Shown: positions 1 through 64,000 of the stretch, piece after piece | Layout of the letters: every line of letters starts with the position of its first letter | How positions within the stretch are numbered: the first letter of the stretch is position 1 | Assembly (NCBI GenBank): GCA_963790475.1 | Contig: CAWBOS010000012.1 | Span: 128,001 to 192,000 of the forward strand | DNA: 64,000 nt | From: an uncultured delta proteobacterium | GTDB lineage: Bacteria; Desulfobacterota; RBG-13-43-22 | Direction of reading: 5' to 3' | Notes under the pieces: generated by a model | Database searches by the model: none | Told to the model about the DNA's origin: nothing | What the model saw: the letters and a program-made list of their open reading frames with translations, nothing else | Program-made: the position numbers and the translations under genes

Positions 1-1083
1 ACCGGGGAAGAGGGAAAGAAAATACAGCAGCAGATGCTCGAACTCGTCAGGAAGAGTGGCATTCGGGCCATTGGCCCCAACGCCCTCAGCCCCATCAATC
101 CCCTTCACCACTTCGCCATCAGCTTCCACCCCATTGAACAGCTCAAGACCGGGGGTCTCTCCCTGATCTTCCAGTCCGGCCTTTATGAACCGCGCCTCCA
201 GTGGATGTTCTCAGCCTTTAACCTTCATCTGAACAAGCTCATCGACCTCGGCAACAAGATGGATTTGAACGAGGTGGATGCCCTGTCCTACCTTGTCTTT
301 GACCCCCTGACCCGCGTCATCGGCCTCCACCTGGAGAGCCTGGAAGGTGATGGTCGCAAATTTCTGGATCTCATCCATCAAGCCTCCGCCCTGGGGAAAC
401 GTGTAGTGGTCCTTAAATCAGGCCGCACCGAGGAAGGGGCTAAGGCCGCCGCTTCCCATACCGGGGCCATGGTCAAGGGCGATGATAGGGTTTTCGATAG
501 ACTGCTGAAGCAATGCGGGGCTATCAGGGCCTATACCATCGAGGAGTTCTTTGACCTTGCCAGGGCCCTGGAACGTTTCGGACCTCTCACCCTCAAGGGC
601 GACCGCGTCGTGGTGGCCGCCCTCCCGGGAGGGGAGGGTGTCATCATGACCGATCTCGTTCAGCAGGAGGGCATGACGATGGCCAAGACCGGGGAAAAGA
701 CCATAGAGAAACTGAGACCAATCTTTCCCCCCTGGGAGATATCGGCTAACCCCTTCGACCTCGGTGTTGCCCTGCAGTTTAATGACTCAATCCGGGTTTA
801 CGAAACCCTGGTTGCCGCCTTGAGCGAGGACGAGAACGTGGATGCCCTCCACCTCCAGATTCCTCACCAAATCCTGTTTTTGCCCAAGGAAATTTTAGAG
901 CTGTTTCACCGCGCCCCGGCCCTGGGCAAGCCTTTGGCGCTGTGGGTGGCCGGCATGGAGCCGGGAACCCATGAAACCCTGCGATGGCTGGAAGATAACG
1001 GGGTCCCCGTCTTTCCCACGCCGGAGAAGGCTATCCGGGCACTTTCTGCCCTCCATCAACTGAGCTTGTATGGAAAAGCATGA
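1..1083 (+). CDS. NDP-forming acyl-CoA synthetase alpha-type subunit (5' partial)
   Basis: Frame open from base 1 (TGEEGKKIQQQM); GPN, QSG, K-x-GRT-x-EGA-x-AAASHTGA (phospho-His) and NPFD motifs. Confidence 0.85.
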   Translation, partial: TGEEGKKIQQQMLELVRKSGIRAIGPNALSPINPLHHFAISFHPIEQLKTGGLSLIFQSGLYEPRLQWMFSAFNLHLNKLIDLGNKMDLNEVDALSYLVFDPLTRVIGLHLESLEGDGRKFLDLIHQASALGKRVVVLKSGRTEEGAKAAASHTGAMVKGDDRVFDRLLKQCGAIRAYTIEEFFDLARALERFGPLTLKGDRVVVAALPGGEGVIMTDLVQQEGMTMAKTGEKTIEKLRPIFPPWEISANPFDLGVALQFNDSIRVYETLVAALSEDENVDALHLQIPHQILFLPKEILELFHRAPALGKPLALWVAGMEPGTHETLRWLEDNGVPVFPTPEKAIRALSALHQLSLYGKA

Positions 1084-1181
1084 CCTTGAATTTCAGAAAA
1101 GAGGACGTTGTGAATGAATTGGACAATGTGCCCCAAAGTGTTTATGGTGAATCATATCGCTGAATAATAGGAGGAACAAAA

Positions 1182-1571
1182 ATGGAAAAGAGTCAAGAGC
1201 CAAACAAGGCCGAGGTCAGTCCGGAGATTATAAAAGCCTTTCATTTGATGTGGGATATGTTTCCTACTCCCGTATTCCTTTTGAGAAAAGATCGGGATAT
1301 TATAGATTTCAACCAAACAGCCAAAGACAGGGGGGTCCGTTTGGGAGGGAAGTGTTATCAATTATCCGGGGATGATTGTATTCATAAACAGTGTCTGGGA
1401 AATTCGGCTTTGGAAGAAGGGGTGGGCAAAAGATCCGTCGGCTACTATGCCCCCAGTAAACGGTTCGTGGATTCTTATTGGCTCCCCATCAAGGGCCAAA
1501 AAGATTTGTTTGTCCATTTCGCGATTGACATCACCAAATACGCCAACCCCGAACTGTTCACGACAGCCTAA
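1182..1571 (+). CDS. small PAS-like hypothetical protein with Cys motif
   Basis: Strong RBS ggaggaa; FPTPVFLL...DIIDFN...GGKCY pattern resembles PAS folds. Confidence 0.55.
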   Translation: MEKSQEPNKAEVSPEIIKAFHLMWDMFPTPVFLLRKDRDIIDFNQTAKDRGVRLGGKCYQLSGDDCIHKQCLGNSALEEGVGKRSVGYYAPSKRFVDSYWLPIKGQKDLFVHFAIDITKYANPELFTTA

Positions 1572-1595
1572 TCTTATCAAAGAAGGGAAGAAAAG

Positions 1596-2330
1596 ATGAC
1601 TTTGGAAATAAATGGCCGGATCGCTTTAGTGACCGGGGCCAGTCGGGGAATCGGCCGGGCCATCGCGCTGTCCCTGGCCAAAGCCGGCGTTGATGTGGCG
1701 GTCAATTTCCAGTTCCGTGAAAAGGAGGCCCAGGGGGTGTGCGCGGAAATCAAAAGTCTTGGCCGCCGCTCTCTGGCCGTGCAGGCCGATGTCAGCCGGG
1801 CGGAAGAGGTGAGCCGATTGGTCAAAACCATCGAGAAGGAACTGGGGACCCTGTCCATCCTTATAAACAATGCCGGGATCGCCAAACCCCGGAGCCTCGA
1901 GGAAATGACCGAAGAAGTCTGGGACGAAACGCTCAGGATCAATCTGAAATCCTGTTACCTGGTTACTGAGGCTGTCTTGCCGGGTCTCCGGGCCCAGCGC
2001 TGGGGGAGGATCATCAACCTGTCCTCGACCGCCGCCCAGGTTGGAGGGGTTGTTGGCCCTCATTATGCGGCCGCCAAGGCCGGTATCCTGGGGCTGACCC
2101 ATTCCTACGCTTCCCGGTTATTCAAAGAAGGGATCACGGTTAATGCCATATGCCCGGCCTTGATCATCACCGATATGGTCAGCGAAAATCTCAGGGCCAG
2201 ACCGGATCGCATTCCGGTCGGCCGTTTCGGGACCGTGGAAGAGGTGGCTGAAGTGGCCCTTATGCTGGCCGGCAACGGATATATGACCGGACAAACCATC
2301 CAGGTCAATGGCGGTCTTTACCAGACCTGA
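1596..2330 (+). CDS. SDR oxidoreductase (FabG-like)
   Basis: TGASRGIG, NNAG, YAAAK motifs. Confidence 0.9.
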   Translation: MTLEINGRIALVTGASRGIGRAIALSLAKAGVDVAVNFQFREKEAQGVCAEIKSLGRRSLAVQADVSRAEEVSRLVKTIEKELGTLSILINNAGIAKPRSLEEMTEEVWDETLRINLKSCYLVTEAVLPGLRAQRWGRIINLSSTAAQVGGVVGPHYAAAKAGILGLTHSYASRLFKEGITVNAICPALIITDMVSENLRARPDRIPVGRFGTVEEVAEVALMLAGNGYMTGQTIQVNGGLYQT

Positions 2331-2431
2331 TCTTTGACTATCCGGATCGATACCGGCCCACTTTTCAGATAGAGTGCACAAAGAAAGGATCGCCGTCTCA
2401 GAGGCGGTCTGTGAACATAGGGAGGCTTGAG

Positions 2432-2971
2432 ATGGTGGAGAAAGCAATGCTGGAGAAGTTGTTTAAGGATCGTGGATTTCCCGATTTCAAATGGATCGAA
2501 GCCAGGGATATCGTAGTGGCCCAGTGGGTGCGATTTCGATGCATGTTTGGTTGCCCCGCTTATGGCAAGAGAGGAACGTGTCCTCCCCATGTCCCCTCCA
2601 TTGAGGAATGCCGACAGATGATTTCAGAATATAGCCAGGTCGCGGTGTTCCATTTTGAAAAGAAAATGGAGACACCCGAGGATCGTAAAACGTGGGGCCA
2701 AGGAATTGTCTCGAGACTATTGGAGATCGAGAGAGAAGTGTTCCTTTCCGGTAATTACAAAACATTCCTTATCTCGTTTGCTTCCTGTGGGTTTTGTGAG
2801 GACTGTGCCGCTGATCGTCTGAAATGCAAGAATCCAAAAATGGCCCGCCCGGGCGCCGATGCCCTGGGCATAGACGTGTACGCGACCGTCCGCGGTATAG
2901 GTTACCCCATTCAGGTTTTGAAGAACTACGACGAACCCATGAACAGGTACGCTTTTTTGCTGATCGAGTAG
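2432..2971 (+). CDS. DUF2284-like predicted metal-binding protein
   Basis: WVRFRCMFGCPAYG...CPP, CxxCxxC, GIDVYATV; RBS ggagg before ATG 2432. Confidence 0.8.
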   Translation: MVEKAMLEKLFKDRGFPDFKWIEARDIVVAQWVRFRCMFGCPAYGKRGTCPPHVPSIEECRQMISEYSQVAVFHFEKKMETPEDRKTWGQGIVSRLLEIEREVFLSGNYKTFLISFASCGFCEDCAADRLKCKNPKMARPGADALGIDVYATVRGIGYPIQVLKNYDEPMNRYAFLLIE

Positions 2972-3118
2972 ACTCAAAACAGAAGCCTAACAGCCGGAAC
3001 GAAAAGTTATTACTAAAATAAATAAAGGGGAAAAAGGGGAAAACAAGGGGCCAAAACATAGAGCCCGGGGGTATTGGGCAAAGAAAGGACGGCAACAAAA
3101 GTTCGGAGAGGCGAAAAC

Positions 3119-4117
3119 ATGAAGATTATAAGTGTAGATGTCATGGAGCTCAAACCGCGGAATAATCCCCGCTGGCGGCTCGTTGTCTGCCGTATCAATA
3201 CCGATGAAGGCCTTTATGGATATGGCGAGGCGGCCATGGCTTACGGTGTAGGTGCCTCAGCTGCTTTCGGCATGATCAAAGACCTTTCCCGCATGATTAT
3301 CGACAAAGATCCTCTCGATAACGAAGTAATCTGGGACAGGTTATATAAAGCCACCTTCTGGGGGCAGAACGGCGGTCCGGTGATTTTCTCCGGTATCAGC
3401 GCCATCGACCTGGCCTTATGGGACATCAAGGGCAAGGCCTTCAACGTCCCCGTTTACCGGCTGCTTGGAGGCAAGAGAAGGGAGAAACTGAGATCTTATG
3501 CCAGCCAGCTTCAATTCGGCTGGGATGATGGGCTCACTTCGGTCTGGGCCACGAAAGATTACGCCGCCGTTGCCCGTAAGGCGGTAGCCGAAGGCTATGA
3601 GGCCATCAAAATCGACTTCTTTACTTATGACCGGGATGGTAAAAATTTTTCTTCCGAAGAGGCCACCCGATTACTCAAACCCTATTACCTGAACCTGATT
3701 GAGGAAAGAATTGCCGCGGTGAGAGAGGCCATAGGCCCGCAGGTCGATATCATTATAGAAGCCCATTCCGTTACCGATGCTCAGGCGGCCATCCAGATCG
3801 GAAAGAGGGCCGAGAAATATAATATCTTTGCCTATGAGGAACCTACCGCTTATGATGTAAGTGTCCAGGCGCATGTCTGTGCCAGCCCGCTTTCAACAGC
3901 CGCAGCCCTGCATTTAGAAGCGGTCATTCCTAACTTCTGCATCCATGAGCATCATGTGATCAATCTGGCTTCCTTCAACAAGGAACTCTGCCTCTACGAT
4001 TATCAGCCGGTTGACGGCTATATCGGGGTTCCGGAGAATCCGGGCCTTGGCAATGAATTATCCCCATACGCGCTGGAAACAGCCGACAGGCTGACAATAT
4101 CAAGGCCAAAAAAATAA
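3119..4117 (+). pseudogene. mandelate racemase/muconate-lactonizing enzyme family protein with an internal in-frame deletion
   Basis: GYGEA, SAIDLALWDIKGK, KID, EAH and EEP are present, but EEPT joins directly to AYDVSVQAH; the GER...QPD...GG segment is missing. Confidence 0.7.
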
Positions 4118-4174
4118 AAGTCACCTGCCTCTGGCTGTCCCTATTTTTCCGCCCGATAAAAGAGGAAAACTCTA

Positions 4175-4975
4175 ATGCCTCAATTAAACTCACCCATGGA
4201 TATTCTGAGGTTGCTGGAAAAATCAAATTGCCGCAAGTGTGGTGAACTCACCTGTCTGGCTTTTGCCGCGGCCGTGTTTAAAGGGCAAAAAAGTCTCCAG
4301 GACTGCCCTCGTCTGGACCCGGAAATTATTGAGCGGTTTAAAGCCAAACCCAAAACGGAAGGAGAGAACGACAGAGAGCTCAAGGACAGGTTGGAACGTT
4401 TAAGAAAAAGGCTTTCTATTCTGGATTTTCCCGCGGCAGCGCAAAGAACGGGCGGAAGATATGCTGATGGCAAATTGACCCTGAAAATTCTCGGGAAAGA
4501 CTTCAGTGTCGATACCCAGGGGGATTTTTCTTCGGATATTCATGTTCATGATTGGATAACCGGACCGGTTCTCAACTACGTCATTGCCGGAGCGGGAATC
4601 CCCGTTTCCGGGAGGTGGGTTCCCTTCAGGGAATTGAAAAACGGAGGGACCTGGGGGCCTCTTTTTCATCAACGATGCGAAAAGCCCTTAAAAAGGGTAG
4701 CCGATACCTATACGGATTTTTTTGAGGACATGATCCGGATATTCAACGGCCGACAAGTGGAGAATCATTATGCCTCCGATATTTCTCTGGTTCTGCATCC
4801 CCTGCCGAAAATTCCGATACTGATTTGTTACTGGAAACCGGATGAGGGGCTCGAATCCAGCCTTAACCTGTTTTTCGATTCAACGGCCGAGGACAATCTC
4901 AACATCGAATCCCTGTTTGCCCTTGGGACCGGATTGACCAGGATGTTTGAAAAGATCGGCTTGACACACGGATAA
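4175..4975 (+). CDS. Fe-S domain + DUF3786 protein
   Basis: N-terminal NCRKCGxxTCLAFA...CP; C-terminal W-x-PFREL, PLPKIP, LFFD. Confidence 0.75.
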   Translation: MPQLNSPMDILRLLEKSNCRKCGELTCLAFAAAVFKGQKSLQDCPRLDPEIIERFKAKPKTEGENDRELKDRLERLRKRLSILDFPAAAQRTGGRYADGKLTLKILGKDFSVDTQGDFSSDIHVHDWITGPVLNYVIAGAGIPVSGRWVPFRELKNGGTWGPLFHQRCEKPLKRVADTYTDFFEDMIRIFNGRQVENHYASDISLVLHPLPKIPILICYWKPDEGLESSLNLFFDSTAEDNLNIESLFALGTGLTRMFEKIGLTHG

Positions 4976-5286
4976 AAGCCAAAGAGTCTTGAAAGCAGGC
5001 CCAACAGGGGGATTCCAAGGATACAATACCTAACATACCTCTTAAACCCCAATATCAGGAATAGAGGTTCACCGCATCCCCATGTATACCAGAGCTTGGA
5101 CTGAAATATTATAGGAGCAATTTTAACAAGATTTTTTTCAATCGGCCAAGCGGAGACTTGAACCCTTTACGGTCAGGAAAACCACGAATTTAATCCGGTT
5201 GAATACTTCTCGGGAATTTGCTAACTTCCTGAGAAACTCTGCACAAAGTCAGGATGGAATCATAAAAAGGAAGGGGTCGTCTCCCT

Positions 5287-6303
5287 ATGCTTGAGAAGGA
5301 AGAAGGACTAACAATTAAACGCTATGTAAATGGCCAAGAATCAAAGAAGAGGCCCTTCTACACAAAACTCTGCCGTCTCTTGGGGATAGAATACCCCATT
5401 ATCCAAGGGGCTTTAGGCGGAATCGGAGGCCCTGATCTGGCTGCCGCTGTATCCAATGCCGGCGGACTGGGTGTCTTAGCCGCTTGGGGTCTCTCGTTGG
5501 AGCAGTTACGGCAGGCCATACAGCGGACACGAGAACTCACCACACTGCCTTTTGGGGTGAACATCATGCCCTTAAGTCCTCAATTCACCCGCTCCCGCGC
5601 AGAATTGGTGGTGAATGAAGGGATTGCCATTGTCACCACCGGCAGGGGAGATCCGAGAGAACCCATCGTCCAGTTTCTCAAGGAACGGGGAATCAAGGTC
5701 CTGGGGGTGGTGCCGACAGTAAGGCATGCCTTACGCCTGGAAGAAGAAGGTGTGGATGCACTGGTAGCCTCCGGTTGTGAGGCAGGTGGGCACGTCGGTC
5801 GTGTCGGTACGATGGCCCTCGTACCCCAGGTTGTCGATGCCGTCAAGGTTCCAGTGATCGCCGCTGGGGGTATCATCGATGCCAGGGGGTTTATGGCAGC
5901 CCTTTCCCTGGGCGCCTGCGGAGTGCAGATGGGAACGCGATTCGTGGCTACCGAAGAATCCGGGGCTTCTCTTGAGGAGAAACAGAGAATCCTTGAGGCC
6001 GTGGATGAAGACAATGTAGTGACGGAGATCTTTACCGGGAAACCGGTCAGGGTATTGACAAGCCCCCAACTCAACAGCCTCCTCCAATCCATGAAGAAGG
6101 GATTGCCCATGGAGGAGGCCCGCTCGCGCCTCATGGAATTACGGAAGAAAAAAAAAGAAAAAGATCAAGGGGTCATCAGCGTTACCTCGGGCCAGGGAGC
6201 AGGGTTGGTTCACAGGATCTTACATGCCAAGGAGGTTGTCTTGGAAATTGTGAGTGGAGGGGAGGCCCTCTACCGAAAACTTAATCCCTGGTCCATGGAA
6301 TAA
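5287..6303 (+). CDS. nitronate monooxygenase / FabK-family flavoenzyme
   Basis: LGIEYPIIQG, AVSNAGGLG, EAGGH, AAGGI, GVQMGTRF; start uncertain. Confidence 0.85.
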   Translation: MLEKEEGLTIKRYVNGQESKKRPFYTKLCRLLGIEYPIIQGALGGIGGPDLAAAVSNAGGLGVLAAWGLSLEQLRQAIQRTRELTTLPFGVNIMPLSPQFTRSRAELVVNEGIAIVTTGRGDPREPIVQFLKERGIKVLGVVPTVRHALRLEEEGVDALVASGCEAGGHVGRVGTMALVPQVVDAVKVPVIAAGGIIDARGFMAALSLGACGVQMGTRFVATEESGASLEEKQRILEAVDEDNVVTEIFTGKPVRVLTSPQLNSLLQSMKKGLPMEEARSRLMELRKKKKEKDQGVISVTSGQGAGLVHRILHAKEVVLEIVSGGEALYRKLNPWSME

Positions 6304-6350
6304 ATTTAATAAATCGAATTTAGACCGGATATATTTGTTTTTAAAAAAAG

Positions 6351-6412
6351 GGAGATTCGTAAAACTGGACGAATTGCCCGATTGAATAAGTTGTTTTAAC
6401 CCCGGCGTCCCC
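6351..6412 (+). repeat. dispersed repeat copy A (3' end of a decayed Phd/YefM antitoxin gene)
   Basis: aaaactggacgaattgcccgattgaataagttgtttta, also near 13620, 18211 and 20660. Confidence 0.8.
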
Positions 6413-6652
6413 TCTCATAATTCCCGATGAGAGCGGTCACGATTAGCCTTCAGCTTTCAAAAAAACTTTTAAAAAATGGCTTTTGCTGACTGATAACGGC
6501 TATTCGCTAATCAGGAACCCCACTAATTAAGGTCAGGTAATCCGATTTCCTTGAAATGAGGTAGCCCATTGACTCTTCTCCTTACTTGCCTTAGATTAAT
6601 TCTGTAGGTAGGCCAGGATTAGCCGAATTAGAGAATATAGAAGGAACTTCTA

Positions 6653-6973
6653 ATGGCTGAAGCGAAACCGGGTAATAAGAGCAAAGAATCTAAAGACACC
6701 AAAAATCCTCCGACCATCGATATTTATAAGACCTGGTGCAAGGGCTGCGGCCTGTGCGCCAACTTTTGTCCCACCGGGGCCCTGGCCCGGGATGAAGCAG
6801 GGTATCCCTATGTCAAAGACATTAACAAGTGCACCAACTGCGGATTATGTGAGCTCCGCTGCCCCGACTTTGCCATTACGGTCCGTAAGAAATCCAAAGA
6901 AGGAAGAAGGAAGCATGAAGAAGCCCAAAAAGCCCAAGAAGACGGGAAAGAAGGAACTGCTCCTCCAGGGTAA
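6653..6973 (+). CDS. korD: 2-oxoacid:ferredoxin oxidoreductase delta subunit (2x[4Fe-4S])
   Basis: Two CxxCxxCxxxCP motifs; first gene of the kor cluster. Confidence 0.85.
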   Translation: MAEAKPGNKSKESKDTKNPPTIDIYKTWCKGCGLCANFCPTGALARDEAGYPYVKDINKCTNCGLCELRCPDFAITVRKKSKEGRRKHEEAQKAQEDGKEGTAPPG

Positions 6974-8081
6974 CGAGGCCATCGTCGAGGGGGCCCTCAA
7001 GGCCGGCTGCCGCTTCTTTGCCGGGTACCCCATTACCCCGGCCACAGAGATTTCGGAGCTTTTGTCCGTCAAGCTGCCACGGATGGACGGCACCTTTATC
7101 CAGATGGAAGATGAAATTGCCAGCATGGGGGCTATCATCGGCGCCTCGCTGGCCGGGGTGAAATCCATGACCGCTACCAGCGGTCCCGGGTTTTCTCTCA
7201 TGCAGGAAAACCTGGGATTCGCGGCCATGGCCGAGGTGCCCTGCGTGGTGGTCGATGCCATGAGGGGAGGACCGAGCACCGGACTTCCCACCTCTCCGGC
7301 CCAAAGCGATGTCATGCAGGCCCGCTGGGGTACCCACGGTGATCATCCGATCATCGTCCTCTGCCCGTCAACGGTGAGGGGATGTTATGACCTGACGATC
7401 AGGGCCTTCAATCTGTCGGAACGATTCAGGACCCCGGTTATTCTCCTGGTAGACGAAGTGGTGGCCCACATGAGGGAGAAGATCACCCTGTCTGACGACG
7501 AACCGGTCGAGCTGTTCAACCGGGTCAGACCTGCGGTTCCGCCGGAATGGTTTATCCCCTACGAGGATACCCCGGGAGGCGTCCCGCCCATGGCCGATTT
7601 TGGGGAAGGTTACCGCTACCATGTCACCGGCTTGACCCACGACGTCCGGGGATTTCCGACCTCCCGCCCTGATGAGGTGGACCCCTTTATCCGGCGGCTC
7701 TTCCGAAAGATAAGCCAGCACTTTCCGGAAATTCAGAGCGGGGAATTTTTTCAGACCGATGATGCCGAGATGACCATTATCGCTTATGGCTGTGTGGCCA
7801 GGTCCGCCAGGAGGGCGGTCAAGGACGCCCGGGAGAGCGGAATGAAGATCGGCCTCTTGAGATTGGATACCCTCTGGCCCTTTATGAGGACCGCGGTGGA
7901 AAAGGTTCTCCAGACCTCGAAGACGATCATTGTCCCGGAGATGAACATGGGGCAGATTTCCAGAGAGGTCAAAAGGGTGAATAAGGGGTCCGCCAAAGTG
8001 GTTACCATCAACAAGGTAGACGGGTCGATTATCACCCCGGAGGAGATCCTGGAGCGTATCAGGGAGGTGGCCCATGGCTGA
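6915..8081 (+). CDS. korA: 2-oxoglutarate:ferredoxin oxidoreductase alpha subunit
   Basis: GNEA, FAGYPITP, QMEDE, TATSGPG, RGGPSTGLPT. Confidence 0.9.
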   Translation: MKKPKKPKKTGKKELLLQGNEAIVEGALKAGCRFFAGYPITPATEISELLSVKLPRMDGTFIQMEDEIASMGAIIGASLAGVKSMTATSGPGFSLMQENLGFAAMAEVPCVVVDAMRGGPSTGLPTSPAQSDVMQARWGTHGDHPIIVLCPSTVRGCYDLTIRAFNLSERFRTPVILLVDEVVAHMREKITLSDDEPVELFNRVRPAVPPEWFIPYEDTPGGVPPMADFGEGYRYHVTGLTHDVRGFPTSRPDEVDPFIRRLFRKISQHFPEIQSGEFFQTDDAEMTIIAYGCVARSARRAVKDARESGMKIGLLRLDTLWPFMRTAVEKVLQTSKTIIVPEMNMGQISREVKRVNKGSAKVVTINKVDGSIITPEEILERIREVAHG

Positions 8082-8919
8082 AGTGACCCAATTGATCCAT
8101 AAGTATCTCCGCCACGACAAAAAGTTCCCCCACGTCTGGTGCCCGGGATGCGGCATAGGGATCATGCTCGGGGCGCTCATCCGGGCCATAGACCGGTGCG
8201 GGTTCAGCAAGGATGAAGTGGTTCTCATCTCCGGAATAGGATGTACCGGGCGGCTGCCCGTTTATATCGACTTCAATACGCTTCATACCACCCACGGCCG
8301 GGCCCTGACCTTTGCCACCGGCGTCAAACTGGCCAAGCCGGGTCTCAAGGTCATTGTCGTCATGGGGGATGGAGACGCCGTGGCCATAGGCGGCAATCAC
8401 TTTATCCATGCGGCCCGAAGAAACATCAATATCTCCGCCATCATTTTAAACAACAGCGTCTATGGGATGACCGGAGGACAATATTCGCCCACCACACCTT
8501 ACGGGGCGAGGACGGCCACTTCCCCGTACACCCAGGTGGAACAGGCCTTTAATATAGCCGAACTGGCCGTGTGTGCCGGGGCCCCTTTTGTGGCCCGGGG
8601 CACGGTCTTCCATGCCCAACAACTGGACAGCCTAATGGAAAGGGCCTTTTTGAAAAAGGGCTTCTCGGTGGTCGAAGTCATATCCCATTGTCATACCCAG
8701 TTCGGCAAAATGAACCAGATGGGCTCGGCCGTGGAAATGATGACCTGGCAGAGAGACCATGCCGTTACCATGGAGAAGGCGGCCAGGTTGACCGGTGAAG
8801 AGCTGAAGGACAAATTCACCATAGGCGTGCTGGTGGATAAAGAGCTTCCGGTGTATGACGAGGAGTATGAAAAAGTGCGCGGATGGGCGAAGGAGGCAGG
8901 AGAGAAACAAGGGGTTTAG
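8074..8919 (+). CDS. korB: 2-oxoglutarate:ferredoxin oxidoreductase beta subunit
   Basis: WCPGCG, SGIGC, GDGD...NN..YGMTGGQ TPP-binding motif. Confidence 0.9.
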   Translation: MAEVTQLIHKYLRHDKKFPHVWCPGCGIGIMLGALIRAIDRCGFSKDEVVLISGIGCTGRLPVYIDFNTLHTTHGRALTFATGVKLAKPGLKVIVVMGDGDAVAIGGNHFIHAARRNINISAIILNNSVYGMTGGQYSPTTPYGARTATSPYTQVEQAFNIAELAVCAGAPFVARGTVFHAQQLDSLMERAFLKKGFSVVEVISHCHTQFGKMNQMGSAVEMMTWQRDHAVTMEKAARLTGEELKDKFTIGVLVDKELPVYDEEYEKVRGWAKEAGEKQGV

Positions 8920-9072
8920 TCGCTTAGGTAATACCATTTAAGGATTTATCTTTAACATTTTTATCCTTGCGGGCAGTTCGTTTCTCGTTACGGGTTGCTG
9001 GTTGCGGGTTAAAACCAGAAACCAGTAACCAAAATCAGTAGCGAGTAACTTGTGATGGACTTGCAAAAAGTC

Positions 9073-9149
9073 GTCACCCCGGCGAAAGCCGGGGTCCAGG
9101 AGATTTTACCTATTTAAAAACACTGGATTCCGGCTTTCGCCGGAATGAC
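9073..9149. repeat. REP-like double hairpin between korB and korC
   Basis: gtcaccccggcgaaagccggggtccag...ctggattccggctttcgccggaatgac; related copies at 36664, 43431, 50730, 57659, 62551. Confidence 0.85.
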
Positions 9150-9243
9150 AAATTCGGGTTTCGGCGACCTTTTGTGAGTTGATCACTCATAACCAGTAAT
9201 AGAAATTTCAAATAGTGGTGGATAAGGTTAAGGGAAAAAGGGC

Positions 9244-9831
9244 ATGGCTTTTAGATACGATATACGGTTGAGCGGATCCGGGGGCCAGGGGTTGATCCTG
9301 ATGGGCCTGATTCTGGCCGAGGCCATCGGGATCTATGACGGAAAATTTGTGGCCCAGACACAGAGTTACGGACCCGAGGCCCGGGGGGGCATAAGCAAAG
9401 CCGAAGTGGTGGTGAGTGATGTGGAAATAGACTATCCCAAGGCCATGGCCCTGGACCTCCTTCTCTGTATGAATGAAAAGTCCTGCGATGAGTATTACCT
9501 GGACCTGAAACCCGACGGGCTATTAATTGTAGATTCCACCCTGGTCCATCAGGTTCCGGTTCCTGAGGCCTATCAGATTCCCTTTACCCGGATCGCCCGG
9601 GATAAACTGAAAAGGGAAATGGCGGCCAATATCGTTGCCTTGGGGGCCATTACCAAATTGACCGCCATCGTTACGCCCAAGGCCTTGAAGCAGGCCGTGC
9701 TGGCCAGGGCGCCCAGGGGCACGGAGCAGCTGAACCTGGAGGCCTTAAAGGCCGGCATGAGCGCAGCAATGAAAGCCCGAAGGACAAAAGGGACACGAAT
9801 CATCAGAGAGCAGGAAGATGAAGATATCTGA
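9244..9831 (+). CDS. korC: 2-oxoglutarate:ferredoxin oxidoreductase gamma subunit
   Basis: GSGGQG, SYGPEARGG, NIVALG. Confidence 0.9.
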   Translation: MAFRYDIRLSGSGGQGLILMGLILAEAIGIYDGKFVAQTQSYGPEARGGISKAEVVVSDVEIDYPKAMALDLLLCMNEKSCDEYYLDLKPDGLLIVDSTLVHQVPVPEAYQIPFTRIARDKLKREMAANIVALGAITKLTAIVTPKALKQAVLARAPRGTEQLNLEALKAGMSAAMKARRTKGTRIIREQEDEDI

Positions 9832-9852
9832 GAAAGGTGGGAGAATCCTTTT

Positions 9853-11103
9853 ATGGAATCGTTAAATTCTTTTAAGATCGCCCAGGAGCAGGTGGAAATA
9901 GCCGGCCGGTATCTCCAGGTGGAGAAAGGTGTGCTGGAGATGCTCAAACAGACCAAGCGGGAGGTGATCGTCCATTTCCCGGTTAAAATGGACGATGGCA
10001 AGATGCGGGTCTTTACCGGGTACAGGGTGGTTCACTCTCCGGCCCGGGGTCCGGCCAAAGGAGGTATCCGATATCACCCGGATGTGGATCTGGATGAAGT
10101 GCGGGCCCTGGCGATGTGGATGAGCTGGAAGACGGCGCTGGTCAACATCCCTTTCGGAGGGGCCAAAGGCGGAGTCCAATGTGACGTCAAGACCATGTCG
10201 CTGAAGGAAGTGGAGAATATGACCCGCCGTTTTACCTGGGAGATAGCCCCTTTTATCGGGCCGGAAAGCGATATCCCGGCCCCCGATGCCTACACCAATC
10301 CCCAGGTCATGTCCTGGATTATGGATACCTACAGTATCCTCAAAGGATATTCTGTTCCCGGGGTGGTTACCGGAAAACCGATTGAATTGGGCGGCTCTGT
10401 TGGCCGGTTGGAAGCGACGGGGAAAGGGGTTTTTATTACAGCCACCGAGGCCGCCCGTCATATCGGGCTATCCATCAATGGGGCCAGGGTTGTAATCCAG
10501 GGGGCCGGCAATGTGGGTGGGGTAGCCGCCCAATTTTTCCATTCGGCGGGAGCCAAGGTGGTGGCCATCAGCGATTCCAAAGGAGGACTTTACAACCCCA
10601 AGGGACTGGATATCCCCAATGCCCTGGCCTGCAAGCAGCAGTATCAGTGTTTCCTGACGGAACAAGTGAATTCCGTTAAGGTGACCAATGAGGAATTACT
10701 GGAATTGAAATGCGACATTTTGGTCCCTTCGGCCCTGGGCAATCAAATCAACGCGGAGAAGGCCTCCAAACTTGACTGCCGGATGGTGGTGGAAGGGGCC
10801 AACGGTCCGACCACCCCGGAGGCTGATAACATCCTCTATGACCGGGGGATTTTTTTGGTTCCGGATATCCTGGCCAATGCCGGTGGAGTCACCGTTTCTT
10901 ATTTCGAATGGGTCCAGAACCTGCAGGAACTTCTGTGGAGTGAAGAGGAAGTAGCCGATCGTCTGCAAAGGATCATGACCAAGGCCTTCAGGGAAACACT
11001 GGCGATCTCCCAAACAGAAAGGGTCCATATGCGTACGGCCGCTTATATCTTAGGTGTGGGCCGGGTGGCCAAGGCCGTACAACTTCGTGGGATCTACCCC
11101 TGA
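9853..11103 (+). CDS. gdhA: Glu/Leu/Phe/Val dehydrogenase (glutamate dehydrogenase)
   Basis: GPAKGGIRY, GGAKGG, DIPAPD, GAGNVG, EGANGP, VSYFEW. Confidence 0.92.
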   Translation: MESLNSFKIAQEQVEIAGRYLQVEKGVLEMLKQTKREVIVHFPVKMDDGKMRVFTGYRVVHSPARGPAKGGIRYHPDVDLDEVRALAMWMSWKTALVNIPFGGAKGGVQCDVKTMSLKEVENMTRRFTWEIAPFIGPESDIPAPDAYTNPQVMSWIMDTYSILKGYSVPGVVTGKPIELGGSVGRLEATGKGVFITATEAARHIGLSINGARVVIQGAGNVGGVAAQFFHSAGAKVVAISDSKGGLYNPKGLDIPNALACKQQYQCFLTEQVNSVKVTNEELLELKCDILVPSALGNQINAEKASKLDCRMVVEGANGPTTPEADNILYDRGIFLVPDILANAGGVTVSYFEWVQNLQELLWSEEEVADRLQRIMTKAFRETLAISQTERVHMRTAAYILGVGRVAKAVQLRGIYP

Positions 11104-11190
11104 TCCGGTTAAGCAGGAAATCGGGGGACGCCATATCTGTTTAATGTTTTCTTGGTTGAAATATAAGTATGGCGTCCCTCGATTTTGCAC

Positions 11191-11805
11191 CTATTTTAAT
11201 CCCGACTTTTTAATAATCTCTTTTAAGAACTTGGGGGCCTTCCCAAATCCCCCTTCCTGAAAGAAAAATTTTTCCAGAAGGCCTTGGTCATTCAGCCTGA
11301 TTCCAATAAAAGTAGGAGTGCCTTTCACTCCGAAAGTATTGCCGATATCGCTGTTCTGATCGGGTAAAAGAGGGAAAGTCACCTGGTATTCCTGTTTGAA
11401 TAAATTGATTTCATCCTGACTGTCACCAATACCGATGCCGATAATCTTTATTTTATCTTTTAGGTCAGCCCTTTCTTGTATGTTGCGGTAAAGGTTGTTT
11501 ACCAGGGGAGCTTCATGCTGGCAATGAGGGCAATAAGAATTTAGTATCTCAATAATCAAAACTTTGGTTTTGATTTGATTTAATTTGAACGTCCCGGAAT
11601 CCTCAAGTCCCAAATAGGTCCTGTCCTGATCACTTTGAGGATTAGAAAGTTCAAGGGCGTAAATTTTCTTGTTTTTATCTTTCGCTGGTTTTATTGATTC
11701 TCCAGAGGTTCCAGCAGCCTCGATCCCTTTGGAAAACAGACAGGACAAAAGGAAAACAAAGCCAATAAGAATAAGGAATAATAGTCTGGCGTTATTTTTA
11801 TTCAT
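11191..11805 (-). CDS. TlpA/redoxin family thiol-disulfide protein with N-terminal membrane anchor
   Basis: YCPHC motif, FPLLPD, GTP cis-Pro; hydrophobic N-terminus. Confidence 0.8.
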   Translation of the reverse strand: MNKNNARLLFLILIGFVFLLSCLFSKGIEAAGTSGESIKPAKDKNKKIYALELSNPQSDQDRTYLGLEDSGTFKLNQIKTKVLIIEILNSYCPHCQHEAPLVNNLYRNIQERADLKDKIKIIGIGIGDSQDEINLFKQEYQVTFPLLPDQNSDIGNTFGVKGTPTFIGIRLNDQGLLEKFFFQEGGFGKAPKFLKEIIKKSGLK

Positions 11806-12365
11806 ACCCAATTCCTTTCCTTGGTCTTAGAACCGATATCAGCAAAGTATCGAACTATTGGGTTCATCTCCGTCTTGGATTAGGTTCTTCCAAATTCAAG
11901 ATAACATTTGAAGATGCCTTGTATTACATGATGGTATGGCTTTCTGATCTTTATTTAATTTTCCGGCAAATGATCTAAAAAATATATACTGCAAGAACTG
12001 TATATGGGAAAGAATTAAACTGTATTTTTATCGGTGAGATCTTTGTAAATAAAAAGCAAGGGTCAGTCTCCGCTTGACTTCTGATTGTGATTCTTGCCTT
12101 TCCTCCTTTTTCCTCCTTGACCGTGTCTTTTTCGTTCCTTATCCTCTTAACATCAATAAGGGAATCCTTACCGAAGAGGTCATATGGCCCGGATCTTCGA
12201 TATTCCAAGACGCCCGGGGCTTGCTGCAGCGGCTGAAGGACATTAAATAATTCCGGAGACCGGGGGGCAGGTCTATTTCCTTTGCCTTCAATTTTTTCTT
12301 CACTTAATCCTCCCGGTTCACACCAAAACCTGACTGAAGAGTGCCTAGTCGTGAGAGAAATGGAT

Positions 12366-13367
12366 TCAGTTTCCAGCAAAGACCCCATTTGCCCGGACTT
12401 CTTCCTCAGTCGGCAAATCTTTTGTCCAATTAACAAGGATACGAACGAACAGGCCCGGGTCCTGGAGATGCATATTATGACCCATATCAGGTATATTGAT
12501 ACGCGAGAAGGGCTGCCCCGCTTTCTTCACCAGGGCCTCAACCCGGTCGATCTGGCGGAGGGTAGCAGCACCGGCAGGGCTGCCTGTCGCTTCATCGATT
12601 CTCCATAAATGGTGGGTGAAGAGCACCGGACATTTGACCCTGGCCAGCATACGCGCATGGTCGCAGGAGGCGCCCACACTGCCTGATAAAAAGGCTTTAC
12701 CCCATTCGGGATCGTATTCTTTCATGTTTCGTGGCGGTTCGGTTTTAAATTTTTCATAGTTGGCCAGAAATGACTCCAGGCGGTTGGCCGGTAGCAAATC
12801 CAGCGCGGCCTTCAACATCCCCTCCCAATCCCCGACGCACCACTGATCTCCAAGGTACTTGCTGTATAACTCAAAAACCGGTCCGGCGCCCTCTCTGATC
12901 GACGGCCCATAGGCGGGGTTAATTTCGGAAGAAAACAAAGGAGGATCTTCGTAGTGAGTCCCGCGTATCATCCCCGGAGGGGCATACGCCGACAGCCAGG
13001 CGGCAACGACGCCTCCCGAGGACAAGCCGCTGACCACAACCGGCCGCTTTACGGCAAAGATTATCAATTTTACAATGTCGTTTCCAAAATTGTCGAAGGT
13101 GTAGCGTCCTGGCGTCCGGCTTGACCGCCCCTGTCCGCGCAAGTCAACGGCAAAGGACTGAAAATGGCTGGCCAGCAACTCCATAGCCGGCTCATATCCC
13201 CACCATGATTCCGTTTGGCCGGGAATCAGCACCAGAGCCGGCTTATCGGGGGAGCCGTTTACTGCATAATTAATAAGAGTATCGCCCGTATCGAATAGGC
13301 GTTCTTCATACCGGTGTGGTTTATAGGTGATATCCGGAAAATCAGGCCCATATCTTTTTCTTGACAT
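12366..13367 (-). CDS. alpha/beta hydrolase resembling bacterial zearalenone lactonase ZenA
   Basis: GQTESWWGYE, DNFGND, GLSSGG nucleophile elbow, GDQW-x-GDW, KEYDPEWG, HNMH. Confidence 0.8.
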   Translation of the reverse strand: MSRKRYGPDFPDITYKPHRYEERLFDTGDTLINYAVNGSPDKPALVLIPGQTESWWGYEPAMELLASHFQSFAVDLRGQGRSSRTPGRYTFDNFGNDIVKLIIFAVKRPVVVSGLSSGGVVAAWLSAYAPPGMIRGTHYEDPPLFSSEINPAYGPSIREGAGPVFELYSKYLGDQWCVGDWEGMLKAALDLLPANRLESFLANYEKFKTEPPRNMKEYDPEWGKAFLSGSVGASCDHARMLARVKCPVLFTHHLWRIDEATGSPAGAATLRQIDRVEALVKKAGQPFSRINIPDMGHNMHLQDPGLFVRILVNWTKDLPTEEEVRANGVFAGN

Positions 13368-13498
13368 AAATCACCTCCTTGGTTAATAGGACGCCGGTAA
13401 CGTCGGTTCGAAATCTCCTGGTCACGATCTACCCTTAGCACCCCCACGCCTTTTCAGTCAACTTATTACCTTCGTCGCGTTCCTTTTCCCGAAGGTGG

Positions 13499-13700
13499 AA
13501 GAGGTATTTATTACACGTCAAAGGAAACCGGCGGCCGTGGTGATTAAATTTCATAGGGAGGACGACTGGTTCGACTGTAAAATGGAGCATGGAGAAGAAT
13601 TTCTCAACAGAGATTTGTAAAACTGGACGAATTGCCCGATTGAATAAGTTGTTTTAGCACCAGGTTCCCCATAAAAGTGCAACAGTATAGACCTGACCCC
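13499..13700 (+). repeat. dispersed repeat copy B: decayed Phd/YefM remnant plus RAYT end motif
   Basis: Translates EVFITRQRKPAAVVIKFHREDDWFDCKMEH...FVKLDELPD*; ends aaaagtgcaacagtatagacctgacccc. Confidence 0.75.
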
Positions 13701-13735
13701 AGAGCCACGGCCCGCCGTAAAAAGGGGAGGCTGTC

Positions 13736-15451
13736 TTAAATCTTCACCGCCGGTGGCTGATATTCACCGAAGACCTCTCGAAGAACATGACAGATTTCGC
13801 CAACGCTGGCATAAGCCTTTACGGCATCGAGGATAAAGGGAAAAAGATTCACCGACTCATCCTGAGCTTCTTGGCCGAGCCGCTTCAGGGTTATCTTAAC
13901 CTGGGTGTTGTCTCGCTCCCGCTTGACCCTGGCCAGGTTGGCAATCTGCTTTTGCTCCGCTTCTTCTCTTCTCGCGGGATCGTAGGGATGAAGCAGCATT
14001 CGGTTGGTGGTTACTTCAAGTTCATTCTCGCCGGTGAACCGATTCACCCCGACGAGGGTCCGTTCACCGTTTTCAATTTCCCGTTGGTACTGAAGAGCAC
14101 TCCTGGTAATCTCACTCTGCATATATCCATTCTCTATGGCGGCCACGGCACCCCCCATGGCCTCGATCTTATCCAGTATCTCCCAACTCTCGGCCTCGAC
14201 CTCGTCCGTCAAGGCCTCCACATAATAAGAACCGGCCAATGGGTCCAGAACGTCACCCAATTTGGATTCGAAAAGTATGATGCGCATGGCATCACGATTG
14301 AGTTGATGGGCCTCAAGGCTGTGCCCCAGTCCCAGGGGTTCATCGTAAGGGAAGCCCGTGCCGGGAAGGCCCCCCGTTATCGCTCCGGCCACACCGCCGA
14401 TGACCGACCGGACAAGGTTGTTCAGGGGACGCTGCACCGTCTTGGTAAATTCCCCTATGCTGGCGCCGACATTGGTTCTAAGAATCCAGCTTCTGGGGTC
14501 TTTAGCCCCAAATCTTTCCCGCATAATCCTGGCCCACATCCTTCGTCCGGCCCTGACCTGGGCAATCTGCCTGAAAAACTCCGGTCCCCCGCCAAAGATA
14601 TTAAAATGAAATCGGGGAACAAAATTATCCACATCCAGGCCGGCATCCAGACCGGTTTGTATGTAGGCGATGCCGTTGGCAGAGGTAAAGGCCAGCTCCT
14701 GGGCCAGGGTGGCGCCGGCGTGACGAATGTGATACCCGCAGATCTGAATCGTGCCGGCCTGGGGAAGACGCTCACTGCAATAGGTGAGGGTGTCCCTGAT
14801 CATCCTCATGGATGGCTTGGGTGGAAAAATATAGGTGCCGCGAGCCACGAATTCCTTTAAAATATCGTTCTGCGTGCTGACATTGAGTGCCTCTAAAGGT
14901 ACTCCCCTTTTCTCGGCCAGGGCGACATACATGGCTAGAATCACATTGGCCGGTGCGTTGATGGTGAAGCTGCTTCTTACCTTGGAAAGATCCTCCGGAA
15001 AGGCTTCAAAAACAACTTCCATATCCCTTAAGGTATCCATAGCGATTCCCGTCTTTCCTACCTCCCCTTCTGACATGGGATCGTCGGAATCATAGCCACA
15101 CTGCGTGGGGAGGTCAAAGGGCAGGCTCGGCGTTCGCTTTTGTCCACGAGAGGTCATGTCCAGGTAATAATCTCTGGTATCCTCCGGGGTTCCATAGCCG
15201 GAATAACCGCGGGCCCACATGAGCTCTGTGTTTTCATCAATAAGGGAAGTAGCGTATATACCGGAGGTGAATGGATATTCACCGGGGAACCCAACCTTTT
15301 CAATGAAATCATGTCCCTTGATATCAAGCGGTGTGTAGAACCGGTTCCGGGTTTCCGTGCGCCCCACTCTTTTCAGAGTACGCTTGAGGGTCCCCTCCTC
15401 CCATTCTTTCTTCTTGGCTTCGATCCTTTCCAGCGTCTTTTCATCGCCCAT
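13736..15451 (-). CDS. B12-dependent acyl-CoA mutase large (substrate-binding) subunit, divergent
   Basis: PGEYPFT, FDLPTQCGYDSD, GEVGK, QNDILKEFVARG, GYH, DPLAGSYYVE, VGVN; RBS before MGDEK. Confidence 0.85.
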   Translation of the reverse strand: MGDEKTLERIEAKKKEWEEGTLKRTLKRVGRTETRNRFYTPLDIKGHDFIEKVGFPGEYPFTSGIYATSLIDENTELMWARGYSGYGTPEDTRDYYLDMTSRGQKRTPSLPFDLPTQCGYDSDDPMSEGEVGKTGIAMDTLRDMEVVFEAFPEDLSKVRSSFTINAPANVILAMYVALAEKRGVPLEALNVSTQNDILKEFVARGTYIFPPKPSMRMIRDTLTYCSERLPQAGTIQICGYHIRHAGATLAQELAFTSANGIAYIQTGLDAGLDVDNFVPRFHFNIFGGGPEFFRQIAQVRAGRRMWARIMRERFGAKDPRSWILRTNVGASIGEFTKTVQRPLNNLVRSVIGGVAGAITGGLPGTGFPYDEPLGLGHSLEAHQLNRDAMRIILFESKLGDVLDPLAGSYYVEALTDEVEAESWEILDKIEAMGGAVAAIENGYMQSEITRSALQYQREIENGERTLVGVNRFTGENELEVTTNRMLLHPYDPARREEAEQKQIANLARVKRERDNTQVKITLKRLGQEAQDESVNLFPFILDAVKAYASVGEICHVLREVFGEYQPPAVKI

Positions 15452-15745
15452 GCTCTCACTCCTTCTCTTGAACCCCAGAGTTTTTTTTGGATTTCTCCCG
15501 GCTCTTTTGATATAACTTTCCTTTTTCAGGCAACCGGCATTAGGGCCAGGGTCCGGCATAAGAAATTGTATTTGACAAAGAGTAATTTCTAAAAAAGACT
15601 AAAATGGCATCCCATTAATGTCTTTATTTTTCTTTGAATCTTATTCTTTCTCTTGACAGGGACAATATAGAATGTCCCCCCCGAGGTTCCATTATTTCCA
15701 AGCACCTTCTGCCCGAACGACCCCTATTCTCCCCGGGTCGTGAAG

Positions 15746-16534
15746 TTACTTCATTTTTTTTATTTCTTCGACGATTTTCGGTAAGATTTCGCCGGTCTTG
15801 CCCTGAATGAGGTAGTCGGAAATGCCCTCCTGCGTAAGTGGCGTCGGTTCGGCGTTTACCTCAATAATGATGGCCTTTCCCCTATACCTGGTCACCCGCG
15901 GCAGACTGGCAAAGGGATAGACAACCCCGGAAGTCCCGCAAATAAGCATTAGATCGCATTTTTCCGCTTCTTCCAGGCTTCTCTGGGCCACGTAAGACGG
16001 GATCGGTTCTCCAAAAGCCACCCCATCACTCTTTACCAGGCCACCACACTTGGGACATTTGGGAGGAAGCCTGTCTTCATTCAACATGACCGTTAAATCG
16101 AATTGATCCCGAGGAAATCGCGCGGAACAGGATATGCATCTTAATTTCAAAGAATTACCATGATACTCCAACAGATTTCGATTCCCCGCTTTTTCATGAA
16201 GCGCATCGACGTTTTGAGTGATGACGCACTTTAGAACACCCAGTGTTTCCAGCATCGCCAGGGCATAGTGCCCCTTATTCGGTTTGGACGCTTCCAAATT
16301 CCCCAACACACTCGGAGTTGTCAACCTCTCTTTCCAATATTCCTTGGGGTCTTCAAGAAATTTCTCATAGCTCTTATAGGCCCTGCGTTCCCTATCAGGA
16401 TTTTTTGTCCAAACCCCTGATGGCCCCCTGAAATCCGGTATCCCGGATTCCGTTGACATCCCGGCACCGGTCAGGGCGATGGCATACCTGGAATCGACCA
16501 AATTCCTGGCAGCCCTTTTGATCACCTCTTCCAT
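15746..16534 (-). CDS. cobB: Sir2-family NAD-dependent protein deacylase
   Basis: GAGMSTESGIPDFRG, TQNVDALH, HG, two CxxC, GTS. Confidence 0.9.
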   Translation of the reverse strand: MEEVIKRAARNLVDSRYAIALTGAGMSTESGIPDFRGPSGVWTKNPDRERRAYKSYEKFLEDPKEYWKERLTTPSVLGNLEASKPNKGHYALAMLETLGVLKCVITQNVDALHEKAGNRNLLEYHGNSLKLRCISCSARFPRDQFDLTVMLNEDRLPPKCPKCGGLVKSDGVAFGEPIPSYVAQRSLEEAEKCDLMLICGTSGVVYPFASLPRVTRYRGKAIIIEVNAEPTPLTQEGISDYLIQGKTGEILPKIVEEIKKMK

Positions 16535-16613
16535 CTTTACCTCCCCCCCCTTATTTTGAATCGCTTCAACCGGACCCCAAAACTAAAAGAAAAGATCACT
16601 TAAGAAATAGACA

Positions 16614-17054
16614 TCATTGAGGTATGATTACCTGTGCTTTACCCACAGCTACTTTATCTCCATCCTGATCAGTGGCCCACAATTCTACTGCCACAAAATC
16701 TTTTCCTTTCTTCACCGGGTGGAGTTCGGACACATCGCCGCCATAGGTACAAGTTGAACCTACCGGTACGGGCTTAATCAGTTTGGCCTCAAAGGCCTTC
16801 ATGGTTCCGCCGGAAGAATAGGCCCAGTTAGTAATAACCTTGGTTAAGAGAGAAAGCGTCATTTGCCCATGCTGCACGGTTTCAGGAATACCAAACACTT
16901 GTGATTTCCGGCACCATTCAGGCGAACAATGAACCGGATTCATATCGAGCGAAGCTACCGCAAAGTGCCAAATATCTTCCTGACTCAAATGCTGCTGGAC
17001 TGTAGGTAATTTATCCCCGCATTTTATCGATTCAAAAGTAAGTCTGTTTTCCAT
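16614..17054 (-). CDS. MaoC-like (R)-hydratase/dehydratase
   Basis: DMNPVH...HG hot-dog motif. Confidence 0.8.
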   Translation of the reverse strand: MENRLTFESIKCGDKLPTVQQHLSQEDIWHFAVASLDMNPVHCSPEWCRKSQVFGIPETVQHGQMTLSLLTKVITNWAYSSGGTMKAFEAKLIKPVPVGSTCTYGGDVSELHPVKKGKDFVAVELWATDQDGDKVAVGKAQVIIPQ

Positions 17055-17103
17055 TTTTTGATCCTTCCAGAATGATTGAGTTTTGCAGAATATCCATTAT
17101 GGC

Positions 17104-17691
17104 TCAGGCTTCCAGAGCATGCTCTCCCTTTAAAAATCTCAGGACATCGGCCTTGGTCCTGGGCAAAATTAAAGTACTATAGTATATCATTTTCAGGTTT
17201 CCAAATTGATCGTAGATCCGGGACAAGGCTCTCATATAGTATTTCCCTCTCTTGATCCATTTATCATAGCTGGTCAATTTAAGGGTCAGTATATCTCCCA
17301 CCCTTAGGGGGTCATAATACTCGATGATTTGTCCCGGGTTTCTGGCCCCTGGGGTCCTATTCCAACTGCCATGTCCTCCTCCCTGTAAAAGATAAAACCT
17401 GATCTGAGTAACAAAGAGAGGGTGGGCCACGATCCCGTCATGGCCGCATTTTTTGGCATATTCCTCATCATAAAAAATGGGATTATCGTCAGGGACCCCG
17501 GCGGCAAAGGCTTTCAGGTCTTCGGCTTTCACTTCAAATTTGGTGGGTATTTCACTCTCCTCACCAATTTGTATCTCATCCCAGAATTCATATTTATCGA
17601 TCTGGCTTGGATCAAGAAAATCAGGGGTAAAATCTTTCTGTTTTTGTGTTGTGTAATATTTAGCCATTTCTTCCATGTAATCCATATTCAT
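17104..17691 (-). CDS. MaoC/FAS1-like dehydratase, N-terminal type
   Basis: FA...DDNPIFYDEEYAK...IVAHP; paired with the adjacent MaoC gene. Confidence 0.75.
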   Translation of the reverse strand: MNMDYMEEMAKYYTTQKQKDFTPDFLDPSQIDKYEFWDEIQIGEESEIPTKFEVKAEDLKAFAAGVPDDNPIFYDEEYAKKCGHDGIVAHPLFVTQIRFYLLQGGGHGSWNRTPGARNPGQIIEYYDPLRVGDILTLKLTSYDKWIKRGKYYMRALSRIYDQFGNLKMIYYSTLILPRTKADVLRFLKGEHALEA

Positions 17692-18049
17692 CTCCTTTTT
17701 AAAAATTGATTGCCTTCCTCTCCTCCATCATACACATCTTTGGGCTCTATTGTACCATTTTTCAAGCGTCCGTCAAACTGGGGAAGGTTCATTCTATCCT
17801 CCTTTTTGAGAGGTTCATTAAACTTATTGGTTGGGGCAAGGAGTCACCCATTACCAAGCACAAAAGTGCAACAGTATAGACCTGACCCCCGGTCCCCCAC
17901 TTTTGACTTTTGATTGTGATTCCGGAAGAGAAAGAATAGGATCGGAGCCCTGAAGAGGCAATATAATCTGAGGTTTCAAAAGATACAAGATTTATAAGGA
18001 AGGGCTTAAGATAGGTCAACGGAGACCCCTTTTCCTGGGGATCTACTCC

Positions 18050-18260
18050 TGATCCGGTTAAGCAGAAAAACCAAGGCTCGGAAATCGGCGGCCGTGCTGA
18101 TTGGATTTCATGACCAGGATGATTAGTCCGACTATAAAATGGAGCATGATGAAAAATTTCTGGGCAGAATTGCAAAGGCAAGAGAAGAAATCAGGCAGGG
18201 AGATTTGCAGAACTGGACGAATTGCCCGAGTGAATAGGTTGTCTTAACTCCGGCTTCCCG
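18050..18260 (+). repeat. dispersed repeat copy C: decayed Phd/YefM remnant
   Basis: KSAAVLIGFHDQDD*SDYKMEHDEKFLGRIAKAREEIRQG, then the shared 3' motif; tgatccggttaagcag also at 11101. Confidence 0.75.
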
Positions 18261-18339
18261 TCTTACGGGAAACCCTTTTCTTTGGACTTTTGTATTATTA
18301 TATGTATAATTCTATATATTTTAGCAAAGGAGTTTAGTC

Positions 18340-18621
18340 ATGCAGGTCGAGACCGAACGGATGATTCCCATCACTGAGCTGCAAAAGGAGCTTACCGGGA
18401 AATTAAGAGAATTATCCAATAACGAGGAGCCTCTCTTTGTCATGAGGAATAACTCGTTGGCCGCCGTAATCATTTCACCCTCCGAATATGAACTTCTTAA
18501 AGAGGCGGAAAACATTCTGGAACATTTCGAGATGGCGGAGATGATTGATCGGAGGCTAAAAAATCACAAACGGGCTCACAATATTCCTTGGGGAAAAGTG
18601 AAGGCTAAACGTGGCCTTTAA
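18340..18621 (+). CDS. Phd/YefM family antitoxin
   Basis: IPITEL...EPLFVMRN...AAVIISPSEYE; overlaps the toxin start. Confidence 0.85.
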   Translation: MQVETERMIPITELQKELTGKLRELSNNEEPLFVMRNNSLAAVIISPSEYELLKEAENILEHFEMAEMIDRRLKNHKRAHNIPWGKVKAKRGL

Positions 18622-18928
18622 AATTGAATTTCTTCCTGAGGCAGTTAAGGATTTCGACCGGCTTGGCGGTTCAGTCCGAAAAGAGGTAGCCAAAAAGATC
18701 GATGCCCTTTCGGAAAATCCATTTCTCGGAAAACCTCTCGGAAATAAAACGGGTTTGAACCTCACAGGATTTTTCAAACTCTATGCGGCCAAAAAGAAAA
18801 TCCGCATAGTGTACCGTCTCTTAAAGGATTACCTGGAAGTCGTGGAAATCATCGGGATCGGGAAAAGGGAGAAGGAGGAAGTTTATCAATTAATTTTAAG
18901 GCGTATTCAGGCCTTTCAGAAAAAATAG
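18611..18928 (+). CDS. RelE/ParE family toxin
   Basis: FKIEFLPEAVKDF, NPFLGKPL, RIVY, IGKR; GTG start. Confidence 0.85.
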   Translation: MAFKIEFLPEAVKDFDRLGGSVRKEVAKKIDALSENPFLGKPLGNKTGLNLTGFFKLYAAKKKIRIVYRLLKDYLEVVEIIGIGKREKEEVYQLILRRIQAFQKK

Positions 18929-19295
18929 CCCTCTGAACATTCTTAATAAAGGAGGGGGCGGCCGGCCTCTTTTTTTTTGTCAATTCGTTACTGTTTTAGG
19001 CTTTCGGGAGAGGTGATTAAGCTCTGGGAATTGGGCAAATTCTTGGAGGGAAATGCTCAAGGGAAATCAACTATTGAAATATTTGAGGTCGTCCCCTATA
19101 TCACGATATCCCTGACACATTAACTTTTGAAATTTCAGCAAGGGTGAAGAGGTTGGAAACAAGGGGGCAGTTCTAACACGTCCTTGCCCTGCAAGAAAAT
19201 TGCTCTTTCTTGCCTACGGAGATCCTTATTCTCTTGACGGTGGCCTTTTAATGGGTGACCCCATTGGTTAGGTGTATTCGGGAAAGACCGCCTCT

Positions 19296-20435
19296 TTATT
19301 CAAATTCACCGTTCCATAACCGTTCGATGAACATTTGCCAGGGAATCGATTCGATCTTTTTTGTCAACTGACGCGGCTGCTTTTCCAGGCAAACCAAACA
19401 ACATTTTTTAACCGGTCCGTCATCTAACAGGGCCTGCAAAGAACCGATATCGCTTTCGTGAATGCGGGATGAACCTTTTACTTCCAGTGCCAGCGCCTTG
19501 TCATTAAGAATGAAGTCCACTTCACGTCCGGTTGATGTCCGCCAGAAGGTTATGGACATTTCGGGGTTGCGGTAGGCTTGGTAGGCTTTTAATTCCATCA
19601 AAATATAGTGTTCGAAGGCCTTGCCGAATTCAGAGCTCCCGATTTTAGGTTGATGTCTGGCCAAATAATTGGCTATACCCACATCCAATAAATAAAATTT
19701 TTCGGTAGTGATCATGCGCCGGTTTTGCGACTTCTTCCACGGAGGAATCCTGAACCCCAGATAAGTATCTTCCAAAATATCGAAATAAGTACGGACCACT
19801 CTATGGGAAACCCCTGTTTCCCGGGCGATGTTCACATAATTGATCAGCTCGCTGGAGGTAATCGCCGCCACCCTTAGAAATTCATTAAAGGCAGGAATAT
19901 TTTGAGTAAGGGCTTCAGCAACGATTTCCTCTTTAAGGTAATCGGCAACATAAGAGCGTATTTCTTCGATAGGATCGGGGGAGAGAAAGTGGGGCGGGAG
20001 CAGCCCGGAAACCATAATTCGTTCCAGACTAAAACCGGTTACTTCTTCATAGGAAAGGGGGGTCATGGTCCTTCGCCAGGCCCGGCCGCCTAACAGGTTC
20101 GCATGTCCCCGGCGCAATTTGCGGGCGCTGGAGCCGGTTAATAAGAACGATAAATTTCTATTTTCAATAAGCCAATGGACTTCATCGAGAAGAGGAGGTA
20201 TTTTTTGAATTTCGTCAATGACGATGAGGCCTTTGTGATTTTGATAGCGTTCTCGCAAAAGCGCCGGACGGGTGATATATTCCGCTAAAACGTCGGTTTT
20301 CAACAAATCGATAATCTCGACGCCTGACAGGGTATGGGAAATCCAATAGGTTTTCCCGACTTGGCGCGGACCCCATAGAAAAGCGGATTTTCCGCGAGGT
20401 AAGTTGAGGTCAAAAAGTCTCTTTTTAATTTTCAT
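19296..20435 (-). CDS. AAA_14 ATPase with DUF4143 domain
   Basis: GPRQVGKT, DEIQK, TGSS, LLGGRA, KFYLLDVG, EVDF, EVK. Confidence 0.88.
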   Translation of the reverse strand: MKIKKRLFDLNLPRGKSAFLWGPRQVGKTYWISHTLSGVEIIDLLKTDVLAEYITRPALLRERYQNHKGLIVIDEIQKIPPLLDEVHWLIENRNLSFLLTGSSARKLRRGHANLLGGRAWRRTMTPLSYEEVTGFSLERIMVSGLLPPHFLSPDPIEEIRSYVADYLKEEIVAEALTQNIPAFNEFLRVAAITSSELINYVNIARETGVSHRVVRTYFDILEDTYLGFRIPPWKKSQNRRMITTEKFYLLDVGIANYLARHQPKIGSSEFGKAFEHYILMELKAYQAYRNPEMSITFWRTSTGREVDFILNDKALALEVKGSSRIHESDIGSLQALLDDGPVKKCCLVCLEKQPRQLTKKIESIPWQMFIERLWNGEFE

Positions 20436-20442
20436 AATAAAA

Positions 20443-20473
20443 GCAATTTATCCGGATAAATTGCCTTTGTCAA
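20443..20473 (-). promoter_or_regulatory. sigma70 promoter overlapped by a perfect 22-bp palindrome
   Basis: TTGACA-N17-TAAATT on minus strand; gcaatttatccggataaattgc at 20443-20464. Confidence 0.7.
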
Positions 20474-20620
20474 GAAGTATTGCATGTTCTGTATTTACTG
20501 TTTACCGGGCAATAAGTTGACGGTTATATCCGGATTCCGGAGAATCCGGGCCATGTCGATCAAAAGGATGGGGCCATCAAACAAAACGGAATGAAATTGG
20601 ATAACGACCCCCAAAGGTTT

Positions 20621-20750
20621 CAAGGGCAAAGAGAAAAAATCAGGCCAGAGAGATTTGTAAAACTGGATGAATTGCCCGATTGAATAAGTTGTTTTAACAC
20701 CAGGTTCCCCCACTACGAAACATAAAAGTGCAACAGTATAGACCTGACCC
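20621..20750 (+). repeat. dispersed repeat copy D: Phd remnant plus RAYT end motif
   Basis: REKIRPERFVKLDELPD* followed by aaaagtgcaacagtatagacctgaccc. Confidence 0.75.
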
Positions 20751-20814
20751 ACGTGCTCAAACAACTGGGAGCTCTTGAGTGTGCCAGGGTGGGGCGCCGG
20801 CTCTAAGTCTGCTT

Positions 20815-21201
20815 TTATTTTCTCTCGGTGAGTTGAACCAACACACCATGGGCGGATTTGGGGTGCACAAAAACCTGGGGGCCGCCTACACCAATGAGTT
20901 GAACCCCGGCATCCTGCATGGTTTTTACCGTAGCCGCCAGGTCATCGACAGCCAGGGCGATCGTGTGAATTCCTTCTCCACTTCTTTCTATCGCTTTACC
21001 CACTGCTGAATTAGGACCAAAAGGGGCCACTACTTCTAAAAATCCCCCGTTAGGGAAGGGGAAGAAGGCCTGCTTGATACCCAGAGCTTCGGACTCGGAG
21101 GTACGCTCCAGTTCCATTCCCAATTTATCCCTATAGGTGCTTATCCCATCATCGATATCTTTCACCCGCACAACAATATGATCCATTCCTTTAATCGCCA
21201 T
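20815..21201 (-). CDS. VOC family protein, methylmalonyl-CoA epimerase-like
   Basis: DHI, LEVVAP, GEGIHTIA, FVHPKSAHGVLVQL. Confidence 0.8.
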   Translation of the reverse strand: MAIKGMDHIVVRVKDIDDGISTYRDKLGMELERTSESEALGIKQAFFPFPNGGFLEVVAPFGPNSAVGKAIERSGEGIHTIALAVDDLAATVKTMQDAGVQLIGVGGPQVFVHPKSAHGVLVQLTERK

Positions 21202-21241
21202 TTTATTTCTCCTTTATCATTAAAATAAGTATCCCGAGCCC

Positions 21242-21350
21242 TCATTTCTTAACGCCTTTTCTTTTCTCAAGAAAAGCCTTCACCGCTTCGGTTTGGGCCG
21301 GAGAGCCATGACATAAGTTCGCTGCCAGCTGAAAGGGAGTTGAAAAAAAG
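21242..21350 (-). pseudogene. 3' remnant of an enoyl-CoA hydratase gene
   Basis: Manual translation FQLAANLCHGSPAQTEAVKAFLEKRKGVKK*, a typical crotonase C-terminus. Confidence 0.6.
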
Positions 21351-21382
21351 ACGTCCCTTGCCTCTTACGTCCTTCCTCGAAA

Positions 21383-21723
21383 TTACGTTTTAGAATTAAG
21401 GATCCTTTCAAGAACTGTTATAAGGGAGGGAGGTCATCACTGATTGTATCCCAGACCCGGTCGACGTCGATATCGAAATAAACATGAATTAATCTATTTC
21501 TCATGGCCACGATATCCATCCAAGGTATTTCTGGTTGTGTGTCGCGACCTTCTTTCGTGACCCTTGACGCCGCCTCACCTATAATCTCAATGGATTTTAC
21601 GATAGAAAGAATTAGCATTCGATCATTGTCAAAATCTTCTTTTGTTTTATTACGGGCAAAGTCTACCGCCTCTCTGGCTGCATCCAACATATGCCTGAGA
21701 CGGATCAAATCATCATTGCGCAT
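21383..21723 (-). pseudogene. HepT/DUF86 HEPN RNase toxin with a 1-nt frameshift near the C-terminus
   Basis: EIIGEAA, RNRLIH (Rx4H); DDLPPL* continues in another frame as ITVLERILNSKT*. Confidence 0.75.
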
Positions 21724-22018
21724 AGGCTAACTCTGCGCTTTCCAGCACTTCTTTCCTGAAATATCGACTCAAGTCCCCAGGGGTACGCAAGTCAACTTTT
21801 CGGCCTAAGATCTCTGATAGTTCATTTTCTATTCGGGCCATCTTAAGCAGACCCACTTTGAATCCTGTTTCAAATTCCACCAAAAGGTCAATATCACTCG
21901 AGGCCTTAAAATCATCCCGGAGGACGGAACCAAAGAGGGAGAGTTTACGGATATGATAATTCCTGCAAAATTCTTCTAACGGTTCTTTCGGAAGTTTGAT
22001 GCGGCTTTTCTTAATCAT
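21713..22018 (-). CDS. MNT minimal nucleotidyltransferase antitoxin
   Basis: LFGSVLRDDF-x3-SDIDLLVEF, LGRKVDL. Confidence 0.9.
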   Translation of the reverse strand: MIKKSRIKLPKEPLEEFCRNYHIRKLSLFGSVLRDDFKASSDIDLLVEFETGFKVGLLKMARIENELSEILGRKVDLRTPGDLSRYFRKEVLESAELAYAQ

Positions 22019-22349
22019 TCTTTTACCTTCTTTGATCTTTTTTCATCTTGGATTGGCTTTTACTGATTGCATTTGAAGGCCAATTCTCTAACTTATTAAT
22101 ATTATAAATTAACCATCTTCATCTCGCAACACTATTTATGGTTGATCCGTCAGAAAAGGTCATCGGAGAAAAGCAGGTTCCGATCCGATTGAATGATCTT
22201 GAGGTCACAAATTGCGGCCCTGATCTTCTAACCTCTTGAAATAAAAAATATCTTATTTACTCGAAAAGAGGAATGTCTGTTTAGCTATCACTTCAACCGG
22301 TAATCAGGACCGGAAACCTATATCAACAAACTAGGAAATGCTATCTTTA

Positions 22350-22730
22350 AAAAACGTTCGTCGTTCAGAGTTCGTCGTTCGTCGAAAAAGACACTTAAAG
22401 ATAAAAGTGAAAGCCCAAAGCAATCTGGTCTATTTGGTCTATTCTGTTTGTTTAGTCGATTGGGTGTCTTGGGGTTAAAAGCAGCTAAAAAAGACTAAAG
22501 ATAATACAAAGAAAATAAAAGGGAAAGGGGAGGAAGTCAAGGAAAAAGGCAAAAACGTTCGGCGTAGAGCGTTCGTCGAAGAAAAGGGCAAGAGGCGGGA
22601 GGCAAAAGAAAGTTCGGAGTAGGGAGTCGGGAGTTCGGAGTAAAAAGGCAGGAGGCGCAAGATGCAAGGCAAGAGTATGAATAAAACCTATGGGAAAAAC
22701 AAGCTGAAGGCTGAAAGACAAAGCTCAGAT
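22350..22730 (+). repeat. inter-cassette microsatellite block plus ~100-bp module copy 1
   Basis: Tandem GTTCGTC/GTTCGGA, GAGGCGG, GCTGAAG, TGGTCTATT units; module ggggttaaaagcagct...ggaagtcaa. Confidence 0.8.
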
Positions 22731-23069
22731 TTATGCAGGTATCGCCTTTTCTAACGGATCATTTACCTTCCATTTGATAGGAGTTATATGCCGTTCAATA
22801 TCCAGCCACTTTTGCCTTTTTGCGATTCTAAGATCAAACTCGGACTGGAGATTGAGCCAAAACTGAGCCTCAACTCCAAAATAACGCTGTAACCGAAGAG
22901 CCGTATCAGCGGTAATAGCCCGCTTCCCATTGACGATTTCACTGATCCTGTTTGGGGGTACCTCGATATTCTTAGCCAATTGGTTAATGCTGAGTCCGAC
23001 AGGATTCATAAAGTCTTCCCGTAAAATTTCCCCCGGGGGAATAGGAGGCAGCAGGTTGTTCTCTCTCAT
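22731..23069 (-). CDS. higA: HigA antitoxin (HTH)
   Basis: PGEILREDF, RISEIVNGKRAITADTALRL, FWLNLQ. Confidence 0.92.
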   Translation of the reverse strand: MRENNLLPPIPPGEILREDFMNPVGLSINQLAKNIEVPPNRISEIVNGKRAITADTALRLQRYFGVEAQFWLNLQSEFDLRIAKRQKWLDIERHITPIKWKVNDPLEKAIPA

Positions 23070-23080
23070 TTTATAACACC

Positions 23081-23359
23081 TCAGTGATAATCAATAATTT
23101 GAACCTGGTAAGCGTTTCCATCACGCCATTCAAAACAAATCCGCCATTGAGCATTGATGCTGATCGCCCATTGGCCTTTTCTATTTCCTCCTAATGCGTG
23201 GAATTTGTTGCCAGGGTTAAGCCTTAAGGCTTCGAGACTTGGTGCGGCATGTAAAACCATTAGTCGTTTTCTTGACTGACGTTCTATCGCCTGAAAACGA
23301 CGAACTCGACGATCATTGAATAAAGCCTCCGTGTCTCTGCAGGCAAAAGACTTAATCAT
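23081..23359 (-). CDS. higB: HigB toxin (RelE fold)
   Basis: MIKSF, PGN...L-x-GNRKGQW-x-I-x-IN-x-QWRICF-x-W, IIDYH. Confidence 0.92.
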   Translation of the reverse strand: MIKSFACRDTEALFNDRRVRRFQAIERQSRKRLMVLHAAPSLEALRLNPGNKFHALGGNRKGQWAISINAQWRICFEWRDGNAYQVQIIDYH

Positions 23360-23366
23360 ATCTTAC

Positions 23367-23395
23367 AACCTATTACGTCTCGCGTAATATGTCAA
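23367..23395 (-). promoter_or_regulatory. higBA promoter/operator, probably leaderless
   Basis: TTGACA-N17-TAGGTT-N7-ATG; palindrome tattacg-N5-cgtaata. Confidence 0.7.
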
Positions 23396-23619
23396 GAAAA
23401 ACTTCGGATCAGCAAGCGATTTGAAGAAAAAACGTTCAGCGTTCGGCATTCGGCAAATAAAAAGGCAGGAGGCACGAGGCGTGAGGCGGGATCCAAAGCA
23501 GCATAGAGCAAGGGGTATAGAGCAAAGGGGAGTGGCGAGAGGCGGGAGGGGAAAGGAACAAGGTTGAGGGATCGTGGCCGACAGCTAAAGCAGGGAGGAA
23601 CCCGCGCCATTGCCTATTT

Positions 23620-23868
23620 TTAAGCAGCTTTTAGGGTGGCCTCTTCATTCTGAATAATAATCTTTAGATTTTCATTTTTGGCCGGAATCGGCAAACCTTG
23701 TTCTTTTAACAAGTTAACATGTTCAATCATTTCCCATTTTGCCTTATAAAGACAATCCTCGACGGAATGTCCTACACCTGAAAAACCCGGCAAATCTGGC
23801 GAATAGAATCCAAAAAAATCAGGGTCCTTGGTTGCCTCAATGATCAATGAATATTCCAAGTCTATCAT
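23620..23868 (-). CDS. orphan HicB-like antitoxin
   Basis: YSLIIE...YSPDLPG...GHSVEDC...GLPIP; no hicA adjacent. Confidence 0.75.
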   Translation of the reverse strand: MIDLEYSLIIEATKDPDFFGFYSPDLPGFSGVGHSVEDCLYKAKWEMIEHVNLLKEQGLPIPAKNENLKIIIQNEEATLKAA

Positions 23869-23891
23869 TTTGATTTCACCTCCGTTAACCG

Positions 23892-24290
23892 TTAGACCCA
23901 GTTTTCGAGCCGGAGACCGGGGATTCTTTTGAATTCCTTTTGATTATTAGTCACCAAAGGAATGGAAAGGCTTTTGGCCTGGGCGGCGATGAGCATATCC
24001 ATGGCCCCGATATTTATTCCCCGTTTTTGAAGATAAGCCCGGATCTCCCCGTAACTGACTGCCGCCCGGTCATCAAAGGGGACGATCTCCAGGGGGGTCA
24101 CAAACTCATTCAAGGCCTCTTGGTTTTTTTCCGGATAGCGGCTCAACTGGACGCCGAATTCAAGTTCGGCCAGGGTGATGGATGATATACCCAGATCGTT
24201 GACCTTAAAAAACTGGAACTTTCTTAAGACCTGAGGGGGTTTCCTTTTAATGAGGTAGATACAGATATTGGTATCCAGAAGGAATTTCAT
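23892..24290 (-). CDS. vapC: VapC PIN toxin
   Basis: LLDTNICIY, EL, IGAMDMLIAA, LVTNN-x-KEF. Confidence 0.92.
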   Translation of the reverse strand: MKFLLDTNICIYLIKRKPPQVLRKFQFFKVNDLGISSITLAELEFGVQLSRYPEKNQEALNEFVTPLEIVPFDDRAAVSYGEIRAYLQKRGINIGAMDMLIAAQAKSLSIPLVTNNQKEFKRIPGLRLENWV

Positions 24291-24517
24291 GATAAGGATT
24301 CCCTCTTCTCCAGATCCGGTTGGTTTCTCTCCTTCATGAAATCATCGGAAAAATGATCCAGGCTGCGAATCAGGGAACCCCAGGGATCATCCTTGGGAAT
24401 CAGGATTACCAATCGGCCTATTTTTTTTAAGTACACTTCATCATCCGGAAATTTAAATTCCTTGGGCAGCCGCACGGCCTGGCTGCTTCCATTTTTAAAT
24501 AATTTGGCGGTCTTCAT
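24287..24517 (-). CDS. vapB: VapB (AbrB/MazE-type) antitoxin
   Basis: MKTAKLFKNGSSQAVRLPKEF; RBS aggaga; ATGA overlap with vapC. Confidence 0.9.
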   Translation of the reverse strand: MKTAKLFKNGSSQAVRLPKEFKFPDDEVYLKKIGRLVILIPKDDPWGSLIRSLDHFSDDFMKERNQPDLEKRESLS

Positions 24518-24784
24518 AAAAAATCTCCTTTTGTCTATGCCATAAAGTATAGACTTTATTCCTGGTAAATCAAGTAAAAAAGGCAAGAGACGTGAGGGGG
24601 AAAATCAGCTCATAGCTAATAGCCCAAAGGAAGATAGACGAGCGTCCCAATCGGACTTGAGGAGCGCTGCGCTTGAGGGAAGAGGCAAAAACTCAAGGCT
24701 GATAGCTCATAGGGGTTCAAAAAAAGAAAGTTCAGGGTAAAAAGGAGGAAGTCATGACCAACGGTTATTTTCATCAAAATTTTA

Positions 24785-24812
24785 TTGACTTGATATCTAT
24801 TAATGATATCAT
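24785..24812 (+). promoter_or_regulatory. hicAB promoter/operator, probably leaderless
   Basis: TTGACT-N16-TATCAT-N6-ATG; palindrome tgatatc-N7-gatatca. Confidence 0.65.
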
Positions 24813-24818
24813 TCACGC

Positions 24819-25073
24819 ATGGCAGCAAAACACCGGAAAACCCTTGAGGCTATCTTTGATGATCCGGTAAAGACGAATATCCTCTGGACGGATATAGAAG
24901 CCCTTTTCCTTTCATTCGGGGCGGAAAGGGATGAAGGGAGCGGTTCGCGCGTCCGTTTTTACTTGAACGGGATTCGGGCAACGTTCCATCGACCTCGCCC
25001 ACAAAAGGAAACCGACAGAGGTACAGTAAAATCCGTACGGAAATTTTTAAGGGAATCGGGAGTAAAACCATGA
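24819..25073 (+). CDS. hicA: HicA toxin
   Basis: KHRKTL-x-AIF, W-x-DIEAL, EGSGSRV, FHRP-x-P. Confidence 0.88.
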   Translation: MAAKHRKTLEAIFDDPVKTNILWTDIEALFLSFGAERDEGSGSRVRFYLNGIRATFHRPRPQKETDRGTVKSVRKFLRESGVKP

Positions 25074-25402
25074 TGGAATATAAAGGTTATATAGGACATG
25101 TGGAATTCGACAACGAAGCGGAAATATTCCACGGTGAAGTCATCAATACCCGGGACGTCATCACTTTCCAGGGGAAAGCGGTAGATGAAATTAAATCGGC
25201 ATTCCGAGATTCCGTTGAGGATTATCTAAAATATTGCGCCAAACTCGGCCAACAGCCGGAAAAGCCCTTTACCGGGAAATTCGTACTGAGAATCCCGCCT
25301 GACTTACACCGTAAGATATACGTTGCCGCCAAACATTCTGGGGAAAGTATTAATGCCTGGATCAAAGAACAATTAGAAAAACGCGTTGAAGAAGTAGTAT
25401 AA
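25070..25402 (+). CDS. hicB: HicB antitoxin
   Basis: MEYKGY, ITFQG, SVEDYL, PEKPFTGKFVLR. Confidence 0.9.
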   Translation: MMEYKGYIGHVEFDNEAEIFHGEVINTRDVITFQGKAVDEIKSAFRDSVEDYLKYCAKLGQQPEKPFTGKFVLRIPPDLHRKIYVAAKHSGESINAWIKEQLEKRVEEVV

Positions 25403-25680
25403 TTAAGCGTGTTTTTATGGATTACATAGCTGATAGCTTATTGCTCATGGAATGGCATGAGGCACGAGGCCAATAGAAAATAGGGACAGCGACCAGTTAT
25501 TTATTTTTTTGAAAAAAATGTCTGTTCTGCTATTACTTCAACCAGCACTTTGGTCGTATGGTCTATTTGGTTTATTTTGTTTGTCTGGTCGAAAAAAGGG
25601 CCACATCCCATATTTTCTATATCATCGACAAAAGAAATGCTAACTTCACAATTTGGGGAGCTCTAAGCTCATAGGGGGAG

Positions 25681-25784
25681 TCTGGTCTGTTTGGTGAATA
25701 TGGTCAATTGGGGTTAAAAGAAGCTCTAAACAAAGGGGACAAAGATAACACAAAGAAAATAAAAGGGGAAAGGGGGGAAGTCAA
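25681..25784 (+). repeat. ~100-bp inter-cassette module copy 2
   Basis: tggtc 9-mers then gggttaaaagaagctctaaacaaa...caaagataa...aaagaaaataaaagggg...gaagtcaa. Confidence 0.8.
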
Positions 25785-25830
25785 CCTTTTTTGCCGAAAC
25801 AGGCAAAAAAAGGAGCGCATAGCTGATAGG

Positions 25831-26265
25831 TTACCCTCCTTCCCCAACCCAATGAACCCGGGGAAATGATTTCCTGGCCGAGTTATAAAAGCGTCGGTCC
25901 CCGGTCCAGAGAGGGCAGTCGTACATTAGGGCCAAGGCCAAGTAATGGGCGTCATAGGTAGCCGGTTGCCCAAGCTGCAGGGCAACCTCGATGGCCAGGG
26001 TATGGAGGCCGGCCTCATCGAGAATCTCAATTCCGAAAGCCAGTATCACCTCCAGGGCCTCTCGGACTTTGGGCAAACCCATTTCCTTCCGGATAATCCT
26101 TTTGTAAAGGGCATTGGTCACCTCGGTCAACAGCAGACAGGGCGCCAAGAGACAGGTCTCCTGTTCATCCCAAGTTTCTGCCAACAGGAGAGCCCGGGCG
26201 GAATAGTTTTCCGGGACAGCCCACATGACGGCCAGACTGGCATCGATAACCACGTTTTGTTCCAT
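25831..26265 (-). CDS. VapC-type PIN toxin
   Basis: VIDAS, EVTNAL, YDAHYLALA, LWTGD. Confidence 0.88.
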   Translation of the reverse strand: MEQNVVIDASLAVMWAVPENYSARALLLAETWDEQETCLLAPCLLLTEVTNALYKRIIRKEMGLPKVREALEVILAFGIEILDEAGLHTLAIEVALQLGQPATYDAHYLALALMYDCPLWTGDRRFYNSARKSFPRVHWVGEGG

Positions 26266-26274
26266 TCGGTTTTC

Positions 26275-26553
26275 CTACCTTCGAGACTGGCGAATCAGAT
26301 CAGCCGAATTGACCTGAAAAACCCTTCCCCTGAAGGCCTGTCGTTGGAATTTCCGTGCCCGATCCACGGCCTCGCTTAATGGGGTTCTTTGTTTCTCTTT
26401 ATCGGCTTCCGAAAGCTGTGCTTCGATGGCCCGAAGGCAAAAATGGGAAAGAGTGACATTCTGCTCGGTGGCTAATAACTTGATCCGCTGTCGGGTGGCC
26501 TGGTCGGGAAGATAGATATTCAATCGGACAGGGGAAGTTTCATTACGGTTCAT
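26275..26553 (-). CDS. putative RHH antitoxin
   Basis: Small gene upstream of PIN gene; RLNIYLPD, C-terminal SADLIRQSR; RBS aaggag; upstream palindrome cactaa-N5-ttagtg. Confidence 0.7.
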   Translation of the reverse strand: MNRNETSPVRLNIYLPDQATRQRIKLLATEQNVTLSHFCLRAIEAQLSEADKEKQRTPLSEAVDRARKFQRQAFRGRVFQVNSADLIRQSRR

Positions 26554-26977
26554 GGTTCGTCTCCTTTTAAAGTAAAATTTAGCACTAAGGAACTTTAGTG
26601 TCAAATATATATTTCTCGAAAGATTTTTTTCTGGAAGCTATAAAAGTTCGGAGTTCGGAGACAAAGACAAAGGGCAGTTTGGTCCATTGCGTTTATGTGG
26701 TCTATTGGGTTGCTTGAGTTAAAGGCTGCAGTAGGTCATAGCTGATAGCTTATAGCTCGTAAGAAGGCGTGTGGCGTGTGGCGAAAGGAACTAACCGGAC
26801 CAGCCAGAAAAAAACGAAAAGAGGCGACTGGATTTCTCCTTGACCACTTCTTTCCCTTATCTTATACTATTTTAATAAAGAACCTTATCGTCTAAGTCTT
26901 GAAATAATTGAACGCGTTGAAAGTTTTTAGCCTGATTAATCGGGGTAACCTGCTGGATGCCGTGAAGGAGACCGAAA

Positions 26978-27217
26978 ATGAACACCGTCCGATTGGATTT
27001 ACCGCTTGATCAAATTAAAAAGGCTCTGCGCCAACTGCCGCCACAGGAGAAAATAGCCCTCTGGCGCCTTTTAGATAAAGATCTCGACCGTCCTGCCATT
27101 GCCCTAAGATTCGCATCTTCGATCAATTCCATTCGCAAAACCTACATTCATGTCAGCGAAGAAGAAGTGATGAAAGACGCAATCAAAGCAACGCACCAGG
27201 TGAGGGGTGAGGCGTGA
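26978..27217 (+). CDS. orphan antitoxin-like small protein
   Basis: RBS aaggag; QLPPQEK...SEEEV..VR pattern typical of PIN-partner antitoxins; 3' end runs into GAGGCGT repeats. Confidence 0.55.
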   Translation: MNTVRLDLPLDQIKKALRQLPPQEKIALWRLLDKDLDRPAIALRFASSINSIRKTYIHVSEEEVMKDAIKATHQVRGEA

Positions 27218-27302
27218 GGCCAAAAGAAAGGTCGAGTGGGGAGTCCAGCGTTCAGCATTCGGAGAGAGGGACCCTAATCGGGATTCTTGAAACTTATTGG
27301 CC

Positions 27303-28457
27303 TTATTTTTGTTTTGGAAAAAGATTACGGGTTAATTGCTCCGCAAAACTCAGGAAGGGGAGGACCTCGATTCCATCCTGGGTTTGCAGACTGGGGCCGG
27401 AAGGGTAAACAATGATGCGGCGTTGCAAACCCTTGAGGGAGGCCACGGCCCGAAGCCCTTTGCTCCAGCTTTCCGAGAAATTCCTTCCCGACTTGGCTTC
27501 GACGGCAATCATCTTTTCTCCCTTGACCAGCAGAAAATCCACTTTCGTCTCAGCCTTAGAAGACGGCGCCCAATAAAACAATTCATCACCGACACCAAAA
27601 TAATCCATAGAGGCTCGGATCACCTGGGCCACCAATCCTTCAAACAGGGGGCCTTCCTCTTCCACGGCAACATTCCCGGAGGACCGCTTCATGGCCCGGA
27701 CAAGTCCCGGATCGCACCAATACCATTTGGGTAACTTGCGTTCCCTAACCCGAAGTTTGGCCTCATAGGCCGGAATCCGGAAACAAAGCAGGGTTTCTTC
27801 GAGGATCTGCAGAAATCCGGCTACGGTAGCGCGGGCCACCCCCACCTCCCGGGCGATGTTGGTGACATTGATGTTTTGGCCATGAAAGAGGGCGGCCACC
27901 GGTAGGAAACGGGCAAACCCGGGCAGGTTTCGAATCAGCGCTTCGGCCTGGACCTCTTCTTTCAGATAGAGCTGGGTATAGGCGGTTAGGGTTTCGTCCT
28001 TTTGGGGAGAATCCCAGACAATAGGCAGGAGGCCGAACTGAAGGGCCTTCTCGAGATTGAATTTCTTACCCAATTCTTCTGGGATAAAAGGATGCATAAT
28101 ACGTCTCGAGACACGCCCGGCCAGTAGATTGACGCCGGCCCGCTTCAGTTTTCGGGCACTGGATCCGCATAGGATGAAACGAAGACGTTTTTCTTCAATG
28201 AACCTCTGCACTTCATTCAGAAGATTGGGCAGCCGTTGTATCTCATCAACGACTATCCTTTGACCGGAAGACAGGGCGCGAAGTTCATCGGCAAAAAGAC
28301 CCGGGTGAGCCAGCAGCCGTTGGTAGGTTTCTTCAGACAACAGGTCTATCCAATGGGCATCGGGAAAGGTGGCTCGAAGCCAGGTACTTTTACCGGTGCC
28401 CCGGGGCCCCAGGAGAAAGAAGCTGAGGTCCGGATCTTTAAGGATTCGAGGAATCAT
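27303..28457 (-). CDS. AAA_14 ATPase with DUF4143 domain
   Basis: GPRGTGKS, DEIQR, GSS, LLAGR, KWYWCDPG, VDF, EAK. Confidence 0.88.
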   Translation of the reverse strand: MIPRILKDPDLSFFLLGPRGTGKSTWLRATFPDAHWIDLLSEETYQRLLAHPGLFADELRALSSGQRIVVDEIQRLPNLLNEVQRFIEEKRLRFILCGSSARKLKRAGVNLLAGRVSRRIMHPFIPEELGKKFNLEKALQFGLLPIVWDSPQKDETLTAYTQLYLKEEVQAEALIRNLPGFARFLPVAALFHGQNINVTNIAREVGVARATVAGFLQILEETLLCFRIPAYEAKLRVRERKLPKWYWCDPGLVRAMKRSSGNVAVEEEGPLFEGLVAQVIRASMDYFGVGDELFYWAPSSKAETKVDFLLVKGEKMIAVEAKSGRNFSESWSKGLRAVASLKGLQRRIIVYPSGPSLQTQDGIEVLPFLSFAEQLTRNLFPKQK

Positions 28458-28529
28458 TTGGATATTGCGCCGTCATTTTTCATGGAAATTTGACATCATT
28501 ATGGTCTAATTTTCAGTGACGGTCAAGGG

Positions 28530-28690
28530 AAAAAACGTTGGTCGTTGAGCGTTCGGCGTTCGGAGTAAAAAGGCAAGAGGCGGGAGGCAAATGAAGTTCG
28601 GAGTTGGGAGTTTGGGGTTCGGCGAACAAACCAAGGGGCGGAAGGCATGAAGCCAAAAGAAGTTTGGAGTAATGAGTTCAGAGTTCGGTG
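28530..28690 (+). repeat. inter-cassette microsatellite block
   Basis: gttcggcgttcggag, aaaaggcaagaggcgggaggcaaa, gttcggagttgggag; close to 22545-22660. Confidence 0.8.
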
Positions 28691-28779
28691 AGAGAACCAA
28701 AATTTCTGCATGACAAATTAGCCATCTGCTGGCTAAATATTATCCATGATACGGCGATATTTACAAGACCCAATCCTTA

Positions 28780-29637
28780 TTAGATCACTCCGCGATAAAA
28801 GGCCAGCCGTTGGGCATAGGGGGAATAAAGGTCGAGGATCCGTTGTTGTTCTTCAGGGGATAACGGTTCAAAATGGCGGCCGATCCGGGCCAGAGTTTTT
28901 ACTTCTTCCGGCGAGGAGCAGCCGACGATGGCCAGGGTAATGGGCTGCGAAAGGGCGAATCGAATAAGCAACTCGGCTGTTATCCCGGTCTCGGGGATTA
29001 GATAATTCGAACCCCCAAGGACCTTCATCCCGATGATTGCCACCCCTTTGGCCCGGGCAGCCGCAAGGGTGGAGGTCAGAAACCCTCCCAGGATTCCCTC
29101 TACCGGATTGACGGGTATGAGGACCGAATCTATCGGCCAGGCCTTAACGGCCCTGGTCAAAATTTCCGGATCATGATGACCGGTCAGGCCGATAAAGCGG
29201 ATTTTTCCGCTGGCCTTGGCCTCGATAAAAGCCTCTAAGGCCCCGCCCGGCCCGGCTATGGTTTGAAGATCTTCTTCCGTCCTTAAATCATGGATCTGCC
29301 AGAGGTCCAGGTAATCGGTTCCCATGTTGCGCAGGGTGCGGTCTAATTCCCCGAGGGCCTCCTTTTTGGTCCTCAGGCCCGATTTGCTGGTCTGAAAGAT
29401 TCGGGCCCGGTCCTGGGGACGACGAGTCCAGACTAAACCGTAATAGGCTTCACTTCCGGAATAGGCCCGGGCGGAATCGAAATAGCCGATCCCCTGGTCA
29501 AGGGCGGTTTCGATCACCTCCTGGGCCGCCTTTTCCTTTCCGAAGCTCCTGAGGACGCCCTCGCCTCCAAGACCTACGATGGTGACTTTCCGGCCGCTGT
29601 TACCAAAAGATCTTTTTGAAAGATGGGTATTGGGCAT
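28780..29637 (-). CDS. aldo/keto reductase
   Basis: GLGG, DSARAY-x-SE, DYLDLWQIH, GKIRFIG-x-TGH, MK. Confidence 0.88.
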   Translation of the reverse strand: MPNTHLSKRSFGNSGRKVTIVGLGGEGVLRSFGKEKAAQEVIETALDQGIGYFDSARAYSGSEAYYGLVWTRRPQDRARIFQTSKSGLRTKKEALGELDRTLRNMGTDYLDLWQIHDLRTEEDLQTIAGPGGALEAFIEAKASGKIRFIGLTGHHDPEILTRAVKAWPIDSVLIPVNPVEGILGGFLTSTLAAARAKGVAIIGMKVLGGSNYLIPETGITAELLIRFALSQPITLAIVGCSSPEEVKTLARIGRHFEPLSPEEQQRILDLYSPYAQRLAFYRGVI

Positions 29638-29800
29638 TGGTCTTCCTATTTGAAGACGTTCGTCGTTTTTCGTTCTTTGTTCGGCGATAGGAAAGGAAAC
29701 TTTCCTTTCAAAGCTCAATGCTGAAAGCTCATAGGGTGAATTCTCAGCGTTCAGTCCCGCAAGGCGGGATTCGGCGACTAAAAAAGATACCTATTAATCC

Positions 29801-29905
29801 GTTTTGTCTATCTGGTCTATTTAGTTGATTGGGTTTAAAAGAAGCTCTAAACAAATAGACCAAAGATAATAATATGTAAATAAGAAGGAAAAGAGGGGAA
29901 GTCAA
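29801..29905 (+). repeat. ~100-bp inter-cassette module copy 3
   Basis: tctggtctatttagttgattgggtttaaaagaagctctaaacaaa...caaagataat...ggggaagtcaa. Confidence 0.8.
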
Positions 29906-29962
29906 GAGGGAAAGGAGAAAAAGTACAGAGGAGTTCGGGCCGAAGAATCAAGAAAAGATTAC

Positions 29963-30385
29963 TTATTTGTTCTTCAAAAACGTAGTCCCCTCGATAACCT
30001 TGAGGCCTTTAATCTTTCTAAAATGTAAAATATTTCTGGTTATCAGGGGAATAACCCGTGTAAAACATGAGCCCGCAACCAGAATATCTTTTATATTCAG
30101 AGTACTTCCTGCCTTGGAAAGGGCTGCATGGATTTGGGCCGACTTTTTTGAATCTTCCGGAGTCCAATCGAATGGGATCAGCATGGCCAGAACATCCTCA
30201 ACCGGTTTCAGTTTTCCGGAGTAGTATCCCCCATAATAAAGCTCGTAAATTGAGACCGGGGAGATATGGACCTCATACTTTCCGATTAAAGCAGGCAGGA
30301 TTTCCTGGTTTTCATTTCTGCCGCGAAGATAATCAATGATAATATCGGTATCTACGCAAACACGGGAGGTTTCCAATTTTTCCAT
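29963..30385 (-). CDS. VapC-type PIN toxin
   Basis: VDTDIIIDYLRG, EL, DILVAG, LITRN-x2-HF. Confidence 0.88.
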   Translation of the reverse strand: MEKLETSRVCVDTDIIIDYLRGRNENQEILPALIGKYEVHISPVSIYELYYGGYYSGKLKPVEDVLAMLIPFDWTPEDSKKSAQIHAALSKAGSTLNIKDILVAGSCFTRVIPLITRNILHFRKIKGLKVIEGTTFLKNK

Positions 30386-30873
30386 TCCTTATTAAGTTTC
30401 TTATAGATGTCATCTACATCAACGTCCCTCCAAGCCCCCTTGGCTTTCTTAAAACCTTCCTCCCGGGTCTTATTCTTTTCAACGAAAAATTCATTTTTTA
30501 CTAAATGGATCATTTTTATAATTTTTTCCATCTCAGCCTCGGAAAGACCTTGAATTTCTGCCGATATTTTTTCTTTAAAGACTTCCCTTACTTGCCGTAC
30601 GGGCATCCTCATTCCCCCCTCACCAAGGGTGCCTGCCCTGATGTGATATTCTCTATGGGCCTCCCTAGGATTGGGAATCCCGCTTGATACTGAGCCGATC
30701 AGACCTTTTACCTGGTCATATGGCTTTGATTCATTCAGTCCCTCGATTTCAGAAATAAACTTTTCAAGAGCCATCCTGACGATATCGGAACGCTTACGCC
30801 GGAGTTTTCTGGCGACGTTAGCGATCTGTTCATGAAATTCTTCGTCCAGCCTGACCGTTATTTGTGATTGCAT
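30352..30873 (-). CDS. chimeric ORF: CopG/RHH antitoxin fused in frame to a second antitoxin
   Basis: QITVRLD...RSDIVRMAL...GLIGSVSSG, then internal RBS gagggg and M(R)MPVRQ...KGAWRD overlapping the PIN gene. Confidence 0.65.
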   Translation of the reverse strand: MQSQITVRLDEEFHEQIANVARKLRRKRSDIVRMALEKFISEIEGLNESKPYDQVKGLIGSVSSGIPNPREAHREYHIRAGTLGEGGMRMPVRQVREVFKEKISAEIQGLSEAEMEKIIKMIHLVKNEFFVEKNKTREEGFKKAKGAWRDVDVDDIYKKLNKEWKNWKPPVFA

Positions 30874-31164
30874 GATTTTTCTCCCAAAATCTTATTAGGG
30901 TTGCATTATAATGCATTGCATTGCAATTTTCAACAATAAATGGGAAAAAATATCGGACATGGGTATGGGGTATAGACGGAGGCGAGGGGCATGAGGTGCG
31001 AGGAACGAGGCTTGAGGCATGAGGCAGAATAAAACTCAAGGCAAAACCAAGCTGAAGGCCGAAAGATAAAGCTTAAAGGAAGGAATAGGCGCGAGGCGTG
31101 AGGCGGGAGGGGCGAGGGATCAAAAAGATCATGGCCGACAGCCTAAAGCAGGGAGGGAACCGCT

Positions 31165-31650
31165 CTAGATATAGTTCTTCGGCTTTTGTTTTTGGATTTC
31201 CTTCAAATGTCTTACGGTGATCCTGTCGTGTTCGCGGTTCATGGCTTCCTTGGCGCGGATCAACGAGTCAATGTCCAGGATGCGGCATATTCCCGAGGGA
31301 AGTTCGACATTGATAGTCTGTCGGAAGACTTCATCATAATCACCAAGGCCTAGAATTTCGCTCAGACAATCCACATTACCGAGGTCTGTCCTTAGATAAA
31401 GATTCTTTAGGACTGCGCACTGCTCAGGTGTGAGATTCAGCGGTAAATCAGTCCTGGGGCGATGAACGGGATGCAGATCCGTGAAGGCTTTCTGAATCCG
31501 CATCAAATTGGTTTCCGAGAACCGACAACAAATGTCCAGGTCGCGAGTGACCAGGGTGGCCCCGTGAGCCACGGCCGCAAATCCGCCCACGAGTACGAAT
31601 TCGACGTCCGAAACAATCAATCGTCGCACCAGTTCGCTAAGATTCTGCAT
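31165..31650 (-). CDS. polymerase-beta-like nucleotidyltransferase (DUF6036-like)
   Basis: FVLVGGFAA-x2-HG-x3-TRDLD, LIRAKEAMNR-x2-D. Confidence 0.75.
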   Translation of the reverse strand: MQNLSELVRRLIVSDVEFVLVGGFAAVAHGATLVTRDLDICCRFSETNLMRIQKAFTDLHPVHRPRTDLPLNLTPEQCAVLKNLYLRTDLGNVDCLSEILGLGDYDEVFRQTINVELPSGICRILDIDSLIRAKEAMNREHDRITVRHLKEIQKQKPKNYI

Positions 31651-31855
31651 GTCGTCTTTTCATGGCGGCGCGCAGTGACTCGGCAAAATTCAAGGCGTCG
31701 TCGTTGGCGAGCATTCTTTCCCAGGGGGTCAAGCGAAGACTTTCCTGCAGCAGCGACAAATCAATGTCTCGATCATCGACTCCTTTACCGTCAGGGGCGT
31801 AACCCGGAGACGCTTCTTTCAAAATAGGCTCATTCTTTTTGACCTGATCCGGCAT
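31637..31855 (-). CDS. small partner protein of the nucleotidyltransferase
   Basis: IDLSLL-x2-SLRLTP-x-ER; overlaps the NTase start. Confidence 0.65.
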   Translation of the reverse strand: MPDQVKKNEPILKEASPGYAPDGKGVDDRDIDLSLLQESLRLTPWERMLANDDALNFAESLRAAMKRRHAES

Positions 31856-31932
31856 AAAATTGTATAGCTTTTTGAAATAATTGTTTTCACCGAGAGGGGT
31901 AACAAGGGCTTCCGGGTAGTCAGTATTGGGCT

Positions 31933-32163
31933 TTATAATTCTGCCAACAAACCAAAATACTCATCCCGAGTTAATCCTGCAGTTCGTAAATTGTTCTTAA
32001 TGATAAACACCGGTACTTCTTTCCAATCAGGGATAACTACCGGCCTTGGGACCCCTTCTTTTGTATAAACGAAATGGACCTCTTCTATTCTTACACATCG
32101 AAATCCGGCCTTTTCAAAAATTCTCCTTAGACGGTCAGGAGGTATCGGAGTAATTTTGGGCAT
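31933..32163 (-). CDS. HicA-family toxin
   Basis: MPKITP, EKAGF, H-x3-KEG...VVIP, NNLRTAGL. Confidence 0.8.
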   Translation of the reverse strand: MPKITPIPPDRLRRIFEKAGFRCVRIEEVHFVYTKEGVPRPVVIPDWKEVPVFIIKNNLRTAGLTRDEYFGLLAEL

Positions 32164-32168
32164 TTTAC

Positions 32169-32435
32169 TTAATAGGCGCTCACCAATTCGGTAGCCACCA
32201 GTTTGGGGGGTATCCAACGTCCGGCAGAGTCTTTCTTATATCTTGATTCATCCAAAATATCTTCAAGAGTCCCCATTTTTTCTGCCTCTTCGACAAAAAG
32301 CCGTACTGCTGTCTTCAGCATTTCTTTGGCCTGTTGAACATCTTGGCCGCAGCTTGAGATGTCGAGCTCCGGACAGTAAGCCACATAGGTATGGTCTTCC
32401 TTGAAAACAATGACATCATACTCAATTGGTATCAT
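32169..32435 (-). CDS. HicB-family antitoxin (upstream of toxin)
   Basis: FKED-x-YVAYCPELDISSCG-x4-A. Confidence 0.82.
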   Translation of the reverse strand: MIPIEYDVIVFKEDHTYVAYCPELDISSCGQDVQQAKEMLKTAVRLFVEEAEKMGTLEDILDESRYKKDSAGRWIPPKLVATELVSAY

Positions 32436-32718
32436 CTTTGCTCCCGTGATTTTTAAAACGATTTTGTTGGGTTGTCTAAAAGATTTTTGAAACAAACTAG
32501 AATTATTTTATCAGAATTCAGAATAAAAAGCCAAAAAATAAGATTTGGGTGCTGGGGGAAGTTACCCCTTTTCTGATACTGGTAGGAAGCCATTCCAGAA
32601 CATCGAAAGACCGGTACTACCAAAACTCGAAAAGCCCCGTCGATTCCGGGTTTGGGGGTTTTTCTTCTCTCGGTACTATTAGGTGACCTCTAAAACAAAA
32701 GGCGATTAAACGCTTAGG

Positions 32719-33110
32719 TCATCTCCCCTTGAAGACGGGCGGGCGTTTCTCGAAAAAGGCGTTTACTCCCTCAGTGAAGTCCTGGGTGCGGCCGGCCTCG
32801 GTCTGAAGCTCGGACTCGAGGTGGAGCTGTTGTTCATAGGTATTATTGAAGCTTTGCCAGTAAGCTTTTCGGATCAGCGCCAGAGAGACCGTGGGCCCGG
32901 CAGCCAACTCCCTTCCAAGATCCATGGCGGCATTGAGCGCCTGGCCATCGTCAACGACCCGGTTGACCAGACCCCACTCCAGGGCCTTGTCGGCCGGTAG
33001 CCGCTCGGCGAGCATCGAGAGTTCCATTGCCCTGGACCAGCCCACCTTTCGAGGCAGCAGGAAGGTTGAGCCGCCGTCCGGGATGAGACCGATCCACCGA
33101 AAGGCACATA
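32719..33110 (-). pseudogene. C-terminal half of an enoyl-CoA hydratase/isomerase (PaaG-like)
   Basis: AF-x2-IGLIPDGGS-x2-LPR, A-x2-WGLVN, DFTEGV-x-AF-x-EKR; N-terminal half (FCAGxD) absent. Confidence 0.75.
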
Positions 33111-33194
33111 ACCTTCTCCTCCACCTTTCGGGCGACGACAAATATACATCAAAGCTGATAATTTTGTACGAGACCCTTGAAAAAAGAACATTTT

Positions 33195-34379
33195 TCAAGG
33201 GTCATGATACATCTGCATGATCTCAGCCGGGGCCCTGTTTTCGCGCAGGAGCGCGGTCATGATGCGCATGGGGCGATCGATGTGCCTGAAAAAGGCCTTG
33301 TATCCTTTACACAGATAATTCAGCCCAGTCTCCCCTTTCGGGGTCTTGATGAACCGGTCTTTGGGGCAGCCGCCGTGGCAGGCAAAACGGACCACACATT
33401 CCTGGCAATAGGGGGGCAGCAGGTCCAGTTTGTCCTGGCCGAACTTTTGCTGCTGGGGCGAGGCCACCATTTCGATCATGGGGGTATCGGCGATGTTTCC
33501 CAGGAAATGGTCCGGGGAGACGAAGTGATCGCAGGAGTACATATCTCCGTTATGTTCCAGGGCCAGGGTCATCCCGCAGGTCGGCGCGAACACGCACAAA
33601 CTTGGCGGCTCTCCGGCCCAGTTGGCCAGGGCGACGTCGAACATATTGACAAATGTTTCCCCCACATCATGGCGCACCCATTCCTCGAAGACAGCGATCA
33701 AAAAGCGGCCATACTGCCCGGAGGTGACCGAGAAATCGCTTACGACCTTGTTTTCCATCCGGCGCTCGACGATGGGGATGAGCTGGATGTAGCGGATACC
33801 CAGATCATCCCGCAGGAAGCGGTAGACGTCCAAAGGGTTATCGGCATTGGCCTTGTGGATGGTCACCAGGGCGTTAAACTCCACCCCATGTTTCTTCAGA
33901 TAGTCCAGGCCCTGCATCACCCGATCGAAGGTCGGCTTGCCCTGCTTATCCCGCCGAAAGGCATCGTGCCGCTCACGGGGCCCGTCGATGCTGATCCCTA
34001 CCAGAAAGTGGTGTTCCCGGAAAAAAGCGGCCCATTCGTCATTGATCAGGGTGCCGTTGGTCTGGATGGTATTCAGGATAGTCATACCGGGGCGGCGATA
34101 TTTCTCCTGGTACTCGATCGAGCGTCGAAAAAAATCCAGGCCCATCAACATCGGCTCGCCGCCCTGCCAGGCCAGGGTCACCTCGGGAAACCGGTGGGCC
34201 TCGATGAGCCGGCGGATATAGGTCTCTTGCATCTCGCCCGTCATGCGGAAGCGGCTGCCGGGGTAGAGCTTCTCCTTGGAAAGGTAGAAACAATAGCTGC
34301 AGGCCAGGTTGCAGATGGCTCCCGTCGGTTTGGCCAAAAGGTGAAAGGCCGGTGGCGCGGGCAGGTCGATCGGCATCAA
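33195..34379 (-). CDS. anaerobic sulfatase maturase-type radical SAM/SPASM enzyme
   Basis: KPTGAICNLACSYCFY, WQGGEP, QTNG, SIDGP, CVFAPTCG, YSCDH, CxxC-x5-CHGGCPK, YLC. Confidence 0.9.
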   Translation of the reverse strand: MMPIDLPAPPAFHLLAKPTGAICNLACSYCFYLSKEKLYPGSRFRMTGEMQETYIRRLIEAHRFPEVTLAWQGGEPMLMGLDFFRRSIEYQEKYRRPGMTILNTIQTNGTLINDEWAAFFREHHFLVGISIDGPRERHDAFRRDKQGKPTFDRVMQGLDYLKKHGVEFNALVTIHKANADNPLDVYRFLRDDLGIRYIQLIPIVERRMENKVVSDFSVTSGQYGRFLIAVFEEWVRHDVGETFVNMFDVALANWAGEPPSLCVFAPTCGMTLALEHNGDMYSCDHFVSPDHFLGNIADTPMIEMVASPQQQKFGQDKLDLLPPYCQECVVRFACHGGCPKDRFIKTPKGETGLNYLCKGYKAFFRHIDRPMRIMTALLRENRAPAEIMQMYHDP

Positions 34380-35854
34380 TCGGAAACCGGCGGCCGGCGG
34401 TCTTTCCAGGGCCGTGCTTTTTCAAGCTGGGCCGCCAAACGAAAAAGCGTGGCTTCATCGCCGAACCGTCCGGCGAATTGGACTCCGATGGGGACATTGG
34501 CCTTGTTCCAGTAAAGGGGAACGGACATGGCCGGCTGTCCGGTCATGTTCTGGACCTTGGTGAAGGCCACAAAGGCATTGGTTACTCGAAGCCAACCTCT
34601 CGAGTCCTCGGCCTTGATCTGAAAGGCCCCCAAGGGGGTGGGCGGGATGGCCATGGTGGGGGTAAGAAGCAGGTCGTATCCCCCCTCCTGGTACCAGCGG
34701 GCCATCTTTCTCGAGAAGCGTTGGATTTCCTGCACGGCGACCAGGTAATCGGGTCCGGACCTCCTTAACCCCGCCTGAAGGCTGCCCCAAGTGATGGGCT
34801 CCAGGTCGGTTTGCCCAATCTTCTTTCCCAGTTCCCGTTCCCAATAGGCCACCGAATGGCCGGTGTAACAGGAGAAGGCCGCACCGAAAGTGGCGATAAT
34901 GCCCGGCTGATCCAATACCCGGGGTGAGATGACTTCGACGGTGTGCCCCAATTCCTCGCACAGCCGGGCGGCGTCCTTAACGGCCTGCTCGCAATCCGGA
35001 TGTAATTGGCTTTCATCGTGCCAACCGGCGGGGATCTCCGGGAGGACCCCGATCTTTAAACGTCCCGGTTCCCGGCTTACCTCCTCCAGGTAAGGAAGGT
35101 CCTTTGGCGGAGCCCAGTAAGGATCTCCAAAGTCCGGATCGGAAGTGGCATCCAGAAGGGCCGCCGAATCCCTTACGCTGACGGTTAGCGCGTGTTCGCA
35201 GGTAAGCCCGCTAACCAGGTCTCCAAAGAGGGGTCCCAGAGGGTTCCGGCCCCGGGTGGGCTTGAGCCCGAAGAGACCGCAGCAGGAGGCAGGGATTCGG
35301 ATAGAGCCTCCGCCGTCGTTCCCATGGGCCATGGGGACGATGCGGGCCGCCACGGCCGCGGCCGATCCGCCGCTCGAACCTCCCGGGGTCAGGTTCGGGT
35401 CCCAGGGATTTTTCGTCGGGCCGTATAATTCCGGCTCGGTGGTCGGGAGAATGCCAAATTCAGGGGTGTTCGTTTTCCCCACGATGATCAGACCCGCGGC
35501 CTTCTGCCTCTTAACGAGTTCGGTGTCCAACTTGGAAACGTACCCGCTCAACGCGCGACAGCCTTCACAAAAAGGCGTCCCCTGGCACTCGGCGGTTAGA
35601 TCTTTCAGCAGAAAAGGGACACCGGCAAATACCGCTTCAGCGGTCTGGCCCTCTTCCAGTCTTCCGCTCCAGGTTCGTACTGTCTCCCGCGCCTGATCGT
35701 ACAGTTTGTGGATGACCGCGTTAATCTTAGGATTTATTTTTTCTATCCGTTGGATGGTAAATTCAACCAGTTCGTCTGCTCTTATTTCCTTTTTTTTGAT
35801 CAGCCGGGCCAGGTCAATGGCATCCAGAAAAGCCAGATTATCGTATCCCTTCAT
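34376..35854 (-). CDS. amidase signature family enzyme
   Basis: [36 protein letters not shown]. Confidence 0.92.
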
Positions 35855-35888
35855 GGGAATTTTCCTTTCCTTACCAGGCAAGACCGTA

Positions 35889-36596
35889 TTATTTCGGCCG
35901 TTTCCAGAAGGGGCCGGTCTTATTAATCTCCTTCATGGTTTGGATCATCTCTCGGGCGTACTCAAACATATGGGAGACATAGTCTTCATCCATCCGTCGT
36001 CTGAAATAGGGACCGGAAAAAAGTTTCATCATATCGGGTAAGGGGGTTATTCCTTCTTCGGTTCCTTCAACATAGGAGGCCCAGTTGCGAACATGCGCTT
36101 CCGACCGGAAGCAATTCATGGTGCTTCAGGCAAAGCTTGAATCTTCAAACCATTTCCAGAAAGGCACGGAAACGTAAGTCATATAACCCGCCGATTCCTG
36201 GCCATTGAGGAACTGGCCATCCTGAAGCACGACCCGGAGGGGTTCACCGCAATCGAGGCAGGGGAAATCGATGGTTACTTTCTTGCCGGGGAAGAACCAG
36301 CAGACCGCCAGCGATTCAAAGGCTCACTGGCCGAACCATTTCTGTTGGCCTTCGACGGTGATGCGGTACTGGGTGGGGAGATTGTTAAAAGGGGCGAAGG
36401 AGACGATGTGCTCGGTCCGGGGGTAAAGCCAGCCCGGTATTCCGGAGGTGAAGAGGTCATGGAGGGTCTTTCTTCCTTCTTCCACTGAAAGACCGAGTTC
36501 GGAAGCCAGTTCCGTGTAGAAAGGGGCCTGGCCGGTTTCCACCATGCGCTTCATGATGACCTGAAAGGCCTGGTCTAATAGGGTGGGACTATTCAT
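35889..36596 (-). CDS. MerB-like (organomercurial lyase fold) protein with two in-frame UGA codons (probable Sec91 and Sec157)
   Basis: ORFs 36324-36596 and 35889-36119 share a frame; the bridge U-AFESLAVCWFFPGKKVTIDFPCLDCGEPLRVVLQDG...VPFWKWFEDSSFA-U-ST has no other stop; GGUC-loop SECIS-like elements follow both UGAs. Confidence 0.8.
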
Positions 36597-36663
36597 GGCT
36601 TGTTTCTCCTTTCTTGGGTTTGGAAAGGTTCTCTCTCAATTCTAATCGATTCGTAACTTAATT

Positions 36664-36740
36664 GTCTCCCCGGTGAAAACCGGGGTCCAGTCACCTTATG
36701 ACTACTAAAACCACTGGATTCCGTCTTTCGACGGAATGAC
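36664..36740. repeat. REP-like double hairpin
   Basis: gtctccccggtgaaaaccggggtccag...ctggattccgtctttcgacggaatgac. Confidence 0.8.
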
Positions 36741-36825
36741 GAAAATGGGATTTAATGACTTATTACAATTCCGTCTATTCGATTAATCCGGATTTTTTCC
36801 AAAGAAGGAATGAGCCGGGTTACTA

Positions 36826-37617
36826 TTACAGACTAAGCCCTCCGTCGAGATAAATGGTTTGACCGGTCATGTAGTCGGAAGCCGCGGAAACCAGATAAAG
36901 GGCCAGCAGGCCCACTTCCCGCAACCGGCCGGCGCGGCCTAGAGGGGTCATCTTGGTGATGTATTCGTTCATTCTTTTGGCCGTTTCTTCATCCCGGATA
37001 TTCAGCGGTTCGGGAAAAAGGCCGGGAGCGATGGAATTAATCTGGATGTTATAGGGGGCCCATTCCAATGCCTGGGTGCGGGTAAAGCCCACCACCGCCG
37101 CTTTAGCCAGGGAGTAGAGTACCACTTCCTTCCCGCCTTTTCCGGCCGTGAAAGAAGAAATATTAATGATCTTGCCGCTACGGCGTTCGAGCATCTGCGG
37201 GCCTATGGCGCGGGTGCAGAGGATGGCGGCCGTAACGTTGAGATCGACTATTTTCTTTATTTCCTCATCCGTGGCCGGTTCTCCCTTTTTCCCCGGGAGG
37301 GTAACCAATGGTTTTTGAATGGCGTCCCCCAAGTTATTGACCAGGACGTCTATCCGGCCGAACTCCTTCATTACCGTATCCACCGCCCCTTGCACTTCAG
37401 CGGATTTAGTCACATCGGCCAGGATAGGCAATACCCGGCGTCCGCTGGATTTGGCGATTTCACGGGCAGTGTTTACGACATAGCGGTCTGTAAGGGCATT
37501 AAGGGCGATATCGGCTCCGGCTTCGGCCAGAACCTGGGCGATTCCCTTGCCGATACCGCGGCCGGCCCCGGTGATAAAAACAACCTTTCCTTCAACATCG
37601 TATTCTTTGGGCAGCAT
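36826..37617 (-). CDS. SDR oxidoreductase
   Basis: TGAGRGIG, YSLAK, DYMTGQ. Confidence 0.9.
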   Translation of the reverse strand: MLPKEYDVEGKVVFITGAGRGIGKGIAQVLAEAGADIALNALTDRYVVNTAREIAKSSGRRVLPILADVTKSAEVQGAVDTVMKEFGRIDVLVNNLGDAIQKPLVTLPGKKGEPATDEEIKKIVDLNVTAAILCTRAIGPQMLERRSGKIINISSFTAGKGGKEVVLYSLAKAAVVGFTRTQALEWAPYNIQINSIAPGLFPEPLNIRDEETAKRMNEYITKMTPLGRAGRLREVGLLALYLVSAASDYMTGQTIYLDGGLSL

Positions 37618-37863
37618 ATGAAACCTTCCTGATTAAAATATTATTATCAGTTTAGCTTTTTGAAATGATTTCATTTCGCTTCGCGAATATGCGGTCCAAA
37701 ATTGCCGCAGGCAGACAGGTTTTCAAAAATCGGTATCTCCGGATTTTTGAAAAAAAGAGCCTCTGTGCTCTCTGTGCCTCTGGGTGAAAAGGATTTTCAT
37801 AAAGCTAAAATATTACAAATAATTGTTAATGAATAAGAATTGAAAGTTCATCGAAAAAATCTT

Positions 37864-38271
37864 TTAGGACTTTTTCATAATTTCAAAAATGGCCCCTCCG
37901 GGACCGCCGCCATCGAGGTAGGCGAATTTGCCCGGGTCATGAATCAGGAGCTTGGCCCCTTTTTCGGTCAGTTGCTTCACTTCCCGGTCAACATCCTCGA
38001 CATAGAAACCCAGATGATGAAGCCCTTCGCCCCATTTGTCGAGAAATTTGGATTGAAAAATCCTTCCTTCCGTGCATTGAACCAGTTCGAACTGGACCGG
38101 TCCGATATAGGTAAAGGCCATTCTTATTTTCCAGGGCCGCCCCTTGGCATCCTTACCGCTGTTTTCCACGAAGGTCCAGGGTCCCATTCCATATAAGGCC
38201 GACCATTTTTCAATAACCGCATCAATGTCATTTACAGCGTAGCTGATTTGGTCGACAGATTTTAATTGCAT
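37864..38271 (-). CDS. VOC (glyoxalase/epimerase-like) family protein
   Basis: GMGPW, ELVQ, GEGLHHLGF. Confidence 0.8.
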   Translation of the reverse strand: MQLKSVDQISYAVNDIDAVIEKWSALYGMGPWTFVENSGKDAKGRPWKIRMAFTYIGPVQFELVQCTEGRIFQSKFLDKWGEGLHHLGFYVEDVDREVKQLTEKGAKLLIHDPGKFAYLDGGGPGGAIFEIMKKS

Positions 38272-38310
38272 TCAGGCACCTCCTTATGGTTTATATTCCC
38301 GCGTCTTTTT

Positions 38311-38868
38311 CTAAGAAGTTTTCGGTTTAAAAACAACGGCAGGTTTGGTCCTGGCGGAATATTTAAATCCTTCCGCCTTTTGAATATCGCCGTATCGGGC
38401 TTTTAATTCTTCAAAAGGTCCGGCATCAAAGGCCCTGGTGGGGCAGGCCTCGACACAGACCGGTAATTTATTTTGTTGATGCCGCGTCAAACAATAATCA
38501 CACTTACTCATCTTAGCCCCCGGTTCAGGTCCGAACTGAGGGGCGTCATAGGGGCAGGCCTTGAGGCATTTGGTGTCGCATTTTTCATTGCCCAGACAAG
38601 CCTCTTGATCCACAATGACGATCCCGTCTTCGTCACGCTTGCTGATGGCCTTGGTCGGACAGGCGGGAATGCACACCGGCGTAAGACAATGGTAACAGGG
38701 GACGGCCAGATAGCTGACAAAGAGTTTGGGATATTCCCCTTTCTCGGTATAAAGGACCCTCATCCATTTTACCGGTCCGGCCGGGATGTCGTTCCAGTCT
38801 TTGCAGGCCACCTGACAGGCCCCGCACCCGGTACATCGGGTTTGATCAAAGTAGAATCCAACCTGCAT
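38311..38868 (-). CDS. DmsB-like four-cluster Fe-S subunit
   Basis: GFYFDQTRCTGCGACQVACKD, CYHC-x2-P-x-C-x3-CP, KCDYC, CVEACP; RBS aaggag. Confidence 0.88.
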   Translation of the reverse strand: MQVGFYFDQTRCTGCGACQVACKDWNDIPAGPVKWMRVLYTEKGEYPKLFVSYLAVPCYHCLTPVCIPACPTKAISKRDEDGIVIVDQEACLGNEKCDTKCLKACPYDAPQFGPEPGAKMSKCDYCLTRHQQNKLPVCVEACPTRAFDAGPFEELKARYGDIQKAEGFKYSARTKPAVVFKPKTS

Positions 38869-38920
38869 GATCGATCTCCTTCCAACCGAATAAATCGGGA
38901 CTGAAAACTCGAAAATCTTT

Positions 38921-39107
38921 TTCACCGCAAAGTCGCTAAGGACGCAAAGAGATTTTTTTGAACAATCCCGTGAGAGGCGGGATTGTTCAAAACCAGCCCT
39001 GGCCTCCGGCCAAATCATTGCCCGCAGGGCAGCGAAAGCTTATTCCTTCCCCTCAGCAGAAAGGAATAATTATTTCTTCTTTGCGCCCTTTGCGGCTTTG
39101 CGGTGAA
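38921..39107. mobile_element. MITE-like element with ~30-bp terminal inverted repeats built of cgcaaag units
   Basis: ttcaccgcaaagtcgctaaggacgcaaaga ... tctttgcgccctttgcggctttgcggtgaa; internal hairpin ttttgaacaatcccg/cgggattgttcaaaa. Confidence 0.7.
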
Positions 39108-39148
39108 CAAAATCTCTTTTTTCAAACAAAATAACTGCCAAAAGGCCG

Positions 39149-41374
39149 TTAGGCCTTTTTGGCCTCAACCAGAACGGTCTTGAGGACCGCTGCCCCGCCC
39201 GGCGAATATTCATCCAGGGTCAGGGTATTGGGACACCCTCCCCGGTCAAGCCCCTCTTCGTCCGGATCGTACCAGGCCCCTTCGGTAACCGAAATAGCCC
39301 CGGGAACAATGCGCGCGGTGACCCAGGCCTTGATGGCGATCTTGCCGCGATCGTTGAAGACCTGGATTTCATCTCCGTCCTTTATTCCTCGCGCGTCGGC
39401 ATCCACCGGGTTTATCCAGGCCCGGTGGGGTTCCACCTCCTGCAGCCATTCCACTTTGAACATGGTGGAATGGGCCCTGGTCCGGGGATGGGGCGAAAGC
39501 ATCTGAAGCGGATATTTTTTTATCAAAGGATCGAAACGGTCCTCTTTGACCCTCCGGTATTTCGGTATGGGAGGGACATTTTCCGGGTCCCCGATATCGG
39601 CGGCCCGCTGGGAAAAAATCTCGATCTTTCCCGAAGGGGTTGGAAAGGGGTTGTTCTCCGGGTCCTCGATCTGGGCCTTGAAGGCCACAACAGGTTCCTT
39701 AAGTTTGACGCGGTGAACACCCTGGGCCTTGAACGTCTCATAATCCGGAATTTCTTTGCCTGTCTCCGGGTTTTTTTCTATAAAGTTTCTTAAATATTGG
39801 TCGTCAGACAGGGGGCGGAAATCTTTGATGCCCATCCTTTCCGCCAGGTCAGCGGCAATATCCAGGTCGGACTTGCACTCTCCGAGAGGCTCAATGGCCT
39901 GGTTGATAAAGGCATAATAGGGACCGGAAGGCCAGGGACGGGTGGTGTCGTTTCTTTCCGCCGGAGAGGTCACCGGCAGCAGGATGTCGGCATAACGGGC
40001 CGTGGGGGTCATAAACAGGTCATTGACCACCATGAATTCCAGTTGTTCATAGGCCCTGGCCGATTTGTTGGCGTTGCCAAGCTGATTCAAGTGATTGTTG
40101 GCGATATTGAAGACAAATTTGATATCAAAGGGATAGCCTCCGGCTTTCCCCTTGAGCATGGCATCATGCATTACATTGGTATGGACCCGCTTGACTAATC
40201 TCAACTTCAAATCCAAGGTCCCCCGGATAGAAGGGCCCCCGGCTTCAACGGGATTTTTCCCGGCAGGAATATTTGACCCGAAAAACATATGCCCCACCGG
40301 GATGCCCATGAGACCACCGGCCGCGGAACCTCCGGGCCGGCCGGTGTTCCCGGTCATGTTGGTCAAAGTCATGGCACAACGGGTGTATTGCTCCCCGATG
40401 GCCGACCGGGCCGGCCCCTGGCAGTCCATGAGACAAGCCGGTTTAGTGGTGGCGTACTCCCTGGCCAGCCTTTCAATGGTAGAAGCGGGCACAGCCGATA
40501 TGGCCTCGGCCCAGGCCGGAGTTTTCGGCTGGCCGTCCTCCTTACCCAGGACATAGGATTTAAACTGGTCGAAACCGATGGTATATTTATCCAGAAAAGC
40601 CTGATCCTGCAGATTCTCCCGGATCATCACATAAGCCATGGCGATCATTACGGCCGTATCGGTGCCGGGTTTTATGGGGATCCATTCGTCGGCGGCTACC
40701 ACGGCCGTGTCCGTGTATCGCGGATCTATAGAAATGACCCTGGCCCCGTTTTCTCTGGCCTTAATCAGGTGATACATGGTATTGGTCCCGGAGATCATAC
40801 GGGCCGGGTCCCATCCCCAAAGGATGATCAGTTTGGAATTCAACATATCTTCCCGGCTATGACCGACCATAACCGAGCCGTAGTGTGTCAGACAGGCCCA
40901 AACGGGTCCCTCAGAGGAGACATTTCCGTAACTGCCCGAGTACCCGCCCAATTGATTGAGGAGTCGGGCGAAGGCGGCACCCCCGCTGTGCAGGGAGCCC
41001 AAATAGCCACCGCCAGTGCTCAGAAAGACGCTGGAATTCCCGTAGGTCTTAATACAGTATTTCAGCTTTTCAATAATGGTTTCATAGGCCTCATCCCAAC
41101 TGATTCTCTTGAACTCACCCTTGCCTTTGGGGCCGATCCTTTTCATAGGATAGAGAAGCCGGTCGGGGTGATAGATGTAACGGCGAAAGGCACGGCATCT
41201 CAGACAGGCCCTGAGCTGTTCGTCCGGCCCGGCCGTGTCATCACCTTCTATACGCAAGACCCGGCCCTCCCGGACATGGAGCCTCAAAGGGCAACGTCCG
41301 CCGCAATCGAAGGCCGTTGTTGTCCTCACCGTTCTTATTTCGTTATCCATGGATTTTGCTTGACCTTTGTTCAT
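39149..41374 (-). CDS. DMSO-reductase-family molybdopterin oxidoreductase (DmsA-like), no Tat signal
   Basis: DCGGRC, RACLR, PDRLLYPMKR, ISWDEA, IDPRYTDT, KTPAWAE, TPSGKIE, INP-x-DA-x2-RGI-x-DGD. Confidence 0.9.
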   Translation of the reverse strand: MNKGQAKSMDNEIRTVRTTTAFDCGGRCPLRLHVREGRVLRIEGDDTAGPDEQLRACLRCRAFRRYIYHPDRLLYPMKRIGPKGKGEFKRISWDEAYETIIEKLKYCIKTYGNSSVFLSTGGGYLGSLHSGGAAFARLLNQLGGYSGSYGNVSSEGPVWACLTHYGSVMVGHSREDMLNSKLIILWGWDPARMISGTNTMYHLIKARENGARVISIDPRYTDTAVVAADEWIPIKPGTDTAVMIAMAYVMIRENLQDQAFLDKYTIGFDQFKSYVLGKEDGQPKTPAWAEAISAVPASTIERLAREYATTKPACLMDCQGPARSAIGEQYTRCAMTLTNMTGNTGRPGGSAAGGLMGIPVGHMFFGSNIPAGKNPVEAGGPSIRGTLDLKLRLVKRVHTNVMHDAMLKGKAGGYPFDIKFVFNIANNHLNQLGNANKSARAYEQLEFMVVNDLFMTPTARYADILLPVTSPAERNDTTRPWPSGPYYAFINQAIEPLGECKSDLDIAADLAERMGIKDFRPLSDDQYLRNFIEKNPETGKEIPDYETFKAQGVHRVKLKEPVVAFKAQIEDPENNPFPTPSGKIEIFSQRAADIGDPENVPPIPKYRRVKEDRFDPLIKKYPLQMLSPHPRTRAHSTMFKVEWLQEVEPHRAWINPVDADARGIKDGDEIQVFNDRGKIAIKAWVTARIVPGAISVTEGAWYDPDEEGLDRGGCPNTLTLDEYSPGGAAVLKTVLVEAKKA

Positions 41375-41522
41375 CTTCCTCTCCATAAGTTTTGGGTCAT
41401 ATCCTAAAACGGGATTGTTTACGGCAGGGTTAAAGATTAAACCAGGTTTTACCCTGAGTCAATGAAAAGAAAAGGCTTGTTGAATAATGGCTTTTTAGAT
41501 AAAAGGGGGTTAAAATAGGAAA

Positions 41523-42686
41523 ATGATAAATATTCATTCAAGCCAAAGCAATCGTAGCTCTAAAAGAAAGGGCAGGTGGGAAGCCTCTTATCGGACCCTC
41601 CTTGTTTTAGTAATTCTCCTTCTGTCCGCCTGCGCCGGCCGCCATCCACTGCCGCAGTTTTCGGTTGAACCGTTGCCCCGCTATGAGGCCCTTTTTCAGC
41701 GCAGTCAGGGATGGACCGGGGGTGATGGTGTTTTTTCCGTGGGACTCGACTCCAACCGGATTTTATGGCTCTTTGGCGACACCTTTATCGGTGAGGTCAA
41801 GGACGGGAGGCACATCGATGATGTTCTGGTCAACAACTCCATTGCCATTCAGAAGGGGAAGGAGCCGTTACCAACCGGGATAAATTTTTATTATGGTGAA
41901 ACAGTAAAGGGCAAACCTGAGGCCTTTTTGCGGCCTTCGGACGGGGTCGGCTGGTTCTGGCCTTATCATGGGGTGCGGACCAAAGACGGTCTGTTTCTTT
42001 TCCTGATTCAGGTTGAACGTACCGACGGGATACCGGGTTTCGATTTCAGGCCCGTGGCCACCTGGCTGGGCAAGGTCAGCAACCCGGATGATCCGCCCAA
42101 GAGCTGGCAGGTTTCACAGCAGAAGATTCCCTGGTCCGGAGAAAACAGGCTTTGGGGGTCTTCAGTTCTGGTCAAAGGAGAGAACTGCTATATCTTCGGC
42201 ACTGTCGATGAATCTTCCGCCGGCGTCAGACAAACCCAGTTGATCCTGGCCAGGGTACCTGCAGCCCAGATTATGGATTTCGATCAGTGGCGTTTTTTTT
42301 CTAAGGGGGAATGGGTGGACGAGGCCGACCGGGCCGAGGGCCTGAGCGCCAATGTGGCCAGTGAATTCTCGGTTTCTTTTCAGTCAGTCATCAATCAATA
42401 CCTGATGCTCTATACCCAGGACAGCCTTTCAAAATATATGGTTTTTCGTCTGGCCCCTGAACCCCACGGCCCTTGGGGCGCGCCGATCCGGTTTTACCGA
42501 TGCCCGGAGGCGGAGTGGGACCCGCGTATTTTCTGCTATGCCGCCAAAGGGCATCCTGAAATCTCTCTCTCCCCCGAGGAACTCATCGTCACCTATACCA
42601 CTAACTCAACGGATTTGGACTTGATTGAGTCGGACGCACGCCTGTACCGGCCCCGGTTCTTGAGGCTTCGGTTTTGGAGTCCTTAA
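41523..42686 (+). CDS. lipoprotein, DUF5005/DUF4185-like beta-propeller
   Basis: Lipobox LSAC; GWTGGDG-x2-S, WLFGDTF, GPW, YAAKGHP, YRP-x-F. Confidence 0.7.
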   Translation: MINIHSSQSNRSSKRKGRWEASYRTLLVLVILLLSACAGRHPLPQFSVEPLPRYEALFQRSQGWTGGDGVFSVGLDSNRILWLFGDTFIGEVKDGRHIDDVLVNNSIAIQKGKEPLPTGINFYYGETVKGKPEAFLRPSDGVGWFWPYHGVRTKDGLFLFLIQVERTDGIPGFDFRPVATWLGKVSNPDDPPKSWQVSQQKIPWSGENRLWGSSVLVKGENCYIFGTVDESSAGVRQTQLILARVPAAQIMDFDQWRFFSKGEWVDEADRAEGLSANVASEFSVSFQSVINQYLMLYTQDSLSKYMVFRLAPEPHGPWGAPIRFYRCPEAEWDPRIFCYAAKGHPEISLSPEELIVTYTTNSTDLDLIESDARLYRPRFLRLRFWSP

Positions 42687-42727
42687 GGTTTTATGGCAAC
42701 CGGAAAATTGGAAGAAGATGTTGAAGA

Positions 42728-42800
42728 GCCTAACAAGCGCCGGAACACGGATAGCCATCAACCTGCGGCTGTCGTCCATCGGTGAGACGTAACGCTGAAA
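42728..42800 (+). other. degenerate attC-like site
   Basis: GCCTAAC...ggtgagacgtaacGCTGAAA (R' degenerate). Confidence 0.45.
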
Positions 42801-42816
42801 AAAGAATGAGGAACTA

Positions 42817-43209
42817 ATGGAAATATATACATTAACTATTTCATTCCCATATGATGAGGATGATGTCCCTTGGTCAAGGATATTCGAGGTTAAGGAAGAC
42901 TGTACTCTACAAAATCTACATAAGTATATTCAAAAGATAGTAGATTTTGATGATGACCATTTGTATGAGTTTTACATCGGGAAAAATCCTAGAAATAGAG
43001 CTTATGCTGTTCCAAAGAAAACGAAACTAAATGAAATATACCCATTGACTGGCTGCAAATTATATTATCTTTTCGATTTTGGAGATAACTGGTTATTTGA
43101 GATCAAAAAATCAAGAAAGAAAAAAACAGAAAGTAAGCAAACAAAATATCCTGCACTAATTGAATCATCAGGTGTGAACCCAAAGCAGTATCCTGTTTAT
43201 GAAGATTGA
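42817..43209 (+). CDS. pRiA4b ORF-3-like protein, cassette-like and AT-rich
   Basis: TL-x2-LH-x2-IQ...FDDDHLYEF, YLFDFGDNW-x-F, YP...G-x2-P-x-QYP. Confidence 0.8.
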   Translation: MEIYTLTISFPYDEDDVPWSRIFEVKEDCTLQNLHKYIQKIVDFDDDHLYEFYIGKNPRNRAYAVPKKTKLNEIYPLTGCKLYYLFDFGDNWLFEIKKSRKKKTESKQTKYPALIESSGVNPKQYPVYED

Positions 43210-43212
43210 TGC

Positions 43213-43264
43213 AGCTAACCATGCAGCCGATCTCTTAACTCTCCGGCTGATTGCCATGTTGAGA
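43213..43264 (+). other. short attC-like site
   Basis: AGCTAAC just after the stop, cagccg/cggctg inner stem, GTTGAGA. Confidence 0.5.
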
Positions 43265-43590
43265 AGAGAGATCAATATGAACGACATCGATATGTCAATT
43301 CAATGGCAAGAAGGTAGCGGCGAGTCGGTAGAAATTGGTTTTCTAAATCCCAACCCGGACAAGCCGGAACCATATTTGAAATATTGTAACATTTGGTGGA
43401 TTCGTAAAAAGTCACCGAAAGCCTATTTTCGTCATTCCCTTGAAAAAGGGAATCCAGTGTTTTTAATAAGTTGAGAATAGCCTGGATTCCCGCCTCCGCG
43501 AGACCTTATGATTGAAAAAGAAAGGCAAGTCTCGAGTTTTCGGATATAGTCTTTTGTAGCAGCAAAAAACAAACCGAAAGGAGACTTGCC

Positions 43591-44657
43591 ATGGAACATG
43601 TTAACAAATTGGATTTTTCGGGTCAATCGATTTACGTAGGACTGGATGTCCATAAGAAGAGTTGGACCGTGAGTATTTTTTCGGAACAATGTGAGCATAA
43701 GACTTTTACCCAACCTCCGAAAACAGAAAAACTGGTCCATTATCTTAAACGCAATTTTCCCGGAGCGGCCTATCAGGCGGTGTATGAAGCCGGCTTCAGC
43801 GGCTTTTGGACTCATGATCAGCTTCGGGAGCAAGGAGTCCATTGTATTGTGGCCAATCCGGCCGATGTTCCGACGACGAATAAAGAACGAACCGGCAAAC
43901 GGGATCCCAGCGATTCCCGGAAGCTGGCCAGGAGCCTCCGGAACAGGGAATTGAAGGGGATATACGTACCGGTCCGTTCGAAACGGGAGGATCGCAGCCT
44001 GGTTCGAACCCGTCAGAGCATGGTGAGAAAGCAAACCCGGTGTAAAAATCAAATTAAGGCGCTCCTTTACTTTTATGGGATTAATCTGCCCGAAGATGTT
44101 GTTGACCGCCATTGGTCTCAAAAATTTCTTCGCTGTCTCGAAAATCTTCGAATGGAGCGGAGCAGTGGAGATAGGGCCCTCAAGGCCCACTTGGACGAAC
44201 TCCATCATCTCCAAGAGATCATCGCTTCTTTAAACCGGTCCATTATTTTGCTGTCCCGGGAAGCAGAATATCGCGAAAGGGTCCGGTTGTTAAAAACGGT
44301 CCCATCAGTACCCTGACGGCCATGATTTTCTTGACCGAGCTTGGTGAGTTGGCCCGATTTGCCTCTTTGGACAAGCTGGCCAGTTATGTCGGACTAATCC
44401 CCGATGTCGAATCCACTGGGGAGACCGAACATATAAAAAACTTAACCCATCGGCGAAACCCCCAGTTAAGGGCTTTGCTCATCGAAGCCGCTTGGGTGGC
44501 TGCCCGGAAGGATCCGGTCCTGCTCCTGGCCTTTAATGAATATTGCCAACGGATGAAGAAAACCAGGGCCATTATTAAAATTGCTCGGAAACTGCTCAAC
44601 CGCATTCGTTATGTATTAAAGAACCAGGTAGAATATGTTCCTGGGGTAGTTCAATAA
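43591..44657 (+). pseudogene. IS110 DEDD recombinase, frameshifted near 44302
   Basis: GLDVHK, YEAG, KRD-x2-D; KTVP then ISTLTAMIFLTELG in another frame; ASYVGL-x-P-x3-STG, ARKL. Confidence 0.88.
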
Positions 44658-44659
44658 TA

Positions 44660-45087
44660 ACTTGAAGAGGTGCTTCCAATCCGATAAATTGGCTCGTGGG
44701 CGTAAACGGTCCGTCATTCCTGCAGCTCATCGGTAGAGGGTGTCTGCTCTTCGCGAGACTCCGTGCCCACGATTTTAATATAATCAAGATGATGCAGCTA
44801 TCTGATCCAGATATGTCTGCTGATAGAAGGTTGATTTTAAAGATTGGTTCAGCCCTTAAGTTTGGTTTCAATTGCTCGACGGATCGGCTTCCGGGCTAAT
44901 CTCCTGCGGTTAAAAGAGAATAGCCCCAATTGGCCTCTTCATGGATGGCTGCCTGTTTCTATCGCAGGTAGTTCAGCCTCCTCAGGAGATCATACAGGTA
45001 GCCATCCATGAAGAGGTTTATCTTAAAAACCTTAAAAACCATTTAAAAGTCATTCTCTAATAAAAAAGACTTGCTTTTCAACATAGA
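44660..45087 (+). ncRNA. candidate bridge/seek RNA region in the IS right end
   Basis: ~430-nt non-coding end; cgtcattcc (44712-44720) and cttcgcg (44749-44755) match the target flanks; long stem 44934-45016. Confidence 0.55.
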
Positions 45088-45395
45088 GGAATGACGACGA
45101 AATATTCTATCCAAATTTGAGTAGAATTCTATTCCTAAGTTACTAACGGCCAGCAGTGCTGCGGTCATTGCGGAGTTCCGGGTACTGATCATGGGCAATA
45201 TGCATACAAGACTGAATGTACCATCTGTGGCTGTGTGTATGGAACAAATGGATCCGATATGCACGAAAGGCGATGTCCCGAATGCCAGAAAGGGGCTGCC
45301 GGGATAAAGTACTGGAGGACTATCCCCGGCTAAACGCAGGGTGACTACGGATATGGCCGAATCGATCAATCAGATAACCCAGGACTTTAATTTTA

Positions 45396-46940
45396 TTATC
45401 CAAACAATCCGCTTCCGCCCAGTTCATCCCACAGCAACCGAAACTCACGCCGATAATCATTCTCGGCCCGGGTGTTGACATCAAAAATCATAGTGGCCCG
45501 CCTGACGGCGTCATAGGACGGCCAGTCGGGAGTGAGGTCCGAATTCGGGACCCCGGTTTTGGCGAAGTTGGTCCAGACGGCGGCGAAACGGTCCACCAGC
45601 AATTTGCCTTCCCGGTCTCCGCAATCGTTGATGGGACCGCGGGGATCATGCACAGCCGCACCCACATCCACCCCATGAACGGCGCCGAATTGGCCGTTAT
45701 AAGATTTGACCGTCTTTTCCCACAGGTAATAATAAACAGGGGCGCCATTCTGAGCCGCCTTCAATTCCGCCTGTTTAATGGCGCTATAACGGAAACCCCG
45801 ATCAGTGGCAATGCGGGCCTGGATCAGGAACGGCGCCACCTGGGGATAAGTTTCCCGATAGAGTTTATAAACCCGGCTGGCATTTCCCTCAAATTGTTGG
45901 TCCAGATTCTGTTTGAGTTGAGCTTCACTGAGATCGAAGTTGGCCATGCCGATAGCCGCATCGTCCAGGGTCGTGCCGATGATGACCGGAATATGGGCAG
46001 ACTCCGGAGGTGCCGTTGGATGAAAGGGATGATGAGGCAATACCTCACTGCCGATGACCGGGACGAATCGTCCCACATCAAACCCCAAACTGGTCTGGGC
46101 AGCCAGGATTTGAGTGAAAGGCAGATTCTGCAATTGGGGGATATTCTTTTTGTCGATACCCAGCGCTTTTAAAAGGGCCTCGGTATTCCTGGTGGCATTT
46201 TCCGGTTCTGCCAGACGCAAGGAAGAGCCGCTTTGCACCCCGGCGCGATGAAAGAGACCTTTGGCCGAAGGCATGGCCAGGAGGGTGCTGGTTTTAGCAC
46301 CGCCTCCGGATTGGCCGAAAATCATCACCCGGTTCGAGTCGCCCCCGAAGTGTTCGATATTGGTTTGCACCCATTGCAGCGCGGCTACCATGTCCATGGC
46401 CCCGACCACGCCGGCATATTTGAACTCCTCGGGCGCCCCCAGGTCGGCCAGGTGCAAAAATCCGAAGGCGGCCAGGCGATGATTGACAGAGACCATGACC
46501 ACATCGTCGTGGCGAGCCGCCGGTTCCCCGTCAAATCCAAAGGCATTGCCGGAGCCCGTTACAAAACCGCCGCCGTGAAATATGACCATCACCGCCCTTT
46601 TGGCGCTGTCGTTGACACTTCTCGTCCAGACATTCAAGGCCAGACAATCTTCGCCGATGCCTCCTGGTTGCCTGTCCCACAGAATGAGATTAGTGTAATC
46701 GCCTCGTCGGTCTGCCGGAGTCTGCGGGCTGATTTGACCGTAATTGAAGGTGTCCTGAACACCTGTCCAGGATGCCGGCGGTTGGGGCGGCCGGTAGCGG
46801 TTTTTACCTTCCGTAGAGGCCCCATATCGGATACCTTTAAAAGTTTTTACGCCTTGGTGATTAATACCGCGGACCTTACCATATTGCGTTTCTACCACTG
46901 GGAATAATTTGGCTTCCATAACCGATGCCGGTGTGTTCAT
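45396..46940 (-). CDS. type-B carboxylesterase (PnbA-like)
   Basis: TQYGKVRG, FKGIRYG, EDCLALNVWT, HGGGF, FGQSGGG, AVHG; RBS aaggag before MNTP. Confidence 0.9.
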   Translation of the reverse strand: MNTPASVMEAKLFPVVETQYGKVRGINHQGVKTFKGIRYGASTEGKNRYRPPQPPASWTGVQDTFNYGQISPQTPADRRGDYTNLILWDRQPGGIGEDCLALNVWTRSVNDSAKRAVMVIFHGGGFVTGSGNAFGFDGEPAARHDDVVMVSVNHRLAAFGFLHLADLGAPEEFKYAGVVGAMDMVAALQWVQTNIEHFGGDSNRVMIFGQSGGGAKTSTLLAMPSAKGLFHRAGVQSGSSLRLAEPENATRNTEALLKALGIDKKNIPQLQNLPFTQILAAQTSLGFDVGRFVPVIGSEVLPHHPFHPTAPPESAHIPVIIGTTLDDAAIGMANFDLSEAQLKQNLDQQFEGNASRVYKLYRETYPQVAPFLIQARIATDRGFRYSAIKQAELKAAQNGAPVYYYLWEKTVKSYNGQFGAVHGVDVGAAVHDPRGPINDCGDREGKLLVDRFAAVWTNFAKTGVPNSDLTPDWPSYDAVRRATMIFDVNTRAENDYRREFRLLWDELGGSGLFG

Positions 46941-47168
46941 CAGGGTCTCCTTTTTCATGTGATCTCTTTTTATGTTACCCCGGTTGACAGAAACCTGCCT
47001 TGAGGTGGCTGAAGTATAGGTGAAGATTTTCCGGCGTGTCAAGAAATATTGGGCATTAAAATACAGAAGGGAAACCAATAAGAGGCGTATGGGGATGATG
47101 AGGTAAATAAAGAAAGCCCAGCCAACTATTAACGAGAGCTTAAAATAGGTTACATCACTGAAACATTT

Positions 47169-47349
47169 TTTCACCGCCCACTCGTCGGGATAAAAGCGGG
47201 ACTCGTTCGAGACGCAGAGAACGCAGTGATAAGATTTTCATTTGCCGGTGAGAGGCGGCAAACGAAAAAAGCTCTTTTTGCTTTCCGGCCTCTCACCGGA
47301 AAGCAAAAAATGTTCTTGCTCTGGGTCCTTTGCGGCTCTGCGGTGAAAA
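47169..47349. repeat. MITE-like palindromic element related to 38921-39107
   Basis: ttttcaccgc...ctttgcggctctgcggtgaaaa; shared gtgagaggcgg hairpin loop. Confidence 0.6.
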
Positions 47350-47456
47350 CAATCTATTTTTTGCTCCTCTTAATAGATAAAACAATTAACAGGCGAAACC
47401 TCTAATTATTCCTGAATCCGGCCGGGCTTCTTCTCTCTAAAAGCGAGACATAATTT

Positions 47457-49436
47457 TTAGGCCGCTGCCATCTCCCTCCTGGCCGCCATATCAACAAAGA
47501 TCCTTTCCCGGGCCTTGTCAATACCGAGGGCCTTTCGTTTCTTGTCGATATGTTCGATCATCAATCGGGCCATTTCATAGGGATCAGGGGTGAAGGCCCA
47601 CTTGCCCAGCCCCTGTTTTTCCAGCCCGTCAAAAAGGAGGTCATAAAATTTGGTATCTTTTATGATCGGATAGGTTACACCGAAGACCGTAAAAACACCG
47701 GAGGCGACGAAGTATTGTCCGATGGTAATCGCCTTTTCGCTGTACCATTCCGGGGCCGCTCCGGCCACGGGCAGATCGGCGATGCTGCTGCCCAAACCTC
47801 CAACCTTGACCATCTCGGCAACAGCCATCAGGATTCGGCTGTTGTCAATACAGGAGCCCATGCCTAACACCGGCGGCATACCTACTGCCTCACACACTTC
47901 CCTCAGCCCCGGCCCGGCCAGTCTGGCCGCTTCCGGCAAACACAACCCGGCCTTGGCCAAAGAGATTTGGGAACAGCCAGTTTGGACCACTAAGATGTCG
48001 TTCTTGATCAGTTCCTTGACCAATTCCACATGGACCCAGTCCTGTTTGACTCGCGGGTTGACACAGCCCACCACCCCGGCCACCCCCCGGATTCGGCCGT
48101 TGATGATATTGTCGTTCAACGGGGTGTAGGAAGACCGAAAGCTGCCCCCCAGCATATAATTGATGTACTCATGGGAAAAGCCGTGGATCCCCAGGTTTCT
48201 TATCTGAGGGATCTGAATCTGGCCTTTACGATTCCGGAATCGGTCGATGGCTTGTTCCACAATGGCATCCGTGCATTTCCGGGGCTCGTGTTCCACAAAG
48301 GGAATGTGTTCCACCCCTTCGATGCGGCAACTGGGATTGGTGGTAAAAAGCCTGGTTCCGTAGCATTCAGCCACCTTGGCCAGACCCTGCATGATGCATT
48401 GGACATCCACACCCATGGCGTCAACCGCCCCGGTAACCATTATTGCTTCCGTGGACATGAAATTTCCGGCATGGGGAATCCCGTGGCGGCAAAGCATTTC
48501 CAGCCCTGAACAACACATACCCACTAAATTGATCCCCTTGGCCCCGGCAGCTTTGGCCTCAGCCAGCAGTCCGGGATCATTGACCGAGGCCAGTATGGAT
48601 TCCAACAGATTGGGTTCGTGGCCGTGAATGACGATGTTGACTTCCTCTTCCTTGAGGCAGCCCATATTGACCTCGGCCCGAACAGGTACGGGGGTGCCGA
48701 AAAGGATATCCGAAATTTCCGTGGCCAGCATGGCCCCGCCCCAGCCGTCGGCCAGGGCCGTACGGCTGATCTGCTTGGTCAGATTCTCATAATCCTGGTC
48801 CATGCCGGCATGGGTCCGATTCATGAGCTCCATCACCTCCAGCATGGCCCCGCGGGGGACGATATTCATTTTACGCCAAAGCTCCAGGGTCTTTGGGGGA
48901 ACCCGTTTGGCAAAAGGTGTTTCTTCTTCCACTTCCATAAAGGTCCGTTCAAGTTCTGTACATAAGTCCAGGGCGATTTCTTTTGTGGAACGTCCTTCGG
49001 TTTCAATGGCCAGGGACCGGGCCACTTCTTCCAGCTTTACCGGGTCTTTGATGGTGTAATCCTTTATTTTTCCCTCAACCACGTCTTTAAACAGTTTAAG
49101 CATCACCCGGCCGTGAGAGGAATGGGCTGCGGTTCCGCAGGCCACCATGCGGGAAAAATTCCTGGATTGGACGGTATCCACTGTGGCCCCGCAAACCCCG
49201 ACGGCCCCATAAGGGTCTTTGGAGTTCAAGCGGCACGGCCCCATGGCACAAATCCGGCAACAGGCCGATTTGGCCCCGATGGGGCAGGGCTTCATGTCCG
49301 ACGCCCGGTCAAAGGCGGTTTGAACCCCGTCTCGTTGGGCCTTTTCCAGCATCTGGGCCGTGGCTTCGCAGGTAGTCCAGTCCCGCACATTGACCTCTTT
49401 AGCCTTGACCATTTTTAACTCGGTATCTTTTTCCAT
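47457..49436 (-). CDS. cooS: anaerobic Ni-Fe carbon monoxide dehydrogenase catalytic subunit
   Basis: C-x7-CCRICAMGPC, HSSHG, HGHEP, GMCCSG, DVQC, GCVNP, TGC, GSCIDN, PEWYSEKA. Confidence 0.93.
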   Translation of the reverse strand: MEKDTELKMVKAKEVNVRDWTTCEATAQMLEKAQRDGVQTAFDRASDMKPCPIGAKSACCRICAMGPCRLNSKDPYGAVGVCGATVDTVQSRNFSRMVACGTAAHSSHGRVMLKLFKDVVEGKIKDYTIKDPVKLEEVARSLAIETEGRSTKEIALDLCTELERTFMEVEEETPFAKRVPPKTLELWRKMNIVPRGAMLEVMELMNRTHAGMDQDYENLTKQISRTALADGWGGAMLATEISDILFGTPVPVRAEVNMGCLKEEEVNIVIHGHEPNLLESILASVNDPGLLAEAKAAGAKGINLVGMCCSGLEMLCRHGIPHAGNFMSTEAIMVTGAVDAMGVDVQCIMQGLAKVAECYGTRLFTTNPSCRIEGVEHIPFVEHEPRKCTDAIVEQAIDRFRNRKGQIQIPQIRNLGIHGFSHEYINYMLGGSFRSSYTPLNDNIINGRIRGVAGVVGCVNPRVKQDWVHVELVKELIKNDILVVQTGCSQISLAKAGLCLPEAARLAGPGLREVCEAVGMPPVLGMGSCIDNSRILMAVAEMVKVGGLGSSIADLPVAGAAPEWYSEKAITIGQYFVASGVFTVFGVTYPIIKDTKFYDLLFDGLEKQGLGKWAFTPDPYEMARLMIEHIDKKRKALGIDKARERIFVDMAARREMAAA

Positions 49437-49637
49437 TAATTTCTCCTTCTTACTGAGGTTTTGATAAACCCTTATTTCTTATTTTTTAAAAAATGCCTTT
49501 CAAACTGCCCTTTTGCCTGGCATAAAAATTTTTATCAAGCCTAAATAAGTTAAGACTTTTTTTTTCTTTGGCAAGACCATCATTGGCCTCAAACCATCCA
49601 GGTCCGGATTATAAATTAGAATTTTCCCGGTTGGAAC

Positions 49638-49651
49638 ATGACTTAAGTCAA
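49638..49651. promoter_or_regulatory. FNR/Crp-type palindrome upstream of cooS
   Basis: atgac-ttaa-gtcaa, about 200 bp upstream of the cooS start. Confidence 0.45.
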
Positions 49652-49769
49652 GGACTTTTCAAAAAGTTGACCTAAAATACTTTTCAAAAAGCATGTTATT
49701 AACCCAAAGCCAAGTTCCTTAAAAAATTTAATAAAAAGGAGAACGCCTGCAAAACGGTCTGCTTATTGT

Positions 49770-50402
49770 TTATTGGCTGGCGGGGAAAAGGATATGGATT
49801 ATCTGTTGATGAATTTGATCCGGGGAAAGGGTAGCATCGATCACTTTAATCCGCTCCGGTTCTTTGCGGGCCAGGGAGAGATACCCCTGACGGATTTTTT
49901 GATGAAAGGTCCTGGCCTCTTTTTCAAAACGGGATTCCTTCTTGGATTCTTCGGATTTATTGATCCTCTCCCAGGCCCGCTCCAGACCAATATTAACCGG
50001 CAAATCCAACAAAAAGGTCTTGTCCGGCCAGACGGAACCCAGGATCATGGGCCGGAGTTGTTTGAGGAGTTTCATATTCAAACCCCTGGCCAGCCCCTGA
50101 TAAACCACGGTGGCGTCCCAGAAACGATCTGAAATAACCCATTGGCCTTCGGAGAGGGCCGGACCGATCTTTTCCTTCATATGCTGACAGCGATCAGCCA
50201 GATAAAGAAATAATTCGGCCAGGGGGTCCATTTTTTTATTCTTCCGGTCCAGCAAGATAGCCCGAATCTGCAAACCGATCTTGGTAGCTCCCGGCTCCCG
50301 GGTGACCAGACAGGGGATGTTTCTATTTTTCAGAACTTTGTGCAGCCGTTTGATCTGGGTGGTCTTCCCCGACCCTTCTATGCCTTCGAAAGTAATGAAC
50401 AT
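49770..50402 (-). CDS. tmk: thymidylate kinase
   Basis: FITFEGIEGSGKTTQ, TREPG, ADR-x-QH, SDRF, YQG. Confidence 0.95.
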   Translation of the reverse strand: MFITFEGIEGSGKTTQIKRLHKVLKNRNIPCLVTREPGATKIGLQIRAILLDRKNKKMDPLAELFLYLADRCQHMKEKIGPALSEGQWVISDRFWDATVVYQGLARGLNMKLLKQLRPMILGSVWPDKTFLLDLPVNIGLERAWERINKSEESKKESRFEKEARTFHQKIRQGYLSLARKEPERIKVIDATLSPDQIHQQIIHILFPASQ

Positions 50403-50413
50403 GATGCCTCTTA

Positions 50414-50540
50414 ACAGGTTGCTGAAAAAGGCCCAACTACTTCGTTGCCCTCATCCCTCGTCATTGCGACGTACTACTTTGTACGTCTCATTCCTCGGGA
50501 TTTCGGGCGCCTTGTATCTGGACCTTTTTGAGCAACCTGT
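50414..50540. mobile_element. 127-bp MITE with 18-bp terminal inverted repeats
   Basis: acaggttgctgaaaaagg ... cctttttgagcaacctgt (1 mismatch). Confidence 0.75.
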
Positions 50541-50729
50541 AAAAATCAAATTTTTCCAATTCCTATCTTACCGAAACCATTTAGCTTTTGATAAGAATTC
50601 CTTTGGGATGGATGAGTATAGGATAAGCCTGAAAAGGGGTCAAGGAGAAAAATTCTCTGTGTGGTCCACTTAAAAAAAGCGGGCATAATAATTACTAAAA
50701 CTCAAATATTGATGAATTCGTAAAAAGTC

Positions 50730-50807
50730 GTTACCCCGGCGAAAGCCAGGGTCCAGAAGAATTGTTGCTACTCAAAATACTGGATTCCGGCTTTCGCCAG
50801 GAATGGC
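50730..50807. repeat. REP-like double hairpin
   Basis: gttaccccggcgaaagccagggtccag...ctggattccggctttcgccaggaatggc. Confidence 0.8.
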
Positions 50808-50840
50808 GTCACTCGGGTTTCAGCGACTTTTATTAACTTG

Positions 50841-51614
50841 TCAAACATTGAGGACGGAAGATATCGGGACCATGTATTTGGAAAAGTTTCCGGGTCCGGA
50901 GAGAAGTCGGGAGATGGCCCTTGCCGTTTCCGGGAAGGGGTGGCCTATGCCTACGGCACGGCCATATTTAATGGCCTCCTTTTCTAATATTTGAAGCTGG
51001 TTGATGATGTAAGCTTCACTTCGAAGATTATCCAAAAAAATATTTCGGAAGGTGGAGGGGATGTGCCGCCTGCTGGCCTCCTGATAGGCTATGGAATGGC
51101 TTGAAGTAAAGCTGTCCACGAAGAAAAGGGAGTTGCTCTCGATCACATTGAGTACTTGGTTCATTTCTTCCCGGCATTCGGTAAGCCGGGAACCCATGTG
51201 ATTGTTGACCCCCAGGGCGTAGGGGATACCGGCGATGTTTTCTCTTACCACTTCTACTATTTTCTCCGCCCCGTATCCGACATAAAGCGCACCAGGCCCG
51301 GGATCAATCTTGCTGTTATGGGGTTCCATGGGTTGATGGAGCATGATTTCATGCCCCCGGGCGTGAATTTCTTCGGCCAAGTCGAGAGATTTATCCAGCT
51401 TGGGGAGTATGGCGAAGGTAATCGGGACCTGCAGGTCCAGAAATCTTCTGGCCGGGGATCGGGAAAATCCAATATCATCGATTATTATGGCAATACGGGG
51501 GAGGGGTTTCTGTTCCCCATCGGAAAACCCAAAGGCCTTGGACAGGCCGTCGAGCCCCAACAGGCCGCTGAAAAGAAATGAAGCGCTGTTTAGCAGGAAG
51601 GTCCTTCTATTCAT
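50841..51614 (-). CDS. divergent polysaccharide deacetylase family protein (YibQ-like) with Tat-like signal
   Basis: MNRRTFL; IIIDDIG, H-x-PMEP, NNHMGS, FVDS, FLDN, IGHP. Confidence 0.88.
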   Translation of the reverse strand: MNRRTFLLNSASFLFSGLLGLDGLSKAFGFSDGEQKPLPRIAIIIDDIGFSRSPARRFLDLQVPITFAILPKLDKSLDLAEEIHARGHEIMLHQPMEPHNSKIDPGPGALYVGYGAEKIVEVVRENIAGIPYALGVNNHMGSRLTECREEMNQVLNVIESNSLFFVDSFTSSHSIAYQEASRRHIPSTFRNIFLDNLRSEAYIINQLQILEKEAIKYGRAVGIGHPFPETARAISRLLSGPGNFSKYMVPISSVLNV

Positions 51615-51920
51615 GTCTCGAAAGTCGTGAAAAAAATCCCCTTTCTTCCAATATCAGTGACAGACTCAAATTGATTCCTCGAAATATTCCAGCATTGCCA
51701 GGGCGCTAATGTGCGGAGTCCTCCTGGTCTTCACGTTTAACGCATCCCCAAGGATTGATTGTAAAGTTTAGAAAGATGAATCCGGCTTCTAAGCTAAATT
51801 ACTTATACAAGTTATTGTATAAATGTCAAGAAAAAATACCAGATATTGTATAAATTAGAATAATTGGGGGTCAGGTCTATACTGTTGGACTTTGGTCCAG
51901 AGATTTGATATGTTGGGTTC

Positions 51921-52778
51921 ATGGCTCGTCCACTCCGTATAGAATATCCCGGGGCTGTTTATCATATTACCTCGCGTGGCAATGAGAAAAAGGTCGTCTT
52001 CAAAGACGAGCAGGACCGAGAACTGTTTCTCAAGATCCTGGCCCAGGTCAATAAACGCTACCACTGGTTCTGCCATGCCTATTGCCTGATGGACAACCAT
52101 TACCATCTTCTGATTGAAACCCCCGAGGGGAATCTTTCCCGGGGGATGAGACAATTAAACGGAGTTTATACTCAATCGTTTAATAAAAAACGTAATCGGA
52201 CCGGTCATCTTTTTCAAGGCAGGTATAAGGCCATTCTTATCCAAAAAGACAATCATCTTCTTGAAACCGGCCGATATGTGGTATTAAATCCGGTCGGAGC
52301 CCGACTGGTAGATCGGCCTGAGGACTGGAAATGGTCCAGCTACCGGGCAACAGTCGGAGAAGAAACGGCCCATCCCTGTCTGACAGGAGATTGGATACTC
52401 GGGCAATTCAGCAGGACAAGGGCCAAGGCAGAAAAAGAATACCGCCGGTTCGTCACCTGGGGGATTGGCAAAGGAACCATTTGGAAAGAGGTCAAGGGTC
52501 AGGCGATTTTCGGAGAAGATGATTTTGTCAACAGCCTCGCTGATTATCTGAAAAGACACAAAAAGGTTCCCGAGATTTCTAAGAGCCAACGGTATGCCGA
52601 CCGACCGGCTCTTGACCAAATATTCAGAGAGAGTTTTATCAAAGATAAACAAAAGCGGAATCAAAAGATTGCCGAGGCTATCCAAAAGTACGGATACACG
52701 CAACGGGTAATCGCCGATTATCTTGGATTTCATTTTACCTATGTGAGTAGAATTCTTCATAAGCAGGTGGAAAAGTAA
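51921..52778 (+). mobile_element. REP-associated tyrosine (Y1/HUH) transposase, RAYT-type, with C-terminal HTH
   Basis: MARPLRIEYPGAVYHITSRGN, YCLMDNHYHLL, GHLFQGRY, YVVLNP, WSSY; upstream motif ggggtcaggtctatactgttg. Confidence 0.9.
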
Positions 52779-52980
52779 AGAGTGAGAGCTTTGAGAAATG
52801 TCCCCTTTTGCCCAATCTCTGCGTCAGACTCAAATTTTAATCCTCAAAATACTAATTGTATTCTTGTGGTTAAAATTTTCGTCTTCCTTGACCTTGAACA
52901 AAATTGAACATTTTTCAAATCTCTCAAGGTATCGGCCCGTCCCTGATATCATTGATCATTGATTTGAAAGGAGAAGAAAC

Positions 52981-54711
52981 TTGAGCGTCAGAACCTACCC
53001 GGAGTTCAGCACCAACTACAATTTGCTACTTAAAACCCTCATGAAGCGGCCTGTGGATATTTATCCTAATGAGATCGGGCTTGTTTACCGTAATCCTAAC
53101 ACCGGCGAATATTTTCGATTTACCTGGCAGCAATGGTATGAGAGGACCTGCCGACTGGCCAATGCTTTAAATGGACAGCTGGGTCTTAATCCCGGAAAAC
53201 CCCGTCAACCCGGGGACCGGATTGCGACCATGGCTTTGAATCATCACCGGCACATGGAGTTATATTATGCCGTGCCGGGCAGCGGGGCTGTGCTGCATCC
53301 CATCAATACCCGGCTCTCCCAGGATCATATCGTCCATACCATCAATCACTCCCAGGATAAGATCATTTTCGTGGATGATATTTCCTGGCCGTTGCTGGAA
53401 AGAATCTACGATCGGATCAAAGGTACGGTGGAAAAATTCGTTTACCTGTCCGATAAACCGGGACTTCCTCAGACAAAAATCGCACCGGTCTATGAATATG
53501 AAGCATTAATCAAAGAGCAACCCCCTGAATTCGAGTGGCCGATCCTCCATGAAGATACCTATGCCACGCTTTGTTATACGACCGGCACTACGGGCCTGCC
53601 CAAAGGGGCCATGTTTACCCATCGGCAGCTCTATTTACAGACCCTGCATGTTATTGCCTACAATCATTTCCTCAACGATCCCGCTCGCGTCAGCTTTGGA
53701 GAGGCCGAGGTTTGGATGGCGATAACGCCCTTGTACCACGTGCATGGCTGGGGCGCTCCCTTTCTCAATGTCTTTTCGGCCAACAAACTGGTCTTACCGG
53801 GTACCTTTACGGTGGAGGGATTCTGCGAACTGGTACAAACCGAAAAGGTGACCTCAACTTCTGTGGTGCCGACCGTCCTGGCCATGATCGTAGAATATAA
53901 AGACATTCACAAATACGATCTCAGCAGCCTGAAGAACCTGGGCGTCGGCGGTGGGGCCTTGTCTTTGGGATTGAAAAGGAAAGCCGAGAAGATCATCCCG
54001 GGATTCAAGGTCAGATCCGGGTATGGCATGACCGAAACCGCACCGGCCGCTATCCGGGCCTTTGTCAAGAAAACCATGGTCAACTGGCCCGATGAAAAAC
54101 TGGACGAGATCAGGGTAAAAACCGGATTGGCCGTCCCGGGGCTGGAGGTGAGGATTGTCGATGAAAAGGGGAGCCCGGTTCCCAGGGACAACGAGACTGT
54201 GGGTGAAATCGTCATCCGGGGACCGTGGATCATGGAGCAGTATTATAACGAATCGGAGAAAACAGCCGAAGTCTGGCGAGACGGCTGGTTCCATACCGGG
54301 GATGTGGCCAAGGTGGATGAAGAAGGGTACGCCACCATAGCGGACCGGATGTCCGATATGATTCGCAGCGGGGCGGAGATGGTCCCGACTGTTTTGCTGG
54401 AGAACCTTACGGCTATGGCGGATTTCGTTCTGGAGGCCACCTATGTGGGGGTCCCCGATGAAAAGTGGGGACAGAGGCCCCTGGCTATTGTGGCCCTGGT
54501 TCCGGGGGCCAAGGAAACAGAGAAAGACATCATTGACTTTTTGCAGATTGAGGGTGTGGAGAAAGGTAAGATCACCAAATGGATGCTTCCCGATTATATC
54601 CTTATCACCAAGGCCATTCCCAAGACCAGTGTGGGAAAGTTTGATAAGATCACGATAAAAAAACAATTGGACGATCTGTTACCCAGGGCCAAAAGGACTC
54701 GGGATTTATAG
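52981..54711 (+). CDS. AMP-forming acyl-CoA ligase (medium/long-chain)
   Basis: YTTGTTGLPKG, GYGMTET, WFHTGD, PKTSVGK; TTG start with RBS aaggag. Confidence 0.92.
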   Translation: MSVRTYPEFSTNYNLLLKTLMKRPVDIYPNEIGLVYRNPNTGEYFRFTWQQWYERTCRLANALNGQLGLNPGKPRQPGDRIATMALNHHRHMELYYAVPGSGAVLHPINTRLSQDHIVHTINHSQDKIIFVDDISWPLLERIYDRIKGTVEKFVYLSDKPGLPQTKIAPVYEYEALIKEQPPEFEWPILHEDTYATLCYTTGTTGLPKGAMFTHRQLYLQTLHVIAYNHFLNDPARVSFGEAEVWMAITPLYHVHGWGAPFLNVFSANKLVLPGTFTVEGFCELVQTEKVTSTSVVPTVLAMIVEYKDIHKYDLSSLKNLGVGGGALSLGLKRKAEKIIPGFKVRSGYGMTETAPAAIRAFVKKTMVNWPDEKLDEIRVKTGLAVPGLEVRIVDEKGSPVPRDNETVGEIVIRGPWIMEQYYNESEKTAEVWRDGWFHTGDVAKVDEEGYATIADRMSDMIRSGAEMVPTVLLENLTAMADFVLEATYVGVPDEKWGQRPLAIVALVPGAKETEKDIIDFLQIEGVEKGKITKWMLPDYILITKAIPKTSVGKFDKITIKKQLDDLLPRAKRTRDL

Positions 54712-54833
54712 ACGGCTGAAAACAGGAGTTACTAATGTATGACTTATCGGTGGATATCTAATAAGCTGGACACCCCAATAGGCTTCTTACCGATTCTCTC
54801 CATTAAGAAAGACTTACGAAAGGAGAAATCATA

Positions 54834-55337
54834 ATGAAGACGTTGGTGGCCTATTTCAGTCAGACCGGGAAAACCAAGTTAGTGGCCGAGGCAATTTACG
54901 AGGCCATACGGGGGGACAAAGAGATCAAGGAATTCGATCAGGTGGGCAGCCTGGACGGGTATGACCTGGTTTTTGTTGGCTTCCCTATCATTGCCTTCGG
55001 CCCGGCCAAACAGGGAAAGGATTTTCTTGAGAAATATGCTACTGGTAGAAGAGTGGCCTTGTTCATTACCCACGCCTCACCGGAGAAACAGGAGGGGCTT
55101 GACCAATGGCTGGACAAATGCCGGGAGGCGGCCGGCGGGGCCGATCTGATAGAGATGTTCGACTGTATGGGTGAACTGTCCGAGCAGGTCGCCGATTTCC
55201 TGGTGAAGAGCGCCGATCCTATGATGCGCTCCTTCGGGGAAAGGCGGGGGGAGACCTTGGGGCAGCCGGACGAAAGCCGCCTGCAGCGGGCCCGGGAATT
55301 CGCCGCAGAGATCGTGGGTAAGGCGGGTAAGCTTTAA
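54834..55337 (+). CDS. flavodoxin family protein
   Basis: YFSQTGKT-x2-VAEAI, YDLVFVGFP, ALFITH. Confidence 0.82.
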   Translation: MKTLVAYFSQTGKTKLVAEAIYEAIRGDKEIKEFDQVGSLDGYDLVFVGFPIIAFGPAKQGKDFLEKYATGRRVALFITHASPEKQEGLDQWLDKCREAAGGADLIEMFDCMGELSEQVADFLVKSADPMMRSFGERRGETLGQPDESRLQRAREFAAEIVGKAGKL

Positions 55338-56218
55338 TGAACTTCGAGGTTGCAAAAAAATTGAACAATCCTCATTTGTTGACCCAGAACATCGGGGATG
55401 CCACAATAAAGTATCTTCTCTATGACGGCCCGGGAAAAAGCCTTGTTCTGCTGCAGGCCACCGGATTTCCACCTGAGTTGTGGCATCCCATTGCCCAAGA
55501 CCTCTCCAGGTTTTATCGTGTCATCGTGCCTTTTTATTATGACCATCGGGAGGCGAAGTCATCAGATGAAGGGATCAGTTGGTTGATACTGGCCCAAGAC
55601 CTGAAGGCCTTTTGTGATAACCTTCAATTGGACAAACCGTTGGTCGTCGGCCATTCCATGGCCGGAACGGTGGCCGCCATTTCCGAAGCCGAATGCCAGT
55701 TGACCGCCGGGGGACTGATTTTTATCGAGCCCATATTCCTGATGGAAGAATTGTATCAAATACTTTTTACTACTCAGGACCATCCCCTGGCCTCGAAATC
55801 CCTGAAACGGATAAATCATTGGGAGGATGAAAGGGAACTCCGGCAATACCTGGAATCTAAAACCCTTTTCAAGGAATGGGCGGAGGGCATGCTGGAAAGG
55901 TATATCCGGTATGGATTTGAAAAAGACCCCCAGGGGGGGATACGACTGTTGTGCTCCCCTCACAAGGAGGCCGCTCTGTTAATGGGCGGCATGAAGAATA
56001 ATCCCTGGCCGATGTTTCCCCGAGTAACTTGTCCGGTCCTGATCCTGGAAGGGGAAACCAGTGAGAATCGCCTCTATACCAAACTGGAAAAGGCTTCATC
56101 CTTGATGCCCCGGGGTTCTTATGCCCTGGTTAAAAAGGCCGGGCACCTCATACCCATGGAAAGGCCGCAGGAGGTGACCCCGATCATCTTGAAATTTTTC
56201 AGGGAGGTTAATTATTGA
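55337..56218 (+). CDS. alpha/beta hydrolase
   Basis: GHSMAG, GHLIPMERP. Confidence 0.85.
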   Translation: MNFEVAKKLNNPHLLTQNIGDATIKYLLYDGPGKSLVLLQATGFPPELWHPIAQDLSRFYRVIVPFYYDHREAKSSDEGISWLILAQDLKAFCDNLQLDKPLVVGHSMAGTVAAISEAECQLTAGGLIFIEPIFLMEELYQILFTTQDHPLASKSLKRINHWEDERELRQYLESKTLFKEWAEGMLERYIRYGFEKDPQGGIRLLCSPHKEAALLMGGMKNNPWPMFPRVTCPVLILEGETSENRLYTKLEKASSLMPRGSYALVKKAGHLIPMERPQEVTPIILKFFREVNY

Positions 56219-57630
56219 TGGATGTTCAGATGAAAAAATCCTTAGACGCTATTTTCAGACCGGCATCGGTGGCCGTTGTGGGGGCGAGTAATAATATCCA
56301 GTCCTGGGGGTTCGGGATTTTGAACAGTCTGATCGCCGGAAGATATCGCCAGACCATTTATCCGATTAATCCCAAGGAAAAAATAATTCAAGGGATTCCT
56401 GGTTATCCAAACCTCAGGGATGTACCGGGTGGGATTGATCTGGTGGTCATCGCCGTCAATGCCGCATCAATCAGCCAGATTATTGAGGAATGTATTGCTA
56501 AAAAGGTAAAGGGGGGGATCGTCATCACCGCCGGGTTTGCCGAGATCAGTTCAGAAGGCGCCAAGCTCCAAAAAAAAATTGCCGAAGAATCGAAAAGAGC
56601 CGGTTTCTATTTTCTGGGACCCAACTGCCTGGGGATCTGGAGCACCGAAGGGAACCTGAATACCTTTCCCAATTTAACCAGGCGCCCCCATCGGGGACCG
56701 ATTTCCTTCATATCCCAGAGTGGTACCCTCAGTCATTACCTCTACGAAGCATCACGAAATTATGGATTCGGGGTCAGTAAAGCCATCAGCTTCGGAAATC
56801 AGGCCTCCATTACTTTTGTGGATCTTCTTGAATACCTGGGAGATGATCCTACGACCCAAGTCATCATTTCCTATGTGGAAGATATCGGAGATGGAAATCG
56901 ATTTTTAAAAGTGGCCAAGTCGGTAACCCGGAAAAAGCCCCTGCTCATCTACAAGGCCGGTTCGTCGGAAGCGGCGGCCCGGGCGGCCCGTTCCCATACC
57001 GCGGCCCTGGCGGGGAACGACGAGATTTTTGATGCTGTATGCCGTCAAGCCGGTGTCATACGATGGTTAGATTTCATGGAAATGTTTTATATGGCCAACA
57101 GCCTTTGTTATCAACCGCTTCCGAAGGGTAATCGGGTGGCTATCGTGCACGGCGGTGGAGGATTTTGCGTAACGGCCACCGAGGCCTGTACCCGGTTAGG
57201 TCTGAGTGTTCCGGAAATGAGTTCCCAGGCGCAAGAGGAGCTGCGGGAACAGATGCTGCCCTTTTCTCCTCCCCCGGTTAATCCCATTGACTGTATCGGG
57301 AGAAAAAATGAGGAGGCCTACATCAGGATCATAGAAATCGCCGCCAAACAGGATAATATCGATGGGCTTATCGTCATGCCCCCCCGTGATAATTTTGACC
57401 GCTACACCAACTCATCGGAAATGATCGCCACCATTAAGTATGCCGAAGCCATCGCTACTATCCCCAAAAGATACAATAAGCCGATCGTCGTGGCCGGGAA
57501 TGAGGGAAGAGTGGGCGGGCCGGTTGATGAGATCCTCAAACGTTATCACATCCCCCTGTTTGAAAATCCTGTTGACTGCGCCAAGGCCCTGTTAGGGATA
57601 GTCAAATACAGGAAGGTGCAGGAACGCTAA
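56218..57630 (+). CDS. NDP-forming acyl-CoA synthetase alpha-type subunit
   Basis: SVAVVGAS, YPINP, GFAE, GPNCLG, SQSG, SHTAALAG, NPID. Confidence 0.88.
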   Translation: MDVQMKKSLDAIFRPASVAVVGASNNIQSWGFGILNSLIAGRYRQTIYPINPKEKIIQGIPGYPNLRDVPGGIDLVVIAVNAASISQIIEECIAKKVKGGIVITAGFAEISSEGAKLQKKIAEESKRAGFYFLGPNCLGIWSTEGNLNTFPNLTRRPHRGPISFISQSGTLSHYLYEASRNYGFGVSKAISFGNQASITFVDLLEYLGDDPTTQVIISYVEDIGDGNRFLKVAKSVTRKKPLLIYKAGSSEAAARAARSHTAALAGNDEIFDAVCRQAGVIRWLDFMEMFYMANSLCYQPLPKGNRVAIVHGGGGFCVTATEACTRLGLSVPEMSSQAQEELREQMLPFSPPPVNPIDCIGRKNEEAYIRIIEIAAKQDNIDGLIVMPPRDNFDRYTNSSEMIATIKYAEAIATIPKRYNKPIVVAGNEGRVGGPVDEILKRYHIPLFENPVDCAKALLGIVKYRKVQER

Positions 57631-57658
57631 ATCAATATTGATAACCTCGTAAAAAGTC

Positions 57659-57870
57659 GTCACCTCTGGTGAAAACCGGGGTCCAGAATTTTTTAAATTC
57701 TTAACAATACTGGATTCCGGCTTTCGAGACCGTGTCGCAATTGAAATAAGTGTCATCCCAAAGGTGTGAGAGGAATCTTAACATGTTGAATTTATTAAGG
57801 CCAAGATTTCTCGCTTCGCTTCGAAATAACAAAAAAAGTAATTGCGACACAGTCCCTTCGCCGGAATAAC
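57659..57870. repeat. REP-like element interrupted by a nested MITE
   Basis: ctggattccggctttc | insert | ttc-gccggaataac. Confidence 0.8.
57726..57856. mobile_element. 131-bp MITE, 17-bp TIR, 3-bp target duplication (ttc)
   Basis: gagaccgtgtcgcaatt ... aattgcgacacagtccc flanked by ttc on both sides. Confidence 0.75.
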
Positions 57871-57904
57871 GAAAATGGGATTTCGTCGATTTTTTACGAA
57901 AGCC

Positions 57905-59104
57905 TTAATATTTAAACATCCCCTTTTCATAGATCACCAGTTTCTTTCCTGTTTTTAGATGCGCGGTGACGGTCTTTTTTTCCGTATTCACCAGGTCCCA
58001 GTGAAGGGCGGAATCGTTAAAACCCAGACTCTCTTTTAATCCTTTGGTCAACCGGGCCGGATTACCACTAAAGGTGTCGGTATAGGAGGCCCCGAGGGCC
58101 ACATGGCAGTTCCCTTGGTCCCCGCCGTAGTTTTCATCAAAAAGCGTATCGGCCATAAAGTGATCGATCCGTGAAAAACGCTTATCCGTCAGGGAAAATT
58201 CCCCAACCCGTGAAGCCCCTTTATCCATGGAGATCTGTTTTTCAATAAAGGCCTTCCCTTTGGCGGCTTCCACCTTTTTTACCGATCCTTTTTCGAAAAA
58301 AAGCCGCACTTTTTCTACATAATTTCCGCTGCGAAAAGAAGGCAGATTGGAATAATAGACCCCTTCCGTTCCCCGATAATCGGGGGAAAAAAATATCTCG
58401 AAGCTGGGAACATTATGACCGGATACGCCTTTCCATAATCTTCTCTCCCCCGGAGTGATTTTCAAATCCATATTCGGAGATTCGATGTGGAGATACTTCA
58501 CGGACAGACTATTGAGCCAATTTTTTATGGCCCTGGCATTCCGATGGATGTTTTCCCACTCCTTGACCGGATCCTCGTGGTCGAGATAACAGGCCGTCAC
58601 CAGCCGTTCGGTGTATTTTCTGATAGTCGTTTTGGCCTGTCGGGCCAGTTCCCGGGTGGGGAAGGAGCACAGGGTCCAGCTATAAAAACCTTTCTCTTCC
58701 CGTTTATCCATGATCTCGCGCAAGGGCTTTCTGGAAACCAGGACCTTCCCTATCCGAAGAGGATCGATGTCTTTCAAGTGGGTCAGTGATTCCGGAGCCC
58801 TCAGGAAAATCCTCCCATGAATATGCTTGAGCAATTCTTTTTCTCCAGGGGGGATAAAGAGGAGCTGGTCCGTTGTTGATCTTTTCAAAAAATCATGCTC
58901 CATGCCATAGGTCAACCCCATCCTTTGAATCGGGTTCATTCCCCGGTCGATGGTTTTGGCAAATACAATTTCGGCCAGTTTTAAAGCCGGAGGTTCATAC
59001 TGGATCAGAATAATGTCCTTCTTTTTAAAAGGTCCCTTCCGGGCCGTCTTTAATCCCCAGAAAAGCACATCGGCGTATTTGTTGAGTTGGTCATCGGTTA
59101 ACAT
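57905..59104 (-). CDS. M29 family aminopeptidase
   Basis: NVPSFEIF-x-SP, GEFSL, LFDEN, HVALG-x-SY, NDSALHWD. Confidence 0.9.
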   Translation of the reverse strand: MLTDDQLNKYADVLFWGLKTARKGPFKKKDIILIQYEPPALKLAEIVFAKTIDRGMNPIQRMGLTYGMEHDFLKRSTTDQLLFIPPGEKELLKHIHGRIFLRAPESLTHLKDIDPLRIGKVLVSRKPLREIMDKREEKGFYSWTLCSFPTRELARQAKTTIRKYTERLVTACYLDHEDPVKEWENIHRNARAIKNWLNSLSVKYLHIESPNMDLKITPGERRLWKGVSGHNVPSFEIFFSPDYRGTEGVYYSNLPSFRSGNYVEKVRLFFEKGSVKKVEAAKGKAFIEKQISMDKGASRVGEFSLTDKRFSRIDHFMADTLFDENYGGDQGNCHVALGASYTDTFSGNPARLTKGLKESLGFNDSALHWDLVNTEKKTVTAHLKTGKKLVIYEKGMFKY

Positions 59105-59437
59105 TGTTCTCTCCCTTAAGATTCTCAATAAATCAGTCGGGGAGATTATACTCTAAATGAATTTCAAGACAAACAGGAAAAAGGAAGATAGAACTTTTTT
59201 GCAATGTGGAAGTATGAAATGAGTAGCATTAGGCCACAACACCCGGCAAATAGGAGAATGCTCTTCTGCGATTTCCAAAGCTATGTGTAACATACGGTGA
59301 ATGAGTGATGATGGCCCTTGTTTCTTACAACACCGTCTATGGACTTTAACAAAACCTGAAGAAATCTTTTCCACTTGACAGCATTCTTTTAATGGGTGAC
59401 CCTAAACAAAAACTTAACAACCAAGGAGCCCTGAAGC

Positions 59438-60232
59438 ATGAACTATGAAAATCTGATTGTAGAAAGATCCGGACGGATCGCCGAAGTCAAATTCAACCGA
59501 CCGGATCGTTTGAATGCCTTGAGCATCGACTTGATGCGGGACATTGAGATGGTCACCGAAGAGTTCCGGGAGGACGTCGAGACGCGCGTGGTGATTTTCA
59601 CCGGACAAGGCCAGCATTTCAGTGCCGGTGCTGATTTGAGGGACCCCAAACGGGCAGCGGCTGCCAATGCTTCTCTGTTGGGTAAACAGCGGCAGTTCCA
59701 TCTGGGCCCAAGGATGATCCAAAAACTCTATGACATGAACCAGATCACCATAGCGGCCATTAACGGGGGGGCACTGGGCGGCGGGGCTTGCATCGTCTCG
59801 GCCCTGGATTTCCGTATCGGTGCCGAGGATTGTTTCTGTGCCTATCCCGAAAGCGCCCTGGGTATCCCCTTGAGCTGGGTCAGCCTGCCTTTATGCGTGC
59901 ATCTGGTCGGACCGGCCCGGGCGAAACGCTTTGTGATCCTGGCCCAGAGAGAAAAGGCCGCCACCCTGCGGGATTGGGGCTTTTTAGATGAAGTGGTCCC
60001 GCTGAACCGGCTAATGGATCGGGCTCGGGCCATGGCGGCCGAGTATGCCTCTATGCCTCCAGTGGTCGCTCAGATGATTAAAAGAAGTGTGAATGCCATC
60101 TCTTCCGCCCTCGACCGGGCCGTCATGCACATGGATTCCGATCAGGTCCTGCTGGCTTCCCTGACCGAGGATTACCGGGAAGGGGTGAGGGCCTTTTTTG
60201 AGAAACGCACCCCTGACTTTACGGGCCGTTAA
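59438..60232 (+). CDS. enoyl-CoA hydratase/isomerase family
   Basis: FNRP-x2-LNAL, FSAGADL, IAAING-x-ALGGG, PE, EGV-x-AF-x-EKR. Confidence 0.9.
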   Translation: MNYENLIVERSGRIAEVKFNRPDRLNALSIDLMRDIEMVTEEFREDVETRVVIFTGQGQHFSAGADLRDPKRAAAANASLLGKQRQFHLGPRMIQKLYDMNQITIAAINGGALGGGACIVSALDFRIGAEDCFCAYPESALGIPLSWVSLPLCVHLVGPARAKRFVILAQREKAATLRDWGFLDEVVPLNRLMDRARAMAAEYASMPPVVAQMIKRSVNAISSALDRAVMHMDSDQVLLASLTEDYREGVRAFFEKRTPDFTGR

Positions 60233-60330
60233 CGGTCTGGTTTGCCCTCGAGAATATTCAGATGTCTTCCCTAAAATGAAATCCTCTCCAGGAATCAAAC
60301 GATGAGAATTGTTGAAAAAGAAAATCGACC

Positions 60331-60825
60331 ATGAGGGATCTTAATCCGAAACATGTGGAAGCGGTCCTTGAACTTATCAATCAGGGCCCATTTTTCAGAC
60401 TGCTCTCTATACAAATCAAAGACCTGGGCCCAGGTTATTCGCTGGTCGAGATGGAAGTGGGCCATCAGCATCTTAACCCCTTTGGAGGGCTTCACGGCGG
60501 GGCTTATGCTTCAGCGATCGATACAGCGGCTTATTGGTCGATTTATTGTGAATTGGATGAAGAAGCTGGTTTGACCTCACTCGATCTCAAGGTCGATTTT
60601 TTGGTACCGGCCAGTATCGGGAAAATGATTGTCCAGGGACGGCGCATCAAAATGGGCAGGACCATCTGCCTGGCAGAGGCGACGGCCTTTGATCCACAGG
60701 AGAAATGGCTGGCCCACGGCGTTTCCAAAATGATGGTCCTTCAAGGCCCTCAAACCATAAATGATGCGACTAATTTCTTAGGAACGGCATCGCTCCCGCC
60801 CAAATTCCATTCCTCCATTGCTTAG
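60331..60825 (+). CDS. PaaI family thioesterase
   Basis: HLNPFGGLHGG-x2-ASAIDTA. Confidence 0.88.
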   Translation: MRDLNPKHVEAVLELINQGPFFRLLSIQIKDLGPGYSLVEMEVGHQHLNPFGGLHGGAYASAIDTAAYWSIYCELDEEAGLTSLDLKVDFLVPASIGKMIVQGRRIKMGRTICLAEATAFDPQEKWLAHGVSKMMVLQGPQTINDATNFLGTASLPPKFHSSIA

Positions 60826-60942
60826 ATCCGGCTGCTGGACCGATCAAGAATTCAGACGGTTTGTCTGATCTATTGTTAATCCCAGGGACGACAGGGAGGA
60901 TGTTCGGGCTGTTGATCCTATAAATTACTTTGCCCGGGACTC

Positions 60943-62403
60943 CTATCGCCTTAGTTTGGCCTGGAATTCGTGGTAATCGATGAACCGGGCCATGGCCCGG
61001 GCGGCACTTTCCAGATTTGGATAAGCCGGAACGCCGGAGGTGACGAAATTCAAGCGTAATTGGGAGGCCCGGTCTGCGCAGTACAAGTCATTGCCGTAGA
61101 GGTCCATGGAAACCGCCAGCGGTTTGTTATAGGGATTGTTCCCGGCGAATTCGATCAGAAAATCATTGACCTCTCGCAGCCCCTTTTCTTGCCCCCCCTC
61201 AGGGCGTTCATCATCATCAAAAACATCCAGACCGCCTACCACCCGATCGACAATGGCCAGATCTATGGCCGGGTCAGCCAGGGCTATTTCCATTACCTGG
61301 CGATAAAGCTGAACCTCTCTTTGCACCATCCAGACATCGAGGGGGTTCCTGGTGCTGTTTCCGGCCAGGCGGATGAATTCGTTAAGTTCCTTCCTGGTTT
61401 TTTCGGAAAGGGGAGGTATCTCCAGTCCCTGGCGACCGCAAATGTCGGCAAAGGCCACCGAGTTACCACCGCCACCGGCAAGGAGCAGGGTTCGTTTTCC
61501 GCGGGGCGGCTTCAGATACAGGAAGGCCAGGACTACGTCAATGATCTCTTCCAGGGAGTTTACCCTGATCGCCCCGGTCTGTCTAAAAAAAGCCTCCCAA
61601 ATTTGATTATTACCGGCCAATGACCCGGTATGAGAGACAACGGCCCTTGAACCGGACTCGGTCAAGCCTGCTTTCCAGATGATGACCGGCTTGGTTCGGT
61701 TGATGTCTTTGATGAGCCGGGTAACCCGGTTACCCTCCTTGATCCCTTCCAGATAAATAGAAATGATGTGCGTATCCGGGTCCTGGTGTAGGTATTCGAG
61801 AAAATCCCCCACCTGGAGTCCGCAGGCGTTTCCAAAGCTGATTATTTTGCTGAAATAGACCCCCAGCGACTGGGCATAGGCGGTGAGTATTTCACCGTGG
61901 CCCCCGCTCTGGGAAAGGAAAGCGAGATGGCCTGTCCCGGCGGGCTTCACCCCCCAAGCCGCTAACTTACTGGCGGGCACATACAGCCCCATGCAGTTTG
62001 GTCCCACCACCCGCAGGTTGCCGCGCGCTATTATCTCCTTAATTTGTTGTTCAAGTTTTATGCCTTCTTCCTCTCCGGTTTCACCGAATCCGGAGCTGAA
62101 GATATGCACATTCTTTATGCCCACAGCAATACAGTCTTCCAGAACCTTCGGGACACCCGGCGCAGAGATGGCAATGATTACCAGATCGACCGTTTCAGGG
62201 ACGGATTGCAGGTTCGGATAAACCTTTAACCCCAATATCTCGGAGGCGTTAGGATTGATCGGGTAGATTTTTCCGGGAAACCCGATGTTACGAAGCCGCA
62301 ATAAAAAACTGGTTCCTCCCCACCCCTGTGGATTCGGTGAGGCGCCGACCAGGGCAATCGATTTCGGATAGAACATGGTATGTAATTCGTGACCTTCCAC
62401 CAT
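60943..62403 (-). CDS. NDP-forming acyl-CoA synthetase alpha-type subunit
   Basis: SIALVGAS, YPINP, GFGE, GPNCMG, SQSGG, SHTGSLAG, NPLD. Confidence 0.88.
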   Translation of the reverse strand: MVEGHELHTMFYPKSIALVGASPNPQGWGGTSFLLRLRNIGFPGKIYPINPNASEILGLKVYPNLQSVPETVDLVIIAISAPGVPKVLEDCIAVGIKNVHIFSSGFGETGEEEGIKLEQQIKEIIARGNLRVVGPNCMGLYVPASKLAAWGVKPAGTGHLAFLSQSGGHGEILTAYAQSLGVYFSKIISFGNACGLQVGDFLEYLHQDPDTHIISIYLEGIKEGNRVTRLIKDINRTKPVIIWKAGLTESGSRAVVSHTGSLAGNNQIWEAFFRQTGAIRVNSLEEIIDVVLAFLYLKPPRGKRTLLLAGGGGNSVAFADICGRQGLEIPPLSEKTRKELNEFIRLAGNSTRNPLDVWMVQREVQLYRQVMEIALADPAIDLAIVDRVVGGLDVFDDDERPEGGQEKGLREVNDFLIEFAGNNPYNKPLAVSMDLYGNDLYCADRASQLRLNFVTSGVPAYPNLESAARAMARFIDYHEFQAKLRR

Positions 62404-62550
62404 AGGAATAATCTCCTTAATATTCTTCCCTGCAAGTAAACATCACAAAAATAATTAAGGTTATTTTTATAACCCTTAAAAATGATATGTTCAATTCTTT
62501 TCTTCAGTTCGAAAATAACCTTAAATAACCTATAAGTTTGTTTGTTCTCC

Positions 62551-62629
62551 GTCATGCCGGGCTTGATCCGGCATCCAGGGGCTTTGATGCTATGGGAATA
62601 ACCTGGATTCCCGCCTCCGCGGGAATGAC
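62551..62629. repeat. REP-like double hairpin (intact version of the IS110 target)
   Basis: gtcatgccgggcttgatccggcatccag...ctggattcccgcctccgcgggaatgac. Confidence 0.8.
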
Positions 62630-62825
62630 GGCTTAACTCCTTGGTCTTAAAAAATTTTCATGCTTCGTAGTGGCTCAACGAGGCATGAGGGTTTAGTTCG
62701 AAAATTCCCCCCGGGACGCTTGCCTAAAAAGGCCGATTGACTTATAATGGCAGAAATGATTCCCTCTGACCAACACATGGGAACCAACTCTAAATTTCTT
62801 ACCCGATCACGTGCATTGGAGAACA

Positions 62826-64000
62826 ATGAGCGGATTAATTGTCAATACCACCTATGGAAAAGTTGGCGGGGCCAAGGAAAATGAAGTAATCTCTTTTAAA
62901 GGGATACCCTATGGTGCACCCACCGGAGGGAAAAACCGTTTCCGGTCGCCGCAGCCGCCGGCACCATGGTCCGGTGTGCGCCAGGCCTTGGAATTCGGGC
63001 CAATTTGCCCCCAAACCGGAAGACTGGTCAGTCCACCTCCCGGGGAGACCCAGGTATTGGGAATCAACCAAACTTATTCTTTGGGGGAGGATTGCCTGGT
63101 CCTGAATATTTGGACCCGGACCACCGGGGATATGGGAAAACGGCCGGTGATGGTCTGGCTGCACGGGGGAGGTTTTGCCAACGGCGCCGGCTCTGAACCA
63201 CTCACCCACGGCGCTGCCCTGGCCAAAAGAGGAAACGTGGTGGTGGTCACCCTCAACCATCGGCTGAACGCCTTCGGTTACCTTTATTTGGCCGAGATCG
63301 GCGGAGAAGCCTTTGCCGCTTCCGGGATGGCCGGTATGCTGGATATCGTCCTGGCCTTGCAGTGGGTCAGGGACAATATCGAGGCCTTCGGCGGCGACCC
63401 GGGCAACGTGACCATATTTGGTGAGTCCGGCGGAGGCCGGAAGGTCAGTATACTGATGGTCATGCCTTCGGCCAAAGGCCTGTTCCACAAGGCCATCGTC
63501 GAAAGCAGCCCGGGTTTGCGGGGCCGGACCCGTCAAGAGGCCACGGAACTGGCCGAACGACTGCTGGGCATTCTGGGGATCAAAGCCGATGAAATGGAGA
63601 AGTTGCAGGAGCTGCCCCCTGAGAGGATACTGGATGGTATAAGCCAACTTCCACCGCTGAAAAAGAGCTTGGGGCTCCTGGGTGAAGGCAGCGGTCAGAT
63701 CTTGCTCTTGGGTCCGGTAGTGGATGGACAATATCTGCCCTCTCATCCATTTGACCCGGTAGCCGCACCGACCATGGCCGATGTGCCCCTGATCATCGGC
63801 ACCAACCGGGATGAATCGGCTCTCTTCTTAGCCGCAGACCCAAGACGCCGCCGGCTTACCGAAGAGGAACTTCGCGAGCGACTGTCCCCCTTTCTCGGGG
63901 AAAGGACGGACCAGGTCATCAACGTTTACAGACGCTCAAGGCCAACGGCCACGCCCTGGGATTTGCTGATCGGGATTACCAGTGAAGACCGGAGATTGGG
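62826..64000 (+). CDS. type-B carboxylesterase (3' partial; absent from the ORF track)
   Basis: Manual translation [15 protein letters not shown]...FKGIPYGAP...[10 protein letters not shown]...HGGGF...FGESGGG; runs off the window. Confidence 0.88.

What the first reader, a model, noticed from the sequence alone, without database searches (positions are those of the whole stretch)
43431..45099. REP-targeting IS110/IS1111 element with a readable candidate bridge RNA
Seen: the element splits a REP arm exactly (cgcctccgcg | ggaatgacg; intact arm near 62612) with no duplication. Its ~430-nt 3' non-coding end contains cgtcattcc (44712-44720), the exact reverse complement of the right target flank, and ~30 nt later cttcgcg (44749-44755), matching the left flank ctccgcg with one mismatch. 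atagaag (44823-44829) matches the predicted donor junction cataga|ag. Known: IS110-family recombinases use bridge/seek RNAs with target- and donor-binding loops, and IS1111-group elements encode them downstream of the gene and have sub-terminal IRs. Inference: a natural programmable recombinase system aimed at this genome's REP family.
Basis: partly seen in the sequence, partly recalled or inferred. Interest (0 to 1): 0.82.

Follow-up and report, generated by a model that had tools for sequence, protein, structure and literature searches.

The report
RNA-guided insertion sequence splitting a REP
A small jumping gene of the IS1111 kind sits inside a short genomic repeat and carries, behind its broken transposase gene, a guide-RNA gene whose variable loops spell out the site it inserted into; it is a clear new example of a mechanism described in 2024, not a new mechanism.

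Summary
Window 43501-45087 is a 1587-bp IS110-family element of the IS1111 type. It lies inside a REP hairpin, with no target duplication. Its transposase gene is broken by a 4-bp deletion. The 430-nt non-coding stretch after the transposase gene encodes a two-module bridge/seek RNA. The structure is supported in 32 relatives: 92% of cells are paired, against 32-37% when partners are slid. Guide covariation is decisive. Two intact sister copies in this genome (89% identical) changed the guides to CGTCACCCC and CTTCACT, and they sit in a different REP type that matches those guides. Across 28 distinct guide pairs from public genomes, guide-to-flank matches exceeded all 2000 shuffled pairings. 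The second guide also covers the first four bases of the element. ATAGAAG lies in a second, donor-type loop and covaries with the right end. RNA expression was not shown. REP-targeting IS1111 elements with seekRNAs (ISPa11) and natural retargeting (ISEc11/ISXne4) are already published, so this is a new member of a known kind.

The parts
43429..43500 (+). Left flank. It holds an inverted REP hairpin (43434-43453) and the left part of the split REP (ctggattcccgcctccgcg, 43482-43500).
   Evidence: I13, I15. The same sequence is uninterrupted in 15 sites of the genome.
43501..45087 (+). Insertion sequence, 1587 bp, AGACC...CATAGA, with no target duplication.
43501..43532 (+). Left end: a 7-nt terminal extension (AGACCTT), then the sub-terminal inverted repeat (ATGATTGAAAAAG...GGCAAGTCT).
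   Evidence: I10: 13-nt block, 92% complementary to 45067-45079.
43591..44316 (+). Transposase ORF, N-terminal part (DEDD/RuvC-like domain). It ends prematurely after a 4-bp deletion at about 44303/44304.
   Evidence: PF01548, E 3.5e-15. The deletion is seen against copies B and C.
44322..44657 (+). Transposase ORF, C-terminal part, in another frame.
   Evidence: PF02371, E 2.3e-14. The intact 356-aa form is in copies B and C.
44676..44847 (+). Bridge/seek RNA core. It runs from the outer helix CCAATC (44676-44681) to GATTGG (44842-44847) and encloses two modules.
   Evidence: Helix 1 is 91% paired, with CG/GC/AU exchanges at its first pair.
44695..44771 (+). Target-binding module. It has a basal stem CGTGGGC/GCCCACG plus ACGG/CCGT, an internal loop, and an apical stem GCAGC...GUCUGC.
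44712..44721 (+). Guide T1 (CGTCATTCCT), complementary to the top strand of the right flank.
   Evidence: I14. It covaries with the flank.
44748..44759 (+). Guide T2 (TCTTCGCG + AGAC). It has the same sense as the left flank plus the first 4 nt of the element, so it would pair with the bottom strand.
   Evidence: Its 3' part covaries with the left end (AGAC, AGAT, AGGT).
44782..44836 (+). Second, donor-type module. It has a closing stem AATCAA/TTGATT, a loop with D1 (44788-44793) and D2 (44821-44830, TGATAGAAGG), and an apical stem GCAGC...GTCTGC.
44934..45016 (+). Extra hairpin (23-nt arms) between the RNA and the right end. Its function is unknown.
   Evidence: I1. It is kept in B and C by one compensatory change and one G·U. 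It is absent from remnant F and from relatives with short ends.
45067..45087 (+). Right end: the sub-terminal inverted repeat (AGACTTGCTTTTCAACAT), then a 3-nt extension (AGA).
   Evidence: I10.
45088..45097 (+). Right part of the split REP (ggaatgacga).
   Evidence: I13, I14.

Best explanation
Window 43501-45087 is an IS1111-type member of the IS110 family of RNA-guided insertion sequences. The non-coding stretch after its transposase gene encodes a bridge/seek RNA of about 170-190 nt with two similar modules.

In the first module an internal loop presents two guides. T1 (44712-44721) pairs with the top strand of the target right of the crossover. T2 (44748-44759) pairs with the bottom strand left of the crossover and, through its last 4 nt, with the first bases of the element. 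In the second module, loop segment D2 (ATAGAAG) reads the element's right end abutted to its left end.

A DEDD-type transposase bound to this RNA would recombine a circular copy of the element into the 3' arm of one REP subfamily (CTCCGCG|GGAATGACG), in one orientation and without duplication.

The window copy has a frameshifted transposase gene and is non-autonomous. Two 89%-identical sister copies carry intact genes and retargeted guides.

Shown here: anatomy, family membership, RNA structure conservation, and guide-target and guide-end covariation. Inferred: that the RNA is made, binds the transposase and directs recombination.
For: Protein: PF01548 plus PF02371. The intact sister copy scores 198.8 bits against NF033542, 'IS110 family RNA-guided transposase', cut-off 140. 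It carries the GLIPDVESSG motif and aligns distantly with the solved IS621 and ISCro4 transposases.

Anatomy: 7-nt and 3-nt extensions outside sub-terminal inverted repeats, a 430-nt downstream non-coding region, and no duplication.

Covariation within the genome: copies A and D carry CGTCATTCCT and CTTCGCG. Copy A's flanks are CTCCGCG | GGAATGACG. Copy D sits in a degenerate site, TTTCGCG | AGGAAGGATG, where the T1 match is 8/10. Copies B and C carry CGTCACCCCT and CTTCACT, with flanks TTTCACC | AGGGGTGACG.

Covariation across relatives: 57 of 80 fetched loci plus 4 of 4 own copies matched a strict scaffold pattern. For 47 of these 61, both flanks were located. They reduce to 28 distinct guide pairs. 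The mean right match is 8.46 of 10, against 5.90 in shuffled pairings (highest of 2000: 6.61). The mean left match is 5.0 of 8, against 2.55 (highest 3.43). Nine of 28 match 10/10 and seven match 9/10.

The T2 3' end tracks the left end: AGAC with AGACC, AGAT with AGATC, AGGT with AGGTCC. D2 tracks the right end: ATAGA, ATAAA, ATAGG.

Structure: 92.1% of 1180 cells are paired, against 31.7-36.9% when partners are slid. There are 76 doubly changed cells, against 31.4 in shuffles (0 of 500 reach it).

Literature: the guide order, guide overlap, RNA size and REP targeting match PMC11187229 (sections 4, 8, 9, 10).
Against: No evidence here shows that the RNA is transcribed or processed. Nothing in Rfam matched it. 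The metatranscriptome contigs laid on the region are fragmentary and mostly from relatives.

The window copy has no working transposase.

Two of the five structure measures did not stand out from shuffles: pairs with a change on both sides were 10 against 9.1 (185 of 500 shuffles reach it), and further pair types were 33 against 30.1 (46 of 500). The structure was derived from the window sequence, which favours it in the slide control.

Four of 28 guide pairs matched their right flank at only 5-6 of 10. At least L023 and L029 look like ends wrongly placed by my pattern (compare).

D1 shows no consistent complementarity to the left end.

The transposase is 356 aa, slightly outside the 330-350 aa given for IS1111. 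It is only about 24% identical to IS4321. Its place in the IS1111 clade was not tested by a tree.
Confidence: 0.9

Rival explanations
1. The guide-like strings are REP debris picked up in the element's tail, or chance matches. The transposase recognises the REP hairpin without RNA.
For: CGTCATTCC is identical to the outer arm of the neighbouring inverted REP at 43430-43438 (I13). REP tails such as GGAATGAC are very common in this genome, with 475 copies. This raises the background match in shuffled pairings to 5.9 of 10. A published preprint reports that a target stem-loop adds specificity for ISPpu10 (10.64898/2026.03.19.712850, abstract only).
Against: The strings sit at fixed places in a conserved, covarying RNA scaffold. 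They change together with the target, including targets without the GTGAC/ATGAC REP tail of this genome, such as AGCATAAAAT (L044) and AGGAAGCTA (L037). No shuffled pairing reached the observed match.
Confidence: 0.03
2. Copies A (window) and D are inert relics. Their shared frameshift spread by gene conversion between copies, not by transposition of a defective element, and their RNA no longer does anything.
For: Both have the same 4-bp deletion, and D has a further 136-bp deletion. The genome also holds three decayed remnants. No expression data exist.
Against: A and D differ by only 5 substitutions in 1451 aligned bases and lie at two unrelated sites. Both sites fit the A/D-type guides: right 10/10 and 8/10, with left matches CT(C/T)CGCG for A and TTCGCG for D. 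Every helix of the RNA scaffold is intact in A. Transposase and seekRNA supplied from outside a mini-element work experimentally for ISEc11 (PMC11187229, section 10).
Confidence: 0.4
3. The element belongs to the IS110 group proper, some members of which also have a 3' non-coding region, rather than to the IS1111 group.
For: The transposase is 356 aa and only about 24% identical to IS4321 and IS5075. The best solved relatives are ISCro4 and IS621. The inverted repeat is gapped, not a clean 11-13 bp block.
Against: The terminal extensions are 7 nt and 3 nt. The GL-P----SG motif is present. The RNA lies downstream. The top-strand complement comes before the bottom-strand match. PMC11187229 (sections 4, 6, 9) gives all four as IS1111 traits and says the guide order is reversed in IS110.
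Confidence: 0.1

Closest known systems
ISPa11 (IS1111 family, Pseudomonas aeruginosa) and its seekRNA (PMC11187229)
   Same: It has a downstream non-coding region that encodes a seekRNA of about 80-100 nt. [quoted passage not shown] It inserts at a fixed position in REP sequences, and it has sub-terminal inverted repeats.
   Different: It has a different host lineage and a different REP. The present transposase is under 35% identical to anything in the plasmid collection.
ISEc11 / ISXne4 natural reprogramming (PMC11187229, section 10)
   Same: Related elements keep the RNA stems but have exchanged guide bases that match different targets.
   Different: Here the two variants coexist in one genome and are 89% identical. 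They differ at only 2 + 2 guide positions and address two subfamilies of the same repeat. One variant has lost its transposase.
IS621 bridge RNA (PMC11208160; structures 8wt6 and others)
   Same: The RNA has two internal loops, one for the target and one for the donor. Each reads both DNA strands. The target guide extends onto the donor end, which resembles the 'handshake' guides of IS621 (recalled from the structure paper, not read here). IS621 also targets REPs.
   Different: In IS621 the RNA lies upstream of the gene and the guide order is reversed. IS621 uses a defined CT core. Here the flank match starts 0 or 1 nt from the element end, and no fixed core could be established.
ISPpu9/Ssr9 and ISPpu10 of Pseudomonas putida (PMC12288879 and 10.64898/2026.03.19.712850, abstracts only)
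   Same: They are REP-inserted IS110-family elements. Copies of the RNA gene exist without a working transposase gene, and trans-mobilisation is reported.
   Different: Ssr9 was reported as not required for transposition. Here the RNA modules of the remnants carry guide-type loops.

Membership tests
IS110 family (DEDD transposase elements) | Transposase with an N-terminal DEDD/RuvC-like domain and a C-terminal PF02371 domain. | tested here: met
   PF01548 and PF02371 in the two ORF pieces. NF033542 at 198.8 bits, cut-off 140, for the intact sister copy.
IS110 family (DEDD transposase elements) | Full DEDD tetrad and the catalytic Ser of the SG motif. | tested here: inconclusive
   The SG motif (GLIPDVESSG) and the first Asp (VGLDVHK) align with IS621 and ISCro4. 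The other three acidic residues were not individually mapped.
IS110 family (DEDD transposase elements) | Site- and orientation-specific insertion without target duplication. | tested here: met
   The flanks join to the uninterrupted repeat exactly. All copies have the same orientation relative to the REP.
IS1111 group | Sub-terminal inverted repeats with terminal extensions of 7 nt (left) and 3 nt (right). | tested here: met
   AGACCTT|ATG... on the left and ...CAT|AGA on the right. There is a 13-nt block at 92% (I10). The repeat is interrupted by 1-nt and 5-nt insertions in the left arm.
IS1111 group | The long non-coding region lies downstream of tnp. | tested here: met
   430 nt downstream against 90 nt upstream.
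IS1111 group | Transposase of 330-350 aa with a GL-P----S(T)G motif. | tested here: inconclusive
   The motif is present. The length is 356 aa, slightly outside the range.
IS1111 group | The transposase falls in the IS1111 clade in a phylogeny. | not tested
   No ISfinder reference set was available. It is about 24% identical to IS4321 over 82% of its length.
seekRNA / bridge RNA | Two guide segments in an internal loop, one complementary to each DNA strand, with the top-strand complement first (IS1111 order). | tested here: met
   T1 at 44712-44721 and T2 at 44748-44759 lie on the two sides of one loop, between helices 3 and 4. The order is as in PMC11187229, section 9.
seekRNA / bridge RNA | Guides covary with the insertion sites. 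| tested here: met
   In one search, 0 of 2000 shuffles reach the observed match.
seekRNA / bridge RNA | A donor-binding loop that reads the element ends. | tested here: inconclusive
   D2 covaries with the right end (ATAGA, ATAAA, ATAGG). D1 shows no consistent complementarity to the left end.
seekRNA / bridge RNA | The RNA is transcribed, co-purifies with the transposase and is required for movement. | not testable with these tools
   The runs laid are contigs and are mostly from relatives. They give no statement on transcription.
seekRNA / bridge RNA | Abutted ends of the circular form create a promoter. | tested here: inconclusive
   The best sigma-70-like match on the computed junction spans it: TTGCTT, 17 nt, TATGAT, 8 of 12. 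No plus-strand promoter-like site was found in the linear copy. These are consensus matches only.
REP (repetitive extragenic palindrome) | A short palindromic unit repeated many times outside genes. | tested here: met
   GGAATGAC tails occur 475 times and GGGGTGAC 261 times, with hairpin variants. There are 15 uninterrupted copies of the A-type site.

The most novel reading that the evidence does not exclude
Copies A (window) and D are natural 'guide-only' elements. They lost their transposase through a shared 4-bp deletion, then still moved, using the transposase of the 89%-identical sister copies B and C together with their own differently programmed RNA. If so, a defective element redirects a sibling's enzyme to a second REP subfamily. 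That would be a natural split, trans-acting bridge system in which the RNA gene is the selfish unit.
Probability: 0.35. Interest if true: 0.55.

Novelty: new member of a known kind. Interest (0 to 1): 0.45.

Why it matters
The mechanism was published in 2024, so the finding does not open a new question. It has three uses.

- It gives a clean natural demonstration of retargeting inside one genome. Two base changes in each guide move the element between two REP subfamilies.
- It provides a family of at least 28 natural guide-target pairs on one conserved RNA scaffold. These come from uncultured sediment and soil bacteria, and the transposases are under 35% identical to the plasmid-borne named elements. 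That is raw material for comparative rules: G·U tolerance on the bottom-strand guide, a 0/1-nt offset on the right side, and a 4-nt guide extension onto the element end.
- It offers a candidate case of trans-mobilised, transposase-less guide carriers.

Tried and rejected
Rfam (E up to 1 over 43300-45300) gave only two chance-level hits, tracrRNA and SNORD105, both far below their gathering scores. No curated family covers this RNA.

RNA evidence. One search of sequencing runs listed 21 runs. Two are on record as RNA (X19, X20), each holding 0.08 of the sampled words. Laid at 85% likeness, they gave short contigs over parts of the element, mostly 85-95% alike, so they come from relatives. Nothing usable covered 44707-44773. 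One X19 contig joins 44846 to 45058, the arrangement seen in relatives that lack the extra hairpin. None of this shows transcription.

Empty allele. Run X1 has contigs that continue from 43500 into GGAATGACGACGA and from GGATTCCCGCCTCCGCG into 45088. I first read this as an unoccupied allele. I rejected that because the same 162-nt joined form exists at paralogous repeat units in the assembly.

Orthologous empty site. A search of 20 relatives with the right flank gave only partial matches. The best was G004, 82% identical from query base 270, close to a contig start. No empty orthologous locus was obtained.

Core dinucleotide. I tried to fit an IS621-like 2-nt core (AG). It fits B, C and D. 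It does not fit copy A or the uninterrupted B-type REPs, which lack the A. A heteroduplex-resolution model can be made to fit, but it is untested. I therefore report only that the flank match starts 0 or 1 nt from the element end.

D1 (44788-44793). Complementarity to the left end is partial in some loci (AAGGT(T)CT) and absent in many others. It was not decoded.

Promoter scan. No plus-strand site was found in the linear copy. The junction promoter is weak, 8 of 12.

MFE folding alone was uninformative: z -0.30 for 243 nt and -1.35 for 101 nt.

Supplementary files of the papers were not opened. The supplementary figures and tables of PMC11187229 (phylogeny, seekRNA folds) and Supplementary Table 5 of PMC11208160 may already list relatives of this clade.

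No literature search was made for this particular lineage.

Rows dropped before counts. In one search, 14 of 61 rows lacked a located flank, and identical guide pairs were merged to 28. For alignment A2 I left out 8 of the 38 distinct related sequences: L013 (no second module), L029, L072 and L074 (long insertions), L083 and L091 (diverged 3' part), and L050 and L070 (near-duplicates).
Full report
**What is there.**
The stretch 43501-45087 is a 1587-bp insertion sequence. It starts AGACCTTATG and ends CAACATAGA. The left flank ends ...ggattcccgcctccgcg, and the right flank starts ggaatgacgacg. Joined, the flanks give exactly the uninterrupted repeat found elsewhere: 15 sites of the pattern [CT]T[CT]CGCG-GGAATGACG, one of them at about 62600-62630 in the window. 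There is no target duplication.

The repeat is the last hairpin of a unit of about 190 nt that occurs at least nine times.

The element carries two ORF pieces with the two IS110-family transposase domains: PF01548 at 43591-44316 and PF02371 at 44322-44657. A 4-bp deletion at about 44303/44304 separates them. After the stop codon at 44655-44657 come 430 non-coding bases.

**Other copies in the same genome.**
The assembly (6.34 Mb, 20 contigs) holds four long copies:
- A is the window copy.
- D (C12:1483070-1484520) differs from A by 5 substitutions in 1451 aligned bases. It has the same 4-bp deletion and one further 136-bp deletion.
- B (C13:478883-480472) and C (C1:240097-241686) are 89% identical to A (172 mismatches in 1585). 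They differ from each other at 9 positions. Each has an intact 356-aa transposase gene with a GTG start.

The intact protein scores 198.8 bits against NCBIfam NF033542, 'IS110 family RNA-guided transposase', cut-off 140. It carries GLIPDVESSG, the GL-P----SG motif. It aligns distantly with the solved ISCro4 and IS621 transposases.

A profile of the RNA region finds six RNA modules in the genome: the four copies above and two remnants that have lost most of the transposase gene.

**The decisive test: guides against flanks.**

| Copies | First segment | Second segment | Left flank | Right flank |
|---|---|---|---|---|
| A and D | CGTCATTCCT | CTTCGCG-AGAC | A: CTCCGCG; D: TTTCGCG | A: GGAATGACG; D: AGGAAGGATG |
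| B and C | CGTCACCCCT | CTTCACT-AGAC | TTTCACC | AGGGGTGACG |

B and C sit in a different REP type. The first segment is therefore the exact complement of the right flank in both lineages, and the second follows the left flank. Where guide and top strand differ, the guide has T and the flank has C. An RNA pairing with the bottom strand would form G·U there.

**Relatives elsewhere.**
A scan of one genome per species with the copy B protein confirmed 107 relatives among 138 candidate stretches, and 80 loci were kept (54-87% identity). They come from metagenome-assembled genomes labelled delta proteobacteria, Nitrospirota, Ignavibacteria and others.

A strict pattern found the scaffold in 57 of the 80 loci and in all four own copies. 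The scaffold is CGTGGGC-ACGG-[about 10 variable nt]-GCAGC-hairpin-CTGC-[about 8 variable nt]-AGAC-T-CCGT-GCCCAC. Some of the 23 misses visibly have the scaffold with variant letters.

Both flanks could be located for 47 of the 61 matches. These reduce to 28 distinct guide pairs.
- The complement of the first segment matches the right flank at a mean of 8.46 of 10 positions: nine pairs at 10/10, seven at 9/10 and four at 5-6/10. Shuffled pairings gave 5.90, with a highest value of 6.61 in 2000.
- The second segment matches the left flank at 5.0 of 8 (5.43 counting wobble). Shuffled pairings gave 2.55, with a highest value of 3.43.

The targets include sequences unlike this genome's REP tail, for example AGCATAAAAT (L044) and AGGAAGCTA (L037). 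The match is therefore not REP debris.

The last four bases of the second segment follow the element's own left end. They read AGAC where the end is AGACC, AGAT where it is AGATC (L024, L027) and AGGT where it is AGGTCC (L073, L079).

**RNA structure.**
On an alignment of 32 sequences I specified six helices, 37 pairs in all, derived from the window sequence.
- 92.1% of 1180 cells form standard pairs, against 31.7-36.9% with partners slid by 1-3 columns.
- 76 cells are changed on both sides, against 31.4 ± 5.3 in shuffles (0 of 500 reach it).
- Clear exchanges occur in the outer helix (CG 15, GC 8, AU 3), the basal stem (CG 22, UA 7), the ACGG/CCGU helix (CG 15, GC 8, AU 2, UA 2) and the second apical stem.
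- Two measures were not distinctive: pairs with any double change (10 against 9.1) and further pair types (33 against 30.1).

Both guide segments lie on opposite sides of a single internal loop, 44710-44721 and 44748-44760. This module is 77 nt long (44695-44771), close to the 82-96 nt reported for IS1111 seekRNAs.

A second module of the same design lies at 44782-44836. That segment changes with the element's right end: ATAGA with ...CATAGA, ATAAA with ...CATAAA, and ATAGG with ...CATAGG. The 5' side of that loop could not be decoded.

An outer helix, 44676-44681 with 44842-44847, encloses both modules.

**Comparison with what is known.**
Siddiquee et al. (PMC11187229, sections 4, 6, 8, 9, 10 and 13 read) define IS1111 elements by:
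- sub-terminal inverted repeats with 7-nt and 3-nt extensions;
- a downstream non-coding region;
- a GL-P----S(T)G motif;
- a seekRNA of 70-100 nt, inside a longer precursor, with the top-strand complement 5' of the bottom-strand match and the two matches overlapping in the target.

They report REP targeting by ISPa11 and natural retargeting between ISEc11 and ISXne4. Durrant et al. (PMC11208160, passages on IS1111 read) predict bridge RNAs in the right end of 93% of IS1111 elements.

The present element meets these features, with two reservations. The inverted repeat is gapped, and the protein is 356 aa rather than 330-350. Its placement in the IS1111 clade was not tested by a tree. It is only about 24% identical to IS4321 and IS5075 and at most 34% identical to anything in the plasmid collection.

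It is therefore a new member of a known kind.

**What remains open.**
- Transcription was not shown.
- The flank match of the first guide starts either directly after ...CATAGA (copy A; AGG 10 plus GGG 3 of 43 distinct insertions) or one base later, after an A (copies B, C and D; AAG 21 plus GAG 3). Yet the uninterrupted B-type REPs in this genome lack that A. I could not settle whether a core dinucleotide is exchanged.
- A and D share the frameshift, lie at different sites and both fit their own guides. This suggests that a transposase-less element moved with a sibling's enzyme. Gene conversion is the alternative.

Noticed in passing
window 43340-43500 and 45088-45135; paralogues e.g. G000 C10:1086306, C11:39376, C13:134566: The split REP is the end of a composite repeat unit of about 190 nt, made of two REP hairpins in opposite orientation plus spacer. 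It occurs uninterrupted at least nine times in the genome. Three copies are identical over the 149 nt left of the insertion point. The right-hand 47 nt recur in many genomes of the same genus.
   Followed up: partly
window 44934-45016: A hairpin with 23-nt arms lies inside the element, between the RNA gene and the right end. It is kept in copies B and C by a compensatory change plus a G·U pair. It is absent from remnant F and from relatives with a short right end. It may be a terminator, a processing signal or an inserted module.
   Followed up: partly
G000 C12:755202-755481 (L007): This is a remnant of a B-type copy. Its left junction reads CACC|GGACC, so the first base is G rather than A. 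The element is cut at about position 282 and joined directly to GGGTGACGAC, the right half of the REP. It looks like an internal deletion that ends exactly at the target boundary.
   Followed up: no
G000 C15:486198-486889 (L006/L009) and C13:444758-445044 (L008/L010): Two decayed copies have lost most of the transposase gene but keep a complete two-module RNA region and the right end. This recalls the solo ssr9 copies described for ISPpu9.
   Followed up: partly
window 43524-43533 with 43581-43590: A perfect 10-nt inverted repeat (GGCAAGTCTC / GAGACTTGCC) lies in the left end. Its 3' arm abuts the ribosome-binding site and the start codon at 43591. It may occlude translation.
   Followed up: no
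G000 C12:1482990-1483070 (left of copy D): The 31-nt stretch agtcttttcaacctggattcctgctttcgcg occurs twice in tandem-like fashion just left of copy D. The right flank of D (AGGAAGGATG) matches the guide at only 8 of 10 positions. D sits in a degenerate or rearranged REP.
   Followed up: no
window 45396-47174 (minus strand): The neighbouring 592-aa ORF contains a GQSGGG motif and looks like a type-B carboxylesterase by recall only. The ORFs at 41523-42686 and 42817-43209 upstream were not identified.
   Followed up: no
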